Part shown: piece by piece, positions 1-64,000 of the stretch | Numbering within the stretch: position 1 is the stretch's first letter | How the letters are laid out: the number at the start of each line of letters is the position of its first letter | Origin: Acidimicrobiales bacterium | GTDB lineage: Bacteria > Actinomycetota > Acidimicrobiia > Acidimicrobiales > VFJN01 | DNA length: 64,000 bases | Direction of reading: 5' to 3' | Assembly (NCBI GenBank): GCA_035697145.1 | Contig: DASSDL010000080.1 | Span: forward strand, 31,562-95,561 | The notes under the pieces: generated by a model | What the model was told of the DNA's origin: nothing | Database searches by the model: none | Seen by the model: only the letters and a program-made list of their open reading frames with translations | Translations under genes and position numbers: made by a program

Positions 1-261
1 GCCCTCCGTGACCTCCGGGAACACCGCCGTCCAGGCCCAAGCATCACGTTCGCTCCCGCGGCCGCTCGGGCCGGGGCCGGTCGAACGGTGGTGAACGCCG
101 GTGTGGAACCGACTGGCCGGCTCACCCGCCGGGCATGCCTCGAGCTCACCCGTGGGGGGTCGGTCGGCGAGGTAGACCACGAGTGCGCCCACCTCGCCGC
201 CGATGTCCAGCACCGGGGCGCTGTGCGCCCCGGGCCGGTGGTGGTTGTGCTCGGCCGACAT
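1..261 (-). CDS. His-rich small conserved hypothetical protein (N-terminal 87 codons; 3' end lies outside the window)
   Basis: Absent from the ORF track because there is no stop in the window. My hand reverse-complement translation from the ATG at 261-259 gives 87 sense codons: MSAEHNHHRPGAHSAPVLDIGGEVGALVVYLADRPP...FHTGVHHRS...WTAVFPEVTEG. Third codon positions are G/C-rich. The ATG overlaps the TGA of the upstream gene by 1 nt. Confidence 0.6.
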   Translation of the reverse strand, partial: MSAEHNHHRPGAHSAPVLDIGGEVGALVVYLADRPPTGELEACPAGEPASRFHTGVHHRSTGPGPSGRGSERDAWAWTAVFPEVTEG

Positions 262-1637
262 CACGCCGCCGCCGGCACGTCGTAGCCGGAGTAGGGGAGG
301 CCGATGTACGGGAAGGCGTCGAGGAACGTCCGCCCCGGGTTGTTGAAGGTGCCGTCCTCGATCGCGCTGACGGCGCCGTCGGGGGTGAAGGTCGGGTCGA
401 CCAGGGCGTACGTCGCACCGGCGACGGCCCGGAGCTCGACCGTGACGATGTCGTCGGTCAGGCGCCGACCGTTGGGGAACCCGGCGAGGTCGCCGCCCAA
501 CAGCCCGAGCCGGTTGGGCGTGGCCGCCGGCTGGATGGCGACGTTGAGCCGCAGCTCGTCCGCCTGGGTCGTCCCGGTGAAGTTCTGGAACCCGGGGATC
601 AGGCCCGAGGGGATGCCGGTCAGGAGGATGGCCAGCAGGTCGGCCCGGTCCTTGTTCAGCGCCGCCAGGTTGGGGAACACGCCCGGGTACAGGACAGGCA
701 ACAGCGCCGCCAGTTCGGGGCGTGCCACGTACTTGGCGAACCGCCGATCGTCATCGGGACCCACGGAGTTCCACTCGTCCTTGCGGGCCATCGGCACGAT
801 GACCTCGTTGAACAGCGGGTTGCCGAGCCGCGACACCTGCATCCAGGGGCCGGCGCCGTGCCAGCCGCGGTCGCGGTTGCGGATCGTCGCCTTCTGGCGG
901 TAGGCCGCCCCCCACACGCCGATGACGGCGTTGGGCGACATCGGGTCCGTCGGCACCTTGCCGTCGCGCGTGAGCTGGGCGATCGGCACCTGGATGGCGA
1001 TGGTGTGCACGTTGGCCTGCGCCAGCGAGTCGCGGCCGTCGTCGGCGGCCGTCGGGATCAGGTGCAGGTTCTGGAACGGGCGCAGGGTGCCGAGGTCGAA
1101 CACCGAGCCGAGGTCGACGAAGAACGCGTCCGCCCGCTGGCCCGCGAACGCCTTCACGTCGGAGCCCAGGTTGGCCACGGCTGCCGAAGCCAGCGACCCG
1201 TAGTTGGGCGTCGACCGGGGCCCGATGTTGCACGGCGGCGATGCCAGGCCCCTGCCGAGCACCGTCGTCCGCGGCTTGCGGTCCTTTCGGTGCTCGATCC
1301 TGGTCACCTTGTAGCTCTGACGGCGGTTCCAGTTGGCGCTGTCGAGCGAGGTGATGGGGCCGGTGTTGTAGAGGAAGGTGTTCGGGTTGGTGATGACGGT
1401 CTTGAACCGGAACTGGTACGTGACGTTCGGCTTGCCGTCGCCATCGTTGTCGATGTTGACGTTGTAGGCGACGTCATCACCGAACTCGTAGAAGTTCGGG
1501 CCACCGGCCGGTGCTTCCACCGGCAGGTAGTTGGTGATGATGGTGACGGTGTCGCCAGGCGTGCGCCAGGCGTAGGTGTCGGTGTTGTCGGCAACCGGAT
1601 CCTTGGAGATCGCCGGTGCCTCGCGATGGGATGACAT
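261..1637 (-). CDS. DUF4331 domain-containing protein with no N-terminal signal peptide
   Basis: 458-aa ORF starting MSSHREAPAISKDPVADNTDTYAW, with ...NVNIDNDGDGKPNVTYQFRFKT, which are motifs I recognise as the DUF4331 family. Confidence 0.9.
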   Translation of the reverse strand: MSSHREAPAISKDPVADNTDTYAWRTPGDTVTIITNYLPVEAPAGGPNFYEFGDDVAYNVNIDNDGDGKPNVTYQFRFKTVITNPNTFLYNTGPITSLDSANWNRRQSYKVTRIEHRKDRKPRTTVLGRGLASPPCNIGPRSTPNYGSLASAAVANLGSDVKAFAGQRADAFFVDLGSVFDLGTLRPFQNLHLIPTAADDGRDSLAQANVHTIAIQVPIAQLTRDGKVPTDPMSPNAVIGVWGAAYRQKATIRNRDRGWHGAGPWMQVSRLGNPLFNEVIVPMARKDEWNSVGPDDDRRFAKYVARPELAALLPVLYPGVFPNLAALNKDRADLLAILLTGIPSGLIPGFQNFTGTTQADELRLNVAIQPAATPNRLGLLGGDLAGFPNGRRLTDDIVTVELRAVAGATYALVDPTFTPDGAVSAIEDGTFNNPGRTFLDAFPYIGLPYSGYDVPAAA

Positions 1638-1651
1638 GACGGCGTCTCCTC

Positions 1652-1930
1652 TCAGCGAGCGGCCCGCAGCACCTTGGCCACGAGCGCCTTGTCGGTGAAG
1701 CTGACCTCGCGCTCGCCGACGAGGATCTCGACCTCGCCGGTGGCGGCGTCCTTGATCTCGACCAGAACGGGGCCGGGAACGTCCGCGGCCTCGTCGGGTC
1801 GCAGCGCCGGCTCCTCGGTGTCGGCGGCCGCGGCCGGCGACAGCGCGAAACCGCCGGCGGCGAGACCGGCGGCACCGACGGCACCAGCCGAGCCCTTGAT
1901 CAGGAAGGAACGTCGGGTAACAGGATCCAT
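1652..1930 (-). CDS. small twin-arginine (Tat) signal protein, 92 aa
   Basis: In-frame internal ATG at 1930 of the 145-aa track ORF gives MDPVTRRSFLIKGSAGAVGAAGLAAGGFALSPAAAA. This is a consensus TRRxFLK Tat motif plus an h-region. The gene ends 14 nt upstream of the DUF4331 gene. Confidence 0.7.
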   Translation of the reverse strand: MDPVTRRSFLIKGSAGAVGAAGLAAGGFALSPAAAADTEEPALRPDEAADVPGPVLVEIKDAATGEVEILVGEREVSFTDKALVAKVLRAAR

Positions 1931-2052
1931 GCTTGCCCCTTTGCCTGGGTCATCGATCGTGGGGTTCCCACGTCGAGCCACGATTCGGCGCCGCCCGGCA
2001 ACGCAGATGACGCGGTCGCGAATTTTCCCGGGCCGACGTAGCGTGGTGGGGC

Positions 2053-2889
2053 GTGGAAGAGCGAGTCGAGTACCTGGCGGCGTCAGCATCGCCCCAGCTG
2101 GCGCCGTTCATCGACGGCTACGTCGGCTACCGCCTCAGCGGCTTCGCGCCCGGGTTGCACCGGGGCCTGCCGTCTCGCCACATGACGTTCATCGTGAGCA
2201 TCGGCCCGGGCATCGACGTCGTGTCCCAGACCGACCCTCTACAGGCAGGGGCGAGCTACGGCTGCGTCGTGGGCGGACTCCAGGCCAGCGCCGCGGAGAT
2301 CTCCCACACCGGGTACCAGGAAGGCGTGGCCATCAACCTGACGCCGCTGGGGAGCCGCGCGTTGTTCGGCATGCCCGCCCGGGCGTTGTGGAACACCTCG
2401 GTGGAATGCGCCGATGTCGCCGGTCCCGCCGGACGCGAGCTGTGGGAACGGCTCCAGGGTCTCACCGCATGGACGGACCGGTTCGCAGCGTGCGATGCGG
2501 TCCTCACGCGCATCGCCGACCGAGAGCTGACGGTCGCGCCCGAGCTCCGGGGCGTGTGGCAGGCGCTGGTCCGGACGGGCGGAACCGACCCGATCGGCAG
2601 TCTCGCGGCGACCGTCGGGTGGAGCCGCCAGCACCTGGCGCGCCGGTTCCGCGACGAGTTCGGCTTCGGTCCCAAGCTCGCGTCCCGGGTCGTGCGCTTC
2701 GAGCGGGCGCGGCACATGCTGCAGGCCACCCCGTCGTTCGTGACGATCGCGCAGGTGGCCGCCGCCTGCGGGTACTACGACCAGGCGCACCTGGATCGTG
2801 ACTTCGCCGAGTTGGCGGGGTGCACGCCCACGGCCTGGTTGGCGGAGGAGCTTCCAACTTTCCAAGACGACGCCGTCGCCGTTGTGTGA
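2053..2889 (+). CDS. AraC/XylS family transcriptional regulator
   Basis: C-terminal double HTH: HLARRFRDEFGFGPKLASRVVRFERARHML...IAQVAAACGYYDQAHLDRDFAELAGCTP. Confidence 0.9.
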   Translation: MEERVEYLAASASPQLAPFIDGYVGYRLSGFAPGLHRGLPSRHMTFIVSIGPGIDVVSQTDPLQAGASYGCVVGGLQASAAEISHTGYQEGVAINLTPLGSRALFGMPARALWNTSVECADVAGPAGRELWERLQGLTAWTDRFAACDAVLTRIADRELTVAPELRGVWQALVRTGGTDPIGSLAATVGWSRQHLARRFRDEFGFGPKLASRVVRFERARHMLQATPSFVTIAQVAAACGYYDQAHLDRDFAELAGCTPTAWLAEELPTFQDDAVAVV

Positions 2890-2899
2890 TCGTCGGGCC

Positions 2900-3307
2900 A
2901 TGGCAACGACAACCAGGCATCCGACCGTGTGGCCCGTGCTGTCGTATCGCGATGCACGAGGCGCGATCGACTTCCTCGCCAAGGCCTTCGGGTTCGAGGA
3001 GCGCTCCGCCTATGCGCGCGGGGACGATCCGTCGATCATCGAGCACGCCGAGATGCGGTGGCCACTCGGCGGGGGCGTCATGTTCGGCACCGCCGGGAAG
3101 GACGACTCGCCGTTCGGCCGCCGCGTCCCGGGCAACGATTCCGTGTACGTCGTGTGTGACGACCCCGACGGCCTGTTCGAGCGGGCAGTGGCGGCCGGCG
3201 CCGAGGTGGTGCGCGGGCTCGTCGACGAGGACTACGGCTCCCGCGGGTTCACCGTCCGCGACCCGGAGGGCAACCTCTGGAGCTTCGGTACATACACCGG
3301 CGAATGA
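2900..3307 (+). CDS. VOC/glyoxalase family protein
   Basis: In-frame ATG at 2900 (MATTTRHPTVWPVLSYRDARGAIDFLAKAFGFEE...GSRGFTVRDPEGNLWSFGTY), a typical glyoxalase/bleomycin-resistance fold sequence. Confidence 0.85.
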   Translation: MATTTRHPTVWPVLSYRDARGAIDFLAKAFGFEERSAYARGDDPSIIEHAEMRWPLGGGVMFGTAGKDDSPFGRRVPGNDSVYVVCDDPDGLFERAVAAGAEVVRGLVDEDYGSRGFTVRDPEGNLWSFGTYTGE

Positions 3308-3314
3308 CGGACGC

Positions 3315-3971
3315 CTACGCCCGCGGCGTGACGATGCCGGCGTCGTAAGCGCGGATGATCGCGGCGGCGCGGTCGCGGACGCCGAGCTTGGCGAAGATGG
3401 CGGAGATATGCCCCTTGACCGTGCGTTCGCTGACATAGAGCGACTCGGCGATCTCGGCGTTGTTGGCCCCCGAGGCGACGAGGCGCAGGACCTCCCGCTC
3501 GCGCTCGGTCAGCGGGTCTATGGGGTGATCGGCCGCCGAGGCGACGGCGCCGGGGCGTTGACGCAGCACGGTGAGGACCCGGTCGGCGACCCTCGGGTCG
3601 AGCCAGGAGCCGCCACGGGCGGTCACACGGATCGCGCCCACGAGGTCGGCGGCGGGAACATCCTTCAGCACGAAGCCGGCGGCGCCGGCCTCGATGATGC
3701 CCCACAGGACGTCGTCGTCCTCGAAGGTCGTCAGGGCCAGGACCCGGTGGTCACCGTCGGCGGCGAGGCGGCGGGTCGCCTCGATCCCATCCATCACCGG
3801 CATGCGCACGTCCATGAGCACGACGTCGGGGGTCAGCGTGCGGGCCGCATCGACGCCGGCCCGCCCGTCTTGCGCCTCGCCCACGACCTCGAGGTCGTCC
3901 TCGGCCGACAGGATCAGGCGCAGACCGGCACGCACCAGCTCCTGATCGTCGACCAGCAACAGCCGGATCAC
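3315..3971 (-). CDS. NarL/LuxR family response regulator
   Basis: Receiver motif MIRLLLVDDQELVR...DVVLMDVRMPVMDG. C-terminal LuxR HTH LTEREREVLRLVASGANNAEIAESLYVSERTVKGHISAIFAKLGV. Confidence 0.95.
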   Translation of the reverse strand: MIRLLLVDDQELVRAGLRLILSAEDDLEVVGEAQDGRAGVDAARTLTPDVVLMDVRMPVMDGIEATRRLAADGDHRVLALTTFEDDDVLWGIIEAGAAGFVLKDVPAADLVGAIRVTARGGSWLDPRVADRVLTVLRQRPGAVASAADHPIDPLTEREREVLRLVASGANNAEIAESLYVSERTVKGHISAIFAKLGVRDRAAAIIRAYDAGIVTPRA

Positions 3972-5125
3972 GCTCGTCCCTCCGGCTGAGCGGTGGCGTC
4001 CGTGCGGTCCAGCGGAATCGACCCCTCGACCACCCAGCCGTCGCCCTCCGGCCCGGCCGAGACCGTGCCGCCGACTGCGGCGACCCGCTGATGCATGCCG
4101 TCGAGGCCGGCTCCGCCACGGCCCGTCGGCGCCGGCGGAGGATGGCGGGCGGGGCCGTTGCGCACCGACACGTCCAGCCGGACGCCGTCCACGACGACCC
4201 GTACGACGACGTCCGATCCCGGCGCGTGGTGCCCGACGTTCGCGAGCGCTTCCTGCACCAGCCGGTATGCGGCCAGGCCTGCGTAGGGATCGACCGCTCG
4301 GAGATCACCGAGGACGTCGGCGCGGACGGGCAGCCCGGCCGCGGCGGCCGTGTCGACGAGTCCGACGATGTCGGCGGCGCCCGGCAAAGGCTCGGCACCG
4401 GCCTCGTCGGGTGAGCGGAGCAGGCCGACGATCGCCCGCACGCTCTGGAGGCTACCGCGCCCGGCCTGCTCGGCCCGATCGAGCGCGTCTGCCGCAGCCG
4501 CGGGGTTCCTGTCGAGCACCCGGCGGGCGCCGCTCACATTGAGCAGCATGACGGTGAGGCTGTGGCCGACCACGTCGTGGACGTCACGGGCGATGCGCTG
4601 GCGCTCGGCCGCGCTGGCCGCGGCCGCCAAGCGGTCCTGCGCTTCTGTCAACGCCGCCACCAGCGTGCGTTCCCGGCGCAGGATGCGTCCGATGCACCAC
4701 ACGATCAAGACACCGGTGCCAAAGTAGACGACCGCCTCACCGTCCTCGTCCCAGTCACCCATGGCATAGATGATCGGGATCGCGATCGCGCCCAACGCGG
4801 CGACGACCTCGGCGGCCGGCGACTCGCCGCTCGCGGCCAGCCAGGCGACCGTCAACAGCGCCAGGAAGGTGGCGCCGGGGGCGTCGTAGACAGCGACCAG
4901 GGCACCCGGAATGCCGACCCCGGCGACGACCATGATCCAGGGCCCGACCCTGATGTCGCCTGCGATCAATGCCCAGGGAACCAGGGCGACGATGACGCCG
5001 AACACCAGCCCGGCTTCGAAGGACGACGTGGCGAACACGAGCCCGGCCGCGACGAGCGCAGCCACGGGGAAGGCGAGGCTCATGGCGAACGTCCCGCCCC
5101 AGGATCGCGGCGCCTCGTCGCTCAT
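3968..5125 (-). CDS. sensor histidine kinase (HisKA_3 type), membrane-bound
   Basis: In-frame ATG at 5125 (MSDEAPRSWGGTFAMSLAFPVAALVAAGLVF...) followed by several hydrophobic helices. H-box ERQRIARDVHDVVGHSL. The stop overlaps the response-regulator ATG (ATGA). Confidence 0.9.
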   Translation of the reverse strand: MSDEAPRSWGGTFAMSLAFPVAALVAAGLVFATSSFEAGLVFGVIVALVPWALIAGDIRVGPWIMVVAGVGIPGALVAVYDAPGATFLALLTVAWLAASGESPAAEVVAALGAIAIPIIYAMGDWDEDGEAVVYFGTGVLIVWCIGRILRRERTLVAALTEAQDRLAAAASAAERQRIARDVHDVVGHSLTVMLLNVSGARRVLDRNPAAAADALDRAEQAGRGSLQSVRAIVGLLRSPDEAGAEPLPGAADIVGLVDTAAAAGLPVRADVLGDLRAVDPYAGLAAYRLVQEALANVGHHAPGSDVVVRVVVDGVRLDVSVRNGPARHPPPAPTGRGGAGLDGMHQRVAAVGGTVSAGPEGDGWVVEGSIPLDRTDATAQPEGRA

Positions 5126-5165
5126 GCACCGAGAGTAACGACGGGGCTCGCCGGGGGCATCGTCC

Positions 5166-5227
5166 CCTGGTACGGGCCCGACCCGTCCTGGGGTACGGGC
5201 CACGACTGCCCGGCGGTTCCCTGGGAA
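5166..5227. promoter_or_regulatory. candidate operator repeats in the kinase/MMPL divergent intergenic region
   Basis: Direct repeats CCTGGTACGGGCC (5166-5178) and CCTGGGGTACGGGCC (5187-5201), plus the palindrome TTCCCTGGGAA (5217-5227). Coordinates were cross-checked against the track ORF translation. Confidence 0.3.
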
Positions 5228-5308
5228 ACGGTCGGCGGGCCGATGTGGCTGCACACCCACCGAGCGGACGATGAGGACCGTCCGTCCACCTCGTCGCGGA
5301 GGCTCGTC

Positions 5309-7444
5309 ATGTTCACCCTCATTGGCCGCTTCACGGTCCGCCGGCGCCGCTTGGTGCTCGCCCTGACCGTCCTGTTCGTGCTCGCCGCCGGGGCCGGCGG
5401 CGCCGGCGCCTTCGGCGCGTTCGAGGACGAGGGGTTCGACGATCCCGGCTCCGAGTCCTACCGCGCCAGCCGATTCCTGCAAGACGAGATCGGGACCGAC
5501 GAGCCCGAGATGGTCCTGCTCGTCGAGGGCGGGGGCGGCGCGGACGTCGACGACCCGGCGGTCGTGGCCGCCGGGACCGAGCTCACCGACGCGCTGACCG
5601 GCGAGCCGGCGGTCGAATCCGCCATCTCCTACTGGTCGCTGGGCGGTGCACCGGAACTACGGTCCACCGACGGCACGTCGGCGCTGGTGGTGGTCGACGT
5701 CGACGGCGACGACGAGACGGTGGGAGACCTCGGCGATCGTTACGCCGGCAGCCGCGGCCCCATCACAGTGGGCGTCGGGGGTGAGGACGCCGTCGACGCG
5801 GCCATCGAGGAGCAGCTCGGTTCGGACCTGGCCCGGGCCGAGAGCCTCGCCATCCCGGCGACGCTCGTCCTGCTGGTGCTCGTCTTCGGCGGTGTGGTGG
5901 CTGCGTCCCTGCCGTTGGCGATGGCGCTGGTGTCCGTGACCGGCACCCTCCTGGCGCTCTTCGCCGTGGCACAGGTCACCGACGTCTCCATCTACTCGAT
6001 CAACCTCACGACCGCACTCGGACTCGGCCTCGCCATCGACTACTCGCTGTTCATCGTGAGCCGCTTCCGGGAGGAGCTGGCCGCCGGCCGATCGAGCGAC
6101 GACGCCGTCGTGCGCACGGTCGAGACCGCCGGCCGCACCGTCGCCTTCTCCGCCCTCATCGTGGCCGCGTCGCTGTCGGCGCTGCTGGTGTTCCCGCTCT
6201 ACTTCCTGCGGTCGTTCGCCTACGCCGGCACCGCCGTGGTCCTCAGCGCCGCCGCCGGGGCGCTCCTCACCCTGCCCGCTCTCCTGGCGGTTCTCGGCCC
6301 GCGGGTCAATGCCTGGTCGTTCCGGCGGCATGCCCCCGTTCCCGGCGGCGCTGACAAGCGCGGGTTCTGGGTTCGCCTGGCCGGCGCGGTGATGCGCCGC
6401 CCGGTGCCCGTCGCCACCGGTGTCATCGTGCTGCTCCTCGTCCTGGGTTCCCCGTTCCTGCGCATCAACCCCGGCCTGCCGTCCTACGAGTCCCTGCCCG
6501 AGTCCAACGAGGCTCGCCAGGTCGCTGAGGCCCTCGCCACCGAGTTCGACGGCAACCAGAGCGAGCAATTCGCCGTCGTCCTGCCCGGGATCGATGCCGA
6601 GGGCGCCGACGCCGAGGCCGTGGCCACGTTTGCTGACCAGGTCGGGGCATTCGACGGCGTGGCCGACGTGACCGTGGAGTCGGCCGACGCCGGCTCGTGG
6701 CTGACCGTCGTGCCCTCGGTGGCGCTGGTGTCGCCCGAGGGCGAGGATCTCGTCAAGGGCATCCGGGACATCGATGCTCCCTTCGAGTTCGGGGTGGAGG
6801 GCGACGCCGCAGACCTGGTCGACACCAAGGCCGCCATCTACGACCGGCTGCCGCTGGCGCTGACCATCATCGGCATCACCACGTTCGTGCTCCTGTTCGC
6901 CGTGTTCGGCAGCCTCCTCGTCCCCGTCAAGGCCATCGTGCTGAACCTGTTGTCGCTGACCGCGACGTTCGGCGCCATGGTGTGGATCTTCCAGGACGGC
7001 CACCTGTCCGGCGTGCTCGACTTCACCGCGACCGGTCAGCTCGACGTGGCCATGCCCATCCTCATGTTCTGCATCGCTTTCGGGCTCTCCATGGACTACG
7101 AGGTGTTCCTGCTCTCCCGCATCAAGGAAGAGCACGACCGCACGGGTGACAACACCGAGGCGGTCGCGGCCGGCCTGGCCAGCACGGGGCGGCTCATCAC
7201 CGCAGCGGCGCTGGTCCTGGCCATCACCTTCGCGGCCTTCGTCACCAGCGGCATGAGCTTCATGAAGCTCATGGGTCTCGGCCTGGCCCTGGCCATCGTC
7301 GTGGACGCCACCATCGTCCGGGCGCTGCTGGTGCCGGCGGTGATGCGGCTCGCGGGTGAGGGCAACTGGTGGGCCCCGGGGCCGCTCCGGCGGCTCCAGC
7401 ACCGTTGGGGGATCCGGGAGGCGGCAGCGCAGAAGACGCAATGA
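5309..7444 (+). CDS. MMPL family (RND superfamily) transporter
   Basis: In-frame ATG at 5309 (MFTLIGRFTVRRRRLVLALTVLFVLAAG...). Motifs FDDPGSESYRA and LTTALGLGLAIDYSLFIVSRFREE, with a second repeat GLSMDYEVFLLSRIKEE. Confidence 0.9.
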   Translation: MFTLIGRFTVRRRRLVLALTVLFVLAAGAGGAGAFGAFEDEGFDDPGSESYRASRFLQDEIGTDEPEMVLLVEGGGGADVDDPAVVAAGTELTDALTGEPAVESAISYWSLGGAPELRSTDGTSALVVVDVDGDDETVGDLGDRYAGSRGPITVGVGGEDAVDAAIEEQLGSDLARAESLAIPATLVLLVLVFGGVVAASLPLAMALVSVTGTLLALFAVAQVTDVSIYSINLTTALGLGLAIDYSLFIVSRFREELAAGRSSDDAVVRTVETAGRTVAFSALIVAASLSALLVFPLYFLRSFAYAGTAVVLSAAAGALLTLPALLAVLGPRVNAWSFRRHAPVPGGADKRGFWVRLAGAVMRRPVPVATGVIVLLLVLGSPFLRINPGLPSYESLPESNEARQVAEALATEFDGNQSEQFAVVLPGIDAEGADAEAVATFADQVGAFDGVADVTVESADAGSWLTVVPSVALVSPEGEDLVKGIRDIDAPFEFGVEGDAADLVDTKAAIYDRLPLALTIIGITTFVLLFAVFGSLLVPVKAIVLNLLSLTATFGAMVWIFQDGHLSGVLDFTATGQLDVAMPILMFCIAFGLSMDYEVFLLSRIKEEHDRTGDNTEAVAAGLASTGRLITAAALVLAITFAAFVTSGMSFMKLMGLGLALAIVVDATIVRALLVPAVMRLAGEGNWWAPGPLRRLQHRWGIREAAAQKTQ

Positions 7445-7469
7445 GCCGGCCGGGGGCCGACCGGGACTC

Positions 7470-7667
7470 CTACGGAGCCGGGTCGGCGCTGGTCGGCGCG
7501 TCGGCGTCCTCGACCCACACGGAGCCGGGCGCCGGCGTGAACGACGATGTGTGCCCGTCCTGCCATTCGAGGGTCAACATCGACCCCGTCTTGGCGACGA
7601 CGGTTCCTCTCTTGCTCGGCGCCCCCTTGGCGGCGGCGACCACGACGCGATCACCGATCTCGGCCAC
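7470..7667 (-). CDS. DUF1918 domain-containing small protein
   Basis: 65 aa, MAEIGDRVVVAAAKGAPSKRGTVVAKTGSMLTLEWQDGHTSSFTPAPGSVWVE, an SH3-like DUF1918 pattern. Confidence 0.75.
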   Translation of the reverse strand: MAEIGDRVVVAAAKGAPSKRGTVVAKTGSMLTLEWQDGHTSSFTPAPGSVWVEDADAPTSADPAP

Positions 7668-7809
7668 AACACACCTCCATGTCGAGCATGCGTTGGTACC
7701 TCAGTGTAGGACCGCCGGATTCGCCGACGAGCACGGCCGACGAGCTCGGGGGACGGGAGAGTGCGGTCGGCCGGGTCGACCTCCGGGGGCCTGGCGAATC
7801 GCCAATCCT

Positions 7810-7823
7810 CTGACTAAGGTCAG
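7810..7823. promoter_or_regulatory. inverted repeat CTGAC-TAAG-GTCAG immediately upstream of the MarR-GNAT start
   Basis: Seen 4 nt upstream of the ATG at 7827. Candidate autoregulatory MarR box. Confidence 0.3.
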
Positions 7824-7826
7824 GGA

Positions 7827-8711
7827 ATGGCGGACGCCGCCGTGGCCCAGGTGCGCCGGTTCAACAGGCTCGTCACTCAGCGGGTGGGCGCGCTCGAGGA
7901 CCACTACCTCGCGCGCGGCCGTCCGCTCGGCGAGGCCCGGGTGCTGTGGGAGATCGGCGACCGGGGCTGCGACGTGCGATCGCTGCGGTCCCGGCTCGAC
8001 CTCGACAGCGGTTACCTCAGCAGGCTCCTGCGTTCCCTTGAGGCGGCGGGGCTCGTGACCGTCGAACCGCACAGCGGCGACCGACGGGTCCGCACCGCGC
8101 GCCTCACGCCCGCCGGGGTGGCCGAGCTGGCACTGCTCGACAGCCGCAGTGACGAGCTGGCGCGCTCGTTCCTCGACCCGCTCGGCGAGGACCAGCGGGC
8201 CCGGCTGGTCGCCGCCATGGCCGACGTCGAGCGGTTGCTCACCGCCGCTCTGGTCGACGTCGACGTGGTTGATCCGGCGCATCCGACGGCCCGGCATTGC
8301 CTGAACGCCTACTTCGCCGAGCTCGACCGCCGCTTCGACGCGGGGTTCGATCCGGCGCTCAGCAGCTCCCCGAACCTCGACGCGATGCGGCCGCCGGCGG
8401 GGCTGTTCTTCGTCGCAACGCTGTGCGGAGAGCCCATCGGCTGTGGAGGTCTTCAGTTCCACCGCGACGCGCCGCCCGACATCAAGCGCATGTGGGTCGC
8501 CGAATCGGTGCGCGGCCTGGGGATCGGGCGGCGCCTCCTGGCCGAGCTCGAGGCTTGCGCCGCCGCCAGCGGCAGCCGCGTCCTGCGGTTGGAGACCAAC
8601 CGGTCGCTCGGCGAGGCCATCGACCTCTACCGCTCGTCGGGCTATCGCGAGGTCGATGCGTTCAACGACGAGCTCTACGCCCACCACTGGTTCGAGAAGC
8701 GGCTGTCATGA
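7827..8711 (+). CDS. MarR-type HTH / GNAT N-acetyltransferase fusion protein
   Basis: N-terminal winged helix (LGEARVLWEIGDRGCDVRSLRSRLDLDSGYLSRLLRSLEAAGLVTVEPHSGDRRVRTARLTPAG). C-terminal GNAT (IKRMWVAESVRGLGIGRRLLAELEACAAASG...LYRSSGYRE). Confidence 0.9.
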   Translation: MADAAVAQVRRFNRLVTQRVGALEDHYLARGRPLGEARVLWEIGDRGCDVRSLRSRLDLDSGYLSRLLRSLEAAGLVTVEPHSGDRRVRTARLTPAGVAELALLDSRSDELARSFLDPLGEDQRARLVAAMADVERLLTAALVDVDVVDPAHPTARHCLNAYFAELDRRFDAGFDPALSSSPNLDAMRPPAGLFFVATLCGEPIGCGGLQFHRDAPPDIKRMWVAESVRGLGIGRRLLAELEACAAASGSRVLRLETNRSLGEAIDLYRSSGYREVDAFNDELYAHHWFEKRLS

Positions 8712-9437
8712 GTAGCTCAACTGCTCGTCCCAGTCGAACGGGCGACCCTCCCGGGTGAAGTCGAAAAGGTTCCACAGCGGTTCGAGGGTGCCGACGTGGC
8801 GGGGATCCTGGCCTGGCTCCGTCGGGGCATAGAGGAGCTCCGATCCCCACGAATGGCGGATGGTCTCGCCGTCGCGGTGGAACACGTTCAGCATCGGCCG
8901 CTGGTCGCCCGCCGGCGTCTCGGCGTGGTAGTCACGGTTGTAGGTGTTCCCGGCCGAGGACAGCAGCCGCAACCGTCGCCAGCCACGCTCCTCGGCGAAC
9001 GTGAGGAGCCGCGGGAGCGGGGTCTTCGCCACCACCGCCAGGTTGAGCCGCTGGGAGGCGTGCTCGGCGGCGCCGTCGAGCTGGTCCACCAGGGCCGTGC
9101 AGGACGGGCACGGTCCCTCGAGAATAGGTAGGAGCGCAGTCTTGCCCCCGCTCGGCCCCGGCCGGTCGTCGCTCGGGTCGCGGGGAAACATGGCGCTGTA
9201 GATCACCAGCGAGTCCCTGCCCGGCGCAAAGAGATCGGACAACCGAACATCGGTGGGCGCGCCGCTCGGGCCCGCGCCCTTGAAGACGTAGTCCTCCGGG
9301 ACGGCGCCGCCGGGCGGCAGCCGCCGGCGTGCTGCGGCCACCCGCTCCATGGCGCGGCGCAGCTCGATCTCCTCGTCGAGCAGCCGGGACCGCGCCGTTC
9401 GATACTCGGCCGATTCGCCCGGGAACGTGATGCTCAT
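8706..9437 (-). CDS. DUF899 (thioredoxin-like) domain protein
   Basis: MSITFPGESAEYRTARSRLLDEEIELRR...CPSCTALVDQLDGAAEHASQRLNLAVVAK...MLNVFHRDGETIRHSWGSEL, the family pattern as I recall it. Confidence 0.85.
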   Translation of the reverse strand: MSITFPGESAEYRTARSRLLDEEIELRRAMERVAAARRRLPPGGAVPEDYVFKGAGPSGAPTDVRLSDLFAPGRDSLVIYSAMFPRDPSDDRPGPSGGKTALLPILEGPCPSCTALVDQLDGAAEHASQRLNLAVVAKTPLPRLLTFAEERGWRRLRLLSSAGNTYNRDYHAETPAGDQRPMLNVFHRDGETIRHSWGSELLYAPTEPGQDPRHVGTLEPLWNLFDFTREGRPFDWDEQLSYS

Positions 9438-9491
9438 GGCTCGTCTCCTAACGCGGTCCTCGGGGTATAGGACCGCCCGGGGACCTCGGAT

Positions 9492-10613
9492 TCATCGCGC
9501 AACGAACCGGACGTCGTGGCCGCCGGCATCGGGCGCGAGAAGGCGCATCAGCCTCCGCCCCTCGGTGGCCACGGCGGACCGTGCCCGCTGGTTCAGCCGC
9601 ACCGCGTGGTCGACGACGATGGCGGCGGCCCCGCCGTCGCGGTCGTGCTCCAGCCGCCAGGTGCCGCACCCGAAGCCGTCGTGGAGCACCGACCCGCTGA
9701 CCCGTCGATCGGCACCGAACAGGCGGGCACGGACTCGGTCGTCGGGCGGGAAGAAGCGGCTGCGGTCGTCGTGCGAGAGCAACACGTTGTCGTACTCGGG
9801 CAGGAACCGTGGTGGCGCCGGTGTGTCCGGGTCGGGTCGAGGCGCATCCTGGACGTCGAACAGCTCCCGGCCCCGCTCGTCACGGAACGGCCGAAGACGC
9901 GGTCGCAACCGGTCCACGACCTCCCTCAGCCCGGTCAGGCGCGACCACGTCGCCACGTCGGCCACGGCCGCCGGGCCGAACGCGGCGAAGTAGCGCATAA
10001 TCACCTCGTCGATCGGCGGGTCGCTCGCAAGCGGACGGCCCAACCACGACTCGACGGTGGTCACCTTCACCTGGCCGCTGCGGCCCCACACCCCCCGGGG
10101 TGGAGCCTGGACGAGGCCGAGCTTGCACCGGCAGGCATAGGCCAGGGCAGCGGCATCCAGCTCGGGAAACCTCTCGGCCAGCGCGGCGCGCAGCTCGGTG
10201 TTGCTCAGCGGCTGCTCGGCCAGGACCTGGCGGGCGAAGTCCAGGACCGGGTCGAGGTCGACGCCCCGCAGCGGTGGCCCGTGGTCGCGGTGCCTGGTCA
10301 GCTCCGCATCGAGCACGGGCTGGGCGAGGGACCGCAGCACCAGGCAGTCGACGGCGGTGACGAGGTGGATGGTGGCACGCATGACGACGATCCGGACCGC
10401 TCGGCGGTCGAGCATCGCTTGCGACAGATCGTCGGGTCGGAACCCGTCCAGGCGGGACCAGAGGGCGTGGTAGGGGTTGAGGGGCACCTGCGCTTGGAGC
10501 CCGACCAGATGCTCGACCGCGTCCAGGGCGGGCAGGGCGGTTCGCTCGAGCAGCAGTTGGCGTGCGAGCGTGGCGCGGTTGAGCGCGCGTCGGGTCAGGA
10601 CGTCCGCGGTCAT
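9492..10613 (-). CDS. winged-helix DNA-binding protein of the YcaQ/AlkZ (crosslink-repair glycosylase-like) family
   Basis: N-terminus LTRRALNRATLARQLLLER...AVEHLVGLQAQVPLNPYHALWSRLDGF..., typical of this family. Confidence 0.8.
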   Translation of the reverse strand: MTADVLTRRALNRATLARQLLLERTALPALDAVEHLVGLQAQVPLNPYHALWSRLDGFRPDDLSQAMLDRRAVRIVVMRATIHLVTAVDCLVLRSLAQPVLDAELTRHRDHGPPLRGVDLDPVLDFARQVLAEQPLSNTELRAALAERFPELDAAALAYACRCKLGLVQAPPRGVWGRSGQVKVTTVESWLGRPLASDPPIDEVIMRYFAAFGPAAVADVATWSRLTGLREVVDRLRPRLRPFRDERGRELFDVQDAPRPDPDTPAPPRFLPEYDNVLLSHDDRSRFFPPDDRVRARLFGADRRVSGSVLHDGFGCGTWRLEHDRDGGAAAIVVDHAVRLNQRARSAVATEGRRLMRLLAPDAGGHDVRFVAR

Positions 10614-10634
10614 GGCGGCGAGTTTGACGCGTGT

Positions 10635-11537
10635 CTAGGGTCGGCCGCCTGCCAGGTCGTGCGGCCCGAACGGCAGGTAGCCACCGGCCTGGCGCACGGC
10701 GGCGCTCCACGGTTCGACGATCCCGACCAGCTCGTCGAGGCCGGGGCCCAGCGCCTCGATCGCCGGCCGCATGTGGCGGTCGGTGGCGACCTCGACCGCC
10801 TCGCGCTCGACACGCCCGGGTTCGGAGAATCCGTCCCCGTCGAGCAGCCCGCGGCTGCGCAGGCGCACCATGGCCTCGTCGAGCTCCACCGACGACCAGG
10901 CCCGGCTGCGGATGTAGCTGCGCAGCGGCAGTCCCCAGTACAGCTCGGTGAGCAGGCCGATCTCCACGGCGTCGAACCCGGCGGTGGTCCACGCTGCCGT
11001 GTGCGCGTCGCCGCGGAACTCCCGCAGCAGATCGGCGAGCCGCCAGGCGTCGCCGAGGGGGTCGCCGGGGAGCCCCAACGAGCGCAGCCCGGCATACAAG
11101 GGTCGGCCCTCCACCCGGAGTGGATCGGTGGCGCGCGCCAGCAGCGCAGTCACCTGCGCCAGGCTCGCCGGCGACTCGCCGAGGATGCGCGCCAGCTGGG
11201 CGGTGGCGCCCCGGGTCCGCGCCGTGGCGATGGTGGCGGCGTCGGTCAGCTCCCACCCGTGCGCTACCGCCGGCACCACGACCGCCGGATTGAACACGGC
11301 GAAGGCGGCGGCCACCAGTTCGCCCGGGACCTGCCCGAGCGCCGAGCCGCGGCTGCAGAAGTAGGCGGGTCCGTCGGGCAGCTGCACGCCGTCGGCGACG
11401 GTGCCCGGGCTCGGGCCGAACCCCAGCGCCACGTATTCCCCGTGGCACTCGGGCGAGAAGTACACCTGCCCGACGAACGGCTCGATCGTCGCCGCCAGCC
11501 GTCGGGCCCGGCGCGACAGGGTCTGGTCGTCGATCAC
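10635..11537 (-). CDS. conserved actinobacterial hypothetical protein (resembles what I recall as the SCO6745 family)
   Basis: 300-aa ORF with coding-type composition: ARRLAATIEPFVGQVYFSPECHGEYVALGF...FCSRGSALGQVPGELVAAAFAVFNP. Confidence 0.65.
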   Translation of the reverse strand: MIDDQTLSRRARRLAATIEPFVGQVYFSPECHGEYVALGFGPSPGTVADGVQLPDGPAYFCSRGSALGQVPGELVAAAFAVFNPAVVVPAVAHGWELTDAATIATARTRGATAQLARILGESPASLAQVTALLARATDPLRVEGRPLYAGLRSLGLPGDPLGDAWRLADLLREFRGDAHTAAWTTAGFDAVEIGLLTELYWGLPLRSYIRSRAWSSVELDEAMVRLRSRGLLDGDGFSEPGRVEREAVEVATDRHMRPAIEALGPGLDELVGIVEPWSAAVRQAGGYLPFGPHDLAGGRP

Positions 11538-11559
11538 CGATGCGCCTCCATCGAACCCG

Positions 11560-12600
11560 TCAGGGAACCACCAGGATCTTGCAGTGCCGCTCGGGATCGG
11601 CCAGTGCGCGGAAGGCTTCGGGCGCGGCGTCGAGCCCCACCTCGCTGGTGATCAGCGGGGCGACGTCGATCTCGCCTTCGGCGATCGAGCGGAGGCTGGC
11701 CTCGAACTCCGCGGGGTCGTACCCCAGCACGAACTGCAGGCTCAGCTCCTTGGCGATCCCGCAGAAGGGCGTGACCGTGTCGGGCTGCATGCACACACCC
11801 ACCACCACGATGCGGCTCTGCGCCGGCGCCCGGCGCAACGCGTCGTCGATGATGCCGGGCACCCCGATCGCCTCGAACACGACGGGTGCCTGGCCCCGTC
11901 CGGCCCGCGTCCAGGCGTCGAAGGCGGGTTCGTCCACCGGATCCACGGCCTCGTGGGCGCCTATGACCGTGGCCAGCGCCCTGCGGGCCGGGGACAGGTC
12001 GGCGGCCACGATCGGCTCCACCGCCCGCAGCCCGAGTGCTGCGATCACGGCCAGGCCCACCGGGCCGCAGCCCAGCACGACCGCGCCGTCGCCGGGGCCG
12101 ATCCCCGAGCGGTTGACGGCGTGGAGGCCGACCGCCATCGGCTCGGCCAAGGCCGCATGGCGCGGATCCAGCCCGTTGGGCACGACCTGCACGAACGGCG
12201 CCGACAGCAGGATGCGCTCGCCGTAGCCGGCCGGGAGGTCGTTGCTGTACACGATGTCTCGCAGGCCCGTCGGCGTGAGCATGATCGGGACGGAGGTGAC
12301 GATCGTCCCCGGCGGGGGCCCGACCGTGTCGGGACCGACCTCCAGCACTTCGGCGGCGAACTCGTGGCCCATGAACACGTCCCGACCCAGGTCGAGCGGT
12401 GGTGCCCCGAAGTCGGGTAGCCCCTCCATGTCGGCCATCAGGCCCAGCATGGTGGCTGCGTGCTGGACGAAGTGCAGGTCCGAGCCGCAGATCCCACAGG
12501 CCCTGACCTGTGCCAGGACCTGTCCGAAGCCCGGCTGGGGATCCGGCGCGTCGTCCCGAACGATCAGTTGGGATGCTCCGCGCAGCACCAGCGCCCGCAT
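11560..12600 (-). CDS. zinc-dependent alcohol dehydrogenase (MDR family)
   Basis: MRALVLRG...VRACGICGSDLHFVQH (catalytic Zn motif) and a GxGxxG-like VVLGCGPVGLAVI. Confidence 0.9.
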   Translation of the reverse strand: MRALVLRGASQLIVRDDAPDPQPGFGQVLAQVRACGICGSDLHFVQHAATMLGLMADMEGLPDFGAPPLDLGRDVFMGHEFAAEVLEVGPDTVGPPPGTIVTSVPIMLTPTGLRDIVYSNDLPAGYGERILLSAPFVQVVPNGLDPRHAALAEPMAVGLHAVNRSGIGPGDGAVVLGCGPVGLAVIAALGLRAVEPIVAADLSPARRALATVIGAHEAVDPVDEPAFDAWTRAGRGQAPVVFEAIGVPGIIDDALRRAPAQSRIVVVGVCMQPDTVTPFCGIAKELSLQFVLGYDPAEFEASLRSIAEGEIDVAPLITSEVGLDAAPEAFRALADPERHCKILVVP

Positions 12601-13835
12601 CAGCCCACCTTCGCCTCACCATCGCCGCCTGCGGGCGCGCCCTTGGCCTGCGCCTCGTCCACGTGGGCCGTGATGGCGTTGAGGATGGCCTGGCCGGCGG
12701 CACCGAACAGATCGCCCCGCTTCTCCACCGCCCACTCGTGCGACGCCCGAGGCGCGGCGAGCTGCCCGGTGAAGTGAGGAACGACCTCGCGGGCGAACAG
12801 GCGGTAGGAGCGCATGGTCGCCTCTGGGTCGGCCCAGTCATGGCCCAGCAACAGGAACGTGCCGAACCCGCCCGACTGCTCCAGCAAGCCCTCGATGTAG
12901 GCGATGGCATCGTCCGGGGTGCCGATGACGACGTTGCCGGACTCGGCGTAGGTTTCGACGAACGCCCGCGGCGTGCGGGGCTTGCCGTCGACCTGGTTGG
13001 CCAACGGCACGAACCCTGCGCCACCCCCGAAGTAGTCGGCGAAGTCGGCCAGGCCGTGGGTGCAGTCCTCGATGGCCTGGTCTCGGGTCTCGGCGAGGTG
13101 CACGGCTCCCAGGACTCGCCAGCTCCGACGATCGGGCTCGGGGCGGCCGGCAGCACGCGCCTGTTCCTGCACCACACCCCAGGCCTGGCCGATGGCGGCG
13201 AAGCCCTCGAGCAGGGTCATCGACAGCGACAGCAGTGACACGCCGTAGGTGCCGGCCAGCCGCGGGCCGGAGGGCGAAACCATGGCCGCGACGGCCACCT
13301 CGAAATGGGGCTGGGTGTAGGGGCGCACCTGGAGCCGGCAGTCGCGCATCGTGAACCAGTCGGTCTGGCGCGTGACCGGCTCGTCGGCCCGCAGCAGGGC
13401 CAGGATCGCCTCGAGCGACTCCTCCATCATCCGCCGCTGGTCCACCGGGTCGATGCCCAGCATGAAGGCGTCGCTGGGCAGCGCCCCCGGTCCGGCGCCG
13501 AAGATGACGCGACCCTTGGTGAGGTGGTCGAGCAGCACCAGCCGGTCGGCGACCAACCACGGATGGTGGTACGGGAGCGATACCACGCCGGTCCCGAGCA
13601 TAACGTGGCGTGTGCGCTCGGCGGCGGCCGCAATGAACACCTCGGGGCAGGCGATGATCTCGTAGCCCCCCGAGTGGTGCTCGCCGAACCAGACCTCGTC
13701 GTAGCCGAGGCGGTCGAGCGCGACCACGCGGTCGAGGTCGTACTCCAGCGCCAGGGTCGGGTTCTGCCCGACCGGGTGGAACGGGGCGAAGAACGCGCCG
13801 AAGCGCAACGGCCAGGGCGCGGGCACGGCGCTCAC
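12600..13835 (-). CDS. LLM-class flavin-dependent oxidoreductase
   Basis: LRFGAFFAPFHPVGQNPTLALEYDLDRVVALDRLGYDEVWFGEHHSGGYE... I chose the in-frame GTG at 13835. The longest track ORF starts at 13898. The stop overlaps the ADH start by 1 nt. Confidence 0.85.
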   Translation of the reverse strand: MSAVPAPWPLRFGAFFAPFHPVGQNPTLALEYDLDRVVALDRLGYDEVWFGEHHSGGYEIIACPEVFIAAAAERTRHVMLGTGVVSLPYHHPWLVADRLVLLDHLTKGRVIFGAGPGALPSDAFMLGIDPVDQRRMMEESLEAILALLRADEPVTRQTDWFTMRDCRLQVRPYTQPHFEVAVAAMVSPSGPRLAGTYGVSLLSLSMTLLEGFAAIGQAWGVVQEQARAAGRPEPDRRSWRVLGAVHLAETRDQAIEDCTHGLADFADYFGGGAGFVPLANQVDGKPRTPRAFVETYAESGNVVIGTPDDAIAYIEGLLEQSGGFGTFLLLGHDWADPEATMRSYRLFAREVVPHFTGQLAAPRASHEWAVEKRGDLFGAAGQAILNAITAHVDEAQAKGAPAGGDGEAKVG

Positions 13836-13902
13836 CGCCCCCGCGTACGAACATCGGAACGGATCACTGCCTGTCGACCTCCCCCTGTGGCCTGGCACGT
13901 GG

Positions 13903-13967
13903 TAACGGCCGTTATCGGCAACCTAGCCTGCGGGGGGAGATGTCACCGATTCGGGGTCCGGACCCCG
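13903..13967. promoter_or_regulatory. two perfect palindromes in the divergent LLM/SNF2 intergenic region
   Basis: TAACGGCCGTTA (13903-13914) and CGGGGTCCGGACCCCG (13952-13967). Coordinates were cross-checked against a track ORF translation. Confidence 0.3.
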
Positions 13968-14034
13968 TAGACTGACTGAAGCCATCCCCCTGGGTAGATG
14001 GCGGACACCTGGCCGTGCGGCGCCGTACGTCGAC

Positions 14035-17000
14035 ATGGGCCAGCAGACGATGGAGACCCAACTGGACCAAACCAGCTTCGAGGCGCTCGTCGCGTCCGAG
14101 GTCGACGGGCAGATCGCGGCAGACGACCTGTCGGCGCTCGCAGCGCAGCCGCAGCGCTGGGCCGCGACCTTGCACCACATGCTCGAGGAGATCGAGGACA
14201 CGCTGGAGGCAGTGGCGCGCTCGGACCGCTACGAGCGCGACCAGGCACTCGCCGACCTGTCCGACGAGCGCGCCGCTGTCGCGGCTGCACTGCGGCGGGT
14301 GACGGGGGAGGACGTGGATCTTCCCGACCCCACCACCTTGGGCGATGGTGACGACGCGCCCATGGCCACGTCGGGCGAGCCGAAGGCCGAGCTGGTGCAG
14401 GCCCCGGCGCTGCAGGCGTCGTGGGCGCCCGGCGAGGTGGTGCTGTGGGCCGGCAATCCGTCGGCCATGTCCGCCAGCGGCGAGGACCTGCAGCGGCTGA
14501 TCGACGAGGCTGGCGGCTCGGCCATCGAGTGGGAGAAGCACAAGGGCACCCCGCTGCCCTCCGGGGATCGGGCGCCGGCCGTCTCCGCCCCGCTCACCGC
14601 GGCCCTCGGCTGGCTCGTCGGTGTGGGAGCCGGGCAGCTAGCCCTGGATGCCGGGGCCAGCGTGCGTTGGCTCGGCGAGGTGGCGGCCTGGGCCACCGAC
14701 CTGGTGGCGCAGGGTCGCATGGTGCCTACCCTTCGCCGCGGGGGATCCGCCACCGGCCGCGGCCGCCAGCGCAGCGGCTCCTACGTCGTCCAATGGATCG
14801 CTGCCGTCGTCGAACGGCAGCGCATCCGCGAGCTGTCGGTCCGGATGCCCGGCCCAGTTCGGGCCTTCGACCCGTCCACCGGGCCCGAGCGGCTCTGCCG
14901 CACCGTGCTGAACGCCGCGGTCGACGCCGTGTGCCGCGCGGGGGCGGCCCGGCTGGTCACGGCCGCGACCCCGCCGGTGGCGCGTAGCCGCCGCGACGTG
15001 GCCGAGGCCGTGCTGGCGGGGCTGGCAGGCGAGGCGTTCGCTGCCGCCCACGGCCCCGCCACCGAGGTGGCCGACGACCTCCGCCGGTGGGCGGCGCCGG
15101 TGGTGGGGGACGGCGACGTCGGGCTGATCGTGCGGCTCGACCCCCCCGAGGCCGACGGGGGTTGGCTCCTGACCGTGGACGCCACCGGGCTGGAACGCCA
15201 GCCGCTCCCGGTCGAGCAGGCGGTGACGGCGTCCGGCGCCAAGGCCCAACGGGTCGAGGCCCAGCTGCGCCGCCTGGAGCGGCTCCTCCCCGCGCTCGGT
15301 CGCACTGGGCGACGTGGTCACGTCGTCCTCGGGGTCGACGAGGCCTGGGAGCTCATGACCCGCACCGGGCGGGTCATGCAGTCGGTCGGCTTCGACGTGC
15401 GGGTGCCCACCGCGTCGTGGACCCGGCCGTCGCCCCGCCTGCGGCTCGAGGCCGCGGGACCCGCCGGACCCGCCCGGGTGGGGCCCAACCAGCTGTCCAA
15501 GGTCCGCTGGTCGGTGTTGTTCGACGACCTCGAGCTCGATGCCGCCGCCATCGCCCGCCTCACTGCCCAGGCGCGGCCGCTCGTCCGCGCCAAGGGGCGC
15601 TGGGTCGAGCTCGACCACGCCGACCTCGAGGCGGCCGCCAAGGCATTGGCCGAACAGGGCGGGTCCACAGAGCTCGCCGGTGCCGCCATCCTGCGCCACG
15701 CCGTCGGCTTGGAGGAGTGCGCCCTCGCCGGGCCGGCGATGGTGGCCGGCAGCGGTTGGGCCGTCGAGCTGGTGCGGGGTGCCAGCGACGAGCCGCCGGC
15801 GCCGCTCGGTCCGCCCGACGGCTTCGTCGGCAAGCTGCGGAGCTACCAGGCCGAGGCCCGGGGCTGGCTGGCGTTCCTCGATCGGGTGGGGCTCGGTGGC
15901 TGCCTGGCCATGGACATGGGCCTCGGCAAGACCCCGACGATGCTGGCGCACCTGCTGGACACGCGCGGGCAGGGCCCGGTGCTGGTGATCGCCCCGCCCG
16001 CGGTGCTGGGCAACTGGGCGGCCGAGGCCAAGCGGTTCACCCCCGACCTGCGGGTCCAGGTCCACCACGGCGCCGCCCGCGCCGAGGCCGACGAGGTCGC
16101 CGCGGTGGCCGACGACGCCGACGTGGTGCTCACCACGTACGGCACGGCCGTGCGTGACGTCGACGCGCTGGCCACCATCGACTGGCACCGGGTCGTGCTC
16201 GACGAGGCCCAGGCGATCAAGAATCCCGCCAGCGAGGCGGCGCGCGAGCTACGGCGCATTCCAGCCCGGTCACGCCTGGCGCTGACGGGCACTCCGATCG
16301 AGAACGGGCTCGGCGACCTGTGGTCGATCCTCGACTACACCAATCCGGGCCTCGTGGGCCCCCGCCCGGCCTTCATCCAACAACTGTCGACGCCGCGCAA
16401 CGGTTCCGACGCCCCCGGCGAGGCGGCACTGCGGGCCCTGAACGGCCTGCTGGTCTTCCGGCGCACCAAGGCCGAGCCCGAGATCGCCGCCGAGCTGCCC
16501 GACAAGATCGACGAGCTCGACCACTGCGGCATGACCGCCGAGCAGATCGGCCTCTACCAGGCCGTGCTCGACAACCTGCTGGGCGTCAACGTCGGTACCG
16601 AGGACCGCCGATCCCGCACCGGCCAGGTGCTCGCCGCCATCACCGCCCTCAAGCAGATCTGCGACCATCCGGCCGCGTACCTCGACGACGACGAGGGACC
16701 GCTCGAGGGCCGGTCGGGCAAGCTCGCCCGGCTCGACGAGCTCGTCGACAACGTGTTCGCCGCCGGGGAACGCGTGCTGGTGTTCAGCCACTTCGCCCGC
16801 TGGGGGGAGCGCTTGGCCGAGCACCTGACCAAGCGGACCGGTGTCCCCGTGGCCTGCTACCACGGTGGCCTGACCCGGGGCACCCGCGACCGCCTGGTGC
16901 GCGAGTTCCAGGAGGGCACGGGGCCGGGAGCCCTGGTGCTGTCGATCAAGGCCGGAGGGTCGGGGCTCAACCTCACCGCCGCCAACCACGTCGTGCTGTA

Positions 17001-17313
17001 CGACCGCTGGTGGAACCCGGCGGTCGAGGACCAGGCTCGCGACCGAGCCTGGCGCATCGGCCAGGCCAACACGGTCATCAGTCACCGGCTCGTGTGCCCC
17101 GGCACTGTGGACGAGCAGGTGGAGGAGGTCGTGGCGGGCAAGCGCCGCATCGCCGACCTGGTGCTCCCGGCCAGCAGCTCGGTCGGCGACCTCACGCCCG
17201 ACCAGCTGCGTCAGGCGCTGGGCCTGCGTTCGGAGGCGCTGGTGGACGAGACCACCGCCGACACGCTCGCCCACGACCAGGCCGACAAGCCCGACAAGGA
17301 GGCGGCGGCGTGA
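14035..17313 (+). CDS. SNF2/RapA-HelZ-like DEAD/DEAH-box helicase with a long N-terminal SNF2-associated region
   Basis: Motif I LAMDMGLGKT, motif II VLDEAQAIKN, then LALTGTPIENGLGDLWS, and motif VI DRWWNPAVEDQARDRAWRIGQ. Confidence 0.95.
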   Translation: MGQQTMETQLDQTSFEALVASEVDGQIAADDLSALAAQPQRWAATLHHMLEEIEDTLEAVARSDRYERDQALADLSDERAAVAAALRRVTGEDVDLPDPTTLGDGDDAPMATSGEPKAELVQAPALQASWAPGEVVLWAGNPSAMSASGEDLQRLIDEAGGSAIEWEKHKGTPLPSGDRAPAVSAPLTAALGWLVGVGAGQLALDAGASVRWLGEVAAWATDLVAQGRMVPTLRRGGSATGRGRQRSGSYVVQWIAAVVERQRIRELSVRMPGPVRAFDPSTGPERLCRTVLNAAVDAVCRAGAARLVTAATPPVARSRRDVAEAVLAGLAGEAFAAAHGPATEVADDLRRWAAPVVGDGDVGLIVRLDPPEADGGWLLTVDATGLERQPLPVEQAVTASGAKAQRVEAQLRRLERLLPALGRTGRRGHVVLGVDEAWELMTRTGRVMQSVGFDVRVPTASWTRPSPRLRLEAAGPAGPARVGPNQLSKVRWSVLFDDLELDAAAIARLTAQARPLVRAKGRWVELDHADLEAAAKALAEQGGSTELAGAAILRHAVGLEECALAGPAMVAGSGWAVELVRGASDEPPAPLGPPDGFVGKLRSYQAEARGWLAFLDRVGLGGCLAMDMGLGKTPTMLAHLLDTRGQGPVLVIAPPAVLGNWAAEAKRFTPDLRVQVHHGAARAEADEVAAVADDADVVLTTYGTAVRDVDALATIDWHRVVLDEAQAIKNPASEAARELRRIPARSRLALTGTPIENGLGDLWSILDYTNPGLVGPRPAFIQQLSTPRNGSDAPGEAALRALNGLLVFRRTKAEPEIAAELPDKIDELDHCGMTAEQIGLYQAVLDNLLGVNVGTEDRRSRTGQVLAAITALKQICDHPAAYLDDDEGPLEGRSGKLARLDELVDNVFAAGERVLVFSHFARWGERLAEHLTKRTGVPVACYHGGLTRGTRDRLVREFQEGTGPGALVLSIKAGGSGLNLTAANHVVLYDRWWNPAVEDQARDRAWRIGQANTVISHRLVCPGTVDEQVEEVVAGKRRIADLVLPASSSVGDLTPDQLRQALGLRSEALVDETTADTLAHDQADKPDKEAAA

Positions 17314-17401
17314 GCGAACACGACGTGCGAGCGGACCATAGGCACAGTGCCCCATTCCTACGAAACGGTCATTTGCTCGTCGGCATGCCGGAGGTACTCC
17401 A

Positions 17402-17677
17402 ATGAGCACCCGTCGCCGGCGCCGCTCCCAGAACCCGCCCTCCAAGGCGCAAGCCTTCTGGGCCGACAACGGCTACCAGCCGTCCCCGAGCCCGCAGATC
17501 CGGCCTACGTCCGATCCCGGCGCGCTGCCGCGCTCCCTCGGCGACCCACCGTTGGCGCCGGCCGTGTCGCAACACCACCTCGATGCGGTGTACGAGGAGG
17601 CAGTTCGGGCCGCGATTGCACTGGCGGCGGCCAACGGGCTGGTCGCCGCGGACGCCGACGACGGCGACGAGGGCTGA
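17402..17677 (+). CDS. hypothetical 91-aa protein (uncertain gene)
   Basis: ATG preceded by GGAGG about 8 nt upstream. Pro/Ala-rich, no Cys, no motif I recognise. Confidence 0.3.
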   Translation: MSTRRRRRSQNPPSKAQAFWADNGYQPSPSPQIRPTSDPGALPRSLGDPPLAPAVSQHHLDAVYEEAVRAAIALAAANGLVAADADDGDEG

Positions 17678-17797
17678 ACCTACTGCTTTCGTGCCTTGGA
17701 ATAGCTCTACCCCGGTTGTCGCCCAGCCGTCCCCGCATGCCAACCTTGTTCCGACGGCGTCCGCCCGCTGGGCCGGTGACGCGGGGAGGGATATTTG

Positions 17798-18217
17798 GTG
17801 AGCGATCAGATCCCATTTGTGGACTACCTGGTGTTGGGCGACGATCCGCATCTGGTGGCTCGCGAGTGCACGGCGTGCGGGGCGCGGTTCTTTGATCGTC
17901 GTAATGCGTGTGCGGGTTGTGGGGGGACCGAGTTCGCGACCGTCTGGGTGGCGACCGAGGGGGTGGTGCGGGCCTTCACGATCGTGTCCTTGGCGGCGCC
18001 GGGGGTTCCGGTGCCGTTCGTCGCGTCGGTGGTGGACTGCGACGGGACGAGTGTGCGAGGCAACGTGGTGCATGTCGAGCCGAGCCCCGAGTACGTGAAG
18101 CTGGGCATGAAGGTCCGGTTGGTGACGGTGCCGGTGGGCACCGACAGCAGTGGCACCGAGGCGGTCGGGTTCGGGTTCGAGCCGGTCGATGCGCCGAGCG
18201 TGAGGGAGGAGCGGTGA
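17798..18217 (+). CDS. Zn-ribbon/OB-fold protein (DUF35 family)
   Basis: CTACGARFFDRRNACAGCGG zinc ribbon followed by an OB-fold segment. GTG at 17798 lies behind GGGGAGGG. The stop overlaps the thiolase ATG. Confidence 0.85.
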   Translation: MSDQIPFVDYLVLGDDPHLVARECTACGARFFDRRNACAGCGGTEFATVWVATEGVVRAFTIVSLAAPGVPVPFVASVVDCDGTSVRGNVVHVEPSPEYVKLGMKVRLVTVPVGTDSSGTEAVGFGFEPVDAPSVREER

Positions 18218-19419
18218 TGGCCGCCGACGATGTCTGGATCCTCGGGATCCATATGACCAAGTTCGGGAAGCATCCGGAGCGGGACACGGTGGATTTGGCG
18301 GCCGAGGCGACGACGGGGGCGCTTGCGGACGCCGGGGTGGGCATGCGCGACATCGGGGTGTTGGCGGCCGGGAATCTGATGGGGGGCGGCGGGGGGATCG
18401 GCCAGCAATTGCAGAAGCAGGTTGGCCAGACGGGGATCCCCGTCTACAACGTGGCCAACGCCTGCGCGACGGGGGCGACGGCGTTGCGCACGGCGATCAT
18501 GGCGCTCAAGGCGGGGGAGTGTGACCTGGGCCTGGCGGTCGGGGTCGAGAAGTTGGCGGGGGCGGGGCTGCTGGCGGGTGGGAACCGCAAGAGCGACGAC
18601 GACACCTGGACACCCAAGGGCCGGTTCGGGGCCGTGGCCCCGATCGATGGCCGGATCGGGACCGAGACAATGCCGGGGGTGTTCGCCCAGATCGGTATGG
18701 AGTACGGGCACCGTTACGGGGGGACGAGTTTCGAGCTGTTCGCGCGGATCAGCGAGAAGAACCACGCCCATTCGACCCTGAACCCGTTGGCGGCATATTC
18801 GAAGCAGTTCACGCTGGCCGAGATCATGGGCGACGTGATGATCGCCTACCCCAACACCCGGCCCATGTGCTCGGCCAACTGCGACGGCGCCGCCGCCGCC
18901 GTGGTGGTCACCGACCAGCGCTTGCGGCGCATGGATCCGGATCAGCGGCGCAGGGCGGTAAAGGTGGCGGCGTCGGTGCTCACCACAGACCCCTGGGAAG
19001 AAGCCTGCCAGGTGCTCCCCAATGTCAACACGCTGACTCGCAACGCCGCCCACCAGGCCTACGAGGCCGCCGGTGTGGCCCCCGAGGACCTCGACCTCGT
19101 CGAGTTGCACGACTGTTTCGCCACCGCCGAACTGGTCCATTACGACAACCTCATGCTCTGCGCCCAGGGCGAAGCCGTGCCGTTCTTCGAGTCCGGGGCC
19201 ACCTGGCGCGACGGCGCCACCCCCGTGAACGTGTCCGGCGGCCTCCAATCCAAGGGCCATCCCATCGCCGCCACCGGCATCGCCAACGTCTGGGAGATCT
19301 GCCACCACCTCCGCGACGAAGCCGGCGACCGCCAGATCCCCGACGCCAAAGTCGGACTCGCCCACGTCATCGGCCTCGGTTCCGCCTGCGGCATCCACAT
19401 CCTCGAGAAGGCCGCATGA
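18217..19419 (+). CDS. thiolase-like / SCP-x type lipid-transfer protein
   Basis: In-frame ATG at 18217 (MAADDVWILGIHMTKFGKHPE...) with VYNVANACATGATALRTA (active-site Cys region). The classic partner of DUF35. Confidence 0.9.
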   Translation: MAADDVWILGIHMTKFGKHPERDTVDLAAEATTGALADAGVGMRDIGVLAAGNLMGGGGGIGQQLQKQVGQTGIPVYNVANACATGATALRTAIMALKAGECDLGLAVGVEKLAGAGLLAGGNRKSDDDTWTPKGRFGAVAPIDGRIGTETMPGVFAQIGMEYGHRYGGTSFELFARISEKNHAHSTLNPLAAYSKQFTLAEIMGDVMIAYPNTRPMCSANCDGAAAAVVVTDQRLRRMDPDQRRRAVKVAASVLTTDPWEEACQVLPNVNTLTRNAAHQAYEAAGVAPEDLDLVELHDCFATAELVHYDNLMLCAQGEAVPFFESGATWRDGATPVNVSGGLQSKGHPIAATGIANVWEICHHLRDEAGDRQIPDAKVGLAHVIGLGSACGIHILEKAA

Positions 19420-19450
19420 CCGGGCTCGCCGCGCCTTCAACCGGACGGGG

Positions 19451-20974
19451 TCAGAGCAGGCGAAGTTGGCTCGGAGTCGTTGTCGCCGGGGCGTGGTCCG
19501 GCAAAGGATCGCGGCCCGTGTGGTGCCGGGGGTCGGTGCGCCCGGCGGGCAGCCCGCCGCAGCGGCGCACCAGCTCGCGGACGTGCGTCTCCAGCGCCTG
19601 CTGTTCGGCCTTGGGCGCGTAGGCGCGGTCGCGGTAGCGGCGGCGATAGCTCGCCAGGAGGTGGGGATGGGACTCGGCCAGGCGGCCGAGGAACACCTCC
19701 TTCACGCCCGGGCGCAGGTGGAGCAGCACCGAGGAGATGGAGCGGGCGCCGGCGTCCACACACGCCCGCACCACCGCCTCGACCTGTTCGGGACCGTCGG
19801 ACAGGTCGGGTAGCACGGGGGCGACGAGCACGCCGGTGGGCACTCCCGCGGCGTTGAGCTGCTCCACGGCACGCACGCGGTGGGCCGGGTGCGGGGTGCC
19901 CGGCTCGGTGCTACGCCACACCGCCTCGTCGAGCGTGCCGATCGAGAGGTTGACCCGGACATCGGCGCGGCGAGCCGCCTCGGTCAGCAGCTCGACGTCG
20001 CGTAGCACCAGCGTCGACTTGGTCAGGATCGAGAACGGGTTCGCGTGCTCGACCAGCGCCTCGATGATGCCGCGGGTGAGCCGGTACTTGCCCTCGGCTC
20101 GCTGGTAGGGATCGGCGTTGGTGCCCATGGCGATGAGCTCACCGGCCCACCGCCGGGGATCGAGCTCGTGGCGCAACCGCGACACGGCGTTGACCTTGAC
20201 CACGATGCGACGCTCGAAGTCGCGATCGGCATCGAGGTCGAGGTAGGTGTGCGTGGGCCGGGCGAAGCAGTTGTGGCTCACCACACCTTCGGCGATGAAG
20301 TCGCCGGTACCCGTGGTGATGTCGAACAGCGGCACGTCGGCCCCGACCGGATCGATGGCCACCACCCGGCGGCGGGCGCCGCCACTGATGGCCGCGTCGG
20401 CGGGCCCATCGACCGCCTCGGGCCGAATGGCGCGGAAGTCGTCGACGCCGAGCAGCGAATGGTGCCGGGTGAGGTGGGGCCGTGGGCCTGAGCCCAGCCC
20501 GGTGCGGGACACGTGCTTCCAGCCTCGGTCTGTGAGGAACCGATGGTCGCCGCTGGCGACCAGCCGGGTGCCGTCGGCCAGCGTCACCCGGTAGGCGGGC
20601 TTCACGGTCGACCAGTGGTCGATGACCGTGGTCGGGACGCAGCGCCGGCGGACCTCGTCGCGAACCGTGCCGCAGATCTCATCGCCCGGTCGCACATCGG
20701 CCAGCGGCCTGGCGCTGCCGTCGGCCATGAGGATGGGCGTCTCGCCCGCCAGGCAGTACGTGCACGCGTGGCTACAGCCCCGGTAGGCGTTGATGGTGTA
20801 GCGGAACCCGAAGGGCGCCCCCGGCACCTCGTTGATGATGCGCTGGGCCCGCACGTGCAGGAACTCCATGCCGCGGAACTCGCCGCGCCCCGGCTCTCGC
20901 TCGAACACCGGCTCGTCGAACAGCGCCCCCTGGGCCTGAGGCCGATCGGCCTGCCGCCACCGCAACTCCGTCAC
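19451..20974 (-). CDS. Rv2578c/SplB-like radical SAM protein interrupted by a mini-intein
   Basis: YRGCSHACTY-[162 aa]-CFARPTHTYLD. Removing the insert restores CSHACTYCFARPTH (CxxxCxxC). I chose the GTG at 20974 (VTELRWRQ...). The longest track ORF starts at 21040. Confidence 0.85.
   Translation of the reverse strand: MTELRWRQADRPQAQGALFDEPVFEREPGRGEFRGMEFLHVRAQRIINEVPGAPFGFRYTINAYRGCSHACTYCLAGETPILMADGSARPLADVRPGDEICGTVRDEVRRRCVPTTVIDHWSTVKPAYRVTLADGTRLVASGDHRFLTDRGWKHVSRTGLGSGPRPHLTRHHSLLGVDDFRAIRPEAVDGPADAAISGGARRRVVAIDPVGADVPLFDITTGTGDFIAEGVVSHNCFARPTHTYLDLDADRDFERRIVVKVNAVSRLRHELDPRRWAGELIAMGTNADPYQRAEGKYRLTRGIIEALVEHANPFSILTKSTLVLRDVELLTEAARRADVRVNLSIGTLDEAVWRSTEPGTPHPAHRVRAVEQLNAAGVPTGVLVAPVLPDLSDGPEQVEAVVRACVDAGARSISSVLLHLRPGVKEVFLGRLAESHPHLLASYRRRYRDRAYAPKAEQQALETHVRELVRRCGGLPAGRTDPRHHTGRDPLPDHAPATTTPSQLRLL
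20270..20755 (-). mobile_element. class-1 mini-intein (162 aa, no homing endonuclease domain)
   Basis: Starts CLAGETPILMADGSARPLADVRPGDEI (block A) and contains ASGDHRFLT (block B-like). Ends DFIAEGVVSHN and is followed by the Cys+1 extein residue. Coordinates were derived by codon counting from the ORF start and checked on the DNA. Confidence 0.85.
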
Positions 20975-21178
20975 GCATCCGACTATAGCGAACGTATGTA
21001 CGCCAGTGGACGATATTTTCTGGCGCCGCCGGGTTGGCACTCACCGGCGAAGGCGCCGGAGGCCGCGGCTCAGCGATGTCCTTGCGGAGCTGGTTCAGCC
21101 CGGCGCGTTCGTCGACCGAGGGGCCTCCCTTCTCCGAGTGGGCGGCACCGATGGGCCACTGAACCGCAAGCCGTCTCT

Positions 21179-21206
21179 GCAAAGGCGCTTTGCGAAGGGC
21201 CTTTGC
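21179..21206. promoter_or_regulatory. candidate ArsR operator
   Basis: Palindrome GCAAAGGCGCTTTGC (21179-21193) plus a third half-site GCCTTTGC (21199-21206), about 20 nt upstream of the GTG at 21224. Confidence 0.3.
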
Positions 21207-21223
21207 GATGTTAGGGTCACGGT

Positions 21224-21805
21224 GTGGCTCCTCCGCCGAGGTTCTACGAGCTGGACGATGCCAGCGTTCAGCTGCTCGCACATCCCTTGCGGTTACGGCT
21301 ACTGGCCCTCTTGCGGCTCGATGGAGCGTCCACCGCCACCAGGCTCGCGGAGCGCGTAGGTGAGTCGAGCGGTGTGACCAGCTATCACCTTCGCAAGCTG
21401 GCTGACGCCGGCTTTATCGAAGAGGACCCAGGCCGGGGCACCAAGCGCGACCGCTGGTGGAGGTCGGCGCACGAGGCCACGAAGGTCTCACACGCCGACT
21501 TCCTCGGTGACCCGGACGCGCATCGAGCAAGTGTGAGCGTGCGTCGGGAGATCAACCGCTGGCAGCAGCGGCTCGTCGAGCTGTGGCTGGCCGAGGAGGC
21601 CGACTGGGACAAGGCCTGGGTCGACGCCGCAGGATCCAGCGACTGGTTGCTGCGGCTCACCCCTGCCCAGACGAAGGCGCTGAACGAGGAGATCCTCGGC
21701 GTCGTCCGTCGTTACAACGACAACGAAGCACCCGAGGACGATCCCGATGCCGAGCGGGTCGTCTGGTTCCAGCACCTCATCCCTGTGAGCGAGCTGCCGT
21801 TCTGA
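21224..21805 (+). CDS. ArsR-like winged-helix transcriptional regulator
   Basis: LLAHPLRLRLLALLRLDGASTATRLAERVGESSGVTSYHLRKLADAGFIEE. Confidence 0.85.
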   Translation: MAPPPRFYELDDASVQLLAHPLRLRLLALLRLDGASTATRLAERVGESSGVTSYHLRKLADAGFIEEDPGRGTKRDRWWRSAHEATKVSHADFLGDPDAHRASVSVRREINRWQQRLVELWLAEEADWDKAWVDAAGSSDWLLRLTPAQTKALNEEILGVVRRYNDNEAPEDDPDAERVVWFQHLIPVSELPF

Positions 21806-23067
21806 TGCCGGTCGGCGCCACCGCGCTGCGCCGGCGTTACGTACTACTCACAGGATTGCGTTGGCTACCGGTCGGCTTCACAACCCCGCTGCTTGTCCTT
21901 CTGCAGCTGTCACGTGGCCTGACACTGGGGCAGGTCGGCATCACGATGGCCTGCTTCGGGGCCACCACGGCGTTGCTCGAGTTGCCGACGGGTGGCTTGG
22001 CCGACGCTGTCGGGCGCCGGCCGGTGCTAGTGGCGTCGTCGGTCCTGGGGATCGTCGTCTTCGGGTTGATGCTCGTGGCCGACGGTCTAGGGCTATGGAT
22101 CGCGATCAAGCTGTTGGCGGGCGCGGCGCGGGCGCTCGATTCGGGGCCGCTGGAGGCCTGGTATGTCGACGAAGTACGTCGTCTTGATCCAGGCGCCGAC
22201 ATCCGCCAGGGGTTGTCGCGAGGCCATGCGGTTGAAGGCGTGGGTCTTGGGTCCTCGGCCGTGGCCGGTGGCTTGCTGCCGGTTGCCTTCGGCGGCAGCT
22301 TCAACGCTGCGGTCGTCGCAGCCCTTGCGGCCCAGTGCCTTCATCTCGCCGGCTTGCTGGTCCTCATGACCGAGCACCGCACGTTCGACCGAGGGGCGCT
22401 GGCGAGAGCCACCCTTCAGGTACCGGCAGTCATCCGAGCCGGGCTAGCGGTCGGGATGGGACGGGGACCGGTCTCCTGGCTGCTGTGCGGCTCGGCGGTC
22501 TGGGGTGTGGCACTGGTTGGCATCGAGCTCCTGTGGCAGCCGCGCTTCACCGACCTTCTCGGCACCCGATCCGAGACCGGGCCCCTAGGGTTCCTCATGG
22601 CGGGTGCGTTTCTCGCGGCGGCGGCCGGTTCGGCCATGGCGCCACGCCTGGCCCTGCTCGTTGGCGGGGGTACCAGTCACAGCGCCATGGCGTGCACGCT
22701 GGCACAGGCGGCGGTCTACATGGCGTTGGCGGCCGCAGGGTCCTTCGCTATGGCGGCTCCTGCGTTCGTCATCGTGTACCTCCTGAACGGCGCCCGCGGC
22801 CCGTTCCACCATGAGCTGCTACACGAACACGTCGCTGCGGAGCAGCGCACCACGATGTTGTCAGCCGCATCACTGAGCCTGATGGCCGGCGGGTTGGTCA
22901 CCAGCCTGACTCTGCCCGCCCTCGAAGGGGTGGCAGGCATCCCGTGGACCTGGGCACTGGTGGCCGCAGTGCTCGCTACCTCGTCGCTGTTGTACCTGTG
23001 GATCCCCGATCGTCCGGCGCCAATCGCGCCATTCGAGCCCGAGCCAGAGCGAGTCGCGGTCGACTGA
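21805..23067 (+). CDS. MFS transporter
   Basis: In-frame ATG at 21805, overlapping the ArsR stop. Multiple TM helices and the motif-A-like GGLADAVGRRPVLV. Confidence 0.9.
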   Translation: MPVGATALRRRYVLLTGLRWLPVGFTTPLLVLLQLSRGLTLGQVGITMACFGATTALLELPTGGLADAVGRRPVLVASSVLGIVVFGLMLVADGLGLWIAIKLLAGAARALDSGPLEAWYVDEVRRLDPGADIRQGLSRGHAVEGVGLGSSAVAGGLLPVAFGGSFNAAVVAALAAQCLHLAGLLVLMTEHRTFDRGALARATLQVPAVIRAGLAVGMGRGPVSWLLCGSAVWGVALVGIELLWQPRFTDLLGTRSETGPLGFLMAGAFLAAAAGSAMAPRLALLVGGGTSHSAMACTLAQAAVYMALAAAGSFAMAAPAFVIVYLLNGARGPFHHELLHEHVAAEQRTTMLSAASLSLMAGGLVTSLTLPALEGVAGIPWTWALVAAVLATSSLLYLWIPDRPAPIAPFEPEPERVAVD

Positions 23068-23149
23068 TCTTCACCGAGCAGACCGATGAGCAGCCTCCGC
23101 CTCTTCCTGCTCGGCCCGGCGAGCAGCCTCCGACGCCGGAGGCCGCGGC

Positions 23150-23752
23150 TCAGGTGGCCGGCGCCAAGGCGTCCTTCGGCGCCAGCAGGTCCTGCAGCAC
23201 GGCCTGGACGGCAACGAGGGGTTCGGTCGACCGCTCGCCCTTGCCGATGACGATCGTGCCCTCGATCGCGGCGATGATCAGGGTCGCTAGGCCATGGGCC
23301 TCGGCGGCGGAGCGTCCCTCGGCCTCGAGGGCCTGGGCGAAGCGATCGATCCACCCCCGCAAGGCCCGTCCTGTGGCCGTGGCCAGGGCCTCGTGGGCGG
23401 CGGCCGCATCGAGCGCGACCGTGGCGACCGCGCACCCCTCCGCGAAGTCGGTGCGCTGCAAGTGCTCGATGTAGTCGTCGAAGAAGGTGGCGACGGCCTC
23501 GCCGACGGTGTCACCCTCCTCGAGCCCCTGCTCGAGTCGCCGCGTCGCGCGCTCGGCGAAGTAGTCGACGGCGGCGGCCGCCAGCTCCTCCTTGCCGCCC
23601 GGGAAGTGGAAGTACATCGAGCCCTTGGGCGCGTGCGCCTCGGCCATCACCTGGTTGAGCCCGGTCGCTCCGTAACCCTGCTTGCGCAGGAGCCGGCTGG
23701 TGGTGCGAACGAGACGGTCACGTGTGTCGGATGCCACAACACCAGCGTACAA
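23150..23752 (-). CDS. TetR/AcrR family transcriptional regulator
   Basis: TRDRLVRTTSRLLRKQGYGATGLNQVMAEAHAPKGSMYFHFPGGKEEL. The start is TTG at 23752 or GTG at 23737. Confidence 0.9.
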   Translation of the reverse strand: MYAGVVASDTRDRLVRTTSRLLRKQGYGATGLNQVMAEAHAPKGSMYFHFPGGKEELAAAAVDYFAERATRRLEQGLEEGDTVGEAVATFFDDYIEHLQRTDFAEGCAVATVALDAAAAHEALATATGRALRGWIDRFAQALEAEGRSAAEAHGLATLIIAAIEGTIVIGKGERSTEPLVAVQAVLQDLLAPKDALAPAT

Positions 23753-23759
23753 CTATTGC

Positions 23760-23790
23760 GACCGGTCTATTGACTATGACGACTGGTCTA
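23760..23790. promoter_or_regulatory. candidate TetR operator
   Basis: Two boxes, GACCGGTCTA (23760-23769) and GACTGGTCTA (23781-23790), spaced 21 bp apart. GACCGGTC is itself a perfect palindrome. They lie between the divergent TetR and GNAT starts. Confidence 0.4.
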
Positions 23791-23804
23791 GTTACGTTCG
23801 ATTC

Positions 23805-24314
23805 ATGCTGCTACGAGCATCGGAAGCCGGAGACCTGGAGCCCTTGCGGGCTTTCATCGCTCGCTGCTCTCCCGGGACCCTGTACCGGCGGTTCCACGGC
23901 ACCGGACCGCAGGCGATCGAGCGGGAGCTCACCCGAATCGCTTCGCCGGCAGACGACCACCGGTCGTGGGTCGTCGTCGACGGGGGCGAGGTGCGGGGCA
24001 CGGCCAGCCTGGCGCGCTCCCGTTCCGGCGCGACCGAGATGGCGCTGCTGGTGGAGGACCGGTGGTTCCGGCGGGGGATCGGGCGGGCGCTTGTCGGTGA
24101 GCTCATCACCCACGCGGAGCTCGCCCGGCTCGAGACGATCACGGCCTGGATCCAGGCCGACAACGAACGGGCCGTGCGCTTCATCCGGGCGGTGGCTCCC
24201 CAGGCGAGCATCCGCTTCGTCGGGGGTGCCGAGCTCGAGATGCTGATCCCTGTGGCTGCGGCGGTGGAATTGGGCCCGGCCCGCGCCGCGAACCCGACGC
24301 GGGAGGCGGCGTGA
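23805..24314 (+). CDS. GNAT acetyltransferase resembling the catalytic domain of Pat-type protein lysine acetyltransferases
   Basis: In-frame ATG at 23805. CSPGTLYRRFHG...ELTRI...DDHRSWVVVDGGEVRGTASLAR...TEMALLVEDRWFRRGIGRALVGELITHA...ITAWIQADNERAVRFI. Confidence 0.8.
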   Translation: MLLRASEAGDLEPLRAFIARCSPGTLYRRFHGTGPQAIERELTRIASPADDHRSWVVVDGGEVRGTASLARSRSGATEMALLVEDRWFRRGIGRALVGELITHAELARLETITAWIQADNERAVRFIRAVAPQASIRFVGGAELEMLIPVAAAVELGPARAANPTREAA

Positions 24315-24745
24315 GGGCCCGGCGCCGGCCGGACGTGGCGGTCCTGGCCGACGTACCCCCCTTCGACCGTTACGCGCGCAGCTCCCTGGCGCCGCTCATT
24401 CCCCACGCCGACCGGTTGCGGGTCGCCGACGGCACCGTCGTAGCACGCGAGGGCCATCGTGCCAGGCAGCTCGTCATCGTGGTGGCCGGCGTTCTGCTCG
24501 CCACCCGCGGCGGGCGTCCGGTCGGGGCATTGGGCCCGGGCACCTGGATCGGCGCCGAGGAACTGCTCGCCGACCGGGCTCACGACTGCACGCTGGTGGC
24601 GGGCGAGGGGTTGGAGGTGCTCGTGCTGAACGGGCCCGCCTACCGCTGGGCGGTCCAGACCTTGCCGGGGCTGGCCGACGTGCGGGTGCTAGACCTGCGG
24701 CGGGTCGAGGCGGCGCTCGAGCAGCAGGCTACGTTCACGGGGTGA
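24311..24745 (+). CDS. stand-alone cyclic-nucleotide-binding (CAP/Crp effector) domain protein
   Basis: LADVPPFDRYARSSLAPLIPHADRLRVADGTVVAREGHRARQLVIVVAGVLL...GPGTWIGAEELL. GTGA overlaps occur at both ends. Confidence 0.7.
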   Translation: MRARRRPDVAVLADVPPFDRYARSSLAPLIPHADRLRVADGTVVAREGHRARQLVIVVAGVLLATRGGRPVGALGPGTWIGAEELLADRAHDCTLVAGEGLEVLVLNGPAYRWAVQTLPGLADVRVLDLRRVEAALEQQATFTG

Positions 24746-25620
24746 CCGAACCAGCCGCCGCCCACGCGGGTACCTCCGAGACCGGGCCGTCACAGGCCGA
24801 CAAGGCCGCGCAGTTCCTCTCGCTGCACGACGGCCCGACCCCGCTGCTCATGCCTAACCCCTGGGACGCGGGGTCGGCCAAGCTGCTCGCCTGGCTCGGG
24901 TTCGAGGCCCTGGCGACCACCAGCAGCGGGTTCGCGGCCACCCTTGGGCGGCTGGACGGATCCGTCAGCCGCGAGGAGGCCCTTGCGCATGCGGCTTCGA
25001 TCGTCGCCGCCACCGACCGGCCCGTGTCGGCCGACCTCGAGAACTGCTTCGCCGACGAACCGGACGGCGTCGCCACGACCGTCCGTCTGGCGGTCGACGC
25101 GGGGCTGGCCGGGTGCTCTGTCGAGGACTTCAGCCAGCGGCCCGACGACCCGATCTACGACGCGGGGCTGGCCGCCGAGCGGGTGGCGGCTGCCACCGAG
25201 GCTGCCCATGCCGGCCCGGTCCACTTCGTGATCACTGCGCGCGCCGAGAACTACATCCGTGGCCGCCGGGACCTCGCCGACACCATCGCCCGGCTGCAGG
25301 CCTACCAGGAAGCGGGCGCCGACGTGCTGTTCGCGCCCGGGCTGAGCGACCTCGATGACGTACGCCAGGTGGTGGCGTCGGTCGACCGGCCGGTCAATGT
25401 GCTCCCCTGGCAGGGTGGCCCCACGGTGGCCCAGCTGGGCGAGGTCGGGGTTCGGCGCATCTCGGTGGGCGGAGCGTTCGCATTCGCCGCGCTGGGCAGT
25501 GTGGTCGACGCAGCCCGCGAACTACGCGAGCAGGGTACCTATGGGTTCCGCGAGCGCTCCCGCGTCGGGCTGACGGCGGTGAGGGACGCGTTCGCCGACA
25601 CCCAGAGGAGCGCACCATGA
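24742..25620 (+). CDS. isocitrate lyase / PEP mutase family protein (methylisocitrate-lyase-like)
   Basis: LLMPNPWDAGSAKLLAWLGFEALATTSSGFA...DLENCFADEP...GCSVEDF. Confidence 0.9.
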   Translation: MTEPAAAHAGTSETGPSQADKAAQFLSLHDGPTPLLMPNPWDAGSAKLLAWLGFEALATTSSGFAATLGRLDGSVSREEALAHAASIVAATDRPVSADLENCFADEPDGVATTVRLAVDAGLAGCSVEDFSQRPDDPIYDAGLAAERVAAATEAAHAGPVHFVITARAENYIRGRRDLADTIARLQAYQEAGADVLFAPGLSDLDDVRQVVASVDRPVNVLPWQGGPTVAQLGEVGVRRISVGGAFAFAALGSVVDAARELREQGTYGFRERSRVGLTAVRDAFADTQRSAP

Positions 25621-26372
25621 CCGGTGGCACGATCGCGACCGTGGCCATCATCGATGACCTGGAGGCCGAGCAGGAACGGCTCGAGGTGATCCTCGACGGG
25701 CTCGACGCGGCCGCCTGGCGATCGCCGTCGGCCGCCGCGGGTTGGAGCGTGGCCGACGTCGTCCTGCACCTGGCGCAGACCGAGGACGCGGTGGTCGTAT
25801 CGGTCGCCGGCGGTGACGGCTTCGAACGGCTGCGGGCGGGGTCGACGGGCGTCGACGACGCCGCGGAGCGGATGGTCCAGGCCGAGCGCGCCGAACCTGC
25901 GGTCGTGCTCCAGCGCTGGAAGGCGGGTCGCCGGGCGGCGCTGGCAGCGCTGCGCGCGGCCGATCCGCAGCAACCGATCCCGTGGGTGGCGACGCGCCTG
26001 AAGCCCGCCACGCTGGCAACGACACGCCTGGCCGAGCACTGGGCGCACGGGCTCGACATCACCGGCCCACTCGAGGTGTCGTTTCCCGACACCGAGCGGC
26101 TGCGCCACATCGCCTGGCTGGCGCACGGCACGCTGCCCTACGCCTTTGCGCTCGCCGGCCAGGAGGCCCACCCCGTGTATTGCGAACTGACCGGGCCGTC
26201 GGGCGAGACATGGCGCTACGGCCCGACGGGCGCCGACTCGACGATCACGGGCTCGGCCAGTGCGTTCTGCCGGGTCGGGGCGCAACGGCTGGCGCCCCAG
26301 GATTCGGGCCTCGTCGCCACGGGGCCCAACGGTGAGGCCGCGCTGCGGGTCCTGCGCACCTACGCCGGTTGA
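25617..26372 (+). CDS. DinB-like, mycothiol-dependent maleylpyruvate isomerase family metal-binding protein
   Basis: IIDDLEAEQERLEVILDGLDAAAWRSPSAAAGWSVADVVLHLAQTEDA. ATGA overlap with the upstream gene. Confidence 0.85.
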   Translation: MTGGTIATVAIIDDLEAEQERLEVILDGLDAAAWRSPSAAAGWSVADVVLHLAQTEDAVVVSVAGGDGFERLRAGSTGVDDAAERMVQAERAEPAVVLQRWKAGRRAALAALRAADPQQPIPWVATRLKPATLATTRLAEHWAHGLDITGPLEVSFPDTERLRHIAWLAHGTLPYAFALAGQEAHPVYCELTGPSGETWRYGPTGADSTITGSASAFCRVGAQRLAPQDSGLVATGPNGEAALRVLRTYAG

Positions 26373-26390
26373 CACCGACAGGCCAGGCGG

Positions 26391-26864
26391 TCAGAGGCTC
26401 AGTGGCTTGATCGGCGCGGCGATGAGCGCCGGGTCGGAGCGCCAGTCGACGCCGGGAACGTCGACGTAGAGCTCGATCTCGTTGCCGTCGGGGTCCGCGA
26501 TATAGAGGCTGTGGGTGACCGTGTGGTCGCTGGCGCCCAGGACGGGCGTCCCGGTCTCCCGCAACCGGTCCAGCGCCTCCCGCAGCTCGTCGTCGGAGTC
26601 CCCGACCTTGAGCCCGAAGTGATAGAGGCCCACGCGGCGGCCTTCCGGCTGCGACGCTGCGTCCGGCCCGACCTCGATGAGCAGCAGCTCGTGATGCGTG
26701 CGGCCGGAGGGCGCCGAGAACGCCGCCACCGGGGCCCGGAGTGGGGAGGACCCGTCGGCGTCGGGCACGATCTGCCGCCAGCCCAGCACATCACGGTAGA
26801 AGTGGGCGGAGCGCTCCATGTCGCGCACGTACAGGACGATGTGTCCGAGTTCCTTGATCTCCAT
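26391..26864 (-). CDS. VOC/glyoxalase family protein
   Basis: MEIKELGHIVLYVRDMERSAHFYRDVLGW...HHELLLIE...LYHFGLKV...SLYIADPDGNEIELY. Confidence 0.9.
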   Translation of the reverse strand: MEIKELGHIVLYVRDMERSAHFYRDVLGWRQIVPDADGSSPLRAPVAAFSAPSGRTHHELLLIEVGPDAASQPEGRRVGLYHFGLKVGDSDDELREALDRLRETGTPVLGASDHTVTHSLYIADPDGNEIELYVDVPGVDWRSDPALIAAPIKPLSL

Positions 26865-26894
26865 GAGAGCCGCTCCTGGTCGCGGGTGGAGCGC

Positions 26895-27791
26895 CTAGAT
26901 CCCGACCGGGTGCCAGACGGTCTTGGTCTCGAGGAAGGCGAGCAGGCGGTCGAGGCCGGGGTCGGCGGTCCAGTCCGGCTCGGTGGAGTCGCCCGCGCCC
27001 GCTGGCGGTCGCACGACCCGCTTGAGGTTCTCGGCGGCCGCCGTCTCGAGCTCGGCCGCCAGCTCCGGGTCGCCGATGCCGGTCAGGTCGATGGCGTTGA
27101 CGTCCATGTGCGAGGCAAGCCACGGGGCAATCTCGGCGGGGTGCCCGGTGAGGAGGTTGACGACGCCCCCGGGGAGGTCGGACGTGGCCAGCACCTCCGC
27201 CAGGGTGATCGCCGGAAGCGGCGCCGACTCCGACGCCACGACCACGGCCGCGTTGCCGGTGACGATCACGGGCGCCACCACCGACACGAGGCCGAGCAGC
27301 GAAGAGCCGGCGGGCGCGACCAGCGCCACCACGCCGGTGGGCTCGGGAACCGAGAAGTCGAAGTAGGGCCCGGCCACGGGGTTGGACGAGCCTTGCACCT
27401 GGTGCACCTTGTCGCTCCAGCCCGCATACCAGACCCAGCGATCGATGGCCGCGTCGACCACGGCCCGGGCGTCGACCGGTGTCAGGCCCTCGCCGGCGCC
27501 AACCTCGTCGACGAACTGCGAGCGCCGGCCCTCGAGCAGCTCGGCCACCCGATAGAGCACCTGGCCCCGGTTGTAGGCGCTGGCGGCGGACCAGCCCGAG
27601 AACGCCTTGCGGGCCGCGACCACCGCGTCGCGGGCGTCCTTGCGCGACGCCAGCGCGGCGTTGGCGAGGAAGCGCCCCCCGTCGGCCGAACGGATCTCGT
27701 AGCTGCGACCCGACTCCGACCGGGGGAAGGCACCGCCGATGTACAGCTTGTACGTCTTGCGGACTTCCAGTCGGCCGTTCCCGTCAGACAT
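26895..27791 (-). CDS. aldehyde-dehydrogenase-like protein lacking the catalytic domain (298 aa)
   Basis: In-frame ATG at 27791. It has ALDH N-terminal and NAD-domain motifs (KLYIGGAFPRSESGRSYEI..., WSDKV, PTGVVALVAP, PGGVVNLLTG). After NLKRV there is no ELGGK and no catalytic Cys segment, and the protein ends ETKTVWHPVGI. Confidence 0.8.
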   Translation of the reverse strand: MSDGNGRLEVRKTYKLYIGGAFPRSESGRSYEIRSADGGRFLANAALASRKDARDAVVAARKAFSGWSAASAYNRGQVLYRVAELLEGRRSQFVDEVGAGEGLTPVDARAVVDAAIDRWVWYAGWSDKVHQVQGSSNPVAGPYFDFSVPEPTGVVALVAPAGSSLLGLVSVVAPVIVTGNAAVVVASESAPLPAITLAEVLATSDLPGGVVNLLTGHPAEIAPWLASHMDVNAIDLTGIGDPELAAELETAAAENLKRVVRPPAGAGDSTEPDWTADPGLDRLLAFLETKTVWHPVGI

Positions 27792-29220
27792 CGAGGTAGG
27801 CCCCCAGGCCGTGGCGGCCGCCCTCGCGCCCGTAGCCCGATTCCTTGTAGCCGCCGAACGGGCTGGCGGGATCGAAGCGGTTGAACGTGTTGGCCCACAC
27901 CACCCCTGCCCGCAGCTGGCGCGCCATCCACAGGATGCGGCTGCCCTTGTCGGTCCAGACGCCGGCCGAGAGCCCGTAGGGGGTGTTGTTGGCCTTCTCG
28001 ACGGCCTCGATGGGGGTGCGGAAGGTGAGGACCGACAGCACGGGGCCGAAGATCTCCTCGCGGGCGATGCGGTGCGACTGCGACACGCCCGTGAACACGG
28101 TGGGCGGGAACCAGAAGCCCCGCTCGGGCAGCTCACAGGGCGGCGACCAGCGCTCTGCGCCCTCGGTCTCTCCGACCTCGGACAGCATGCGGATCTTGTC
28201 GAGCTGCTCGGCGCTGTTGATGGCCCCGATGTCGGTGTTCTTGTCGAGCGGGTCGCCGAGGCGGAGGGTCGTGAGGCGGCGCTTGAGCCCCGCCAGCAGT
28301 TCGTCCGCCACCGACTCCTGCACCAGCAGCCGGCTGCCCGCACAGCAGACGTGGCCCTGGTTGAAGAAGATGCCGTTGACGATGCCCTCGACCGCCTGGT
28401 CGAGGGGGGCGTCGTCGAACACGACGTTGGCGGCCTTGCCGCCCAGCTCCAGGGTGACCTTCTTGCGGGTGCCGGCCACGGCGCGGGCGATCTGGCGCCC
28501 GACCTCGGTCGAGCCCGTGAACGCCACCTTGTCGACCCCGGGGTGCTCGACCAGCGCCCGGCCGGTCTCGCCAGCGCCGGTCACGATGTTGACGACGCCC
28601 GGCGGCAGGTCTGCCTGCTGGCAGATGTCGGCAAACGCCAGTGCGGTCAGGGGCGTCGTCTCGGCCGGCTTGAGCACCACCGTGTTGCCGCACGCCAAAG
28701 CCGGGGCGATCTTCCAGGCCAGCATCAGCAGGGGGAAGTTCCACGGGATCACCTGGGCGGCCACCCCGAGGGGCCGGGGACCGGGACCGAAGCCGGCGTA
28801 GTCGAGCTTGTCGGCCCAGCCGGCGTAGTAGAAGAAGTGGGCGGCCACCAGGGGAACGTCGACGTCGCGGCTCTCGCGGATGGGTTTGCCGTTGTCGATG
28901 GTCTCGAGCACCGCCAGCTCTCGGGACCGCTCCTGCACCAGGCGGGCCAATCGATAGAGGTACTTGCCGCGGTCGCGGCCGCTCAGTCGGGACCAGGCGC
29001 CGTCGTAGGCGGCTCGGGCGGCGTCGACCGCCCGGTCGACGTCCTGGGGGCCGGCGGCCACGACCTCGGACAGCACCTCTTCTGTGGCCGGATTGACCGT
29101 CTTGAAACGGCTTCCGTCAATGGGGTCGACCATCTCGCCGCCGATGTACAGCCCGTACGACGGCTGGATGTCGACGATCGAGCGGGATTCTGGTGCGGGG
29201 GCGTACTCGAAGGTTGGCAT
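27784..29220 (-). CDS. NAD(P)-dependent aldehyde dehydrogenase
   Basis: In-frame ATG at 29220. VNPATEEVL, FTGSTEVGR, KKVTLELGGKAANVVFDDA, FFNQGHVCCAGSRLLV, EEIFGPV. Confidence 0.95.
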   Translation of the reverse strand: MPTFEYAPAPESRSIVDIQPSYGLYIGGEMVDPIDGSRFKTVNPATEEVLSEVVAAGPQDVDRAVDAARAAYDGAWSRLSGRDRGKYLYRLARLVQERSRELAVLETIDNGKPIRESRDVDVPLVAAHFFYYAGWADKLDYAGFGPGPRPLGVAAQVIPWNFPLLMLAWKIAPALACGNTVVLKPAETTPLTALAFADICQQADLPPGVVNIVTGAGETGRALVEHPGVDKVAFTGSTEVGRQIARAVAGTRKKVTLELGGKAANVVFDDAPLDQAVEGIVNGIFFNQGHVCCAGSRLLVQESVADELLAGLKRRLTTLRLGDPLDKNTDIGAINSAEQLDKIRMLSEVGETEGAERWSPPCELPERGFWFPPTVFTGVSQSHRIAREEIFGPVLSVLTFRTPIEAVEKANNTPYGLSAGVWTDKGSRILWMARQLRAGVVWANTFNRFDPASPFGGYKESGYGREGGRHGLGAYLDV

Positions 29221-29233
29221 GGTCGTTGCCCGG

Positions 29234-30184
29234 TCAGTCGAGGGTGAAGTAGTCAGGGCCGGCGTAGCGGCCGGTGGTGAGCTTCTGGCGTTGCATGAGG
29301 AGGTCGTTGAGCAGGCTGGACGCACCGAAGCGGAACCAGTCGGGGCTGAGCCAGTCGTCGCCCGCCACCTCGTTGACCACGACCAGGTAGCGCACGGCAT
29401 CCTTGGCGGCCCGGATCCCGCCGGCAGCCTTGACCCCGACCTGCCGCCCGGCCTGGTCGCGGTAGTCGCGCACCGCCTCGAGCATCACCAACGTCACCGG
29501 GAGCGTGGCGGCGGGTGAGATCTTGCCGGTCGAGGTCTTGATGAAGTCGCCGCCCGCCAGCATGGCCAGCCACGACGCCCGGCGGACGTTGTCGTAGGTG
29601 GCCAGCTCGCCCGTCTCCAGGATCACCTTGAGGTGAGCGTCACCGCTGGCCTGCTTGGTGGCGACGATCTCGTCGTACACGTCGAGGTAGCGCCCGGCGA
29701 GGAACGCGCCCCGGTCGATGACCATGTCGATCTCGTCGGCGCCGGCGGCGACGGCGGCCTTCGTGTCGGCGAGCTTCACGTCGAGCGGGGCGCGGCCGGA
29801 GGGAAACGCGGTGGCGACGGCGGCGATGTGGATGCTCGATCCCGCGAGCGCCTCGACCGCCGTCGGCACGAGGTCGCCGTAGACACAGATGGCGGCCACC
29901 GGCGGGCACGAGGGGTCGGTGGGGTCGGGCCGGCGTCCCTTGGCGCACAGGGCCCGGACCTTGCCGGGTGTGTCCTGGCCCTCGAGCGTGGTGAGATCCA
30001 CCATCCGGATCGCCAGGTCCAGGGCGAAGGCCTTGGCCGTGGTCTTGATGGAGCGCGTGGCGAGCGTGGCCGCCCGCGCCTCGACGCCGACCTGGTCGAC
30101 ACCCGGCAGCCCATGGAGGAAGCGCCGCAGCGTGTCGTTGCTGGCGGTGACGTCGGCGAGGCCCGCAGGAACGGTGACGGTCAC
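29234..30184 (-). CDS. deoC: deoxyribose-phosphate aldolase (long actinobacterial form)
   Basis: MVDLTTLEGQDTPGKVRALC..., ICVYGDLV, VATAFPSG, LKVILETGEL..., FIKTSTGK. Confidence 0.9.
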   Translation of the reverse strand: MTVTVPAGLADVTASNDTLRRFLHGLPGVDQVGVEARAATLATRSIKTTAKAFALDLAIRMVDLTTLEGQDTPGKVRALCAKGRRPDPTDPSCPPVAAICVYGDLVPTAVEALAGSSIHIAAVATAFPSGRAPLDVKLADTKAAVAAGADEIDMVIDRGAFLAGRYLDVYDEIVATKQASGDAHLKVILETGELATYDNVRRASWLAMLAGGDFIKTSTGKISPAATLPVTLVMLEAVRDYRDQAGRQVGVKAAGGIRAAKDAVRYLVVVNEVAGDDWLSPDWFRFGASSLLNDLLMQRQKLTTGRYAGPDYFTLD

Positions 30185-30264
30185 GAGGAGACCTCGTGAC
30201 CGGACGACCGCGCGACCGCCAGGGAGCCGGGCGGCGATGGGGTGCGGGGGCGCAGCCCCCGGGG

Positions 30265-30300
30265 AGACACGGTCACCCGTTCAGACACGGTCACCCGTTC
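30265..30300. repeat. perfect 18-bp tandem duplication AGACACGGTCACCCGTTC x2
   Basis: Read directly from the sequence and confirmed by the duplicated RHGHPF RHGHPF in the overlapping track ORF translation. Confidence 0.9.
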
Positions 30301-30479
30301 AGGCTACTGCCAGGTGCCCGGAGCGTCGCCTGGGGCTCGGTGCACGAGTCGGCGCGTCCGGGGCCGCGTCCGCTGAAGGGGGCGCACGTGGGCGGGGCGC
30401 GTGGTCCGGTTCGGGGGATTCGGGATCCGCCTCGCCGGGTCTTGGCCCAATCCGATCCAACGGACTTGTACTCGTACAC

Positions 30480-31811
30480 ATGTTCGAGTATTGTAGTCAT
30501 ATGTCGTTGACTGAGGCTGCCGAGAAGAGCACGAGCGGTGTCGGCTCGTTGGAGCGGCGGGTGGCGGAGACGGTGGGCTTGTTGAACGTGGTCACGGCCG
30601 AGTTGGTGGGCCTGATCGGTGAGGCGTTGCGGACCGGTGGATGGGCGGGGTTCGGTATCCGCTCACCGGAGCATTGGGTGGTGTGGCGTTGTGGCGTGTC
30701 ACCGGCCCGGGCCCGGCGCCTGGTAGGGCTGGCGCGGGCGCTCGAGGGGTTGCCCCAGAGCGCGGGGTTGTTCGAGGCGGGGTCGTTGAGCGAGGACCAG
30801 GCGGCGGTGATCGTCCGGCACACCGACGCCGATCACGACCGTCAGGTGGCCGAGCTGGCACCGTCGTTGACGGTGCCGCAGCTGGGCCGGGTGCTGCCCA
30901 GCCTGCCCCGGGCCGAGCCCGACCGGCCGTCCGATCACGCGTCCGACGACGACCATGGTGACAGCTCGCCCGCCGCGCCCGAAGCCCAGAGCCGGCGAGC
31001 GGTGCGCTTCGCCTATGGCGACGATGGCATGTGGTGGTGCTCGGTGCGGTTGCGTTCCGATGAGGGGGCGCTGGTGCAAAAGGCGTTGGAGGTGGGCCGC
31101 GACCGAGAGTTCCGGGTGCGGCACCCCAACCGTCGCGACGGCGACGCGGGTGACCCCGGCGACGTGTCCTGGGCCGACGGGTTGTTGCGCCTGGCACGGG
31201 TGGGTCTCGACGCCCTCGACAACACCACCGCGGCGGGACGGCCGCCGGGCGAACGCACGCAGGTGATCCTGCATCTCGACGCCGACAGGCAGGCGCCGCC
31301 CCGCCTGCATCTGGGCCCGGTGCTGCCGACGGCGGTCGCCGACTACCTGTCCTGCGATGCCACGGTGCGGTACCTGCTGTTGCGGCACGGCCAGCCGCTG
31401 GCCATGGGCCGCCGCGAACGCACCGTCGGGCCTCGCTTGCGGGCCGTGATCGAACACCGCGACGGCGGCTGCCGGGTCCGGGGCTGCGACCAGGCCCGCT
31501 GGCTGCACATCCACCACCTGGTGCATTGGAGCCACGGTGGCCGGACCGACCCGCACAACCTGCTGGCCCTGTGTGCGCCGCACCACCGCATGGTGCATCG
31601 CGGGCTACTCACCATCGACGGCGACCCCGCCGATCCCGCCGGGCTGACTTTCACGGACCACCGGGGCCGCCGCCTCGAACCCGCCCCACCACAACCACCA
31701 ACCACCGACACCCCGACCACGGAAGCCGCCCGTCGCCAGGGCCTCCCACCACCCGACTGGCAACACCCATCCGGCGAACGCCTGGACCACCGCTGGATCA
31801 GTTGGAACTAG
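30480..31811 (+). CDS. DUF222 / HNH endonuclease family protein (REP13E12-like selfish gene)
   Basis: N-terminal DUF222-like region (VTAELVGLIGEALRTGGWAGFGIRSPEHWVVWRCGVSPARAR). C-terminal HNH (RDGGCRVRGCDQARWLHIHHLVHWSHGGRTDPHNLLALCAPHHRMVH). The start is ATG at 30480 or 30501. Confidence 0.9.
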   Translation: MFEYCSHMSLTEAAEKSTSGVGSLERRVAETVGLLNVVTAELVGLIGEALRTGGWAGFGIRSPEHWVVWRCGVSPARARRLVGLARALEGLPQSAGLFEAGSLSEDQAAVIVRHTDADHDRQVAELAPSLTVPQLGRVLPSLPRAEPDRPSDHASDDDHGDSSPAAPEAQSRRAVRFAYGDDGMWWCSVRLRSDEGALVQKALEVGRDREFRVRHPNRRDGDAGDPGDVSWADGLLRLARVGLDALDNTTAAGRPPGERTQVILHLDADRQAPPRLHLGPVLPTAVADYLSCDATVRYLLLRHGQPLAMGRRERTVGPRLRAVIEHRDGGCRVRGCDQARWLHIHHLVHWSHGGRTDPHNLLALCAPHHRMVHRGLLTIDGDPADPAGLTFTDHRGRRLEPAPPQPPTTDTPTTEAARRQGLPPPDWQHPSGERLDHRWISWN

Positions 31812-31883
31812 CGGCGAATGCGACCTCACGCACAGCGCTCCGCCTGACTCGTTCGGCCAGGCCGAGTAGGGCACGCGTGCCGG

Positions 31884-32963
31884 CTACAGCGCCTCGGCCC
31901 GGAGGGCGGAGAAGCCGGGCTTGATCGTGCCCTCGATGATCCGCAGCCGCTGGTCGAAGGGCCAGAACGACGACTTCATCGCGTTGATGGTGAGCCACTG
32001 GAGCTCGTCCCAGCCGTAGCCGAACGCCTCGACCAGCTTGTACAGCTCGTCGCTGAGCGTGATGTCGGACATCAGCCGGTTGTCGGTGTTGACCGTCACC
32101 CGGAAGCGCAACGCGGTCAGCAGCCCGATGGGGTGCTCGCCGATCGACGGGGCCACGCCGGTGTGGACGTTGGACGTGGGGCACATCTCCAGCGGCACCC
32201 GCCGGTCCCGCACGAAGGCCGCCAGCCGGCCCAGCGTGGCCCGGCCTTCGTCGTCGACGGCGATGTCGTCGACGATCCGGACGCCGTGCCCAAGCCGCTC
32301 GGCACTGCAGAGCTGCAGCGCCTCCCAGATCGACGGCAGGCCGAACGCCTCGCCCGCGTGGATGGTGATGTGGCTGTTGGCCTTGGCGATCTCCTGGAAG
32401 GCGGCGAGGTGGCGTGTGGGTGGGTTGCCGGCCTCGCTCCCGGCGATGTCGAACCCGACGACGCCGGCGTCGCGGTGCCGAAGGGCCAGCTGAGCGATCT
32501 CGCTCGAGTTGGCAGCGTGGCGCATGGCCGTGGCGAGGGTTCCGATCGTGATGCCGCGGCCGGCGGCACCGAGCCGGAAACCCTCGAGCACCGCCTCGAC
32601 CACCTCGTCGAGCGTCAGCCCCCCCTGGATGTGCTGCTCGGGGGCGAAGCGCACCTCGGCGTAGACGACGCCGTCGTCGGCCAGGTCCTCGGCGCATTCC
32701 GCGGCGACCCGCTGCAGTGCGTCCTTCGTCTGCATGACGCCGGTGGTGTGCTCGAAGGTCTCGAGGTAGAGGTCGAGGTCGTGGCGGTAGGCGCCCTCGG
32801 TGAACCACCGCGCCAGCTCCCCGGCGTCGGTGGTGGGCAGCGTGTGGCCCACCTCGCGAGCCAGCTCGATGACTGTGGTGGGTCGCAGTCCACCGTCGAG
32901 ATGGTCGTGCAGCAGCACCTTGGGGGCTCGCCGGACCTGATCGAGGCTGGGTAGGGCCGCCAT
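31884..32963 (-). CDS. add: adenosine deaminase
   Basis: [16 protein letters not shown]..., [37 protein letters not shown]. Confidence 0.95.
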
Positions 32964-32997
32964 GGAGGAACGCTACCGCCCGACCTCCCCCAACCAC

Positions 32998-34284
32998 TCA
33001 GGCGATGCGATCGACGACCAAGGGGCGGGGCTCCGGCGGCTCCGGCCCCACCTCGAGGGCGCCGTCGAGCGCGGCGAGGGCGCCCTCCAGCCGGGTGGGG
33101 TCGTCGCAGTGCAGAACGAGCACCGGCTCGCCGGCCTCCACCCAGTCGCCCGGCTTGTGCAGGCACACCGCGCCCGCGGTGGGGGACACCGGGTCCTCCT
33201 TGCGTGACCGCCCGGCGCCCAAGCGCCATACCGCAACGCCCACGGCCCGGGCATCGAGGCGGTGCAGGTAGCCCCCGGCCGGCACCATGACCTCGTGTTG
33301 CACGGTGGCGACGGGCAGCACCGCGTCGGGGTCGCCACCCTGGGCCCGGATCATGGCGTCCCACACCGCGTGCGCCCGCCCGTCGGCCAGCGCCGCCACC
33401 GGGTCGGCACCCGGGGACGAGTCGAGACCGGCCAGCGCCAGCATCTCGGCGGCCAGGGCCAGGGTGACCTCGACCACGTCGGGCGGACCGCCGCCCCGGA
33501 GGACCTCGACCCCCTCGGCCACCTCGAGGCCATTGCCACAGGCGCGGCCCAGGGGGGTGTCCATGTCGGTGATCAACGCCACCGTGCGGACGCCGTGGGC
33601 CTGGCCCAACGTCACCATCGTCTCGGCGAGCCGTCGCGCCCGGTCGATCTCCGGGAGGAAGGCGCCCGAGCCCACCTTGACGTCGAGCACCAGCGCCCCG
33701 GTGCCCTCGGCGATCTTCTTGGACATGATCGAGCTGGCGATGAGGGGGATGGCCTCGACGGTGGCCGTGACGTCACGCAGGGCGTAGAGCTTTCGGTCGG
33801 CCGGGCACAGCGTGTCGCTGGCGGCGCAGATCACGACGCCGACGTTGCGCAACTGGGCGACCATCCGCTCGGTGGGCAGCGTGGCCTGCCACCCGGGGAT
33901 GGCCTCGAGCTTGTCGAGCGTGCCGCCGGTATGGCCGAGCCCCCGTCCGGAGAGCTGGGGGACCGCGGCCCCGCAGGCCGCCACCAGCGGCGCCAGCGGG
34001 AGCGACACCTTGTCGCCCACCCCGCCAGTCGAGTGCTTGTCGACCGTTGGCCGGCCCACGGACGAGAGGTCGAGGCGCTCGCCCGAGTCGATCATCGCCT
34101 GGGTCCACGATGCCAGCTCGTCTGGTTCCATGTCGCGCAGGAGGATCGCCATGCACAGCGCCGCGGCCTGCTCGTCGGCGATGGTGCCTGCGGTGTAGCC
34201 CTCCACGAAGAACCGCACCTGCTCGTCGGACAAGCGGCCGCCGTCGCGCTTGGTTCGGATGACGTCGAGGATGTCAGTGGCCAC
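32998..34284 (-). CDS. deoA: thymidine/pyrimidine-nucleoside phosphorylase
   Basis: In-frame GTG at 34284 (VATDILDVIRTKRDGGRL...), VDKHSTGGVGDKVSL, SGRGLGHTGGTLDKLE, SIMSKK. This is the C-terminal part of the artefactual 1332-aa track ORF. Confidence 0.95.
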   Translation of the reverse strand: MATDILDVIRTKRDGGRLSDEQVRFFVEGYTAGTIADEQAAALCMAILLRDMEPDELASWTQAMIDSGERLDLSSVGRPTVDKHSTGGVGDKVSLPLAPLVAACGAAVPQLSGRGLGHTGGTLDKLEAIPGWQATLPTERMVAQLRNVGVVICAASDTLCPADRKLYALRDVTATVEAIPLIASSIMSKKIAEGTGALVLDVKVGSGAFLPEIDRARRLAETMVTLGQAHGVRTVALITDMDTPLGRACGNGLEVAEGVEVLRGGGPPDVVEVTLALAAEMLALAGLDSSPGADPVAALADGRAHAVWDAMIRAQGGDPDAVLPVATVQHEVMVPAGGYLHRLDARAVGVAVWRLGAGRSRKEDPVSPTAGAVCLHKPGDWVEAGEPVLVLHCDDPTRLEGALAALDGALEVGPEPPEPRPLVVDRIA

Positions 34285-34658
34285 TACTCGAGGTCCTCGG
34301 GGCCGAAGGCGCCCGGAAGCAACTCGGCCATGCGTACCTCGTTGACGAGCAGTTCGGATCCGCCGGCCTCGTAGAGCAGTTGCCGGCAGCGACCGCAACA
34401 GGACAGGACGCGGCCGTCGGGATCGGACACCGCAACCGCGACCAGCCGCCCCCCACCGCCGGCGTGGAGGGCGGAGACGAGCCCGCACTCGGCGCACAGC
34501 GTCAGCCCGTACGAGGCGTTCTCGACGTTGCAGCCGACGACGACGCGCCCGTCGTCCGTGAGCCCGGCCGCGCCGACCCGGAAGTCCGAGTAGGGGGCGT
34601 AGGCCCGCCGCGCCGCCTCGGCGGCGGCCGCGCGCAACGCCTCCCAGTCGACCGCCAT
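34284..34658 (-). CDS. cdd: cytidine deaminase
   Basis: AYAPYSDFRVGAA..., NVENASYGLTLCAECG, CGRCRQLLYE. Confidence 0.95.
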   Translation of the reverse strand: MAVDWEALRAAAAEAARRAYAPYSDFRVGAAGLTDDGRVVVGCNVENASYGLTLCAECGLVSALHAGGGGRLVAVAVSDPDGRVLSCCGRCRQLLYEAGGSELLVNEVRMAELLPGAFGPEDLE

Positions 34659-35957
34659 TCACTCGACCACGTAGGGCACGCCGTCGGCGGCCGGCGGGCG
34701 TGACCGCCCCACCAGACCGGCGACCACGATGATGGTCACGACGTAGGGGGTCATCAGCAGGAACTCCGAGGGGATGGGCGTGTCGAGCACCGCCAGCCGC
34801 TGCTGCAGCTCTTCGGAGAACCCGAACACCAGGGCGGCCATGAACGCTCCCACGGGATGCCAGCGTCCGAGGATGAGCGCGGCCAGGGCGATGAACCCCC
34901 GACCGGCCGTCATGTTCTCGTCGAAGCTGCTCACCGCATCGAGGGTGAACCAGGTGCCGCCGAGCCCGGCGACGGCGCCCCCGAGTATGACCGCGCGGTA
35001 GCGAGTCCGCAGCACGTTGATGCCCACCGTGTCGGCCGCCCGAGGATGCTCGCCGACGGCGCGCACCCGCAGGCCCCAACGCGACCGGAACAGCGCCCAC
35101 CACAGGCCGAACACCAGCACGAACAGCAGGTACACGTAGATCGTGTTGTCGAACAGCAGCGGCCCGACGAACGGCAGGCGGTCGAGGCCGGGGATGCCGA
35201 ACGCCCGGAAGGAGCCGGGCTCGTTGAGGTGGGGGTATTCGACGAGCACCCGGGCCGTCAGGTAGCTGGTCATGCCCAGGGCGAAGAAGTTGATGACCGT
35301 GCCGCCGATGATCTGGTCGACGCGGTAGCGGATCGACATCACCCCGAGGAACGCCCCGAGCAGCACGCCGCTGCCGACCCCGCAGAGCAGGCCCACCCAC
35401 GTGTTGTCGGCCGCGCTGGCCGTGATCGCCGCCACGAAGGCCCCGGTGAGCAGCATGCCCTCGATGCCGATGTTGATGATGCCGGAGCGTTCGCACAGCA
35501 GGCCCGCGAGGGCGCCGAACGCCAAGGGGATCGACCGGCGCAGCGCGCCGTCGAGCAGGCCGATGATGCTGATGTCGTCGCCTCGGGCCGCCCACGCCAG
35601 CAGCGCCACGACGAAGAGGGCCAGTGCGATGCCGAACACGAGGTAGATGCGCGTGCGCAGCACGCCGACGACCTGGAGCGTGCCGAGCGCGACGATCACG
35701 ATGCCGAGCACGATGGCCGTGGTCCTCGCCGGCAGGGTGAGGTCGGGGATCTGCACGGCATCGGCCTCGCGGCTGAACACGAACGTGAAGTCGAGCCCCG
35801 CGTCGCTGCCGAACCCGAACGCCACCAGAGCGATGAGCCCGAGCACCACCGCGGCCATGCCGAAGCCGATGCGCCGCCGGCGCAGCGGGTCCGCGGCCTC
35901 GACCCAGGGCTCGTCCTCCGGTGCGGGGGCCAGCGGTTCGGTGATCGTCACGGTCAT
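34659..35957 (-). CDS. ABC transporter permease (nucleoside/BMP-type importer)
   Basis: Polytopic membrane protein: ERSGIINIGIEGMLLTGAF..., LGRWHPVGAF. It lies in an operon with the BMP lipoprotein and a double ATPase. Confidence 0.9.
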   Translation of the reverse strand: MTVTITEPLAPAPEDEPWVEAADPLRRRRIGFGMAAVVLGLIALVAFGFGSDAGLDFTFVFSREADAVQIPDLTLPARTTAIVLGIVIVALGTLQVVGVLRTRIYLVFGIALALFVVALLAWAARGDDISIIGLLDGALRRSIPLAFGALAGLLCERSGIINIGIEGMLLTGAFVAAITASAADNTWVGLLCGVGSGVLLGAFLGVMSIRYRVDQIIGGTVINFFALGMTSYLTARVLVEYPHLNEPGSFRAFGIPGLDRLPFVGPLLFDNTIYVYLLFVLVFGLWWALFRSRWGLRVRAVGEHPRAADTVGINVLRTRYRAVILGGAVAGLGGTWFTLDAVSSFDENMTAGRGFIALAALILGRWHPVGAFMAALVFGFSEELQQRLAVLDTPIPSEFLLMTPYVVTIIVVAGLVGRSRPPAADGVPYVVE

Positions 35958-35963
35958 CGCCGC

Positions 35964-37192
35964 CTACCCTCCCCAGCTCGTCGTGAAGGTCTGGCCCGCG
36001 CCCCGGCCGGCCCGGATGCGGTAGATCGACCGCACGAGCGCCGGCGCCGCCACGAACAGGATGATCAGCGCCTGGATGACGCCGATGATGTCGACCGGGG
36101 TCGACGTCGCTGCCTGCATCCCGGTGGCCCCCGACCGGAACACGCCGAACAGGAAGGCGGCGCCGAGCACGCCCGCCGGGCTGGCGCGGCCGAGCAGGGC
36201 CACGGCTATGGCATCGAACCCGATGAACGAGTAGTAGCCCCCGCTGAGACTGAAGCTGGGCCGCCCCAGGATGTTGGACGTGCCCGCGAGCCCCGCCAAC
36301 CCACCGGCGATCAGCATGGCCAGCAGGTAGGTACCGCCGACCGCCATGCCCGCGTAACGCGACGCGAAGGGATTGGCCCCCACGGCACGCATCCGGAAAC
36401 CCACCGTCGACCGGTCGAGCAGCCACCACACGACCACTGCCGCACCCAGGGCCAGGAACAACCCGGCGTGCACCGTGATGTCGCCGAAGCTGACGTCGGG
36501 GAGGCGCGCCGACTCGGCCACCGGCTTGGAGATCGGGTCCTCGCGACCCGACCGTTGGAATGCGTCGGTTCGCAGCGCGTAGGCGAGCAGCAGGAACGAG
36601 ATGTAGTTGAGCATGATCGTGGTGATCACCTCGTGGGCGCCGGTGCGCGCCTTGAGGAACCCGGCGATGCCGCCCCAGACCGCGCCCCCCAAGAAGCCTG
36701 CGATCACCGCCACCACCACGTGCAGGACGCGGGGCAGGTCCCAGGTGAATCCCACCCAGCCGGCGCACATGGCGCCGACCACGAGCTGCCCCGCGCCGCC
36801 GATGTTGAACAGCCCGGCCCGGAACGCGAGCGCCACGGACAACCCGGCCAGCGCCAGTGGCGTGGCCTCGACCAGCGTGCGGCCGATGGCCCCCTGCGTT
36901 CCCAGGGAGCTGGTGTAGAGGCCCTTGTAGGAGTCGTAGACGATGTCCCACGAGTCGGACAGCGTCCGGCCCGGGTGGCTGAAGAACCCGCCCCACGAGT
37001 CGAGCGTGTCGGGGTCGGAGAAGACGATGACCAGCCCGCCCACCGCCAGCGCCGTGACCAGCGCCAGCACGGGCACGACCAGGCTGTTCGCCAGCGAGCC
37101 CAGCGACGCCAGCGGCCCCGGCTTCGCGGCGGCGGTCGGTGCGCCGGCACCGTCGCCGGTCGGGCCCGGCGGGGCGGCGGCGTCGGTCACGG

Positions 37193-37196
<4 letters not shown>
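35964..37196 (-). CDS. ABC transporter permease (nucleoside/BMP-type importer)
   Basis: Polytopic membrane protein: FRAGLFNIGGAGQLVVGAM... The start overlaps the ATPase stop. Confidence 0.9.
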
Positions 37197-38749
<1,553 letters not shown>

Positions 38750-38788
38750 GTCGTCGGCGTCGTCAGCGGCTCGTCGGCTACCTGGTCA

Positions 38789-39895
38789 TCACTCGGGCAT
38801 GGTGGTGACGTCGCCGTCGATGATCTGCTGGCGCAGGTCGTCGACCGCGGTCTTCACCTCGTCGGGGACCTGGTCCTCGAACTCGTTGAACGGGCCGAGG
38901 GCAACGCCTTCGTTCTCGAGCGTGCCGGTGTACAGGCCGCCTGCGAAGTTGCCTTCGGCCGCCTCGACGACGGCGTCGTGCACGGCCACGTCCATGTTCT
39001 TCATGACCGAGGTCAGGAACAAGTCGCAGTCGTCGGCCACGCTGACACAGCCGTCGGTGTCGACCCAGATGACCTTGGCATTGCTGTCTGGGCGAGCGCG
39101 GATCGCCTCGATCGTGCCCAGCCCCACCGGTCCGGCCACCGGCATGATGACGTCGGCGCCGGCGTCGAGGAGCCCCTCGGTCGTTGCCCGGCCGTTGGCC
39201 TGGTTCTCGAAGTCACCCGTGAACAGGCCGTCGTCGGCGGCGTTGTCCCAGCCCTCCAGCTGGACGTCGGTGCCGTTGTCCTCGTTGTACTTCTCGATGC
39301 CGAGCTGGAACCCCTTCATGAAGATGGTCACCGTGGGGATGTTGATGCCCCCGTACGTGCCCACCGTCCCGGTCTCGCTCATCGCCGCGGCCACGTAGCC
39401 GGCCAGGAACGCGGCCTGGTCGGTCGAGAACGTCAGCTCCTTGATGTTGTCGTACTCGTCCTGGGCGTCGCCGCCGGCGGTGCTGTAGTCGTAGTCGACG
39501 ATGGCGAAGCTCTGGTCGGGGTTGGCGGTGGCGGAATCGGCGGTGGCGCCTCCGAGCAGGAAGCCGACCGTGACGATCAGGTCGCAGCCCTGGTCGACAA
39601 AGGTCTGGATGTTCGGCGCGAAGTCGGCTTCCGACTGTGACTCGAGCACCGAGGGCTCGAAGCCGAGCTCGTCGGCGGCCTCTTGCACCCCTGCGTACGC
39701 CGTCTGGTTGAACGAGCGGTCGTCAACGCCGCCGGTATCCGTGACCTGGCAGGCGGTGAAGTCGGTCGCCGCGGCCCCGCCACCGTCGGCCTCTGTCGTG
39801 TCGCTGCTCGTATCGTCGTCGTCGCCGCAGGCTGCGGCGACCAGTGTGAGCCCTAGGAGGATCGCCAGCCCCTTCAGGAACCGTCGCTGTCGCAT
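38789..39895 (-). CDS. BMP-family ABC substrate-binding lipoprotein (nucleoside binding)
   Basis: Lipobox LTLVAAAC|G after MRQRRFLKGLAILLG. SFNQTAYAGV, IVTVGF, GVDTDGC. Confidence 0.95.
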   Translation of the reverse strand: MRQRRFLKGLAILLGLTLVAAACGDDDDTSSDTTEADGGGAAATDFTACQVTDTGGVDDRSFNQTAYAGVQEAADELGFEPSVLESQSEADFAPNIQTFVDQGCDLIVTVGFLLGGATADSATANPDQSFAIVDYDYSTAGGDAQDEYDNIKELTFSTDQAAFLAGYVAAAMSETGTVGTYGGINIPTVTIFMKGFQLGIEKYNEDNGTDVQLEGWDNAADDGLFTGDFENQANGRATTEGLLDAGADVIMPVAGPVGLGTIEAIRARPDSNAKVIWVDTDGCVSVADDCDLFLTSVMKNMDVAVHDAVVEAAEGNFAGGLYTGTLENEGVALGPFNEFEDQVPDEVKTAVDDLRQQIIDGDVTTMPE

Positions 39896-39921
39896 CTGAA
39901 GTCTCCTGTCCCGAAAAGCTT

Positions 39922-39939
39922 GTGGCCCGCGCGGGCCAC
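39922..39939. promoter_or_regulatory. perfect 18-bp palindrome GTGGCCCGCGCGGGCCAC in the divergent importer/mutase promoter region
   Basis: Read directly from the sequence. It lies between the lipoprotein start (39895, minus strand) and the mutase start (39976, plus strand). Confidence 0.35.
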
Positions 39940-39975
39940 GGCCCGCACGTTAGTCACTCCGTAGGATCGAGACCG

Positions 39976-41676
39976 ATGACCCTTGACCATCTGGCGGCTG
40001 CGGCGCGGGCGTGGCGCGACGACGATCCCGATCCCGAGACCAGGGCCGAGGTCGAGCGCCTGCTGGAAGGTGACGGCAGTGGACCTGACCTGGACGGTCT
40101 GCGGGACCGGTTCGGGGCCACGCTGGCCTTCGGGACCGCCGGCCTGCGGGGCGAGATGGGGGCCGGGCCCAACCGCATGAACCGGGTAACGGTCATGCGC
40201 GCCACGGCCGGGCTGGCCCGCTACCTGGCGGACACCGGTCACGCCGGTGAGCCGGTGATCGTGGGCTTCGACGCGCGCCACCGCTCGGCCACGTTCGCGG
40301 CCGACGCGACCGCCGTGCTGACGGCCGCCGGGTTCCCGGTCCAGCTCACCGATCGCCCCGTCCCCACCCCCGTGCTGGCATTCGGCGTGCGACACCTGGG
40401 CGCCTGCGCCGGCGTCCAGATCACCGCCAGCCACAACCCGCCCCGCGACAACGGCTACAAGGTGTACTTGGGCGACGGCGCCCAGATCGTTCCCCCGGCC
40501 GACGCGGAGATCGCAGCCCGGATCGACTCCGTCGGCCGGCTGGCGTCGGTCGGGCGGGCCCCCGCCGCCGACCCCCGCGTGACGCGGGTCGGCACCGACC
40601 TGGTCGACGCGTACGTCGCCGGCGCCGTGGGGACGGTGCCCCGACGATCGACCCCGGACGGTCCACCGGTGGGCGTCGTGTACACGCCGTTGCACGGCGT
40701 CGGGCGCGACGTCCTGCTGGCTGTTTTCGCGCGGGCGGGCTTCCCGGCACCGGCTCTGGTGCCGGAGCAGTCGGATCCCGATCCCGACTTTCCCACCGTG
40801 GCGTTCCCCAACCCTGAGGAGCCCGGCGCCCTGGACCTGGCGCTCGCCCTCGCGGTCGAGCGTGGCGCCGACGTGGTGATCGCCAACGACCCCGACGCCG
40901 ACCGGCTCGCGGTCGCCGTGCCCACCTCGACGGGTGGCGAGTGGCGGGCGCTCACGGGCGACGAGATCGGCATCCTGCTCGCCGATTGGCTCCTCGACGC
41001 GGGCCACGGCAGCGACCGGCTGGTGGCCACCAGCGTGGTGTCCTCGTCGATGCTCGGCCGGCTGGCCGAGGCCAGGGGCGTGGCCTTCGCCGAGACGCTG
41101 ACCGGGTTCAAGTGGATCGCCCGTGCGGCCCTCGACCGGCCCGAGTTGCGCTTCGTCTACGGCTACGAGGAGGCGCTGGGGTCGTCCGTAGGCACGCTCG
41201 TGCGCGACAAGGACGGCATCACCGCAGCGCTGGCCTTCGTCGACCTGGTCGCCGCCGAGAAGGCACAGGGCCGCAGCGTGCTCGACCGCCTCGACGACCT
41301 CGCCCGCGAGTTGGGCGTCCACGCGACCGGCCAGCGTTCCATCCCCTTCGAGGGACTCGACGGGATGGCGCGCATGCAGGCCGCGGTCGATGCGCTGGCG
41401 GACGCTCCGCCCACGACGCTGCTCGGCGTCCCGATCACCGAGGTCGAGGACCTCCGCCGGGGCGGGCGCCTGCCGCCCACTGAAGGAATCGTGCTACGGG
41501 CCGAGGCCATGCGCCTGGTCGTGCGCCCCTCGGGCACCGAGCCCAAGCTCAAGTGCTACGCCGAGGCGGTGGTTCCGGTCCCCGGCGAACGTGGGGAGGA
41601 TCTGGCGCCGGCCCGGGCGGATGGTGCTGCACGGGTGGCGGCGCTGCTCGACGTCGCGGTGGGTCTGGTCACCTGA
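39976..41676 (+). CDS. phospho-sugar mutase (PmmB/phosphopentomutase-like, alpha-D-phosphohexomutase superfamily)
   Basis: In-frame ATG at 39976. FGTAGLRGEMGAGPNRMN, ITASHNPPRDNGYKVY (active-site Ser), ANDPDADRLAV, RPSGTEPKLK. Confidence 0.9.
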   Translation: MTLDHLAAAARAWRDDDPDPETRAEVERLLEGDGSGPDLDGLRDRFGATLAFGTAGLRGEMGAGPNRMNRVTVMRATAGLARYLADTGHAGEPVIVGFDARHRSATFAADATAVLTAAGFPVQLTDRPVPTPVLAFGVRHLGACAGVQITASHNPPRDNGYKVYLGDGAQIVPPADAEIAARIDSVGRLASVGRAPAADPRVTRVGTDLVDAYVAGAVGTVPRRSTPDGPPVGVVYTPLHGVGRDVLLAVFARAGFPAPALVPEQSDPDPDFPTVAFPNPEEPGALDLALALAVERGADVVIANDPDADRLAVAVPTSTGGEWRALTGDEIGILLADWLLDAGHGSDRLVATSVVSSSMLGRLAEARGVAFAETLTGFKWIARAALDRPELRFVYGYEEALGSSVGTLVRDKDGITAALAFVDLVAAEKAQGRSVLDRLDDLARELGVHATGQRSIPFEGLDGMARMQAAVDALADAPPTTLLGVPITEVEDLRRGGRLPPTEGIVLRAEAMRLVVRPSGTEPKLKCYAEAVVPVPGERGEDLAPARADGAARVAALLDVAVGLVT

Positions 41677-41691
41677 CTCGGCGGCGGAGGT

Positions 41692-42315
41692 CTACGCCGT
41701 CCCGAAGAGCCGGTCGCCGGCGTCGCCCAGCCCCGGGACTATGAACGCCCGCTCATCGAGGTGGTCGTCGACGGCCGCCGTGACCACTCGCTCGACGAGT
41801 CCCGACTGCTCGACCCGGCGGAGCCCCTCGGGGGCCGCCAGCACGCACACCCCGGTCATGGGCCCGGCGGCGCGATCGCGCAGGAGCCGGCAGGCGTGCT
41901 GGAGCGATCCGCCGGTCGCGAGCATGGGATCGAGCACCAGGACGGGGCGGCCGGCGAGGTCGGCGGGCACCGAGTTCATGTAGGGCTCGGGCTGGAGCGT
42001 CTCTTCGTTGCGGGACACGCCGATGAATGCGGTCTCGGTCTCGGGCAACAGGCGGATGACTGCGCCGTGCAGCCCGAGGCCGGCGCGCAACACCGGCACC
42101 ACCAGCGGGGGACTGGCGATGCGGACGCCGGTCGCTGCCGCCATGGGGGTGCGGATGTCGATCTGCTCGGTCGGCAGCGTGCGACACGCCTCGTAGACGA
42201 GCATGCCGGCGAGCTCGTCCATGGCCAGGCGGAAGGTGGCACGGTCGGTCGTCTCGTCGCGCAGGCGTGTGAGCAGCCGGGCGGCCAGCGGATGGTCGAC
42301 GGTGAGGACGTCCAT
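41692..42315 (-). CDS. upp: uracil phosphoribosyltransferase
   Basis: In-frame ATG at 42315 (MDVLTVDHPLAARLLTRLRDETT...), VPVLRAGLG, VLVLDPMLATGGS, YIVPGLGDAGDRLFGT-like C-terminus. Confidence 0.95.
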   Translation of the reverse strand: MDVLTVDHPLAARLLTRLRDETTDRATFRLAMDELAGMLVYEACRTLPTEQIDIRTPMAAATGVRIASPPLVVPVLRAGLGLHGAVIRLLPETETAFIGVSRNEETLQPEPYMNSVPADLAGRPVLVLDPMLATGGSLQHACRLLRDRAAGPMTGVCVLAAPEGLRRVEQSGLVERVVTAAVDDHLDERAFIVPGLGDAGDRLFGTA

Positions 42316-42451
42316 ACGGGTGCGCAGTCTCGCGGATGGAGCCGGCCCCCTGGGCGATCGACGGGCGACCGCCGGGCGAGTGAGGGAGGTCATCTCGGGG
42401 TAGTCGTGGTGCATCGACTCCGACCACGAACCCGGCGCGCCGCGGGTCGCG

Positions 42452-43375
42452 GTGTTCGCGCCCGCCCCGGTCCTGGTGTGCACGTTCGAGTACCCCCACG
42501 ACCGTTCGGAGCCCGAGGTCGCGCTGAACGTCGGCGGCCAGGGCCCCTGGGTCGCCCGCGCCGTCGACGCCCTCGACGCCGACGCGGTGCTGGTGGTGCC
42601 GCTCGGTGGGGACACGGGCCGCGTCGCCCGCCACCTTCTGGCCGAGGAGCCGCACGAGGTGCGAGCGGTGGACACGAACGCGCCGATCGCCTGCTATCTG
42701 GAGGAGCGCCGCGACGGGAAGCGCACGTGCATCCGCGACGCCCCGCCCGGCTGGTTCGGTCCGCGAGAGCTCGACGACCTCTACAGCGCCGCGCTCACGG
42801 CGGGCCTCGACGCCGACGTATGTGTGATCACCGGATCGCCGTGGGGCGATCACGTCGACTCGTCGCTGCTGACCCGGCTGAGCGCCGATCTCGCCAAGTT
42901 CGGCCGCACCACCGTCGCCGACCTGTCGGGCGACCAGCTCGACGCCGCGCTGGTCGGGGGAGTCGACTGGCTCAAGGTCGCAGACGACGAGCTGGGCGGG
43001 CTCGGCGATGGCGACGTCCGCAACGAGGGCCAGCTGTGGGAGCGAGCCAAGGCGTTGGCCGTCGCTCACGACCACCGGCGCAGCGTGGTCGTCTCGCGCG
43101 CCGATCGGCCGACGCTGGTGGTCTCGGACGGCGCCTGCTACACCGTCTCGGCACTCGGTTTGTCGACCGTCGACTCCCGGGGATCCGGAGACGCCATGAC
43201 CGCCGCGTTGGCCACCGGGCTGGCCGCCGACCTGCCGCTGGATGCGCTGCTCCGCCGCGCCGCCGCGGCCGGGGCGGCCAACGCGGTTCACAAGGGGAGC
43301 GCCACGCCCGACGCCGACCTCGTGGACCGGCTGGCCGAGGAGATCGAGGTGGTCGAGGTGGGACGCCCGTGCTGA
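42452..43375 (+). CDS. PfkB-family carbohydrate/nucleoside kinase
   Basis: NVGGQG near the N-terminus and the C-terminal anion-hole motif DSRGSGDAMTAAL. The substrate cannot be inferred. Confidence 0.8.
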   Translation: MFAPAPVLVCTFEYPHDRSEPEVALNVGGQGPWVARAVDALDADAVLVVPLGGDTGRVARHLLAEEPHEVRAVDTNAPIACYLEERRDGKRTCIRDAPPGWFGPRELDDLYSAALTAGLDADVCVITGSPWGDHVDSSLLTRLSADLAKFGRTTVADLSGDQLDAALVGGVDWLKVADDELGGLGDGDVRNEGQLWERAKALAVAHDHRRSVVVSRADRPTLVVSDGACYTVSALGLSTVDSRGSGDAMTAALATGLAADLPLDALLRRAAAAGAANAVHKGSATPDADLVDRLAEEIEVVEVGRPC

Positions 43376-44220
43376 ACACCCCTCCCGCCGCGGCCGCCGG
43401 CACGATCTCGATCGGCGGCGACTTGTCCGTCAACCGTCTCGGCTTCGGCGCCATACGCATCACGGGACCCGGCATCTGGGGCCCACCTGTCGACCACGAC
43501 GAAGCGGTGCAGGTCCTGCGGCGGGCGGTGGAGCTCGGCGTCGACTTCATCGACACGGCCGACAGCTACGGGCCCGCGGTCAGCGAGGAGCTGATCGCCG
43601 AGGCGCTGGCGCCGTATCCCGAGGGGCTGGTCATCGCCACCAAGGGTGGCTTCCTCCGCCCCGGGCCGGACAACTGGCGGCCCGAGGGCCATCCGGAGCA
43701 CCTGCGGGCGGCCTGCGAGGGGAGCCTGGCGCGCCTGGGCCTCGAACAGATCCCCCTGTATCAGCTCCACCGGCTCGATCCCGCCGTGCCGCTGGAGGAG
43801 TCAGTGGGCGAGCTGGTCGCGCTCCGGGACGAGGGGAAGATCCGGCACATCGGGCTGTCCAATGTCGACGCCGCCCAGTTCGAGCGCGCCTCGGCGCTCA
43901 CGGCGATCGCGTCGGTCCAGAACCGCTACAACCCCGCAGACCGGGCCGCCGACCCCCTGGTCGAGCTGGCTGAGACGCGCGGCTTCGTGTTCATCCCCTG
44001 GGCGCCGGTGGGCGGCTACCGGCCCGGAGTGGGTGCGGGCCTGGCGACGGTGGCCAAGCGGTTGGGCGTGTCGCGGGTGCAGGTTGCGATCGCCTGGCAG
44101 CTGGCGCGTTCGCCGCAGATGCTGCCAATCCCCGGCACCTCGTCGGTGGTGCACCTGGAGGAGAACGTGGCCGCGGCGGCGATCGAAATGTCCGACGACG
44201 ACCTCGCCGCCCTCGGCTAG
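43369..44220 (+). CDS. aldo/keto reductase
   Basis: In-frame GTG at 43369. LGFGAIRITGPGIWGPP, DFIDTADSYGP, LYQLHRLD, IRHIGLSN. These are the last 283 codons of an artefactual 819-aa track ORF. Confidence 0.9.
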   Translation: MLNTPPAAAAGTISIGGDLSVNRLGFGAIRITGPGIWGPPVDHDEAVQVLRRAVELGVDFIDTADSYGPAVSEELIAEALAPYPEGLVIATKGGFLRPGPDNWRPEGHPEHLRAACEGSLARLGLEQIPLYQLHRLDPAVPLEESVGELVALRDEGKIRHIGLSNVDAAQFERASALTAIASVQNRYNPADRAADPLVELAETRGFVFIPWAPVGGYRPGVGAGLATVAKRLGVSRVQVAIAWQLARSPQMLPIPGTSSVVHLEENVAAAAIEMSDDDLAALG

Positions 44221-44684
44221 CTGGGGACGGCGGCGGCCCCGGGGTTCACGTGGTCCCGCACCTTGCGCAACAGGGTGGCGAGCTGACGCTGCTCGTCGGC
44301 TGCAAGCACGCTGGTGAGGTAGCGCTCGACGTGTTGGAGGTGAGGCCCGACGGCCGCTCGGATGCGCTCCAATCCTGCCGGCGTGAGAGACGCGAAGGCG
44401 CCCCGGCGATCCGATGGGCACGGGACGCGCTCGACGAGACCCGCGGCTTCCAGCCGGTCGATGGCTCGGGTGAGCCCGCTCGGCGTGAGGCTGGTCTGGG
44501 CGGCTAGATCGGCCATCCGCAAGCGCTGGCCGGGCGAGCGCGCCAGCCGGATCAGTAGCTCGAACGATCCCAACGGCAGGTGGGCATCTCGCTCGAGTCC
44601 CCGGTCGAGCTCGGTCCGCAATGCGGTGTAGCTCTCGGTGAGGAGGCCGACCAGCGTGATCCGGTCGTCCTGCAGGCCGTCCAT
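44217..44684 (-). CDS. MarR family transcriptional regulator
   Basis: LPLGSFELLIRLARSPGQRLRMADLAAQTSLTPSGLTRAIDRLEAAGLVERVPCPSDRRGAFASLTPAG. Confidence 0.9.
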   Translation of the reverse strand: MDGLQDDRITLVGLLTESYTALRTELDRGLERDAHLPLGSFELLIRLARSPGQRLRMADLAAQTSLTPSGLTRAIDRLEAAGLVERVPCPSDRRGAFASLTPAGLERIRAAVGPHLQHVERYLTSVLAADEQRQLATLLRKVRDHVNPGAAAVPS

Positions 44685-44751
44685 CGGCTCATTCTACGGG
44701 GAGATAGTTGCGCGGCGAATCACTTTGGGGCGGACCGCGGCGCCGGGGCGG

Positions 44752-45651
44752 TCAGTAGTGCCAGGGGTACGCGGACCAGTCCGGGTCGCGTCGCTCGAGA
44801 AAGGCGTCGCGACCCTCCTCGGCTTCGGTGGTGCCGTACGCCAGGCGGGTGGCTTCGGCCGCGAACACCTGCTGGCCCACGAGGCCATCGTCGATGAGGT
44901 TGAACGCGTACTTCAGCATGCGGATCGACGTGGGGCTCTTGCCCATGACCCTGCGGGCCCAGTCGAGCCCGACCTGCTCGAGTCGATCGTGCTCCACCAC
45001 GGCGTTCACCATCCCCATGCGGTGGGCGTCGTCGGCCGAGTAGGTGTCGCCCAAGAAGAAGATCTCGCGGGCGAACTTCTGGCCCACCTGCCGGGACAGG
45101 TAGGCGGAGCCGAATCCGCCGTCGAAGCTGGCGACGTCGGCATCGGTCTGGCGGAAGCGGGCGTGCTCACGACTGGCCAGCGTGAGGTCGCAGACCACGT
45201 GGAGGCTGTGCCCGCCTCCCGCCGCCCACCCCGGCACCAGGCAGATGACCACCTTGGGCATGAACCGGATGAGCCGGTGCACCTCCATGATGTGCAGCCG
45301 GCCCGTGCGGGCGGGATCGATCGTCTCGTTGGTCTCGCCCTCGGCGTACCGGTAGCCGTCACGACCGCGGATGCGCTGGTCGCCCCCGGAACAGAACGCC
45401 CAGCCGCCGTCGCGGGGCGACGGCCCGTTGCCGGTCAGGAGCACGCAGCCGACGTCCGAGGTCTGCCGGGCGTGGTCGAGCGCCCGGTACAGCTCGTCCA
45501 CCGTGTGGGGGCGGAAGGCGTTGCGGACGTCGGGGCGGTCGAACGCGACGCGGACGGCGCCCAGGTCGACGGCGCGGTGGTAGGTGATGTCGGTGAAGTC
45601 GAAGCCCTCGACGGGATGCCACGCCGCAGCGTCGAACAGGGCAGAGACCAT
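44752..45651 (-). CDS. menB: 1,4-dihydroxy-2-naphthoyl-CoA synthase (crotonase superfamily)
   Basis: In-frame ATG at 45651. FTDITYHRAVDLGAVRVAFDRPDVRNAFRP, LLTGNG...AFCSGGDQRIRGRDGYRY, and the C-terminal EEGRDAFLERRDPDW. Confidence 0.9.
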   Translation of the reverse strand: MVSALFDAAAWHPVEGFDFTDITYHRAVDLGAVRVAFDRPDVRNAFRPHTVDELYRALDHARQTSDVGCVLLTGNGPSPRDGGWAFCSGGDQRIRGRDGYRYAEGETNETIDPARTGRLHIMEVHRLIRFMPKVVICLVPGWAAGGGHSLHVVCDLTLASREHARFRQTDADVASFDGGFGSAYLSRQVGQKFAREIFFLGDTYSADDAHRMGMVNAVVEHDRLEQVGLDWARRVMGKSPTSIRMLKYAFNLIDDGLVGQQVFAAEATRLAYGTTEAEEGRDAFLERRDPDWSAYPWHY

Positions 45652-45740
45652 GTGGGCACCTCCAGGGACTACAGGGTCTAGCGCGAGGTGCGGGCCATGA
45701 TCACGTTCAGCGCGTTGGCGGCTCCAGGAGCGCCGCGTGG

Positions 45741-46712
45741 CTACGCCATGGCCTTTTCGATGCGGTCCACCGTCGCGTCGTCCAGCCGCTCGAGCACGTC
45801 GAGCGCGGCCAGGTTCTCGTGGACCTGCTCGACCCGGCTCGCTCCCGTGATGACCGTCGAGACGTGGGGGTTGTGGAGGCACCACGCGATGGCGAGCTGC
45901 GCCAGCGAGCAGTCGAGGTCCTCGGCCACGGCCGCGAGCCTCCTCACCTTGTCGTTGCGCGCCGGGTCGGTCACGAGGTCGCGTAGCCACTCGTAGCCGG
46001 GCAGGGCGGCGCGGCTGCCCTCCGGCACGCCGTCGAAGTACTTGCCGGTGAGCAGGCCCGACGCCAGCGGGCTCCAGGTGGTGAGGCCGATGCCGATCTC
46101 GTCGTAGAGGCGCCGGTACTCACGCTCGACCTTGCGCCGGTTGAACAGGTTGTACTCCGGCTGCTCGACGACCGGCTTGTGGAGGTGGTGGCGCTCGGCG
46201 ACCTCCCAGGCCGCCCGGATGTCATCCGCCGACCACTCCGAGGTGCCCCAATAGTGCGCCCGGCCCGACGACACGACGTCGGACATGGCCCACACCGTCT
46301 CCTCGACCTGGGTCTCCGGATCGGACCGGTGGCAGTACATGATGTCGAGGTGGTCGAGCCCGAACCGCTCGAGCGACGGATCGATCGCCTCGAGCAGGTA
46401 CTTGCGGTTGAGGGTGTTGCGGGTGTTGACGGCGTCTTCGAGTCCCCAGAAGTACTTCGACGACACCAGGAACGTGTGCCGGGGCCATCCCAGCTCGGCG
46501 ATGGCCCGGCCCATGATCCGCTCGGACTCGCCCCCGGCGTAGGCCTCGGCGTTGTCGAAGAAGTTGACGCCGGCGTCGTAGGCGGCGGCCAGGCAGTCGC
46601 GGGCGCGGCCTACGTCGAGCTGGGGGCCAAACGACACCCACGATCCAAACGACAGGGCGCTCACCTTGAGGCCCGAGCGCCCGAGCCTGCGGTACTCCAT
46701 CTCGTTTGGCAT
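45741..46712 (-). CDS. aldo/keto reductase (Kv-beta-like subgroup)
   Basis: In-frame ATG at 46712. [48 protein letters not shown]. Confidence 0.9.
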
Positions 46713-46810
46713 GGCCCCCTTCTTACCGGCGTCTGACCTCGATGGCTCGCGCGCCGCCAACCCTGCGCCACGGCGCGAACTAGCGTGAACGCGCCGGGGG
46801 GTGAACGGAC

Positions 46811-47236
46811 GTGGCAAGAGCGGTGGTCATCTACGAGAGCCTCACCGGCAACACGGCGCGGGCCGCCCGGCTCATCGGCGAGGCGGTGGCCGGCGAGGGT
46901 GTCGACGTGTCCATCTACCCCATCACCGGCATCGGGCTGAAGGACCTGGCAGCCGCCGACATCGTGTTCGTCGGTACTTGGGTCGACGGCCTGGTGCTGT
47001 TCGGCCACCGACCGGGCAGGGCCGGGAGGATCCGATCGATGCCGGTGATCGACGGCAAGCGGGTGGCGGCGTTCATGACCTACGCCATCCATGCCGGCAG
47101 GGCGCTCGACAAGTTCGCCGACGTCCTGTCGGAGCGCGGCGCCACCGTGGTGGCCCGCACCCTGCTGCGGCGCGACCGGCTCGAGGCCGGGTTGGACGAG
47201 TTCGTGCTAGACGCTCTCGCCACCGTTCCGGCCTGA
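46811..47236 (+). CDS. flavodoxin-like domain protein
   Basis: [26 protein letters not shown]... followed by IVFVGTWV. Confidence 0.8.
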
Positions 47237-47249
47237 GGACGTCGTCGGC

Positions 47250-48431
47250 CTACGTTGGCGCTGACTTGGCCCACGACCACGCATAGTCGGCGTCGTCGCA
47301 GGCCCGGGCGCCATCCGCCAGCAGGAGCGGATCGAAGGTGTCGAGCATGACCGCCATCTCGTCGGTCACCTCCTGGCCCAACGCCCGCTCGACGCTGCCG
47401 GGCTGGGGCCCGTGGATGAAGCCCGCGGGGTGGAGGCTGATGGACCCCGGCTCGATGCCTGCGCCCTTGCGACTGGTGAAGTCGCCGGCGCAGTAGTAGA
47501 GGACCTCGTCGCTGTCCACGTTGGCGTGGTTGTAGGGCACCGGCACGGCCAGCGGGTGGTAGTCGAGCTTGCGGGGCACGAAGCTGCACACCACGAAGCG
47601 GGGCCCGGCGAAGGTTTGGTGGACCGGCGGCGGCTGGTGCACCCGCCCGGTGACGGGCTCGAAGTCGTGGATCGACAGCCTGTAGGGATACAGGCACCCG
47701 TCCCAGCCGACGACGTCGAAGGGGTGATGGGCGTAGCGGTAGCGGGTCAGCCCGTCGCGCTGGCGCACCAGCACATCGGCCGGCTGTTCGGCATCGTCGT
47801 CGGCGGCGATGAGCGGCCGCTCGGGCCCGTGCAGGTCCCGCTCGCAGTAGGGGCTGTGCTCCAGGAACTGACCGGTGGCCGACAGGTAGCGGTCCGGCGG
47901 GCCGACGTGGCCCCGGGCCTCGAGGATCAGAGCGTGCACCGGCTCGCCCTGCTCGACGATCCAGCGGTGCGTGGTGGAGGTGGGCACGACCACGTAGTCC
48001 CCGGCGCGGCACTCGAGCGACCCGAACACGCTGTCGAGGCGGGCACTGCCCTGCCGTAGGTACACGATCTCGTCGCCGGTGGCGTTGCGGTAGAGCCCGC
48101 TCGCCTCGGTGGGCTGGGCCACCAGCAGCCGTACGGAAGCGTTGGCCAGCAGCAGCGTGCGGTCCGCGACCAGGTCGCCGCCGGCCGCCACCGTGCCGGT
48201 CCGCAAGTGGCGCGGGAGGAGCGGTTCGTTGGGGCCGAGCCCCGGGTCCTTCTCCGGCACCGCGTCGGCCGCCACCAGGGCCGTGGGTGGACGCCGGTGG
48301 TAGAGCAGCGAAGACGACGAGGAGAAGCCCTCGGTGCCCATGAGCTCCTCGGCGTACAGCTGCCCGTCAGGCGCCCGGAACTGGGTGTGGCGCTTGGGCG
48401 GGATCACACCCACCCGTCGGTAGTAGGGCAT
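47250..48431 (-). CDS. hmgA: homogentisate 1,2-dioxygenase
   Basis: In-frame ATG at 48431. MPYYRRVGVIPPKRHTQFRAPDGQLYAEELMGTEGFSSSSSLLYH... with a cupin core. Confidence 0.95.
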   Translation of the reverse strand: MPYYRRVGVIPPKRHTQFRAPDGQLYAEELMGTEGFSSSSSLLYHRRPPTALVAADAVPEKDPGLGPNEPLLPRHLRTGTVAAGGDLVADRTLLLANASVRLLVAQPTEASGLYRNATGDEIVYLRQGSARLDSVFGSLECRAGDYVVVPTSTTHRWIVEQGEPVHALILEARGHVGPPDRYLSATGQFLEHSPYCERDLHGPERPLIAADDDAEQPADVLVRQRDGLTRYRYAHHPFDVVGWDGCLYPYRLSIHDFEPVTGRVHQPPPVHQTFAGPRFVVCSFVPRKLDYHPLAVPVPYNHANVDSDEVLYYCAGDFTSRKGAGIEPGSISLHPAGFIHGPQPGSVERALGQEVTDEMAVMLDTFDPLLLADGARACDDADYAWSWAKSAPT

Positions 48432-48481
48432 GGTCACCTCGCAATCTGGGGAAACTAACCTCCGACCTCCGGAGGTACAAC

Positions 48482-49258
48482 GTGACAACGACCCTGGCGG
48501 CGGTCGCCGAACGATTGTTCGACGATGCCAGTCTCTTTCCTCCCGCCCGCCTTCCCATGGCCGCGGCGCTGGCCGCTCACCAGCGCCTCCGCCAAGGCCC
48601 GCTGGCGCCCATGGTGGGCCCGTTCCTCTATCCGGCGTCACGGTTCGACGAGCTCGAGGCCGGCCTGTCCTCGGGCCTGCCTCGGCCTCCGGAGCTCGGC
48701 GTCATCGCCTACGACGGCGACGCCCCCTGGGCGATCATCTACGCCACGCCGGGGATCGTGCAGGTCGAGGCGCCCCAGTCCGCGCGGCCGCCCGAGCCCC
48801 CTCGGGGCGTGCGGCGCTACGTCGAGATCGCCCCCCAGGCCGATGCCGGGGCGATGGCCGCTGGTCTCGACGAGGTGGCCGCCACCGGGGCCCGGGCCAA
48901 GGTGCGCTGCGGCGGGCTGACACCCGACGACGTGCCCAGCTGCGACTGGCTGGCGGCGGCGCTCGCAGGCTGCGTCGAGCGGGGGATCACGCTGAAGGCC
49001 ACCGCCGGCCTCCACCACCCCTTCCGCTCCACCGGGCCCGACGGCCCCCGGCACGGCCTGGTCAACCTGCTGGCTGCGGCCGGCGCCGCTCACGCCGGTG
49101 CCGACGCCGCGACGCTGAGCGAGATCCTGGCCGTCGAGGGGGACGCGACGCCGACGTTGCTGGAGCGAGTCGCGGATGCCCGGGAGGTGCTCGCATCGGT
49201 GGGCACGTGCTCGATCGACGAGACGGTCGAGGGGCTCGCTGCGCGGGGCCTGCTCTAA
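48482..49258 (+). CDS. uncharacterised conserved-looking protein between hmgA and fahA
   Basis: GTG at 48482, 6 nt after GGAGG. 258 aa with coding-type composition. I recognise no family (notable segments KVRCGGLTPDDVPS and LKATAGLHHPFR). It ends 1 nt before the fahA start. Confidence 0.7.
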   Translation: MTTTLAAVAERLFDDASLFPPARLPMAAALAAHQRLRQGPLAPMVGPFLYPASRFDELEAGLSSGLPRPPELGVIAYDGDAPWAIIYATPGIVQVEAPQSARPPEPPRGVRRYVEIAPQADAGAMAAGLDEVAATGARAKVRCGGLTPDDVPSCDWLAAALAGCVERGITLKATAGLHHPFRSTGPDGPRHGLVNLLAAAGAAHAGADAATLSEILAVEGDATPTLLERVADAREVLASVGTCSIDETVEGLAARGLL

Positions 49259-49259
49259 G

Positions 49260-50522
49260 GTGTTGAGGTCGTGGGTGGAGGGGGCGGACGGCTCGGGGTT
49301 CCCCGCCGAGCACCTGCCCCTGGGAGTGTTCTCGACGGGCGGAGCCGAGCCTCGGGTGGGCATGCGGATCGGCGACCACGTGCTGGACCTCGCCCGCCTG
49401 GCGGCCGACGGGCTGGTCGGGATCGACGCCTCGGCCGGCGAGGCGTTCGCCGCCCCGACGCTCAATCCGTTCCTGGCGCTGGGGCGCGAGACATGGAGCG
49501 CCGTGCGGCGCCGCCTGACCGACGTGGTGTGCGACCCCGCGGCGCAGGCGCGGGTCGAACCGGCACTCGTGCCGCTCGCCGCCGCCACCCTGCACTTGCC
49601 GATCGGGGTGGCCGACTACGTCGACTTCTACAGCTCGATGGAGCACGCGACCAACCTGGGACGGCTGTTCCGCCCCGACGCCGAGCCCTTGCTCCCCAAT
49701 TGGCGTCACCTGCCGGTCGCCTACCACGGACGCGCCGGGACGGTCGTAGTGTCCGGCACCCCGGTGGTTCGTCCCACCGGACAGCGCCGATCGACTGACG
49801 GCTCGATCGTGTTCGGGCCCAGCACCCGTCTCGACATCGAGCTGGAGCTCGGGTTCGTGGTAGGCGTCCCTTCGCGGCGGGGACATCCGGTCCCCATCGG
49901 CCAGGCCGCCGACCACGTCTTCGGGGTCGTTCTGGTCAACGACTGGTCGGCCCGTGACATCCAGGTCTGGGAGGCACAGCCGTTGGGGCCGTTCCTCGGC
50001 AAGTCCTTCGCCACCACCATGTCCGCCTGGGTCACACCACTGGCGGCGCTCAGGGGCTGCCTTGTAGACGGTCCGGTGCAGGATCCGGAGCCGCTCGAGT
50101 ACCTGCGCCTGGCCGAGCCCTGGGGGCTGGACGTCGATCTGGAGGTCGGGCTGTCGCCAGCCGACGCCGCCACCACGACTGCCGCGCCGGCGACGATCAG
50201 CCGGGGCTCGGCTGCGGGCCTGTACTGGCGGCTGCCCCAGCAGATCGCCCACCTCACCGTCAACGGCGCCCACCTGCGCACCGGCGACCTGCTGGCCTCG
50301 GGCACCATCTCCGGGCCCGACCGCGGTAGCGAGGGCAGTCTCATCGAGCTGACACGCGGTGGCGTCGAGCCCCTGGACGTCGCCGGTGTCCGGCGGACGT
50401 TCCTGGAGGACGGCGATGAGGTCATCCTGCGGGGCCGCGCGCGGCCGGCGAACGGGGTCACGATCGAGCTGGGCGAGGCTGCGGGCCGGATCGTGCCGGC
50501 GAGCGCCTTCGAGGTGCTGTGA
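49260..50522 (+). CDS. fahA: fumarylacetoacetase
   Basis: SWVEGADGSGFPAEHLPLGVFS, RIGDHVLDL, DFYSSMEHATNLG, LPVAYHGRAGTVVVSG, VLVNDWSARDIQ. I chose the in-frame GTG at 49260. Confidence 0.95.
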   Translation: MLRSWVEGADGSGFPAEHLPLGVFSTGGAEPRVGMRIGDHVLDLARLAADGLVGIDASAGEAFAAPTLNPFLALGRETWSAVRRRLTDVVCDPAAQARVEPALVPLAAATLHLPIGVADYVDFYSSMEHATNLGRLFRPDAEPLLPNWRHLPVAYHGRAGTVVVSGTPVVRPTGQRRSTDGSIVFGPSTRLDIELELGFVVGVPSRRGHPVPIGQAADHVFGVVLVNDWSARDIQVWEAQPLGPFLGKSFATTMSAWVTPLAALRGCLVDGPVQDPEPLEYLRLAEPWGLDVDLEVGLSPADAATTTAAPATISRGSAAGLYWRLPQQIAHLTVNGAHLRTGDLLASGTISGPDRGSEGSLIELTRGGVEPLDVAGVRRTFLEDGDEVILRGRARPANGVTIELGEAAGRIVPASAFEVL

Positions 50523-50555
50523 TGGCTACGGGTCGGCGGGGCGTCGGGGTCGGCC

Positions 50556-51932
50556 GTGGGATCCGGCGCTGAGCTCGACGCGTTCCTGGCGGCGGCGCGG
50601 GCGGCCGTGGGCGAGACCGATGTGCTCACGGATCCGGACCTGACCGCGGGCTACTCCGTCGACTGGACCCGCCGCTGGCGTGGCTCGGCGTCGGCCGTGG
50701 TCCGTCCGGCGACCACCGGCCAGGTGGCGGCGCTGGTGGCGGCGGCCCGGCGCCACGGTGTGGCGCTGGTGCCGCAGGGCGGCAGCACCGGCCTGGTCGG
50801 CGGATCCGCGCCTCGCCCCGGTGCGGAGGTGGTGCTCAGCCTGCGACGGCTCGGGGACCTGGGCCCAGTGGATGTGCTCGCGGGGCAGGTGACGGTCGGG
50901 GCGGGTGTGACGTTGGCGGCGCTGCAGGCGCACGCCGCCGAGGCCGGGCTGGCATTCGGAATCGACACCGGAGCCCGGGAGTCGGCCACGGTGGGCGGGA
51001 TGATCGCCACCAACGCCGGTGGTGTCCACGTGGTGCGCCACGGGTCGATGCGGGCGCAGGTAGTCGGCGTCGAAGCCGTGCTGGGAACGGGCGAGGTCGT
51101 TTCGCGCCTGGGCGGCCTGGTCAAGGACAACACCGGCTACGACCTCGGGCAACTGCTCTGCGGCAGCGAGGGCACCCTCGGTGTCGTGACCGGGGCACGA
51201 CTGTGGCTCGTCGCCGACGAACCGCACGTGGTCGTCGCACTGCTCGGCCTGGCCGGGGTCGGTGAGGCCGTGTCCCTGGCGGCCGAGCTGCGCCGCGAGG
51301 TCGGCGAGGTGCGGGCGCTCGAGGTGATGGAGGGCGACAGCATGCGCGTGGTCGCGTCCCACCTCGGTGGGCGCCCGCCGGTGGCGCCCGACGCGGGGGC
51401 CTTCCTGCTGGTCGAGGCCGCCGGCCGCCTCGATCCGACCGCGGCACTGGCGGACGCGATGGCGCGCTACGCCGCCTCCGCACCGGCGGCCGTGGGCGTG
51501 GCGCGGGCGGACCGGGAACGTCTGTGGCGCTGGCGCGAGGCGCATCCCGAAGCCGCGGCGGCGCTGGGCTTGGTCCTCAAGTTCGACGTCTCGCTCCCGC
51601 CGGGCGCGATCGCCGAGTTCTGCACCAACGTGTCCGCGAGGGTGGCGTCGGGCTGGCCCGGCGCCACCACGTTGCTCTACGGCCACGTCGGCGACGGCAA
51701 CATCCACGTGAACGTCGTCGGTCCCGACCCCGACGACCACGCGGTCGACGACGCCGTCCTGGACCTGGTGGTCGACCTCGGGGGCTCGATCAGCGCCGAG
51801 CATGGCATCGGGGTGGCCAAGAAGGCCTGGCTGGCCCGCGACCGATCGCCGGCGGAGGTGGCCGCCATGCGGGCCATCAAGCACGCCCTCGATCCCGACG
51901 GGATCATGAACCCCGGCGTGCTGTTGCCGTGA
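50556..51932 (+). CDS. FAD-binding oxidoreductase (GlcD / D-lactate dehydrogenase-like)
   Basis: VVRPATTGQVAALVAAARRHGVALVPQGGSTGLVGGS, ATNAGG, and the C-terminal GSISAEHGIG...KHALDPDGIMNPG. Confidence 0.9.
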   Translation: MGSGAELDAFLAAARAAVGETDVLTDPDLTAGYSVDWTRRWRGSASAVVRPATTGQVAALVAAARRHGVALVPQGGSTGLVGGSAPRPGAEVVLSLRRLGDLGPVDVLAGQVTVGAGVTLAALQAHAAEAGLAFGIDTGARESATVGGMIATNAGGVHVVRHGSMRAQVVGVEAVLGTGEVVSRLGGLVKDNTGYDLGQLLCGSEGTLGVVTGARLWLVADEPHVVVALLGLAGVGEAVSLAAELRREVGEVRALEVMEGDSMRVVASHLGGRPPVAPDAGAFLLVEAAGRLDPTAALADAMARYAASAPAAVGVARADRERLWRWREAHPEAAAALGLVLKFDVSLPPGAIAEFCTNVSARVASGWPGATTLLYGHVGDGNIHVNVVGPDPDDHAVDDAVLDLVVDLGGSISAEHGIGVAKKAWLARDRSPAEVAAMRAIKHALDPDGIMNPGVLLP

Positions 51933-51956
51933 TGGGTCGCGCCCCGTCCGCTCGGC

Positions 51957-53153
51957 TTAGCGCACCTGGTCGAGTACGGGCTGGGCCTCGTCCTCACGGA
52001 GGATGAGCACCGACCCCGACTCGTTGCTGTCGAAGTCCACGGGCAGCTCCAACGTGTTCGAGTCGATGCCGCGGAGCGCCCAGCCCAGGCGGAAGGCGTC
52101 GAGCATCGACATGTCGTCGTCGATGCGGAGGCCGCCCGACAGCCCCGAGAACGCGCTCGCCAGCGCGAAGGGGTTCTTGGTGTCGCTCAGCTTCGAGAAC
52201 ACCGCCCGGAGGAACGCCTGTTGGCGCTCTATCCGGCCGAGGTCGCCCGTGGCATCAACCTTCTGCTCGCCGTTGATGACCTCGGTGTACGTGCGCGAGC
52301 GCACGTAGGAAAGCGCCTGGTCGCCGTCGAGCTCGACCGGGCCGGACTGGGTGACGTTGAGCCCCGACTTGGGGTCGAAGGCCGGGTTCTCGAAGTTGAT
52401 GGTGACCCCGCCGAGCCCGTCGACCAGGCCGGCAAAGCTGACGAAGTCGACCTCCATGTAGCGGTGCACAGGCACGCCCAAGCTGCCGGTGACGGTCTTG
52501 ATGAGGCGCTCCGGCCCACCGTTGTACGCCGAGTTGAGCTTGGCACTGTCGCCGCCGGTGTCGGCGATCTCGACGTACAGGTCGCGCGGGAGGGACAGCA
52601 TCTGCGCCTTCCCACCTTCCAGGTGGAGGATCATCATCGTGTCCGACCGTTGGCCTCCCGGCCCGTTCGGATCGAAGCCGGGGTCGCCCTCCTGCAGGTT
52701 GTCGCGGGAGTCGGAGCCGACGATGAGGTAGTTGGTGCCGCTGCCGCCGTCGGACAGAACCTCGCTCACGTCGACCCGATCGATGCGGTTCCAGACGCTG
52801 CGGGCCCAGAGGTAGCCGCCGAGCATCGCCAGCAACAGCACGACCGCCGTGATGGCAAGCACCCGCCGCCAGCGCAACCGCCGCCACCATGGCCTCGACG
52901 GCCGAGGACGCGTGGGCGCCTCGTCGGGGGGCTGGCCGGGCGGGCCCACGGGTGCCGGCCGCTCCGGCCGTGGCATCGTGCGAGTGCGAGCGCCGTTGGG
53001 CGGGCGCGGGGGCCGGGGTGGTCGCGCCGGGCGCGGAGGCGCGCTCGGGCGGTCGGTGCCGGGGCCGCTCGGCGATGCCGGTGGGGCGGGCACGAACACC
53101 CGCCGGGGATCGCTCGGCGACGGCCGCTCAGGCTGGTGGAAGCGATCGGTCAC
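51957..53153 (-). CDS. LCP (LytR-CpsA-Psr) family cell-envelope phosphotransferase
   Basis: Pro-rich cytoplasmic tail, one TM helix, then NYLIVGSDSRD, RSDTMMILHL, SLPRDLYV, NSAY. Confidence 0.9.
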   Translation of the reverse strand: MTDRFHQPERPSPSDPRRVFVPAPPASPSGPGTDRPSAPPRPARPPRPPRPPNGARTRTMPRPERPAPVGPPGQPPDEAPTRPRPSRPWWRRLRWRRVLAITAVVLLLAMLGGYLWARSVWNRIDRVDVSEVLSDGGSGTNYLIVGSDSRDNLQEGDPGFDPNGPGGQRSDTMMILHLEGGKAQMLSLPRDLYVEIADTGGDSAKLNSAYNGGPERLIKTVTGSLGVPVHRYMEVDFVSFAGLVDGLGGVTINFENPAFDPKSGLNVTQSGPVELDGDQALSYVRSRTYTEVINGEQKVDATGDLGRIERQQAFLRAVFSKLSDTKNPFALASAFSGLSGGLRIDDDMSMLDAFRLGWALRGIDSNTLELPVDFDSNESGSVLILREDEAQPVLDQVR

Positions 53154-53230
53154 GAGGCCTCACAGCCTACTTAGAGGTTGGCTCCGGCCGTTGTCATACC
53201 CCTCGGGCGCCAGCCCGGTGCTTTCCAACC

Positions 53231-54532
53231 TTATTTCTCGGTGACGCCGGCCTGGTCGAAGGTGGCCATCTCCGCCAGCACCCGCGCGGCCGCCTCCACC
53301 AACGGCAGCGCCAGGACCGCCCCGGTGCCCTCGCCCAAGCGGAGCTCGAGATCGATCATCGGGCGCAGGCCCAGTTCGCCCAACACCGCCGAGGCACCGG
53401 GCTCGCTCGAGCGGTGGCCGGCGATGACGCCCTGCTCCACGCCGGGGAGCAGCCGGCTGGCGACCAGGAGGGCCGACGCCGAGATCACGCCGTCGACCAC
53501 GACGGGCACCTGGAGGGCGGTGGCGCCGGCCACGAACCCCGCCAGCGCTGCGTGTTCGAGCCCGCCGACCTCCGCCAGGATCGCCAGGGCATCGTCCCCG
53601 TGCCGGTGCCGCGCCCGGTCGGCGGCGTCCGCCACCAGCTCCGTCTTGTGGCGGAGCCGGTCGTCGTCGATGCCGGTCCCCCGGCCGGTCACCCCCGACG
53701 CCGGCCGGTCGATCAGGGCGGCGATCAGCGCCGAGGCGGGCGTGGTGTTGGCGATGCCCATGTCGCCGGTGACGAGGCAGCGCGCCCCCGCGTTGACCAG
53801 ACGGGCGGCGACCGCGGCGCCGATGTCGAGCGCCCGCTTGGCGTCGTCGATCGTCATGGCCGGTCCGAGGGCGAGGTCCGCGGTGCCGGCGCGCACCTTG
53901 CGGACCAGGAGGTCGGGCACCTCGGGTAGCTCCGCGGCGACGCCGACGTCCACCACGACCACGTCCGCCCCGGCCTGGCGGGCCAGGACGTTGATGGCGG
54001 CGCCGCCGGCGAGGAAGTTGCCCACCATCTGCGCGGTGACCTCCTGCGGCCACGGCGAGACGCCCTGGGCGTGCACGCCGTGGTCGCCGGCGAACACCGC
54101 GACCGCCGCGGGCCGTGGCAGCGGCGGGGGGAACATGGTTGAGATGCCGGCGAGCTGCGCACCGACGGCTTCCAACCGGCCGAGCGATCCGGGTGGCTTG
54201 GTGAGCCGGAGTTGGTGCTGCTCCGCCCGGCGTTGCGCCCCGACGTCCAGTGGCGCCTGCAGCAAGCACGCGGCCCGGAACGCGCCGACCCGCCCCGCCA
54301 GCCCGTCGAACACGGCGAGGGGCAGGGCGCGGCTGTCGTCGGTGACCACCAGCGTCCGCTCCTCGTCCCCGGCGGGCGCGGGAGCGGGCCGTACCGAGAT
54401 GCCACTGCGGGCCAGCGCCGCCACCAGTCGTCGGGCGCCGGGCCGATCGCCCGGGACCGCGGGGCCGAGCACGACGGCGTCGATGGGGCGCACTGGTCCC
54501 GCGCCGCCCGTCCTGTGGGGGTTGGTCGCCAC
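53231..54532 (-). CDS. cobT: nicotinate-nucleotide--dimethylbenzimidazole phosphoribosyltransferase, possibly with an N-terminal extension of about 75 aa
   Basis: LTKPPGSLGRLE, FAGDHGV, GDMGIANTT, LRLGEGTGA. An alternative in-frame GTG at 54313 would give a canonical length of about 360 aa. Confidence 0.9.
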   Translation of the reverse strand: MATNPHRTGGAGPVRPIDAVVLGPAVPGDRPGARRLVAALARSGISVRPAPAPAGDEERTLVVTDDSRALPLAVFDGLAGRVGAFRAACLLQAPLDVGAQRRAEQHQLRLTKPPGSLGRLEAVGAQLAGISTMFPPPLPRPAAVAVFAGDHGVHAQGVSPWPQEVTAQMVGNFLAGGAAINVLARQAGADVVVVDVGVAAELPEVPDLLVRKVRAGTADLALGPAMTIDDAKRALDIGAAVAARLVNAGARCLVTGDMGIANTTPASALIAALIDRPASGVTGRGTGIDDDRLRHKTELVADAADRARHRHGDDALAILAEVGGLEHAALAGFVAGATALQVPVVVDGVISASALLVASRLLPGVEQGVIAGHRSSEPGASAVLGELGLRPMIDLELRLGEGTGAVLALPLVEAAARVLAEMATFDQAGVTEK

Positions 54533-54628
54533 AACCGGTCATGATCGCCGACCCTCCCGGGCCCGAGCCAACGCCGCATCCCGCCGCTCGACCTCGACCT
54601 CTCCATGACGGAACCTGTGACCTCGACC

Positions 54629-55339
54629 TCACCACCGGGCCGCCGCCACCAGCAGGCCCACGGTCTCGGCGACCAGACCGGCGGCACCCAACACGTCCCC
54701 CGTGTAGCCGCCCAGCCGCCGCCACGCGAGCGTCATCACCGCGCCGAACCCGGCCAGGCTGCTGGCGGCCACCAGCACCCCCGGTCCCCACCCGCCATCG
54801 AACGCCCAGGCCACCAGGGCGCAACCCAGCGCCAGCGCAGCCAGCGCCGGCGTGGTGGGCCCGGCCCGGAACCCGGATGCGGCGCCTCCGCCCACGCGGG
54901 CGTACGGCAGCGACGCCAGCGCCACTGCCATGGAGGCCCGGGAGGCGGTCCACAGGCCGGCCACCAGCAGCGGGTCGGGCGCGAGCGCCGCCAGCGCCGC
55001 CACCCGGGCGAGCACGACCAGCGTCACCACCATCCCGCCGAAGGCACCGACGCCGGGGGTGGCCATCACCTCCAATCGGCGCCCGCGCTCAAGTGGCGGG
55101 AGCAAGCCGTCGGCGCTGTCGGCCAGCCCGTCGAAGTGCAGCATTCCGGTGAGGGCGGCGTCGACGGTCACCGTCAGGAGGGCCGCGACCAGCGGCGGCC
55201 ACAGCTCGCCGGCCACCCACCACACTCCGCCGACCGCCAGTCCGAGCGCGGCGCCGACGGGACCGAACCACGCCGGGGCGCGGCGGTTGGGAGGGGCAGC
55301 GCCGCCGACGACGGTGAGGAACCCGAGCGCGCTCCGCAT
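54629..55339 (-). CDS. cobS: adenosylcobinamide-GDP ribazoletransferase (cobalamin synthase)
   Basis: In-frame ATG at 55339 (MRSALGFLTV...), LHFDGLADSADG, GGYTGDVLGA. Confidence 0.9.
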   Translation of the reverse strand: MRSALGFLTVVGGAAPPNRRAPAWFGPVGAALGLAVGGVWWVAGELWPPLVAALLTVTVDAALTGMLHFDGLADSADGLLPPLERGRRLEVMATPGVGAFGGMVVTLVVLARVAALAALAPDPLLVAGLWTASRASMAVALASLPYARVGGGAASGFRAGPTTPALAALALGCALVAWAFDGGWGPGVLVAASSLAGFGAVMTLAWRRLGGYTGDVLGAAGLVAETVGLLVAAARW

Positions 55340-55857
55340 CAGTCCGGGGAGGCGAGCCGGTCCTGCCGCCCGGCCCGGCCCAGGGGCAGGACCCGTCCGG
55401 CCACCACCAGCCACACCTCGTCGGCCATGTCGGCCACGGCCCGATTGAGCTCGCCCAGTGCGTCGGCGAAGCGGCGCCCTGCCTCGGTCGGGGCGTGGAC
55501 CCCGAGCCCCACCTCCTCCGACACGACGATCGTGTCGGCTGCCCGTGTGGCGAGCGCCCGGGACAGGCCTGCAACGTCGGGCGCCAGGTCGGCGTGCGCC
55601 GCCACCCAGGAGCCCAGGGAGTCGACGACGGCGGTGCCATCGACCGTCGTCAACACCCCGGGCAGGTCGGTGGTCGCCTCGAGGGTCACCCAGCCCGTCG
55701 GTCGGCGGGCGCGATGGGCGGCGATGCGGGTCGCCATGTCGGCGTCGGACGGGGTGCCGGTCGCGACGTAGGTCACCCGGTCGGCTGTGCCCGCGGCCAG
55801 CGACTCGGCCACCTCGGACTTACCCGAGCGCGTCCCTCCCAGGACCAGCGTGATCAT
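55339..55857 (-). CDS. cobU: bifunctional adenosylcobinamide kinase / adenosylcobinamide-phosphate guanylyltransferase
   Basis: In-frame ATG at 55857. MITLVLGGTRSGKSEVAE (P-loop), YVATG, VVSEEVGLGVHAPT. Confidence 0.9.
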   Translation of the reverse strand: MITLVLGGTRSGKSEVAESLAAGTADRVTYVATGTPSDADMATRIAAHRARRPTGWVTLEATTDLPGVLTTVDGTAVVDSLGSWVAAHADLAPDVAGLSRALATRAADTIVVSEEVGLGVHAPTEAGRRFADALGELNRAVADMADEVWLVVAGRVLPLGRAGRQDRLASPD

Positions 55858-55885
55858 CCCGCGTCTGCCTCCGCAGCCAATCCAC

Positions 55886-56242
55886 TCAACGTTCGTCGTC
55901 CCGGTCCCACGGACCGTCGAGCACCGTGAACCCGGCGGGGTTGCCGACGTACGCGTAGGTGAGGGCCCGGACGCCGTCCAGGGTGGTGACGTCGGTCCGG
56001 CGGTAGTGCGGCCCCTCGACGACGTCGAGGTGTTCGAGGACGGTCGGCGCCCGTTGCGAAAGGCCGAGGAGCCATCCCTGGACCTGGCGGTCGCCGTCCA
56101 TGACGAGGGCGGGATAGCCACAGCCGGTGTCGTAGAGGGTGCCGGCGACCGTGCTCGGACGTTGCCGCACCACGTCGTCGGCGATGAGCGGCCAGCGCAA
56201 GCGTCCGGGCATCAGCGTTCCGTAGACGAACAGCCAGCGCAT
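55886..56242 (-). CDS. gamma-glutamylcyclotransferase (AIG2/GGACT-like) family protein
   Basis: In-frame ATG at 56242. MRWLFVYGTLMPG...GTLYDTGCGYPALV...VQGWL. Confidence 0.8.
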   Translation of the reverse strand: MRWLFVYGTLMPGRLRWPLIADDVVRQRPSTVAGTLYDTGCGYPALVMDGDRQVQGWLLGLSQRAPTVLEHLDVVEGPHYRRTDVTTLDGVRALTYAYVGNPAGFTVLDGPWDRDDER

Positions 56243-56253
56243 CGAACCGGAGC

Positions 56254-57861
56254 ATGACAGGTATGGCATGGCAGACTCGACAAGCTATGCCGCTCGACGT
56301 CCCGACCGTGTCCTACGCCCTGCCGGTCGGCGTCGATCCTCCCGGCCTGCTGACCTATTTGGACAAGCGCTTCCCGGTGATCGCCGAACCGGGGGCCAGC
56401 CGCTCGTACACCGTGCTCGACACCGCCGACCGCCGCCTTCGGGCCGCCGGTGTCGATCTCGACCTCGAGTCGGGCCGTGGCGGGCCACGCTTGGTGCTTC
56501 GGGAACCGGGCGGTCGGGCGCCTCTCGTTGCCGAGGTGCGACGCCCCCGCCGAAATCGCTACCTGCTGCGTGACCTGCCCGCCGGCCCGCTGCGCGAGCG
56601 GCTGGCACCGATCGTCGAGATGCGCGCGCTGTTGCTATTGGCGAACGTCCAGGTCCGGGCCCAACTGGTGCGTGTGCTCAATGCCGACGACAAGACCGTG
56701 GTCCGCGTCTCGCTGGCCAGCCCGGTGGCGATGATGGGCAGCGGCGAGCCGGGGACTGTGCCGCTCACACCCCGCGTGGATGTCAGCGGGGTGCTCGGCT
56801 ACCCCAAGCCGCTGGACCGGGTCACGGCGGCGGTGCGGCGGGGCCCGAAGGGGGGTCTGGCCGACGCCCCGATCAGCCTGGCCGACGAGGCCATCGCCGC
56901 GGTGGGCGGCGACCCCGAGGGGATCCGTTCCAAGGTTCGAGTCGACATGCGCCCCGATCAGCGCACCGACCGGGCGGCGGTGGCGGTGCTGTGCGACCTG
57001 GCGAGGATGGTCGGGGCCAACCTGCCGGGAACGCTCGCCGACCTCGACACCGAGTTCCTCCACGACCTGCGCGTGGCGGTGCGGCGTAGCCGCTCGGTGC
57101 TGCGCGAGCTCAAGGGTGCCTTCCCGCCCGAACCGCTGGCCGCCCAGCGCGACGCGCTCCGCTGGATACAGGCGGTCACGGGCCCCACCCGTGACCTCGA
57201 CGTCCAGCTCTTGGACTGGGACCACCTGGTGTCGGGCATCCCGGTCGAGCGGCACGCGGCGCTGGTGCCCGTCCGAGCGATGCTGGTCAGGCATCGGGCG
57301 GCCGCCTTCCGGGCGCTGCGCCGTGAGCTGCGGGGACCCGCCTACCGGCAGGCCTGGGACGGCTACCGGGCGTTCCTGGCGGGCGACCTGGGCCCGGCTC
57401 GCGACCGTCCGGACGCCAAGCAACCGATCGTCGAGGTGGCCGGCCGCCGCATCCGCAAGGTCTACCAGCGAATGCTGGCCATGGGCGCCGCCATCGACGC
57501 CACGAGCCCAGCAGCGCACCTCCACGAGCTGCGCAAGCGCGGCAAGGAGCTGCGCTACCTGCTGGAGCTGTTCGGAGGGCTGTGGCCGCGTAGCGTCGTC
57601 AAGCCCATGGTGCGGTCGCTGAAGGAGCTGCAGGACGTGCTCGGCATCCACCAGGACCGGGAGGTCCAGGCCTCCTATCTGCGGGGGCTGGCGGGCGAGC
57701 TGGCGAGCAGTACCGGTGGGCCGGCGGCCCTGCTGGCCCTGGGTGTCCTGGTGGATCGGCTCGACGCCGAGCAACACGATGCCCGCGAGGCCTTCGCCGA
57801 ACGCTTCGCCGCCTTCGCGGCCGCCGACCAGCAAGCGTTGGTCGCCAAGGTGTTTTCGTGA
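56254..57861 (+). CDS. CYTH and CHAD domain-containing protein
   Basis: N-terminal triphosphate-tunnel-like strands. C-terminal CHAD (FLHDLRVAVRRSRSVLRELKGAF...GPTRDLDVQLLDW...LHELRKRGKELRYLLELF...LGIHQD). Confidence 0.85.
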   Translation: MTGMAWQTRQAMPLDVPTVSYALPVGVDPPGLLTYLDKRFPVIAEPGASRSYTVLDTADRRLRAAGVDLDLESGRGGPRLVLREPGGRAPLVAEVRRPRRNRYLLRDLPAGPLRERLAPIVEMRALLLLANVQVRAQLVRVLNADDKTVVRVSLASPVAMMGSGEPGTVPLTPRVDVSGVLGYPKPLDRVTAAVRRGPKGGLADAPISLADEAIAAVGGDPEGIRSKVRVDMRPDQRTDRAAVAVLCDLARMVGANLPGTLADLDTEFLHDLRVAVRRSRSVLRELKGAFPPEPLAAQRDALRWIQAVTGPTRDLDVQLLDWDHLVSGIPVERHAALVPVRAMLVRHRAAAFRALRRELRGPAYRQAWDGYRAFLAGDLGPARDRPDAKQPIVEVAGRRIRKVYQRMLAMGAAIDATSPAAHLHELRKRGKELRYLLELFGGLWPRSVVKPMVRSLKELQDVLGIHQDREVQASYLRGLAGELASSTGGPAALLALGVLVDRLDAEQHDAREAFAERFAAFAAADQQALVAKVFS

Positions 57862-58607
57862 AGGTCGTCGCCACCTACAACATCAAGGGGGGTGTGGGAA
57901 AGACATCGGCCGCCGTCAACCTCGCGGCACTGGCCGCCCAGGACGGGCTGCGCACGTTGCTGTGGGACCTCGACCCGCAGGGGGCGGCGTCGTTCCTCTT
58001 CCGGGTGAGACCGAAGGTCAAGGGCGGCGGCGGCAGGCTCGTCCGCGGCCGTAGCGACGTGGTCGACCTGCTGCGGGGCACCGACGTCGAGGGCCTCGAC
58101 CTGCTCCCTGCCGACTTCTCGTACCGCCACATGGACCTGGCCCTCGATGCCACCGGCAAGCCGACCCGACGGCTCCGGAAGGTCATTGCCCCGCTGGCCG
58201 ACCACTACGACCTGGCGATGCTGGATTGTCCGCCGTCGATCTCCCTGGTGTCCGAGAGCGTGTTCGACGCCGCCGACACCCTGCTCGTGCCCCTCATCCC
58301 CTCCACGCTCACGGTGCGCACCTTCGCCCAGCTGGCTGATTTCGTGGCCGGCGAGGTCGACCGGCGGCCCCAGATCGTCGCCTTCTTCTCGATGGTCGAC
58401 GGCCGCAAGCGCCTGCACCGGGACGTCGTTGCCACGCTGCCCGCCACCAACCCCGACGAGGTGGTCCAGAGCTCCATCCCCGCCGCGACCGAGGTCGAGC
58501 TCATGGGTGTGGAGCGCGCGCCGGTGGTGCTCAGCGCCCCCCACAGCCGGGCCGCCCGCGCCTACCGGTCGCTCTGGGACGAGGTGCGACCCCGCCTCGG
58601 CATATGA
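57858..58607 (+). CDS. ParA/MinD-family P-loop ATPase
   Basis: Deviant Walker A MKVVATYNIKGGVGKTSAAVNLA, then LLWDLDPQG and AMLDCPPS. GTGA overlap with the CHAD gene stop. Confidence 0.9.
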   Translation: MKVVATYNIKGGVGKTSAAVNLAALAAQDGLRTLLWDLDPQGAASFLFRVRPKVKGGGGRLVRGRSDVVDLLRGTDVEGLDLLPADFSYRHMDLALDATGKPTRRLRKVIAPLADHYDLAMLDCPPSISLVSESVFDAADTLLVPLIPSTLTVRTFAQLADFVAGEVDRRPQIVAFFSMVDGRKRLHRDVVATLPATNPDEVVQSSIPAATEVELMGVERAPVVLSAPHSRAARAYRSLWDEVRPRLGI

Positions 58608-58616
58608 GGCAGCCGG

Positions 58617-59012
58617 CTACTCGGCCCGGTCGAGGTCGAGGGCGGCCGAGTTCAGGCAGTAGCGGAGGCCGCTGGGCTGCGGCCCGTCCTCGAAGACGTG
58701 CCCGAGATGGGAGCCGCAGCGGGAGCAGCGGACCTCGGTGCGGATCATGCCGTGGCTGGTGTCGGTGACGGTCTCGACCGCGTCGCTGTTCAGCGGTTCC
58801 CAGAAGCTGGGCCACCCCGTGCCCGAGTCGTACTTGGTGTCCGACGAGAACAGCGCCTGGCCGCAGGCCACGCAGCGGTAGGTGCCGTCGCCCTTCTCGT
58901 CCCAGTAGATCCCGGTGAAGGCCCGCTCGGTGCCACCGCGCCGGGCCACCTCGAACTGCAAGGGATCGAGTCGCTGGCGCCACTCCTCGTCGCTGGTCGG
59001 CAGGTCGGACAC
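58617..59012 (-). CDS. msrB: peptide-methionine (R)-S-oxide reductase
   Basis: [50 protein letters not shown] chose the GTG at 59012. The longest track ORF starts at the TTG at 59030. Confidence 0.95.
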
Positions 59013-59022
59013 CGCGAAAACT

Positions 59023-59586
59023 CTAACCAAGCATCTCCGCCAGGCGGCGCGCGTAGGGCTCGGGGGACAGGCTCGCGGCGCGCTCCAGCGACTCCAGGGC
59101 GAAGACCACCTCGGTGCCGTGGCCGCGGCCCTGCAGGGTCACGAGCAGCGAGCACGTCTCGCCGGAGCGGTGCACGACGACCTCGAAGATGCCGCAGCTG
59201 CGGTCGACGTAGCTGACCGAACCGATCCCGTGGCCGGCTTCGAGCAGCAGGGCGAATGCCTCCGGCGGCGGGGCGGCCAGCAGCACCGTGTCCTCGCCGA
59301 CGACCGCGGTTCCGATCCTGGGTGGCGGAGGCGGAGGAGGCGGAGGAGGTGGGGCCGGCGGGCGCGGGGCACCGGTGGGCGCGGCTCCGGTCCCCACCGG
59401 CGATCCCTGCCGTCGTGCGCGGCTCAGGACCGCGTAGGCCTCGTTCAGCCGGACGGCCGCCCGGGTGGTCCCACCCGCCCGGTCGGGATGCGCGGCGCGG
59501 ATGAGGCGGCGGTAGGAAGCCCGCACGGCCTCCCAGCCGTCGCCCTCCGCCACCTCGAGCACCGTGTGGGCCTCGTGGACGTCCAT
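59023..59586 (-). CDS. J-domain protein with an 11-proline tract and an uncharacterised C-terminal domain
   Basis: In-frame ATG at 59586. [16 protein letters not shown] (HPD motif), [15 protein letters not shown]. These are the last 187 codons of an artefactual 663-aa track ORF. Confidence 0.8.
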
Positions 59587-59591
59587 GGGGC

Positions 59592-60998
59592 TCAGGCGGG
59601 TTCCAGGAACGCCGCCATCAGGGCCTGGTAGCTGGCGGGGTCGTGGCTGCCGGCGTGCTCCCGGGCGGCGTGCATGGCCAGCTGCGGCATGCCGACGTCG
59701 ACGGTGGTGATGCCGAGGCGCGCGGCCGTGACGGGCCCGATCGTCGACCCGCAGGGCAGGTCGCTGCGCATGGCGAACGCTTGCAGCGGAACCTTGGCCT
59801 GCTCGGCCGCGAGCGCCACCAGGGCACTGCCCGGGGCATCGGTGGCGTAGCGGACGTTGGCGTTGACCTTGACCGCCGGGCCGCCGTTGAGCGCCACCTC
59901 GTGCTGCGGATCGTGGCGATCGGCATAGTTGGGGTGGGTGGCGTGCGCCATGTCGGCCGACAGGCACGCCGAGCGCGCCAACGCTCGGTGCAAGCTGTCG
60001 CGGTCGCCACCCCGGGCCGACACGATGCGCTCGAGCACGCTCGGCAGCAGCGACGACGCCGCCCCCCGATCGGAGGTCGACCCGATCTCCTCGTGGTCGA
60101 ACAGGCAGACGACCCGTGCCGGCCCGTCGCCCTCGACGCCCGTCGATTCCGACACGTCGCACAGCGACTCGACCGCCGCCCAGCACGAGGCCAGGTTGTC
60201 GAGGCGCGCCGAGCCGATCAGCTCGTTGTCCCGCCCGACCAGCGTCCCGGGCGCCAGGTCGTGGAGCATCAGGTCCCACGAGAGCACGTCGTCGGCGTCG
60301 ACGCCCAGCTCCTCGGCCACGAACGCCCGGAATTCGCCCTCCACCGGGGCGGAGCCCGAGGCGACGCCCCAGATCGGGGAGAGATGATGCTGGGCGTCGA
60401 CGATCAGGCCCTTGTGGGTCACGTCGCGGTCCAGGTGGATCGCAAGCTGGGGGATGCAGCACACGGGCCGGTCGACCCGCAACAGGCGAAGCGTGGCGCC
60501 GGCACCGTCGCTCCGGATCGCGACCCGGCCCGACAGGCCCAGGTCGCGGTCGAGCCAGCTGTTGAGCAGCACGCCCCCGTAGGCCTCGACGCCGAGCTGC
60601 CGGGCACCCGCTCGCACCACGTCGGGTTGCGGCTTGACCCGCAGGTTGGGGCTGTCGGTGTGGGCGCCGACGATGCGGAAGCCGGCGTGGGGCTGGTGCT
60701 CGGCCGGCAACGACCAGGCGATGAGGCTGCCGCCACGGACGACGAACCAGCACCCGGGCTCGCCGGGCCAGACCGCGTCCTCGGCCAGCTGCGTGAACCC
60801 GGCCTCGCCGAGCATCGCGGCAGCGGTGGTGCAGGCGTGATACGGGGACGGGGAGGCATCGCAGTAGCCCAGCAGTCGCCGGACGGCGTCGAGCTCGGGA
60901 GGAAGGGGGTCGGGGCGTGACGAGTCGGCGGGTGGGGCCACAAGCGGACGATGGTAGGGCCTGCGGGGGACGAGACCCGAGGTCATGGGTTCCGCCAT
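59592..60998 (-). CDS. M18 family (aspartyl) aminopeptidase
   Basis: SPSPYHA, FRIVGAHTDSPNLRVKP, GGVLLNSWLDRDL, FDHEEIGS, HPNY. The start is ATG at 60998 (MAEPMTSG) or 60986 (MTSG). Confidence 0.9.
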   Translation of the reverse strand: MAEPMTSGLVPRRPYHRPLVAPPADSSRPDPLPPELDAVRRLLGYCDASPSPYHACTTAAAMLGEAGFTQLAEDAVWPGEPGCWFVVRGGSLIAWSLPAEHQPHAGFRIVGAHTDSPNLRVKPQPDVVRAGARQLGVEAYGGVLLNSWLDRDLGLSGRVAIRSDGAGATLRLLRVDRPVCCIPQLAIHLDRDVTHKGLIVDAQHHLSPIWGVASGSAPVEGEFRAFVAEELGVDADDVLSWDLMLHDLAPGTLVGRDNELIGSARLDNLASCWAAVESLCDVSESTGVEGDGPARVVCLFDHEEIGSTSDRGAASSLLPSVLERIVSARGGDRDSLHRALARSACLSADMAHATHPNYADRHDPQHEVALNGGPAVKVNANVRYATDAPGSALVALAAEQAKVPLQAFAMRSDLPCGSTIGPVTAARLGITTVDVGMPQLAMHAAREHAGSHDPASYQALMAAFLEPA

Positions 60999-61075
60999 TC
61001 CCACGCCGAGGCAATAGGTTCCGCCCTGGGAACCAATGACCTCAGGCTCACAACCGTGGAACCTATGACCTCGGG
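60976..61075. repeat. three copies of an 18-nt module GGAACCnATGACCTCrGG (one inverted, two direct)
   Basis: Copies at 60976-60993 (minus-strand orientation), 61029-61046 and 61058-61075. Coordinates were verified codon by codon against the track ORF 60951..61994. Confidence 0.85.
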
Positions 61076-61994
61076 CGCGGATGCCGTGCACGATCCGGCC
61101 GTGGTCACCGCCCCCACGCCCGCCCGGGCCCCGCCGGCCCTCGATCTCGTGATCGTCCACCGCCGGAGACCAACGGCGGCGGCGCGCACCGCCGGACTGT
61201 TCCTCGACCAGGGCGTGCCGGTGCGGGTGCTCGTGGTGGACAACGGGTCGTCGGAGACCGATGTGGCGCGCCTACGCGTGTCGCTACCCCAAGGCGTCGA
61301 CGTGTTGGAGCTGGGCGACAACACCGGGTTCGGACCCGGCGCCAACGCCGGGTTCCGCTGGTTCCTGAGCCACGATCCGGCCCCCTGGCTGGGGGTGGCG
61401 CCCCACGATGCCGAGCCGCAGCCCGGCTGCCTGGGCCGGCTGCTAGACGAGGTGGGCGCCCGACCCCGGGCCGGACTGGCGTCGGCCGACGTGGGCGACG
61501 GCCTCACCCCGGTGCTCGACCCCTACTTCGGGGCCATCCCGGCCGAGGCCACGGTCGCCGACGGCTGGGAGCCCGCCGGCTACGCCCATGGCACGCTGAT
61601 GGTCGCCCGACGCCAGTGCCTCGAGGACGTGGGCCTCTTCGACGAGCGCTACTTCGCCTACTGCGAGGAAGCCGAGCTGGCCTTGCGGGCCCGGGAGCGG
61701 GGCTGGGAGGTCGGCGTGGTGCGAGGCGCCGAGGTGCGCAACCAGGACGTCGGGTCCAACGCCGACGTCGTCGACTACCTGCAGCTCCGCAACACGCTGC
61801 TCATGGTGCGGGAGCACTCGGGCCGCTATCACGCCACCATCCGCCTGGTCATCGCCCTGTGGCAGCTGGGCGTCGGCCTGGCCGTCCCCGCCCGGCGGGG
61901 TCCCTACTGGTCGCCGCGGGCGCGGCTGCGTGCCATCGTCGACCACCTGCGCCGGCGCTACGGCCCGCCGCCGGCGGGGCTGCTGGCCCCTTAG
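61065..61994 (+). CDS. family 2 glycosyltransferase (rhamnosyltransferase-like)
   Basis: In-frame ATG at 61065. LDLVIVHRR..., VLVVDNGSSE, LGDNTGFGPGAN, YFAYCEEAELALR. Confidence 0.85.
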   Translation: MTSGADAVHDPAVVTAPTPARAPPALDLVIVHRRRPTAAARTAGLFLDQGVPVRVLVVDNGSSETDVARLRVSLPQGVDVLELGDNTGFGPGANAGFRWFLSHDPAPWLGVAPHDAEPQPGCLGRLLDEVGARPRAGLASADVGDGLTPVLDPYFGAIPAEATVADGWEPAGYAHGTLMVARRQCLEDVGLFDERYFAYCEEAELALRARERGWEVGVVRGAEVRNQDVGSNADVVDYLQLRNTLLMVREHSGRYHATIRLVIALWQLGVGLAVPARRGPYWSPRARLRAIVDHLRRRYGPPPAGLLAP

Positions 61995-62018
61995 AGCGCC
62001 TACGAAGAAAGCGGAATG

Positions 62019-62414
62019 CTACTTGCTCTTTAGATTCAACGCCGCGGCTTCACGAATGAGGTTCTTCAGTGCATCTTCGTTGATATCGTCATGTTCTTTG
62101 ATGTCGATGGCACGCCTGACCTTCCCGTCAAGGCTGGAGTTGAATAGACCTGAAGGATCGTTCAAAGCAGCACCCTTGAAGAATGTCAGCTTGACCATGT
62201 TCTTGTAGGTCTCACCAGTACAGATATCCCCGTTGTGGGACCAGACCGGTGTTCCGGGGTTCGTGGGTTTCACCCACTTCCACTCCTCGACGATGTCGGG
62301 GTCGGCTTCCTTGATGATTCCTCGCACTTTGCTGAGCATCTTGCCGCGCCAGTCGGCCAGCTCCCGAATCCTCTTGTCTAACAGTTTGGAAGCATTCGTC
62401 GTGTCATTTGCCAT
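62019..62414 (-). CDS. DUF1801 (YdhG-like) domain protein on a low-GC islet
   Basis: ELADWRGKMLSKVRGIIKEADPDIVEEWKWVKP...MVKLTFFKGAALNDPSGLFN...VRRAIDIKE. Lys-rich and AT-rich codons, unlike every neighbouring gene. Confidence 0.85.
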   Translation of the reverse strand: MANDTTNASKLLDKRIRELADWRGKMLSKVRGIIKEADPDIVEEWKWVKPTNPGTPVWSHNGDICTGETYKNMVKLTFFKGAALNDPSGLFNSSLDGKVRRAIDIKEHDDINEDALKNLIREAAALNLKSK

Positions 62415-62453
62415 TTGGATTCCCTACGCAGTTGAACGCAGCTCAGGTTACGC

Positions 62454-63125
62454 TCACGTCGGGAGCGTCGGGCGCACGACCCGGCGCTGCAGCCGGCCAC
62501 GGGCGTCCTCGAATCCCGGCAGCGGCGCCTGCAGGCTCAGTCCCAGCTCGGCGACCCTGGCCCCGACCAGGTCCTCGACAGTGGCCCAGTCGGTGGCGCG
62601 GGGACCGTCGATACCACGGTTGTAGGGCTGGTCGAAGACGATGACGTAGGCGCCCGTCTCGCGTAGGGCGACGACGTTGTGGGGAGCATCCTCCACGTAG
62701 CAGTCGGCCTCCACCTGGGGCTTGGCGCCCAGGAAGCACAGGTCGCGGTAGGGGATGTTCGTGGCGTCGAGCCAGTCCACGGTGTCGGCCACTGCGGTGG
62801 CGTGGCCCCAGTTGACGTACAGGCGGTGCGTGATGATGCGAATCCAGATGCCGGCGTCGGACAGCCTCCAGAGCACCTCGGCCACACCCTCGAAGGCCGG
62901 CATGGTCCGGAAGATCCGGTGCTCCAGGACCGCCGCCTGGTGGATCCGCTCGAACTCGGTGGGGGACAGGCCCCACTCGCGGAAGTCCCAGGAACGTTCG
63001 AGGGGGAGCGATTCGGGATCGACCTGCCGGTGCCGGGCGACGATGTCGCGCAGGGCGCCGGTGTAGTCGCCGCACACGCCGTCGAGGTCGACGCCGAAGA
63101 TGAAACTGCTGTCAGTGGCCGTCAT
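62454..63125 (-). CDS. HAD-superfamily 5'(3')-deoxyribonucleotidase-like protein
   Basis: In-frame ATG at 63125. IFGVDLDGVCGDYTGAL (DxDG nucleophile motif) and a later YVEDAPHN. ATGA overlap with the upstream gene. Confidence 0.75.
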   Translation of the reverse strand: MTATDSSFIFGVDLDGVCGDYTGALRDIVARHRQVDPESLPLERSWDFREWGLSPTEFERIHQAAVLEHRIFRTMPAFEGVAEVLWRLSDAGIWIRIITHRLYVNWGHATAVADTVDWLDATNIPYRDLCFLGAKPQVEADCYVEDAPHNVVALRETGAYVIVFDQPYNRGIDGPRATDWATVEDLVGARVAELGLSLQAPLPGFEDARGRLQRRVVRPTLPT

Positions 63126-64000
63126 GTGTCCGTGCGTCGAGCTTGCCACACCCGATCGACGATCACGTCGGCCACCACCAGCAGGATCGCCAGCCATCCG
63201 AACGGGTGCACACGGTCCATCTCGATGGGCCACTCGAAACCGGGCGCCGGCGCGTGGCGCACCTGGATGTAGAGGACGTAGAGGCCGGCAACCCCCAGGG
63301 CGAGCGGGCTCGCGAGCAGCAGCCAGCGGCGGAACGTCTCGTGACGCGCCCCCAGGCCGGCCGCCCCGCCCACGACCAGACCCACCGCCGGGCCCGCGAC
63401 GACGAACCCCAAGAGGCCGACGCCCAGCCCGGTCAGCACCGCCGTGCGCATGGTCGGGAGGGCGCCTTCGTAGCGGAACGCGAGCACCTTCGAGTAGGGC
63501 TCGGCCAGGGCCGACGGGGCGATGATCGCGGAGCGGGGCCGACGGATGGTCAGCAGCAGGCACACCGCTGCGGCCAGCGCCGACACTGCGATGGCGAGGT
63601 CGACGCGTCGTTGGGGGGCGAACCGCACGTCGACGACGAACGACTCGGCGTCGGGTACGACCTGCCAGCCGTTGGCAAACCCGTCGACCAGCTCGGGGTC
63701 GTCGATCCCCTCACCGTCGATGCTGGCGGACCAGCCATCGTTGAAGCTCTGTCCCAGCACCAGCCAGAACGGCTCACCGGGAGTCGCCCCGGAGACCTCG
63801 ACCTCCACCTGGTCCTGCCCGTCGTGCACGACGGTCACGCGCGGGGTGGCGGCGCCCTCGTCATCCGGGCGGGCGACGCTGGCCTCGGCCACCAGTGGCC
63901 CGGTCACCGGAGACGCCGCCCCGCCGGCCGCCGATCGCAGAACCAGTTGGTCGAGGTCAATCGCCAGGAAGTCCCCGGCGGTCGCCCGGACATCGTGGTC
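63122..64000 (-). CDS. C-terminal part of a large membrane protein (AftD / YfhO-like glycosyltransferase C-terminus); 5' end outside the window
   Basis: The reading frame stays open to position 64000 (my translation: DHDVRATAGDFLAIDLDQLVLRS...). It contains FWLVLGQSFNDGWSASIDG followed by 4-5 TM helices. Confidence 0.65.
   Translation of the reverse strand, partial: DHDVRATAGDFLAIDLDQLVLRSAAGGAASPVTGPLVAEASVARPDDEGAATPRVTVVHDGQDQVEVEVSGATPGEPFWLVLGQSFNDGWSASIDGEGIDDPELVDGFANGWQVVPDAESFVVDVRFAPQRRVDLAIAVSALAAAVCLLLTIRRPRSAIIAPSALAEPYSKVLAFRYEGALPTMRTAVLTGLGVGLLGFVVAGPAVGLVVGGAAGLGARHETFRRWLLLASPLALGVAGLYVLYIQVRHAPAPGFEWPIEMDRVHPFGWLAILLVVADVIVDRVWQARRTDT

Follow-up and report, generated by a model that had tools for sequence, protein, structure and literature searches.

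A class 1 mini-intein, apparently competent for splicing, in the cluster-binding motif of a radical SAM protein from an Acidimicrobiales bacterium

Inteins inserted in radical SAM proteins of the Rv2578c type have already been catalogued. The curated NCBIfam 'exception' model NF038136 describes an 'intein-containing Rv2578c family radical SAM protein', and the accessible part of the survey by Novikova et al. 2016 (MBE 33:783, PMC4760082) counts 48 SplB/COG1533 inteins, from Actinobacteria only. We found no biochemical or dedicated study of Rv2578c/radical SAM inteins in the searchable literature, and a paper on Campylobacter phages names radical SAM proteins and inteins separately, never together. 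An earlier account of the present locus, prepared from the sequence with no database searches (the sequence-only reading), knew of no characterised intein at this site; this is borne out as far as biochemistry in the searchable literature is concerned, but it does not hold at the level of catalogues, where NF038136 models exactly this intein-bearing family and the survey (PMC4760082) lists SplB/COG1533 inteins.

The closest solved structures are those of the Npu DnaB (4o1r) and Ssp DnaB (1mi8) inteins and of the splicing domain of the Mtu RecA intein, which match the intein described here with a TMt of 0.75-0.84 at about 20% identity. These mini-inteins likewise belong to class 1, have Cys1 as their first residue and lack an endonuclease, naturally or artificially, although their hosts are unrelated P-loop proteins in which the +1 residue is no metal ligand. 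A different kind of parallel is offered by the Pyrococcus abyssi MoaA intein, whose host is an oxygen-labile radical SAM enzyme and in which, according to the accessible parts of two reviews (PMC3922620, PMC10663303), a native Cys-3/Cys1 disulfide blocks splicing until it is reduced; the same sources describe a disulfide between Cys1 and Cys+1 for the Pab PolII intein. As far as these reviews and the geometry of the junction allow the comparison, the MoaA intein and ours both lie in a radical SAM enzyme and have the same Cys-3/Cys1 CxxC arrangement, whereas the host family (MoaA) and the archaeal organism are different. A genome scan for a guessed MoaA junction, HN/CHREG (here and below a slash marks the junction), returned 30 hits, all of them random short ORFs and 0 from Pyrococcus. 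The primary study of the P. abyssi MoaA intein is reportedly that of Callahan et al. 2011 (NSMB 18:630).

The locus reported here lies in a window of 64 kb, by which we mean the whole stretch of Acidimicrobiales DNA that was analysed. The best hit of its precursor protein is NF038136, at 605.9 bits and thus under the 700 cut-off, in an alignment that covers intein residues 1-114 and 122-162 as well as both exteins and runs through both junctions. The window protein shares with this family its host, the insertion point CxxxCxx/C and a homologous intein, and differs from the profile in missing about 104 positions that belong to the endonuclease region. A mini-intein allele of Amycolatopsis passes the model (832 bits), as does an allele of Dactylosporangium (858 bits), whereas a full-length allele of Aquihabitans, another member of the Acidimicrobiia, remains under the cut-off (663 bits), so that the shortfall of the window protein reflects divergence of the lineage and not only the deletion. 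For annotation it is of note that copies from Acidimicrobiia score under the curated cut-offs and carry no label beyond 'radical SAM protein' or 'DNA repair photolyase'.

The intein is widely distributed. Species genomes matched by a profile of its splicing domain alone number at least 592, and the 80 loci inspected, without exception, had the same host and the junction NPYRGCxHxCxYC/intein/C[FY]AR. Cultured carriers are found in Amycolatopsis, Actinoplanes, Plantactinospora, Dactylosporangium, Microbacterium, Cellulosimicrobium cellulans and Aquihabitans. Outside the Actinomycetota the same intein occurs in PA0069-family genes of Steroidobacteraceae, Myxococcota, Thermoanaerobaculia and Tepidisphaeraceae, whereas the survey, in its accessible part, reports it from Actinobacteria only (PMC4760082). 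The window copy is an ordinary, immobilised member of this catalogued group, and it carries little weight as a discovery, the allele being listed by NCBI, counted in a published survey and carried by hundreds of species. It is of more use as an experimental system, with a +1 nucleophile that corresponds to a [4Fe-4S] ligand, four junction cysteines that include a CxxC pair, and a host gene that is apparently regulated by LexA. Full-length, decayed, mini and empty alleles are all available in cultured actinomycetes, and taken together these features offer a convenient natural test of inteins as redox- or cofactor-sensing switches against inteins as parasites stuck in conserved motifs.

Position, fold and catalytic residues of the intein

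The intein is encoded on the minus strand at 20270..20755 and comprises 162 residues, from Cys1 to His161-Asn162, that correspond to residues 96-257 of the ORF 19451..21040. At the insert this ORF reads GCSHACTY-CLAGETPILMADG...GDHRFLT...DFIAEGVVSHN-CFARPTH, in exact agreement with the coordinates and sequence given in the sequence-only reading, and excision of the 162 residues yields CSHACTYCFARPTH, which contains the CxxxCxxC motif. The N-terminal splicing region (intein residues 1-100; 20456..20755, minus strand) includes block A (C1-L-A-G-E-T6) and block B (S68-G-D-H71), and the C-terminal splicing region (residues 129-162; 20270..20371, minus strand) includes block F (LFD145ITTGTGDF) and block G (GVVSH161N162). 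Between the two lies a variable linker of about 28 residues (101-128; 20372..20455, minus strand), which is the scar of the endonuclease deletion and has the lowest pLDDT values (63-79) of the modelled insert. The G+C content of the intein is 72.4%, versus 71.9% for the host, and G+C at third codon positions is also equal to that of the host. A search of all six frames of the 64-kb window with an HMM built from mini-inteins gave no further inteins.

An AlphaFold2 model of the insert, constructed with 60 homologues, shows an all-beta Hint fold (pLDDT 90.9, pTM 0.87). When this model was compared with the PDB using Foldseek, all of the top matches were to inteins or Hint domains, with a probability of 1.00 and TMt values of up to 0.84, the best being 4o1r, the mini-intein of Npu DnaB (E 4e-8, TMt 0.84, rmsd 2.2 Å). 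In alignments of 60 and 27 sequences the residues C1, T6, S68, H71, D145, H161, N162 and C+1 show little or no variation, as does G13. Cys1 is present in 145 of 145 extracted inteins and Cys+1 in every occupied allele; D145 (position F:4), H161 and N162 are invariant in the aligned inteins. Block B has a serine in place of the usual threonine (S-x-x-H). This residue, S68, does not vary in either alignment; H71 does not vary in one of them and is kept by 90% or more of the sequences in the other. The generic intein profiles are mixed around their thresholds, with TIGR01445 (the N-terminal model) at 25.2 bits, above its cut-off of 24.5, Pfam PF14890 (Intein_splicing) at 24.9 bits, short of its gathering score of 35.8, and TIGR01443 (the C-terminal model) at 13.9 bits, short of 15.6, so that sequence profiles alone would leave the assignment borderline.

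Fold, catalytic residues, the curated model and the clean junction all agree, and a mini-intein within the CxxxCxxC motif, as had been proposed from the letters of the DNA, is thus confirmed. The insert is a genuine class 1 mini-intein at the catalogued site and looks competent for splicing, and we are confident that it derives from a LAGLIDADG homing intein that targets the CxxxCxxC-coding DNA of Rv2578c/PA0069 (COG1533, 'SplB-like') genes. Assignment to class 3 was rejected, since the WCT triplet is absent, F:4 is Asp145, G:5 is Ser160 and Cys1 is present, and the insert is not a bifunctional intein, since only the linker of about 28 residues separates the splicing blocks and there is no endonuclease domain.

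The host gene and its upstream region

The host gene (19451..20974, minus strand) encodes a radical SAM precursor of the Rv2578c/COG1533 type with 507 amino acids, followed by a stop codon. The longest ORF in this segment is 19451..21040 on the minus strand, but the gene probably starts at the GTG at 20974 and not at 21040, since homologues are 503-516 amino acids long and a conserved promoter-like element upstream points to that codon. The N-extein (73 aa; 20756..20974, minus strand) terminates in C(-7)SHAC(-3)TY, which is encoded at 20756-20776 and supplies the first two cluster cysteines, and the C-extein (272 aa; 19454..20269, minus strand) begins with Cys+1 (codon 20267-20269), followed by FARPTH. 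The spliced sequence matches Pfam PF04055 with 51 bits against a threshold of 29.5, over profile positions 1-157; in the unspliced precursor the match is split, and excision of the intein restores the CxxxCxxC motif.

The top family for the spliced host is NF038135 (Rv2578c family radical SAM protein), with 382.6 bits, under the cut-off of 430, and ahead of the PA0069 model at 249.9 bits. From these scores the host protein appears to be a divergent orthologue, or a sister group, of the Rv2578c family. The extein part of the modelled precursor has its best non-intein fold match in spore photoproduct lyase SplB (PDB 4fhg and 4rh0; E ~2e-5, ~255 aligned columns), which is likewise a radical SAM protein with CxxxCxxC, although the likeness is at the level of the fold only; an orthologue of spore photoproduct lyase was rejected on the scores for TIGR04070 (24.8 against 400 bits) and PF20903 (18.6 against 27). 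When the sequence of the spliced host was searched against the PDB, no solved structure matched it in a meaningful way.

A probable regulatory region is located immediately upstream (20982..21002, minus strand) and consists of a LexA/SOS-box-like palindrome, CGTACATACGTTCG, at 20989-21002, followed by TATAGT at 20982-20987, which is 7 nt ahead of the GTG start. The order of palindrome, TATAGT and start codon is kept in 18 of 18 anchored homologous loci, whether these are occupied or empty, and the palindrome is a perfect GAAC-N4-GTTC in eight of the 18. Rv2578c of M. tuberculosis has a RecA-dependent LexA ChIP-seq peak (PMC3381160), and this peak together with the conserved LexA-like box suggests that the host is an SOS-regulated gene whose transcript is probably leaderless. 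The host is thus likely to be a DNA-damage-inducible radical SAM enzyme, and an SOS-regulated host would fit the known preference of inteins for proteins of replication and repair that is described in the accessible part of the survey (PMC4760082). The only perfect CGAAC-N4-GTTCG in the window is at 48508-48521, inside a candidate ORF without a Pfam match.

Empty and occupied alleles, endonuclease loss and selection

Eighty related species-representative genomes were found with the whole protein, and among them 51 have an uninterrupted CSHACxYCFARPTH, 28 have an insert at the exact junction and 1 is unscorable. Comparison of occupied with intein-less homologues shows a clean insertion, and empty and occupied alleles are both in existence (51 versus 28). 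Because the empty alleles read contiguously through CxxxCxxCFARPTH, Cys+1 corresponds to the third cysteine of their motif, and the role of third cluster-ligating cysteine that the sequence-only reading had given to it is upheld. In a tree of the exteins the window gene is placed in a clade of ten species, all with a mini-intein of 154-165 aa, whereas all members of the sister clade (loci L016, L018 and L020, 78-81% identical) have empty alleles; in the rest of the tree occupied and empty alleles are patchily distributed. We infer that the mini-intein in the window has been inherited vertically within an Acidimicrobiales clade. In one related locus, L030, the ORF is broken inside its intein.

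All of the best 120 database homologues (120/120) have an intein at the same site. By length these inteins form three groups: one of 144-168 aa, one that grades from 176 to 311 aa and one with its mode at 342-346 aa. The intermediate sizes show graded decay of the endonuclease. The 342-346-aa relatives contain the Pfam domain LAGLIDADG_3 (PF14528) and two motifs, GYLCGxxRGDG and GFLAGxFDAEGS. When aligned to them the window copy is without about 183 aa between ...SLLGVDDF and RAIRPEA..., and the earlier statement that no homing endonuclease is present in the insert is accounted for by the deletion of this LAGLIDADG domain. With its endonuclease lost, the window copy can no longer home.

Rates of substitution were compared between the window gene and its counterparts in nine close species. 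The dN/dS ratio is 0.04 in the N-extein and 0.15 in the C-extein, 0.16 in intein residues 1-100 and 0.27 in residues 129-162, and it rises to 0.62 in the linker scar (residues 101-128); dS is alike in intein and exteins, at 0.44-0.48. The splicing regions are therefore under purifying selection comparable to that on the host protein. As the host enzyme needs the intein to be removed, selection keeps it apparently competent for splicing. The window intein is at the late stage of the homing cycle: it no longer moves and is passed on together with its host gene, and selection on that gene maintains a functional splicing domain.

Proposed splicing pathway and the cysteines at the junction

A class 1 splicing pathway is suggested by the conserved residues together with established intein chemistry. 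After translation, the Hint domain would turn the peptide bond between Tyr(-1) and Cys1 into a thioester (N-S shift), and the N-extein would then be moved onto Cys+1 by transthioesterification. Cyclisation of Asn162 would release the intein, and an S-to-N shift would yield an enzyme of 345 aa with an intact CSHACTYCFARPTH; in the mature protein the ligated junction would be expected as a peptide ...GCSHACTYCFARPTH... and the splicing nucleophile Cys+1 would become the third ligand of the [4Fe-4S] cluster.

Two alternatives in which this pathway does not operate were considered. The insert could be dead, its Hint domain no longer splicing, in a decaying pseudogene or an inactive protein; the endonuclease is indeed gone, generic intein HMM scores lie under threshold, and the related locus L030 has its ORF broken within the intein. 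Against this, all of the catalytic residues are invariant, the ORF is intact with a conserved promoter and LexA-like box upstream, and over the ten species dN/dS stays at 0.04-0.15 for the exteins and at 0.16-0.27 for the splicing regions, which makes a dead insert highly improbable; a pseudogene was rejected on the retained catalytic residues, intact ORF and low dN/dS. It is if anything harder to believe that the insert is a Hint-like domain which stays in place for good, for example a bacterial intein-like (BIL) domain or an autoproteolytic module, and acts within the mature protein. BIL2 and hedgehog Hint domains are also among the fold matches, but the insert breaks a cofactor motif that is essential and runs uninterrupted in the 51 empty alleles, no element of the class 1 set is missing from it, the Cys+1 nucleophile and the terminal His-Asn included, and its relatives carry a homing endonuclease, as is typical of true inteins. 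An artefact of assembly was rejected on the same evidence as these alternatives and on the tests of family membership.

The cysteines C-7, C-3, C1 and C+1 are clustered at the junction, with C(-3)-T-Y-C1 forming a CxxC across its N-terminal side, and the Cys-3/Cys1 arrangement is universal in occupied alleles. It is plausible that the precursor is unable to assemble its cluster. Nevertheless, it still reads C-x3-C-x2-C, since the Cys1 of the intein takes the place of Cys+1, and it may bind a metal or a cluster through this sequence. A redox-sensitive Cys1/Cys+1 pair had been suggested for this locus, and by analogy with the MoaA intein Cys-3/Cys1 would be the better-precedented pair, with Cys1/Cys+1 alone less well matched.

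A further explanation, which would add to the class 1 pathway and not replace it, is that the intein is conditional, its splicing gated by redox state or by the availability of Fe-S clusters or metal, through either a Cys(-3)/Cys1 disulfide or the pseudo-motif C(-7)x3C(-3)x2C1, so that an oxygen-sensitive, SOS-induced enzyme is held inactive until conditions are reducing. It draws on the grouping of C-7, C-3, C1 and C+1 at the junction in every occupied allele, and on the retention of the splicing domain in many lineages long after loss of the endonuclease. The arrangement of the cysteines is, however, an unavoidable by-product of the insertion site, so that the CxxC geometry is no evidence of adaptation; homing endonucleases prefer conserved motifs whether or not there is a benefit; occupancy is patchy and close relatives thrive with empty alleles; and retention is equally explained by the difficulty of a precise deletion. 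On balance we regard conditional splicing as possible but unlikely. We are slightly more doubtful of its specific form as an Fe-S/redox checkpoint, in which a decoy C-x3-C-x2-C completed by Cys1, or a Cys-3/Cys1 disulfide, would block the N-S acyl shift until the cell is reducing; if it were true, maturation of an oxygen-labile radical SAM repair enzyme that is induced in the SOS response would be confined to conditions in which its cluster can be loaded. In an AlphaFold2 model of the precursor, confidence is reasonable for the intein and for most of the barrel, and both junction loops, at residues 67-72 and 236-252, have pLDDT values of <50.

Intein copies beyond Actinomycetota

Among the matches listed, the intein is also present, at the same junction, in homologous loci beyond Actinomycetota (L093, L102, L108, L120, L123, L132 and L150, at about 1501–1980 in each), the carriers being Steroidobacteraceae, one proteobacterial MAG, Myxococcota, Thermoanaerobaculia and Tepidisphaeraceae. 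The host genes of these copies are PA0069-family radical SAM genes with the junction CEHGCxYC...CYARPSH, and L120 scores 467 bits against NF033668 (cut-off 360). Since a 2016 survey gave only Actinobacteria as carriers of SplB/COG1533 inteins (PMC4760082), yet carriers are found here outside Actinomycetota, transfer of the intein across phyla seems likely.

Sequence variation and annotation of the alleles

The intein in the window's clade contains two additional cysteines, Cys28 (window 20671–20673) and Cys39 (20638–20640), where most relatives have tyrosine at both positions (…VYGT…RRYVPT…); the two substitutions are not strictly coupled from species to species, and an internal disulfide is conceivable. 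In locus L030 (6001–8008) an allele with a full-length intein has an ORF that ends after 147 aa, within the intein, and this corresponds either to a pseudogene or to a frameshift error of the long-read MAG assembly. The Acidimicrobiia alleles (window 19451–21040 and database homologues) fall below the curated cut-offs of both NCBIfam models, with 606 and 663 bits for the intein-containing Rv2578c family (NF038136; cut-off 700) and 360–383 bits for the Rv2578c host family (NF038135; cut-off 430). Their public labels leave the intein out and read simply 'radical SAM protein' or 'DNA repair photolyase'.

Upstream region and neighbouring genes

A LexA/SOS-box-like palindrome, CGTACATACGTTCG, lies upstream of the host gene on the minus strand (20982–21002, including an adjoining −10-like hexamer, TATAGT), and the probable GTG start at 20974 follows 7 nt later, an arrangement that suggests a leaderless, SOS-regulated gene. 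The position of the element is kept in all 18 anchored homologous loci, eight of which have a perfect GAAC-N4-GTTC, and a LexA ChIP-seq peak has been reported at Rv2578c, the Mycobacterium tuberculosis orthologue (PMC3381160).

The neighbouring plus-strand genes encode an SNF2-family helicase with DUF3670 (14035–17313), a thiolase-like protein (18220–19419), an ArsR/HTH_20 regulator that is transcribed divergently and has an MFS transporter after it (21224–23067), and a PEP-mutase-family enzyme (24742–25620). No functional connection between any of these and the radical SAM gene is apparent. The sole perfect CGAAC-N4-GTTCG in the window (48508–48521) is just within a candidate ORF (48482–49258, plus strand) for which Pfam gives no match, and it may have arisen by chance from the coding sequence.

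Follow-up and report, generated by a model that had tools for sequence, protein, structure and literature searches.

Can a bacterial lysine acetyltransferase be controlled by a ligand sensor that is encoded as a separate polypeptide? The question is raised by a locus in a 64,000-nt stretch of Acidimicrobiales DNA (hereafter the window), in which the ORF listing gives four overlapping + strand ORFs encoding a GNAT, a protein with a cyclic-nucleotide-binding (CNB) fold, a PEP-mutase-family enzyme and a DinB-type protein. The original prediction described a four-gene overlapping operon with the GNAT first and a stand-alone cNMP protein second, and the ORFs, the junctions (GTGA at 24311-24314 and 24742-24745, ATGA at 25617-25620) and the Pfam assignments all agree with this description. 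It went on to read the pair as a split mycobacterial Pat that regulates the enzymes encoded with it, and here the evidence points elsewhere.

Gene order and coupling of the GNAT-CNB pair

The features of the locus, in window coordinates, are as follows.

19451..21040, - strand: Rv2578c-type radical SAM gene with an intein, assigned by identity to the G022 gene
23150..23752, - strand: TetR-family repressor gene with an LmrA/YxaF-type C-terminal domain (PF21993, PF00440)
23759..23798, no strand: putative bidirectional operator-promoter, assigned from sequence and conservation, with promoter and TetR binding predicted
23805..24314, + strand: single-domain GNAT of the Pat clade, 169 aa from ATG (PF00583)
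24301..24314, + strand: GNAT/CNB coupling junction, with a GGGAGG Shine-Dalgarno sequence and a GTGA overlap
24311..24745, + strand: stand-alone CNB-fold protein without an output domain, 144 aa (PF00027)
24742..25620, + strand: ICL/PEP-mutase superfamily enzyme, 292 aa (PF13714)
25617..26372, + strand: DinB/MDMPI-type TIGR03084 metal-binding protein of the mycothiol-dependent enzyme family, 251 aa (PF11716, TIGR03084)

A longer frame for the GNAT, with a TTG start, begins at 23682.

In all 26 GTDB loci with an orthologous GNAT gene, drawn from Acidimicrobiales genomes, the CNB gene lies directly downstream. The pair is present in 10/10 genomes of the same genus (9/9 without the unpublished G008) and in three other genera, and this co-occurrence survey bears out the earlier claim that the two genes are conserved together outside this genome. 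Library searches also show many GNAT-CNB pairs on metagenome contigs. The GNAT stop codon and the CNB start codon overlap in 25 of the loci, with GGAGG upstream; the overlap is 4 nt in 22/26 and 1 nt in 3/26, and the genes are separated by a 38-nt gap in the one remaining locus. In the window, the Shine-Dalgarno sequence (24301-24306) falls inside the codons for the conserved C-terminal REAA of the GNAT, of which the last Ala is invariant and the preceding Ala nearly invariant, and the GTG that follows overlaps the TGA. As judged from these sequence signals, the GNAT and CNB genes are translationally coupled.

No CNB neighbour was found beside 16 more distant GNATs in the scan of GTDB loci or in a neighbour scan of four solo Pat-like GNATs, and the pairing with a CNB gene is therefore specific to this GNAT family. 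The CNB family, for its part, is not tied to GNATs as such, since two genomes of a sister genus encode close paralogues (41-53% identity) that have no GNAT beside them. In a search that scored only 8000 candidates, we found no fused GNAT-CNB form of the family among 87 near-length matches (the longest 231 aa) or five longer ones, and there is therefore no Rosetta-stone support for an association. Complex prediction for the GNAT and the CNB protein gave a score of 0.00 in two runs, which weighs neither for nor against binding. Coverage in four rhizosphere-metagenome runs labelled RNA-Seq (contigs only) was low, even and fragmentary for all of the genes.

The other two genes of the operon have a narrower distribution. 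The PEP-mutase-family protein (PF13714, 1.4e-75) scores far under every equivalog cut-off in NCBIfam, and the DinB-type protein matches PF11716 MDMPI_N/DinB (3.7e-23) and TIGR03084 (4.2e-59). Downstream of the pair, their genes are confined to the window's genus (9/26 GTDB loci), and they are later additions in that one genus, outside the conserved core. The proposal that the acetyltransferase regulates these co-encoded enzymes loses its ground with this result. In the window's genus a VOC/glyoxalase gene also adjoins the operon.

The acetyltransferase and its relatives

The GNAT is a member of the superfamily by Pfam (PF00583, 4.9e-11; 43.4 bits against a cut-off of 20.7), and its AF2 model (pLDDT 89.8) has the mixed order of sheets and helices seen in GNATs and at least 500 GNAT matches in the PDB by Foldseek. 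In a PDB search with the single sequence, Rv0998 and M. smegmatis Pat were at the top (2.4e-6 to 2.8e-5), and HMMER aligned the protein to M. tuberculosis Rv0998 (4ava) via TLYRRF, DH..WVV.DG and E.A..V.D...RGIG, confirming the Pat-like motif noted in the original prediction. With a family profile, the best nine chains were all protein acetyltransferases (1e-11 to 6e-8), namely the S. lividans PatA GNAT, Sulfolobus Pat, MsPat, MtPat and 9it0/9isq, the last being protein acetyltransferase chains of 877-886 aa that are labelled E. coli PatZ in the Foldseek listing; phosphinothricin- and aminoglycoside-type enzymes ranked lower, at 2e-5 or worse. The same Pat-type enzymes made up the eight best Foldseek matches to the AF2 model, with Rv0998 the best. 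By sequence and fold, the GNAT belongs to the Pat clade and not with the small-molecule acetyltransferases, as the original prediction had held.

Two features expected of a Pat-clade enzyme, a general-base Glu and an acetyl-CoA loop of the form R/Q-x-x-G-x-G/A, are present. Glu78 aligns with Glu235 of Rv0998 (residue 235 of 4ava, counted by hand in the alignment), which we take to be the general base, and the position is Glu in 31 and, as a point against, His in three and Asp in two of 36 family members. Across the same members, G91, G93 and R94 of the acetyl-CoA loop (RGIGRA, 90-95) are invariant, as are R28, R29 and F30 of the TLYRRF helix, in which Y27 is found in 35/36. Because the basis is placement in the Pat clade, a protein substrate is predicted purely by analogy, and on this analogy the GNAT is likely a protein N-epsilon-lysine acetyltransferase.

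The nearest longer relatives of the GNAT are ACT-GNAT proteins (34-39% identity). A 32-row tree joins the family to the ACT-GNAT enzymes as sister (92/83) and sets it apart, at 99/98, from the clade with the fused cNMP-GNAT proteins of the class. Several of the family's neighbours in the tree are uncharacterised.

TetR-controlled divergent genes often serve detoxification or efflux. The GNAT might accordingly be a small-molecule acetyltransferase under TetR control, acting on a compound (such as a xenobiotic, an antibiotic or a metabolite) that doubles as the TetR inducer, with a CNB protein that binds or delivers the compound or is unrelated, and with no protein acetylation. A divergent TetR gene with a tight operator is the classic layout of such systems; DinB/mycothiol-type, PEP-mutase-family and VOC/glyoxalase genes, all present in the window's genus, are of kinds usually met in small-molecule chemistry; the non-canonical CNB pocket might accommodate a compound of this sort; and phosphinothricin-, spermidine- and arsinothricin-acetyltransferases are among the weaker matches of the GNAT. 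However, these enzymes rank below the protein acetyltransferases, which fill every top place by sequence and by fold, the TLYRRF helix in common with Rv0998 is retained across the family, and the extra enzymes are missing in 17/26 loci. We consider this reading unlikely.

The arrangement of two small overlapping genes, one for a GNAT of about 170 aa, is also reminiscent of a TacT/AtaT-like type II toxin-antitoxin system, in which the GNAT would be the toxin and the CNB protein its neutraliser. GNAT toxins go by the names TacT, AtaT, ItaT and KacT, but neither the PDB search (29 sequences at E <= 0.01) nor the listed Foldseek matches to rank 50 had an entry named as a GNAT toxin. The partner has a CNB fold, carries no DNA-binding antitoxin domain and matches no PADLOC family, and the locus is syntenic and vertically conserved across genera with a dedicated TetR, unlike mobile pairs. 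A toxin-antitoxin role is thus barely credible. We also rejected a defence system, such as one with Pycsar-like CNB effectors, as none of the four proteins had a PADLOC match and PycTIR was marginal (E 0.08).

Lysine is absent from both the GNAT (0/169) and the CNB protein (0/144) and makes up 0.11% and 0.15% of residues across the respective families, compared with 1.5% genome-wide. This fits proteins that must escape self-acetylation; against this, a complete lack of lysine is not rare, being found in 15% of proxy genes of 120-200 aa in the genome. With no lysine in the protein and almost none in its family, the CNB protein was excluded as an N-epsilon acetylation substrate.

The altered pocket of the CNB protein

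The CNB protein is assigned to its domain family by Pfam (PF00027, 3.9e-8; 33.6 bits against a cut-off of 27.5), and in a comparison of the genome's seven CNB domains it has the lowest PF00027 score (34.5 bits, with 36.7-84 bits for the others). Its model (pLDDT 84.1) has a helix (23-32), strands over 33-107, the helix of the phosphate-binding cassette at 82-87 and a further helix at 108-117, with high confidence for both the cassette helix and the barrel. The top Foldseek matches were the CNB domains of PKA-R, MloK1 and PKG, with Rv0998 at rank 33.

A cassette competent for cAMP or cGMP has the form G-E-x-x-x-...-R-[ST/A]-A, in which the Glu at +1 from the Gly binds the ribose and the Arg at +10 clamps the phosphate. 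The cassette of the CNB protein reads G81-A-E-E-L-L-A-D-R-A-H91-D-C-T94, and alignment to PKG I CNB-B places His91 at the Arg position and Ala82 at the Glu position. The departure from the consensus is family-wide: among the 26 orthologues, +1 is Ala in 21, Gly in four and Thr in one, +10 is His in 25 and Ser in one, and +11 is Asp, Gly, Glu, Ala or Pro. Arg89, two residues before His91, is retained in just 9/26. The exchange of Arg for His and of the ribose-binding Glu for Ala or Gly, each in 25/26, makes canonical cAMP binding unlikely, in line with the initial suspicion that the cassette is atypical and the ligand perhaps not cAMP. A cAMP or cGMP signal held in the canonical manner is thus improbable.

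The CNB protein is a member of a stand-alone domain family, to which its closest sequence relatives also belong. It scored 60-192 bits against stand-alone cNMP proteins and 15-34 bits against the CNB domains of fused cNMP-GNAT proteins, and among 1403 library matches at E <= 0.001 the best 22 were all of 170 aa or less.

These relationships bear directly on whether the pair is a mycobacterial-type Pat that has been broken into two genes, is still gated by cAMP and acetylates the co-encoded PEP-mutase-family and DinB enzymes. Rv0998 and MSMEG_5458 (NF058543; type III, class I-beta KAT) have the same two folds, CNB and Pat-clade GNAT, and Rv0998 shares with the window GNAT the TLYRRF helix, the position of the catalytic Glu and the acetyl-CoA loop. 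NF058543, the mycobacterial Pat model, is the best NCBIfam match for both of our proteins, the GNAT aligning to model positions 140-267 and the CNB protein to 4-113. cAMP is probably made in the host, given the 14 class III cyclase domains in the genome, and one orthologue (G012) has Pro-Arg-Thr in its cassette after a 2-residue insertion. However, the NF058543 scores are just 41.6 and 18.7 bits, on two polypeptides encoded GNAT first, whereas the model calls for at least 460 bits on one polypeptide with the regulator N-terminal, as in Rv0998 and MSMEG_5458. The two GNATs fall in different clades, the CNB domains are not specifically related, the cassette Arg and Glu present in canonical CNB domains are absent (the Arg being His in 25/26), and the supposed substrates are not encoded at most of the loci. 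Fused cNMP-GNAT proteins were found in 8/201 genomes of the class, and a search of the window's genome did not find one. Fission of a fused Pat is rejected on the tree and the profile scores, and the reading as a whole is very unlikely.

The same cassette raises the possibility that the CNB protein is a ligand-free pseudo-receptor, a fixed structural or substrate-recruiting subunit, with all regulation transcriptional via TetR. Replacement of both cyclic-nucleotide-holding residues across the family, with an acidic residue adjoining the His, would be expected on this view, as would the low PF00027 score, and the coupling signals imply a fixed GNAT:CNB stoichiometry. Yet the replaced positions are strongly conserved (His in 25/26, with Glu84 in 24/26 and Thr94 in 25/26), which suggests a pocket under selection rather than decay, and the cassette helix and barrel are confidently modelled. 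We therefore judge a ligand-free subunit to be distinctly unlikely.

The divergent TetR gene and a proposed working of the module

The product of the divergent gene matches PF21993 (7.8e-23) and PF00440 (1.3e-9). Its true start is likely the GTG at 23737, giving MASDTRDRL, because orthologues begin MASDTRD. An orthologue is divergent and upstream of the GNAT gene in 25/26 loci, the 26th being cut by a contig end, and the repressor gene with its operator is the conserved third partner of the GNAT-CNB pair. The intergenic gap is 52-67 bp, and the elements of a TetR-target pair, namely an HTH with a ligand domain, a divergent neighbour within 200 bp and palindromes, are all present. Both gene and operator had been missed in the original prediction.

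Two 8-bp palindromes, GACCGGTC (23760-23767) and GACTGGTC (23781-23788), are 21 bp apart centre to centre and flank a predicted -35 element, TTGACT (23770-23775), which is followed after a 17-nt spacer by the -10 element TACGTT (23793-23798). As the predicted -10 ends 6 nt before the GNAT ATG at 23805, the GNAT mRNA is probably leaderless. The operator-promoter is a near-invariant block of 36 bp, with a 33-nt core that is identical at 28-33 of 33 positions in the 25/25 loci with an upstream region, whereas the proteins on either side are only about 50-70% identical across the same loci. The -10 keeps TAnnnT in 24/25 loci (aligned rows read by eye). In a scan of the 4.24-Mb genome, the dual operator occurred once, at the GNAT locus, with one extra half-site on contig C65, and a wider TetR regulon was rejected. 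From this arrangement we infer that TetR controls the GNAT-CNB operon via the palindromes.

The module thus pairs a TetR gene with a divergent GNAT-CNB bicistron, probably leaderless, on the other side of the near-invariant operator-promoter, and it is conserved in Acidimicrobiales. We propose, at about even chances of being right, that it works as a TetR-controlled, two-subunit, ligand-gated lysine acetyltransferase. TetR would leave both palindromes on binding a ligand, and the GNAT and CNB protein would then be produced together via coupled translation. The proposal extends by inference to physical association of the two, to which way regulation runs, and to ligand and substrates: the CNB protein may serve as a separable sensor subunit, gating the acetyltransferase in trans, where fused cAMP, ACT and NADP domains gate in cis, and the enzyme would acetylate lysines of target proteins, the first candidate being an AMP-forming acyl-CoA synthetase by analogy with every characterised relative.

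Known systems resemble this arrangement in part. In type III bacterial lysine acetyltransferases, ligand control is exerted via fused cAMP, amino-acid (ACT) or NADP domains, and single-domain enzymes form type IV, class II, with one GNAT domain (PMC6456759, in its accessible parts). The window GNAT alone (~170 aa) fits the latter architecture, but here it is invariably coupled to a partner gene. The amino-acid-sensing ACT-GNAT acetyltransferases of actinobacteria (AAPatA), its closest relatives and sister group, are described in the available portions of PMC6434083 and PMC6456759 as Pat-type enzymes with an attached small-ligand sensor; that sensor is an ACT domain fused N-terminally, while the window GNAT is unfused and a CNB-fold protein is encoded downstream. 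A literature search outside subscription journals found no published description of a GNAT whose CNB partner is the product of its own gene, and Bacillus acuABC was the sole described case it found in which a single-domain lysine acetyltransferase has an independent ligand-sensing protein encoded next to it. The accessible sections of PMC13121692 and PMC13039410 describe AcuA as a GNAT, AcuB as a CBS+ACT sensor protein and AcuC as a deacetylase, with AcuB binding adenine nucleotides or Ap4A and inhibiting AcuC, not the acetyltransferase. The window module differs in having a CNB rather than a CBS/ACT sensor and no deacetylase gene.

More tentatively, and with considerable doubt, the module may represent an undescribed class of lysine acetyltransferase, in which a separate, co-translated CNB-fold sensor, its phosphate clamp rebuilt around a His and an acidic neighbour, responds not to cAMP or cGMP but to some different cue (for instance another nucleotide, a metabolite, a metal or pH), and in which the whole unit and the Rv2578c-type radical SAM gene answer to one dedicated TetR. 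If so, a sensor in the form of a separate, translationally coupled subunit would be a new architecture for ligand-controlled bacterial lysine acetyltransferases, as far as the part of PMC6456759 available extends, and CNB-fold proteins without an output domain, which are very common, could serve as trans-acting regulators of enzymes. A search for a new ligand of the CNB fold would have a well-defined starting point in the rebuilt pocket. The hosts are one group of uncultured soil actinobacteria, and the GNAT resembles enzymes that switch proteins off by acetylation; with three proteins and a 36-bp operator, the module is compact enough to be tested with synthetic genes even though its hosts are uncultured.

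The radical SAM gene lies on the TetR side of the locus in 23/26 loci. In the window it is 76-78% identical to its G022 counterpart, which lacks an intein and comes after TetR. It stands directly downstream of TetR in relatives, whereas here a pair with Pfam calls for an ArsR-type HTH (21224-21805) and an MFS protein (ORF 21583-23067) is inserted between the two genes.

Conservation of the GNAT-CNB gene pair

The four overlapping genes lie in an assembly of 4.24 Mb (253 contigs, 97.5% complete). An ORF listing bore out the four forward-strand frames of the original prediction, and read-out of the sequence gave overlaps of GTGA, GTGA and ATGA, in that order, at the three junctions.

Features of the locus (window positions)
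19451-21040, minus strand: Rv2578c-type radical SAM gene, with an intein here
21224-23067, plus strand: inserted ArsR-type regulator and MFS transporter pair, between the radical SAM and TetR genes in this genome
23150-23752, minus strand: divergent TetR gene, upstream of GNAT (Pfam)
23760-23767: GACCGGTC, palindrome (sequence read-out)
23770-23775: TTGACT (sequence read-out)
23781-23788: GACTGGTC, palindrome (sequence read-out)
23793-23798: TACGTT (sequence read-out)
23805-24314, plus strand: GNAT, 169 aa (ORF; Pfam PF00583)
24311-24745, plus strand: CNB-fold protein, 144 aa (ORF; Pfam PF00027, 33.6 bits versus a cut-off of 27.5)
24742-25620, plus strand: PEP-mutase-family protein, 292 aa (ORF; Pfam PF13714)
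25617-26372, plus strand: DinB-type protein, 251 aa (ORF; Pfam PF11716/DinB)
downstream of the four-gene run, convergent: VOC/glyoxalase gene (Pfam)

Among 40 relatives, the GNAT and CNB genes are adjacent in 10/10 genomes of the same genus (9/9 without the unpublished G008) and in one genome each from three other genera. A pattern scan with the GNAT profile, using one genome per GTDB species, gave 42 loci. Loci were counted as orthologous if they scored ~190 or more with the profile of the GNAT family alignment (two frame pieces were summed for locus L061) and downstream sequence was present. At all 26 such loci the CNB gene directly follows GNAT, in one case cut after 62 codons; one additional surveyed locus breaks off within the GNAT gene. 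The pair is thus conserved well outside this genome. No CNB neighbour was found at 16 more distant GNATs in the survey (≤39% identity), nor around four further solo Pat-like GNATs from the class whose neighbourhoods were scanned.

At 22 of the 26 loci the last 4 nt of GNAT double as the first 4 nt of the CNB gene, and at three the two genes share 1 nt; GGAGG lies 5-6 nt upstream of the CNB start, as expected for the translational coupling originally proposed. This GGAGG is encoded by the ‘EAA’ codons of the GNAT C-terminus, which explains the conservation of that tail. The one locus with a 38-nt gap, L056 from an Iamiaceae MAG, also has a TetR orthologue matched as two overlapping pieces (3317-3878), possibly a frameshift or an assembly error. 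At L027 (G013:C51, 2234-3073) a duplicated Ala/Gly-rich segment of ~30 aa extends the tail; this GNAT still ends in GEAA and its stop overlaps the CNB start.

Proposed TetR control and other neighbours

The divergent TetR gene is a constant partner, present at 25/26 loci, the 26th being a contig end. The TetR-GNAT intergenic DNA is much more conserved than the proteins: 28-33 positions of a 33-nt core are identical at each of the 25 loci that include it. We infer that GACCGGTC and GACTGGTC are two TetR operators on the same helix face, bracketing the -35 element and filling the promoter spacer. TACGTT ends 6 nt upstream of the GNAT ATG, and the mRNA transcribed from this putative TTGACT/TACGTT promoter would be leaderless. 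The genome contains a single copy of the dual site; a lone extra half-site, GACTGGTCTA, lies off-locus at G000:C65:1057 and could be a second TetR target.

The co-encoded enzymes, by contrast with the original prediction, do not appear to be part of the conserved core: only at the nine of 26 loci from the window's genus is the pair found with PEP-mutase-family, DinB-type and VOC genes. In one operon of this genus (L031, G002:C454) the DinB gene is closely followed by another CNB paralogue (41-433, minus strand; 60% identity to the window's), giving two CNB genes. On the TetR side, the radical SAM gene is found at 23/26 loci; its intein, roughly 160 aa, is missing from the G022 orthologue.

Relationship of the GNAT to protein acetyltransferases

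The top NCBIfam match of the GNAT is NF058543, mycobacterial Pat (6.8e-11; 41.6 bits versus a cut-off of 460). Searched as a single sequence against the PDB, the GNAT matches seven distinct sequences at E ≤ 0.01, led by Rv0998 and three M. smegmatis Pat forms; the Rv0998 alignment takes in TLYRRF, DH..WVV.DG and the RGIG loop. With a profile from the 36-sequence family alignment, the top nine chains comprise the S. lividans PatA GNAT domain, Sulfolobus Pat, MsPat, MtPat and E. coli PatZ. The same Pat-type enzymes provide the eight best Foldseek matches of the AF2 model (pLDDT 89.8), Rv0998 first at 28% identity. Glu78, present as Glu in 31/36 family members, aligns with Rv0998 Glu235, which we take to be the catalytic residue (numbering counted by hand in the single-sequence alignment), and the acetyl-CoA loop keeps G91, G93 and R94 in all 36 members. 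By sequence and predicted fold, the GNAT belongs to the Pat clade, as originally proposed. The main rival explanation, a small-molecule acetyltransferase under the same TetR control, seems unlikely: such enzymes rank after the Pat-type chains, with weaker E-values, in the family-profile search, so the GNAT does not cluster with them.

Neither the GNAT nor the CNB protein (23805-24745) contains a lysine. Family-wide lysine content is 0.11% (GNAT) and 0.15% (CNB) versus 1.5% for the genome's proxy genes; among the small proxy genes, 15% also have zero lysine. This scarcity might hint at proteins avoiding self-acetylation.

We also considered a broken mycobacterial Pat. Fused cNMP-GNAT proteins occur in 8/201 sampled genomes of the class, with matches covering NF058543 positions ~1-15 to 294-316. 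In the window's genome there is no fused Pat among five NF058543 matches, none of which is above the cut-off or spans both halves; one is a GNAT domain on contig C46, where the open frame runs to 959 codons and probably encodes a large multidomain Pat. In a tree of 32 GNAT domains (nine of the 36 family members, six fused, four solo Pat-like, four ACT-GNAT, one large Pat and eight distant), the window's family forms a single clade (100/99) whose sister group is the ACT-GNAT enzymes (92/83), and a 99/98 split sets it apart from the clade in which the fused proteins and large Pat fall. Family-profile scores agree (64-96 bits for ACT-GNAT, 36-49 for fused proteins). With the CNB protein as query, an exhaustive search matched 1403 proteins at E ≤ 0.001. 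None of the 22 top-ranked ones exceeds 170 aa, which makes them stand-alone, and the highest-ranked protein above that length carries tandem CNB domains. Against the CNB family profile, the CNB halves of fused proteins reach only 15-34 bits. The tree split, the ACT-GNAT sisterhood, the low CNB scores and the stand-alone CNB relatives speak strongly against a split mycobacterial Pat. Together with the solo GNATs lacking a CNB neighbour, the comparisons indicate that a Pat-clade GNAT recruited a stand-alone CNB protein independently. CNB paralogues without a GNAT, 41-53% identical to the window's, occur at L029, L030, L032 and L033 (G018, G023, sister genus); the L030 copy and an ECF sigma factor gene point away from each other, and the L029 copy adjoins an ORF with a weak match to a homogentisate dioxygenase N-terminal domain.

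The CNB pocket and reading of the system

The CNB model (pLDDT 84.1) has a confident fold matching PKA-R, MloK1, PKG and Rv0998. In a canonical CNB cassette, Glu at +1 and Arg at +10 have ligand-binding roles. Here the spacing from Gly81 to +10 is canonical and both residues are replaced, +1 being Ala in 21, Gly in four and Thr in one of the 26 orthologues and +10 being His in 25 and Ser in one, which upholds the atypical, Arg-less cassette noted originally. The HMMER alignment pairs His91 with the PKG I CNB-B Arg; Asp, Gly or Glu occupies +11 in most orthologues; Glu84 is kept in 24/26 and Thr94 in 25/26. The G012 orthologue, outside this set, has Pro-Arg-Thr after a 2-residue insertion. The pocket looks selected yet rebuilt, making canonical cAMP or cGMP binding unlikely. 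Class III nucleotidyl-cyclase domains are matched 14 times in the genome, in several cases inside open frames of >1000 codons, against only seven CNB domains, of which the window's scores lowest.

Our best reading, with about an even chance of being right, is a lysine acetyltransferase (KAT) of two subunits, ligand-gated and under TetR control, that has a non-canonical CNB sensor. The earlier observation is confirmed and its interpretation partly supported: the Pat kind, the coupled pair and the altered cassette stand, while the split Pat and the regulation of the co-encoded enzymes are not supported. As described in the available part of one classification, KATs under ligand control (type III) have a cAMP, ACT or NADP domain fused at the N-terminus, and those of type IV consist of a single GNAT domain (PMC6456759). 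The window's GNAT would be type IV by architecture but sister to type III ACT-GNAT by descent, and its dedicated CNB partner in trans is absent from that part of the scheme's description. No description of a GNAT-CNB gene pair was found in the literature searched. Among known KAT operons, the closest parallel for a sensor encoded as its own protein appears to be AcuB, which, in the available portions of two reports, regulates the deacetylase AcuC (PMC13121692, PMC13039410).
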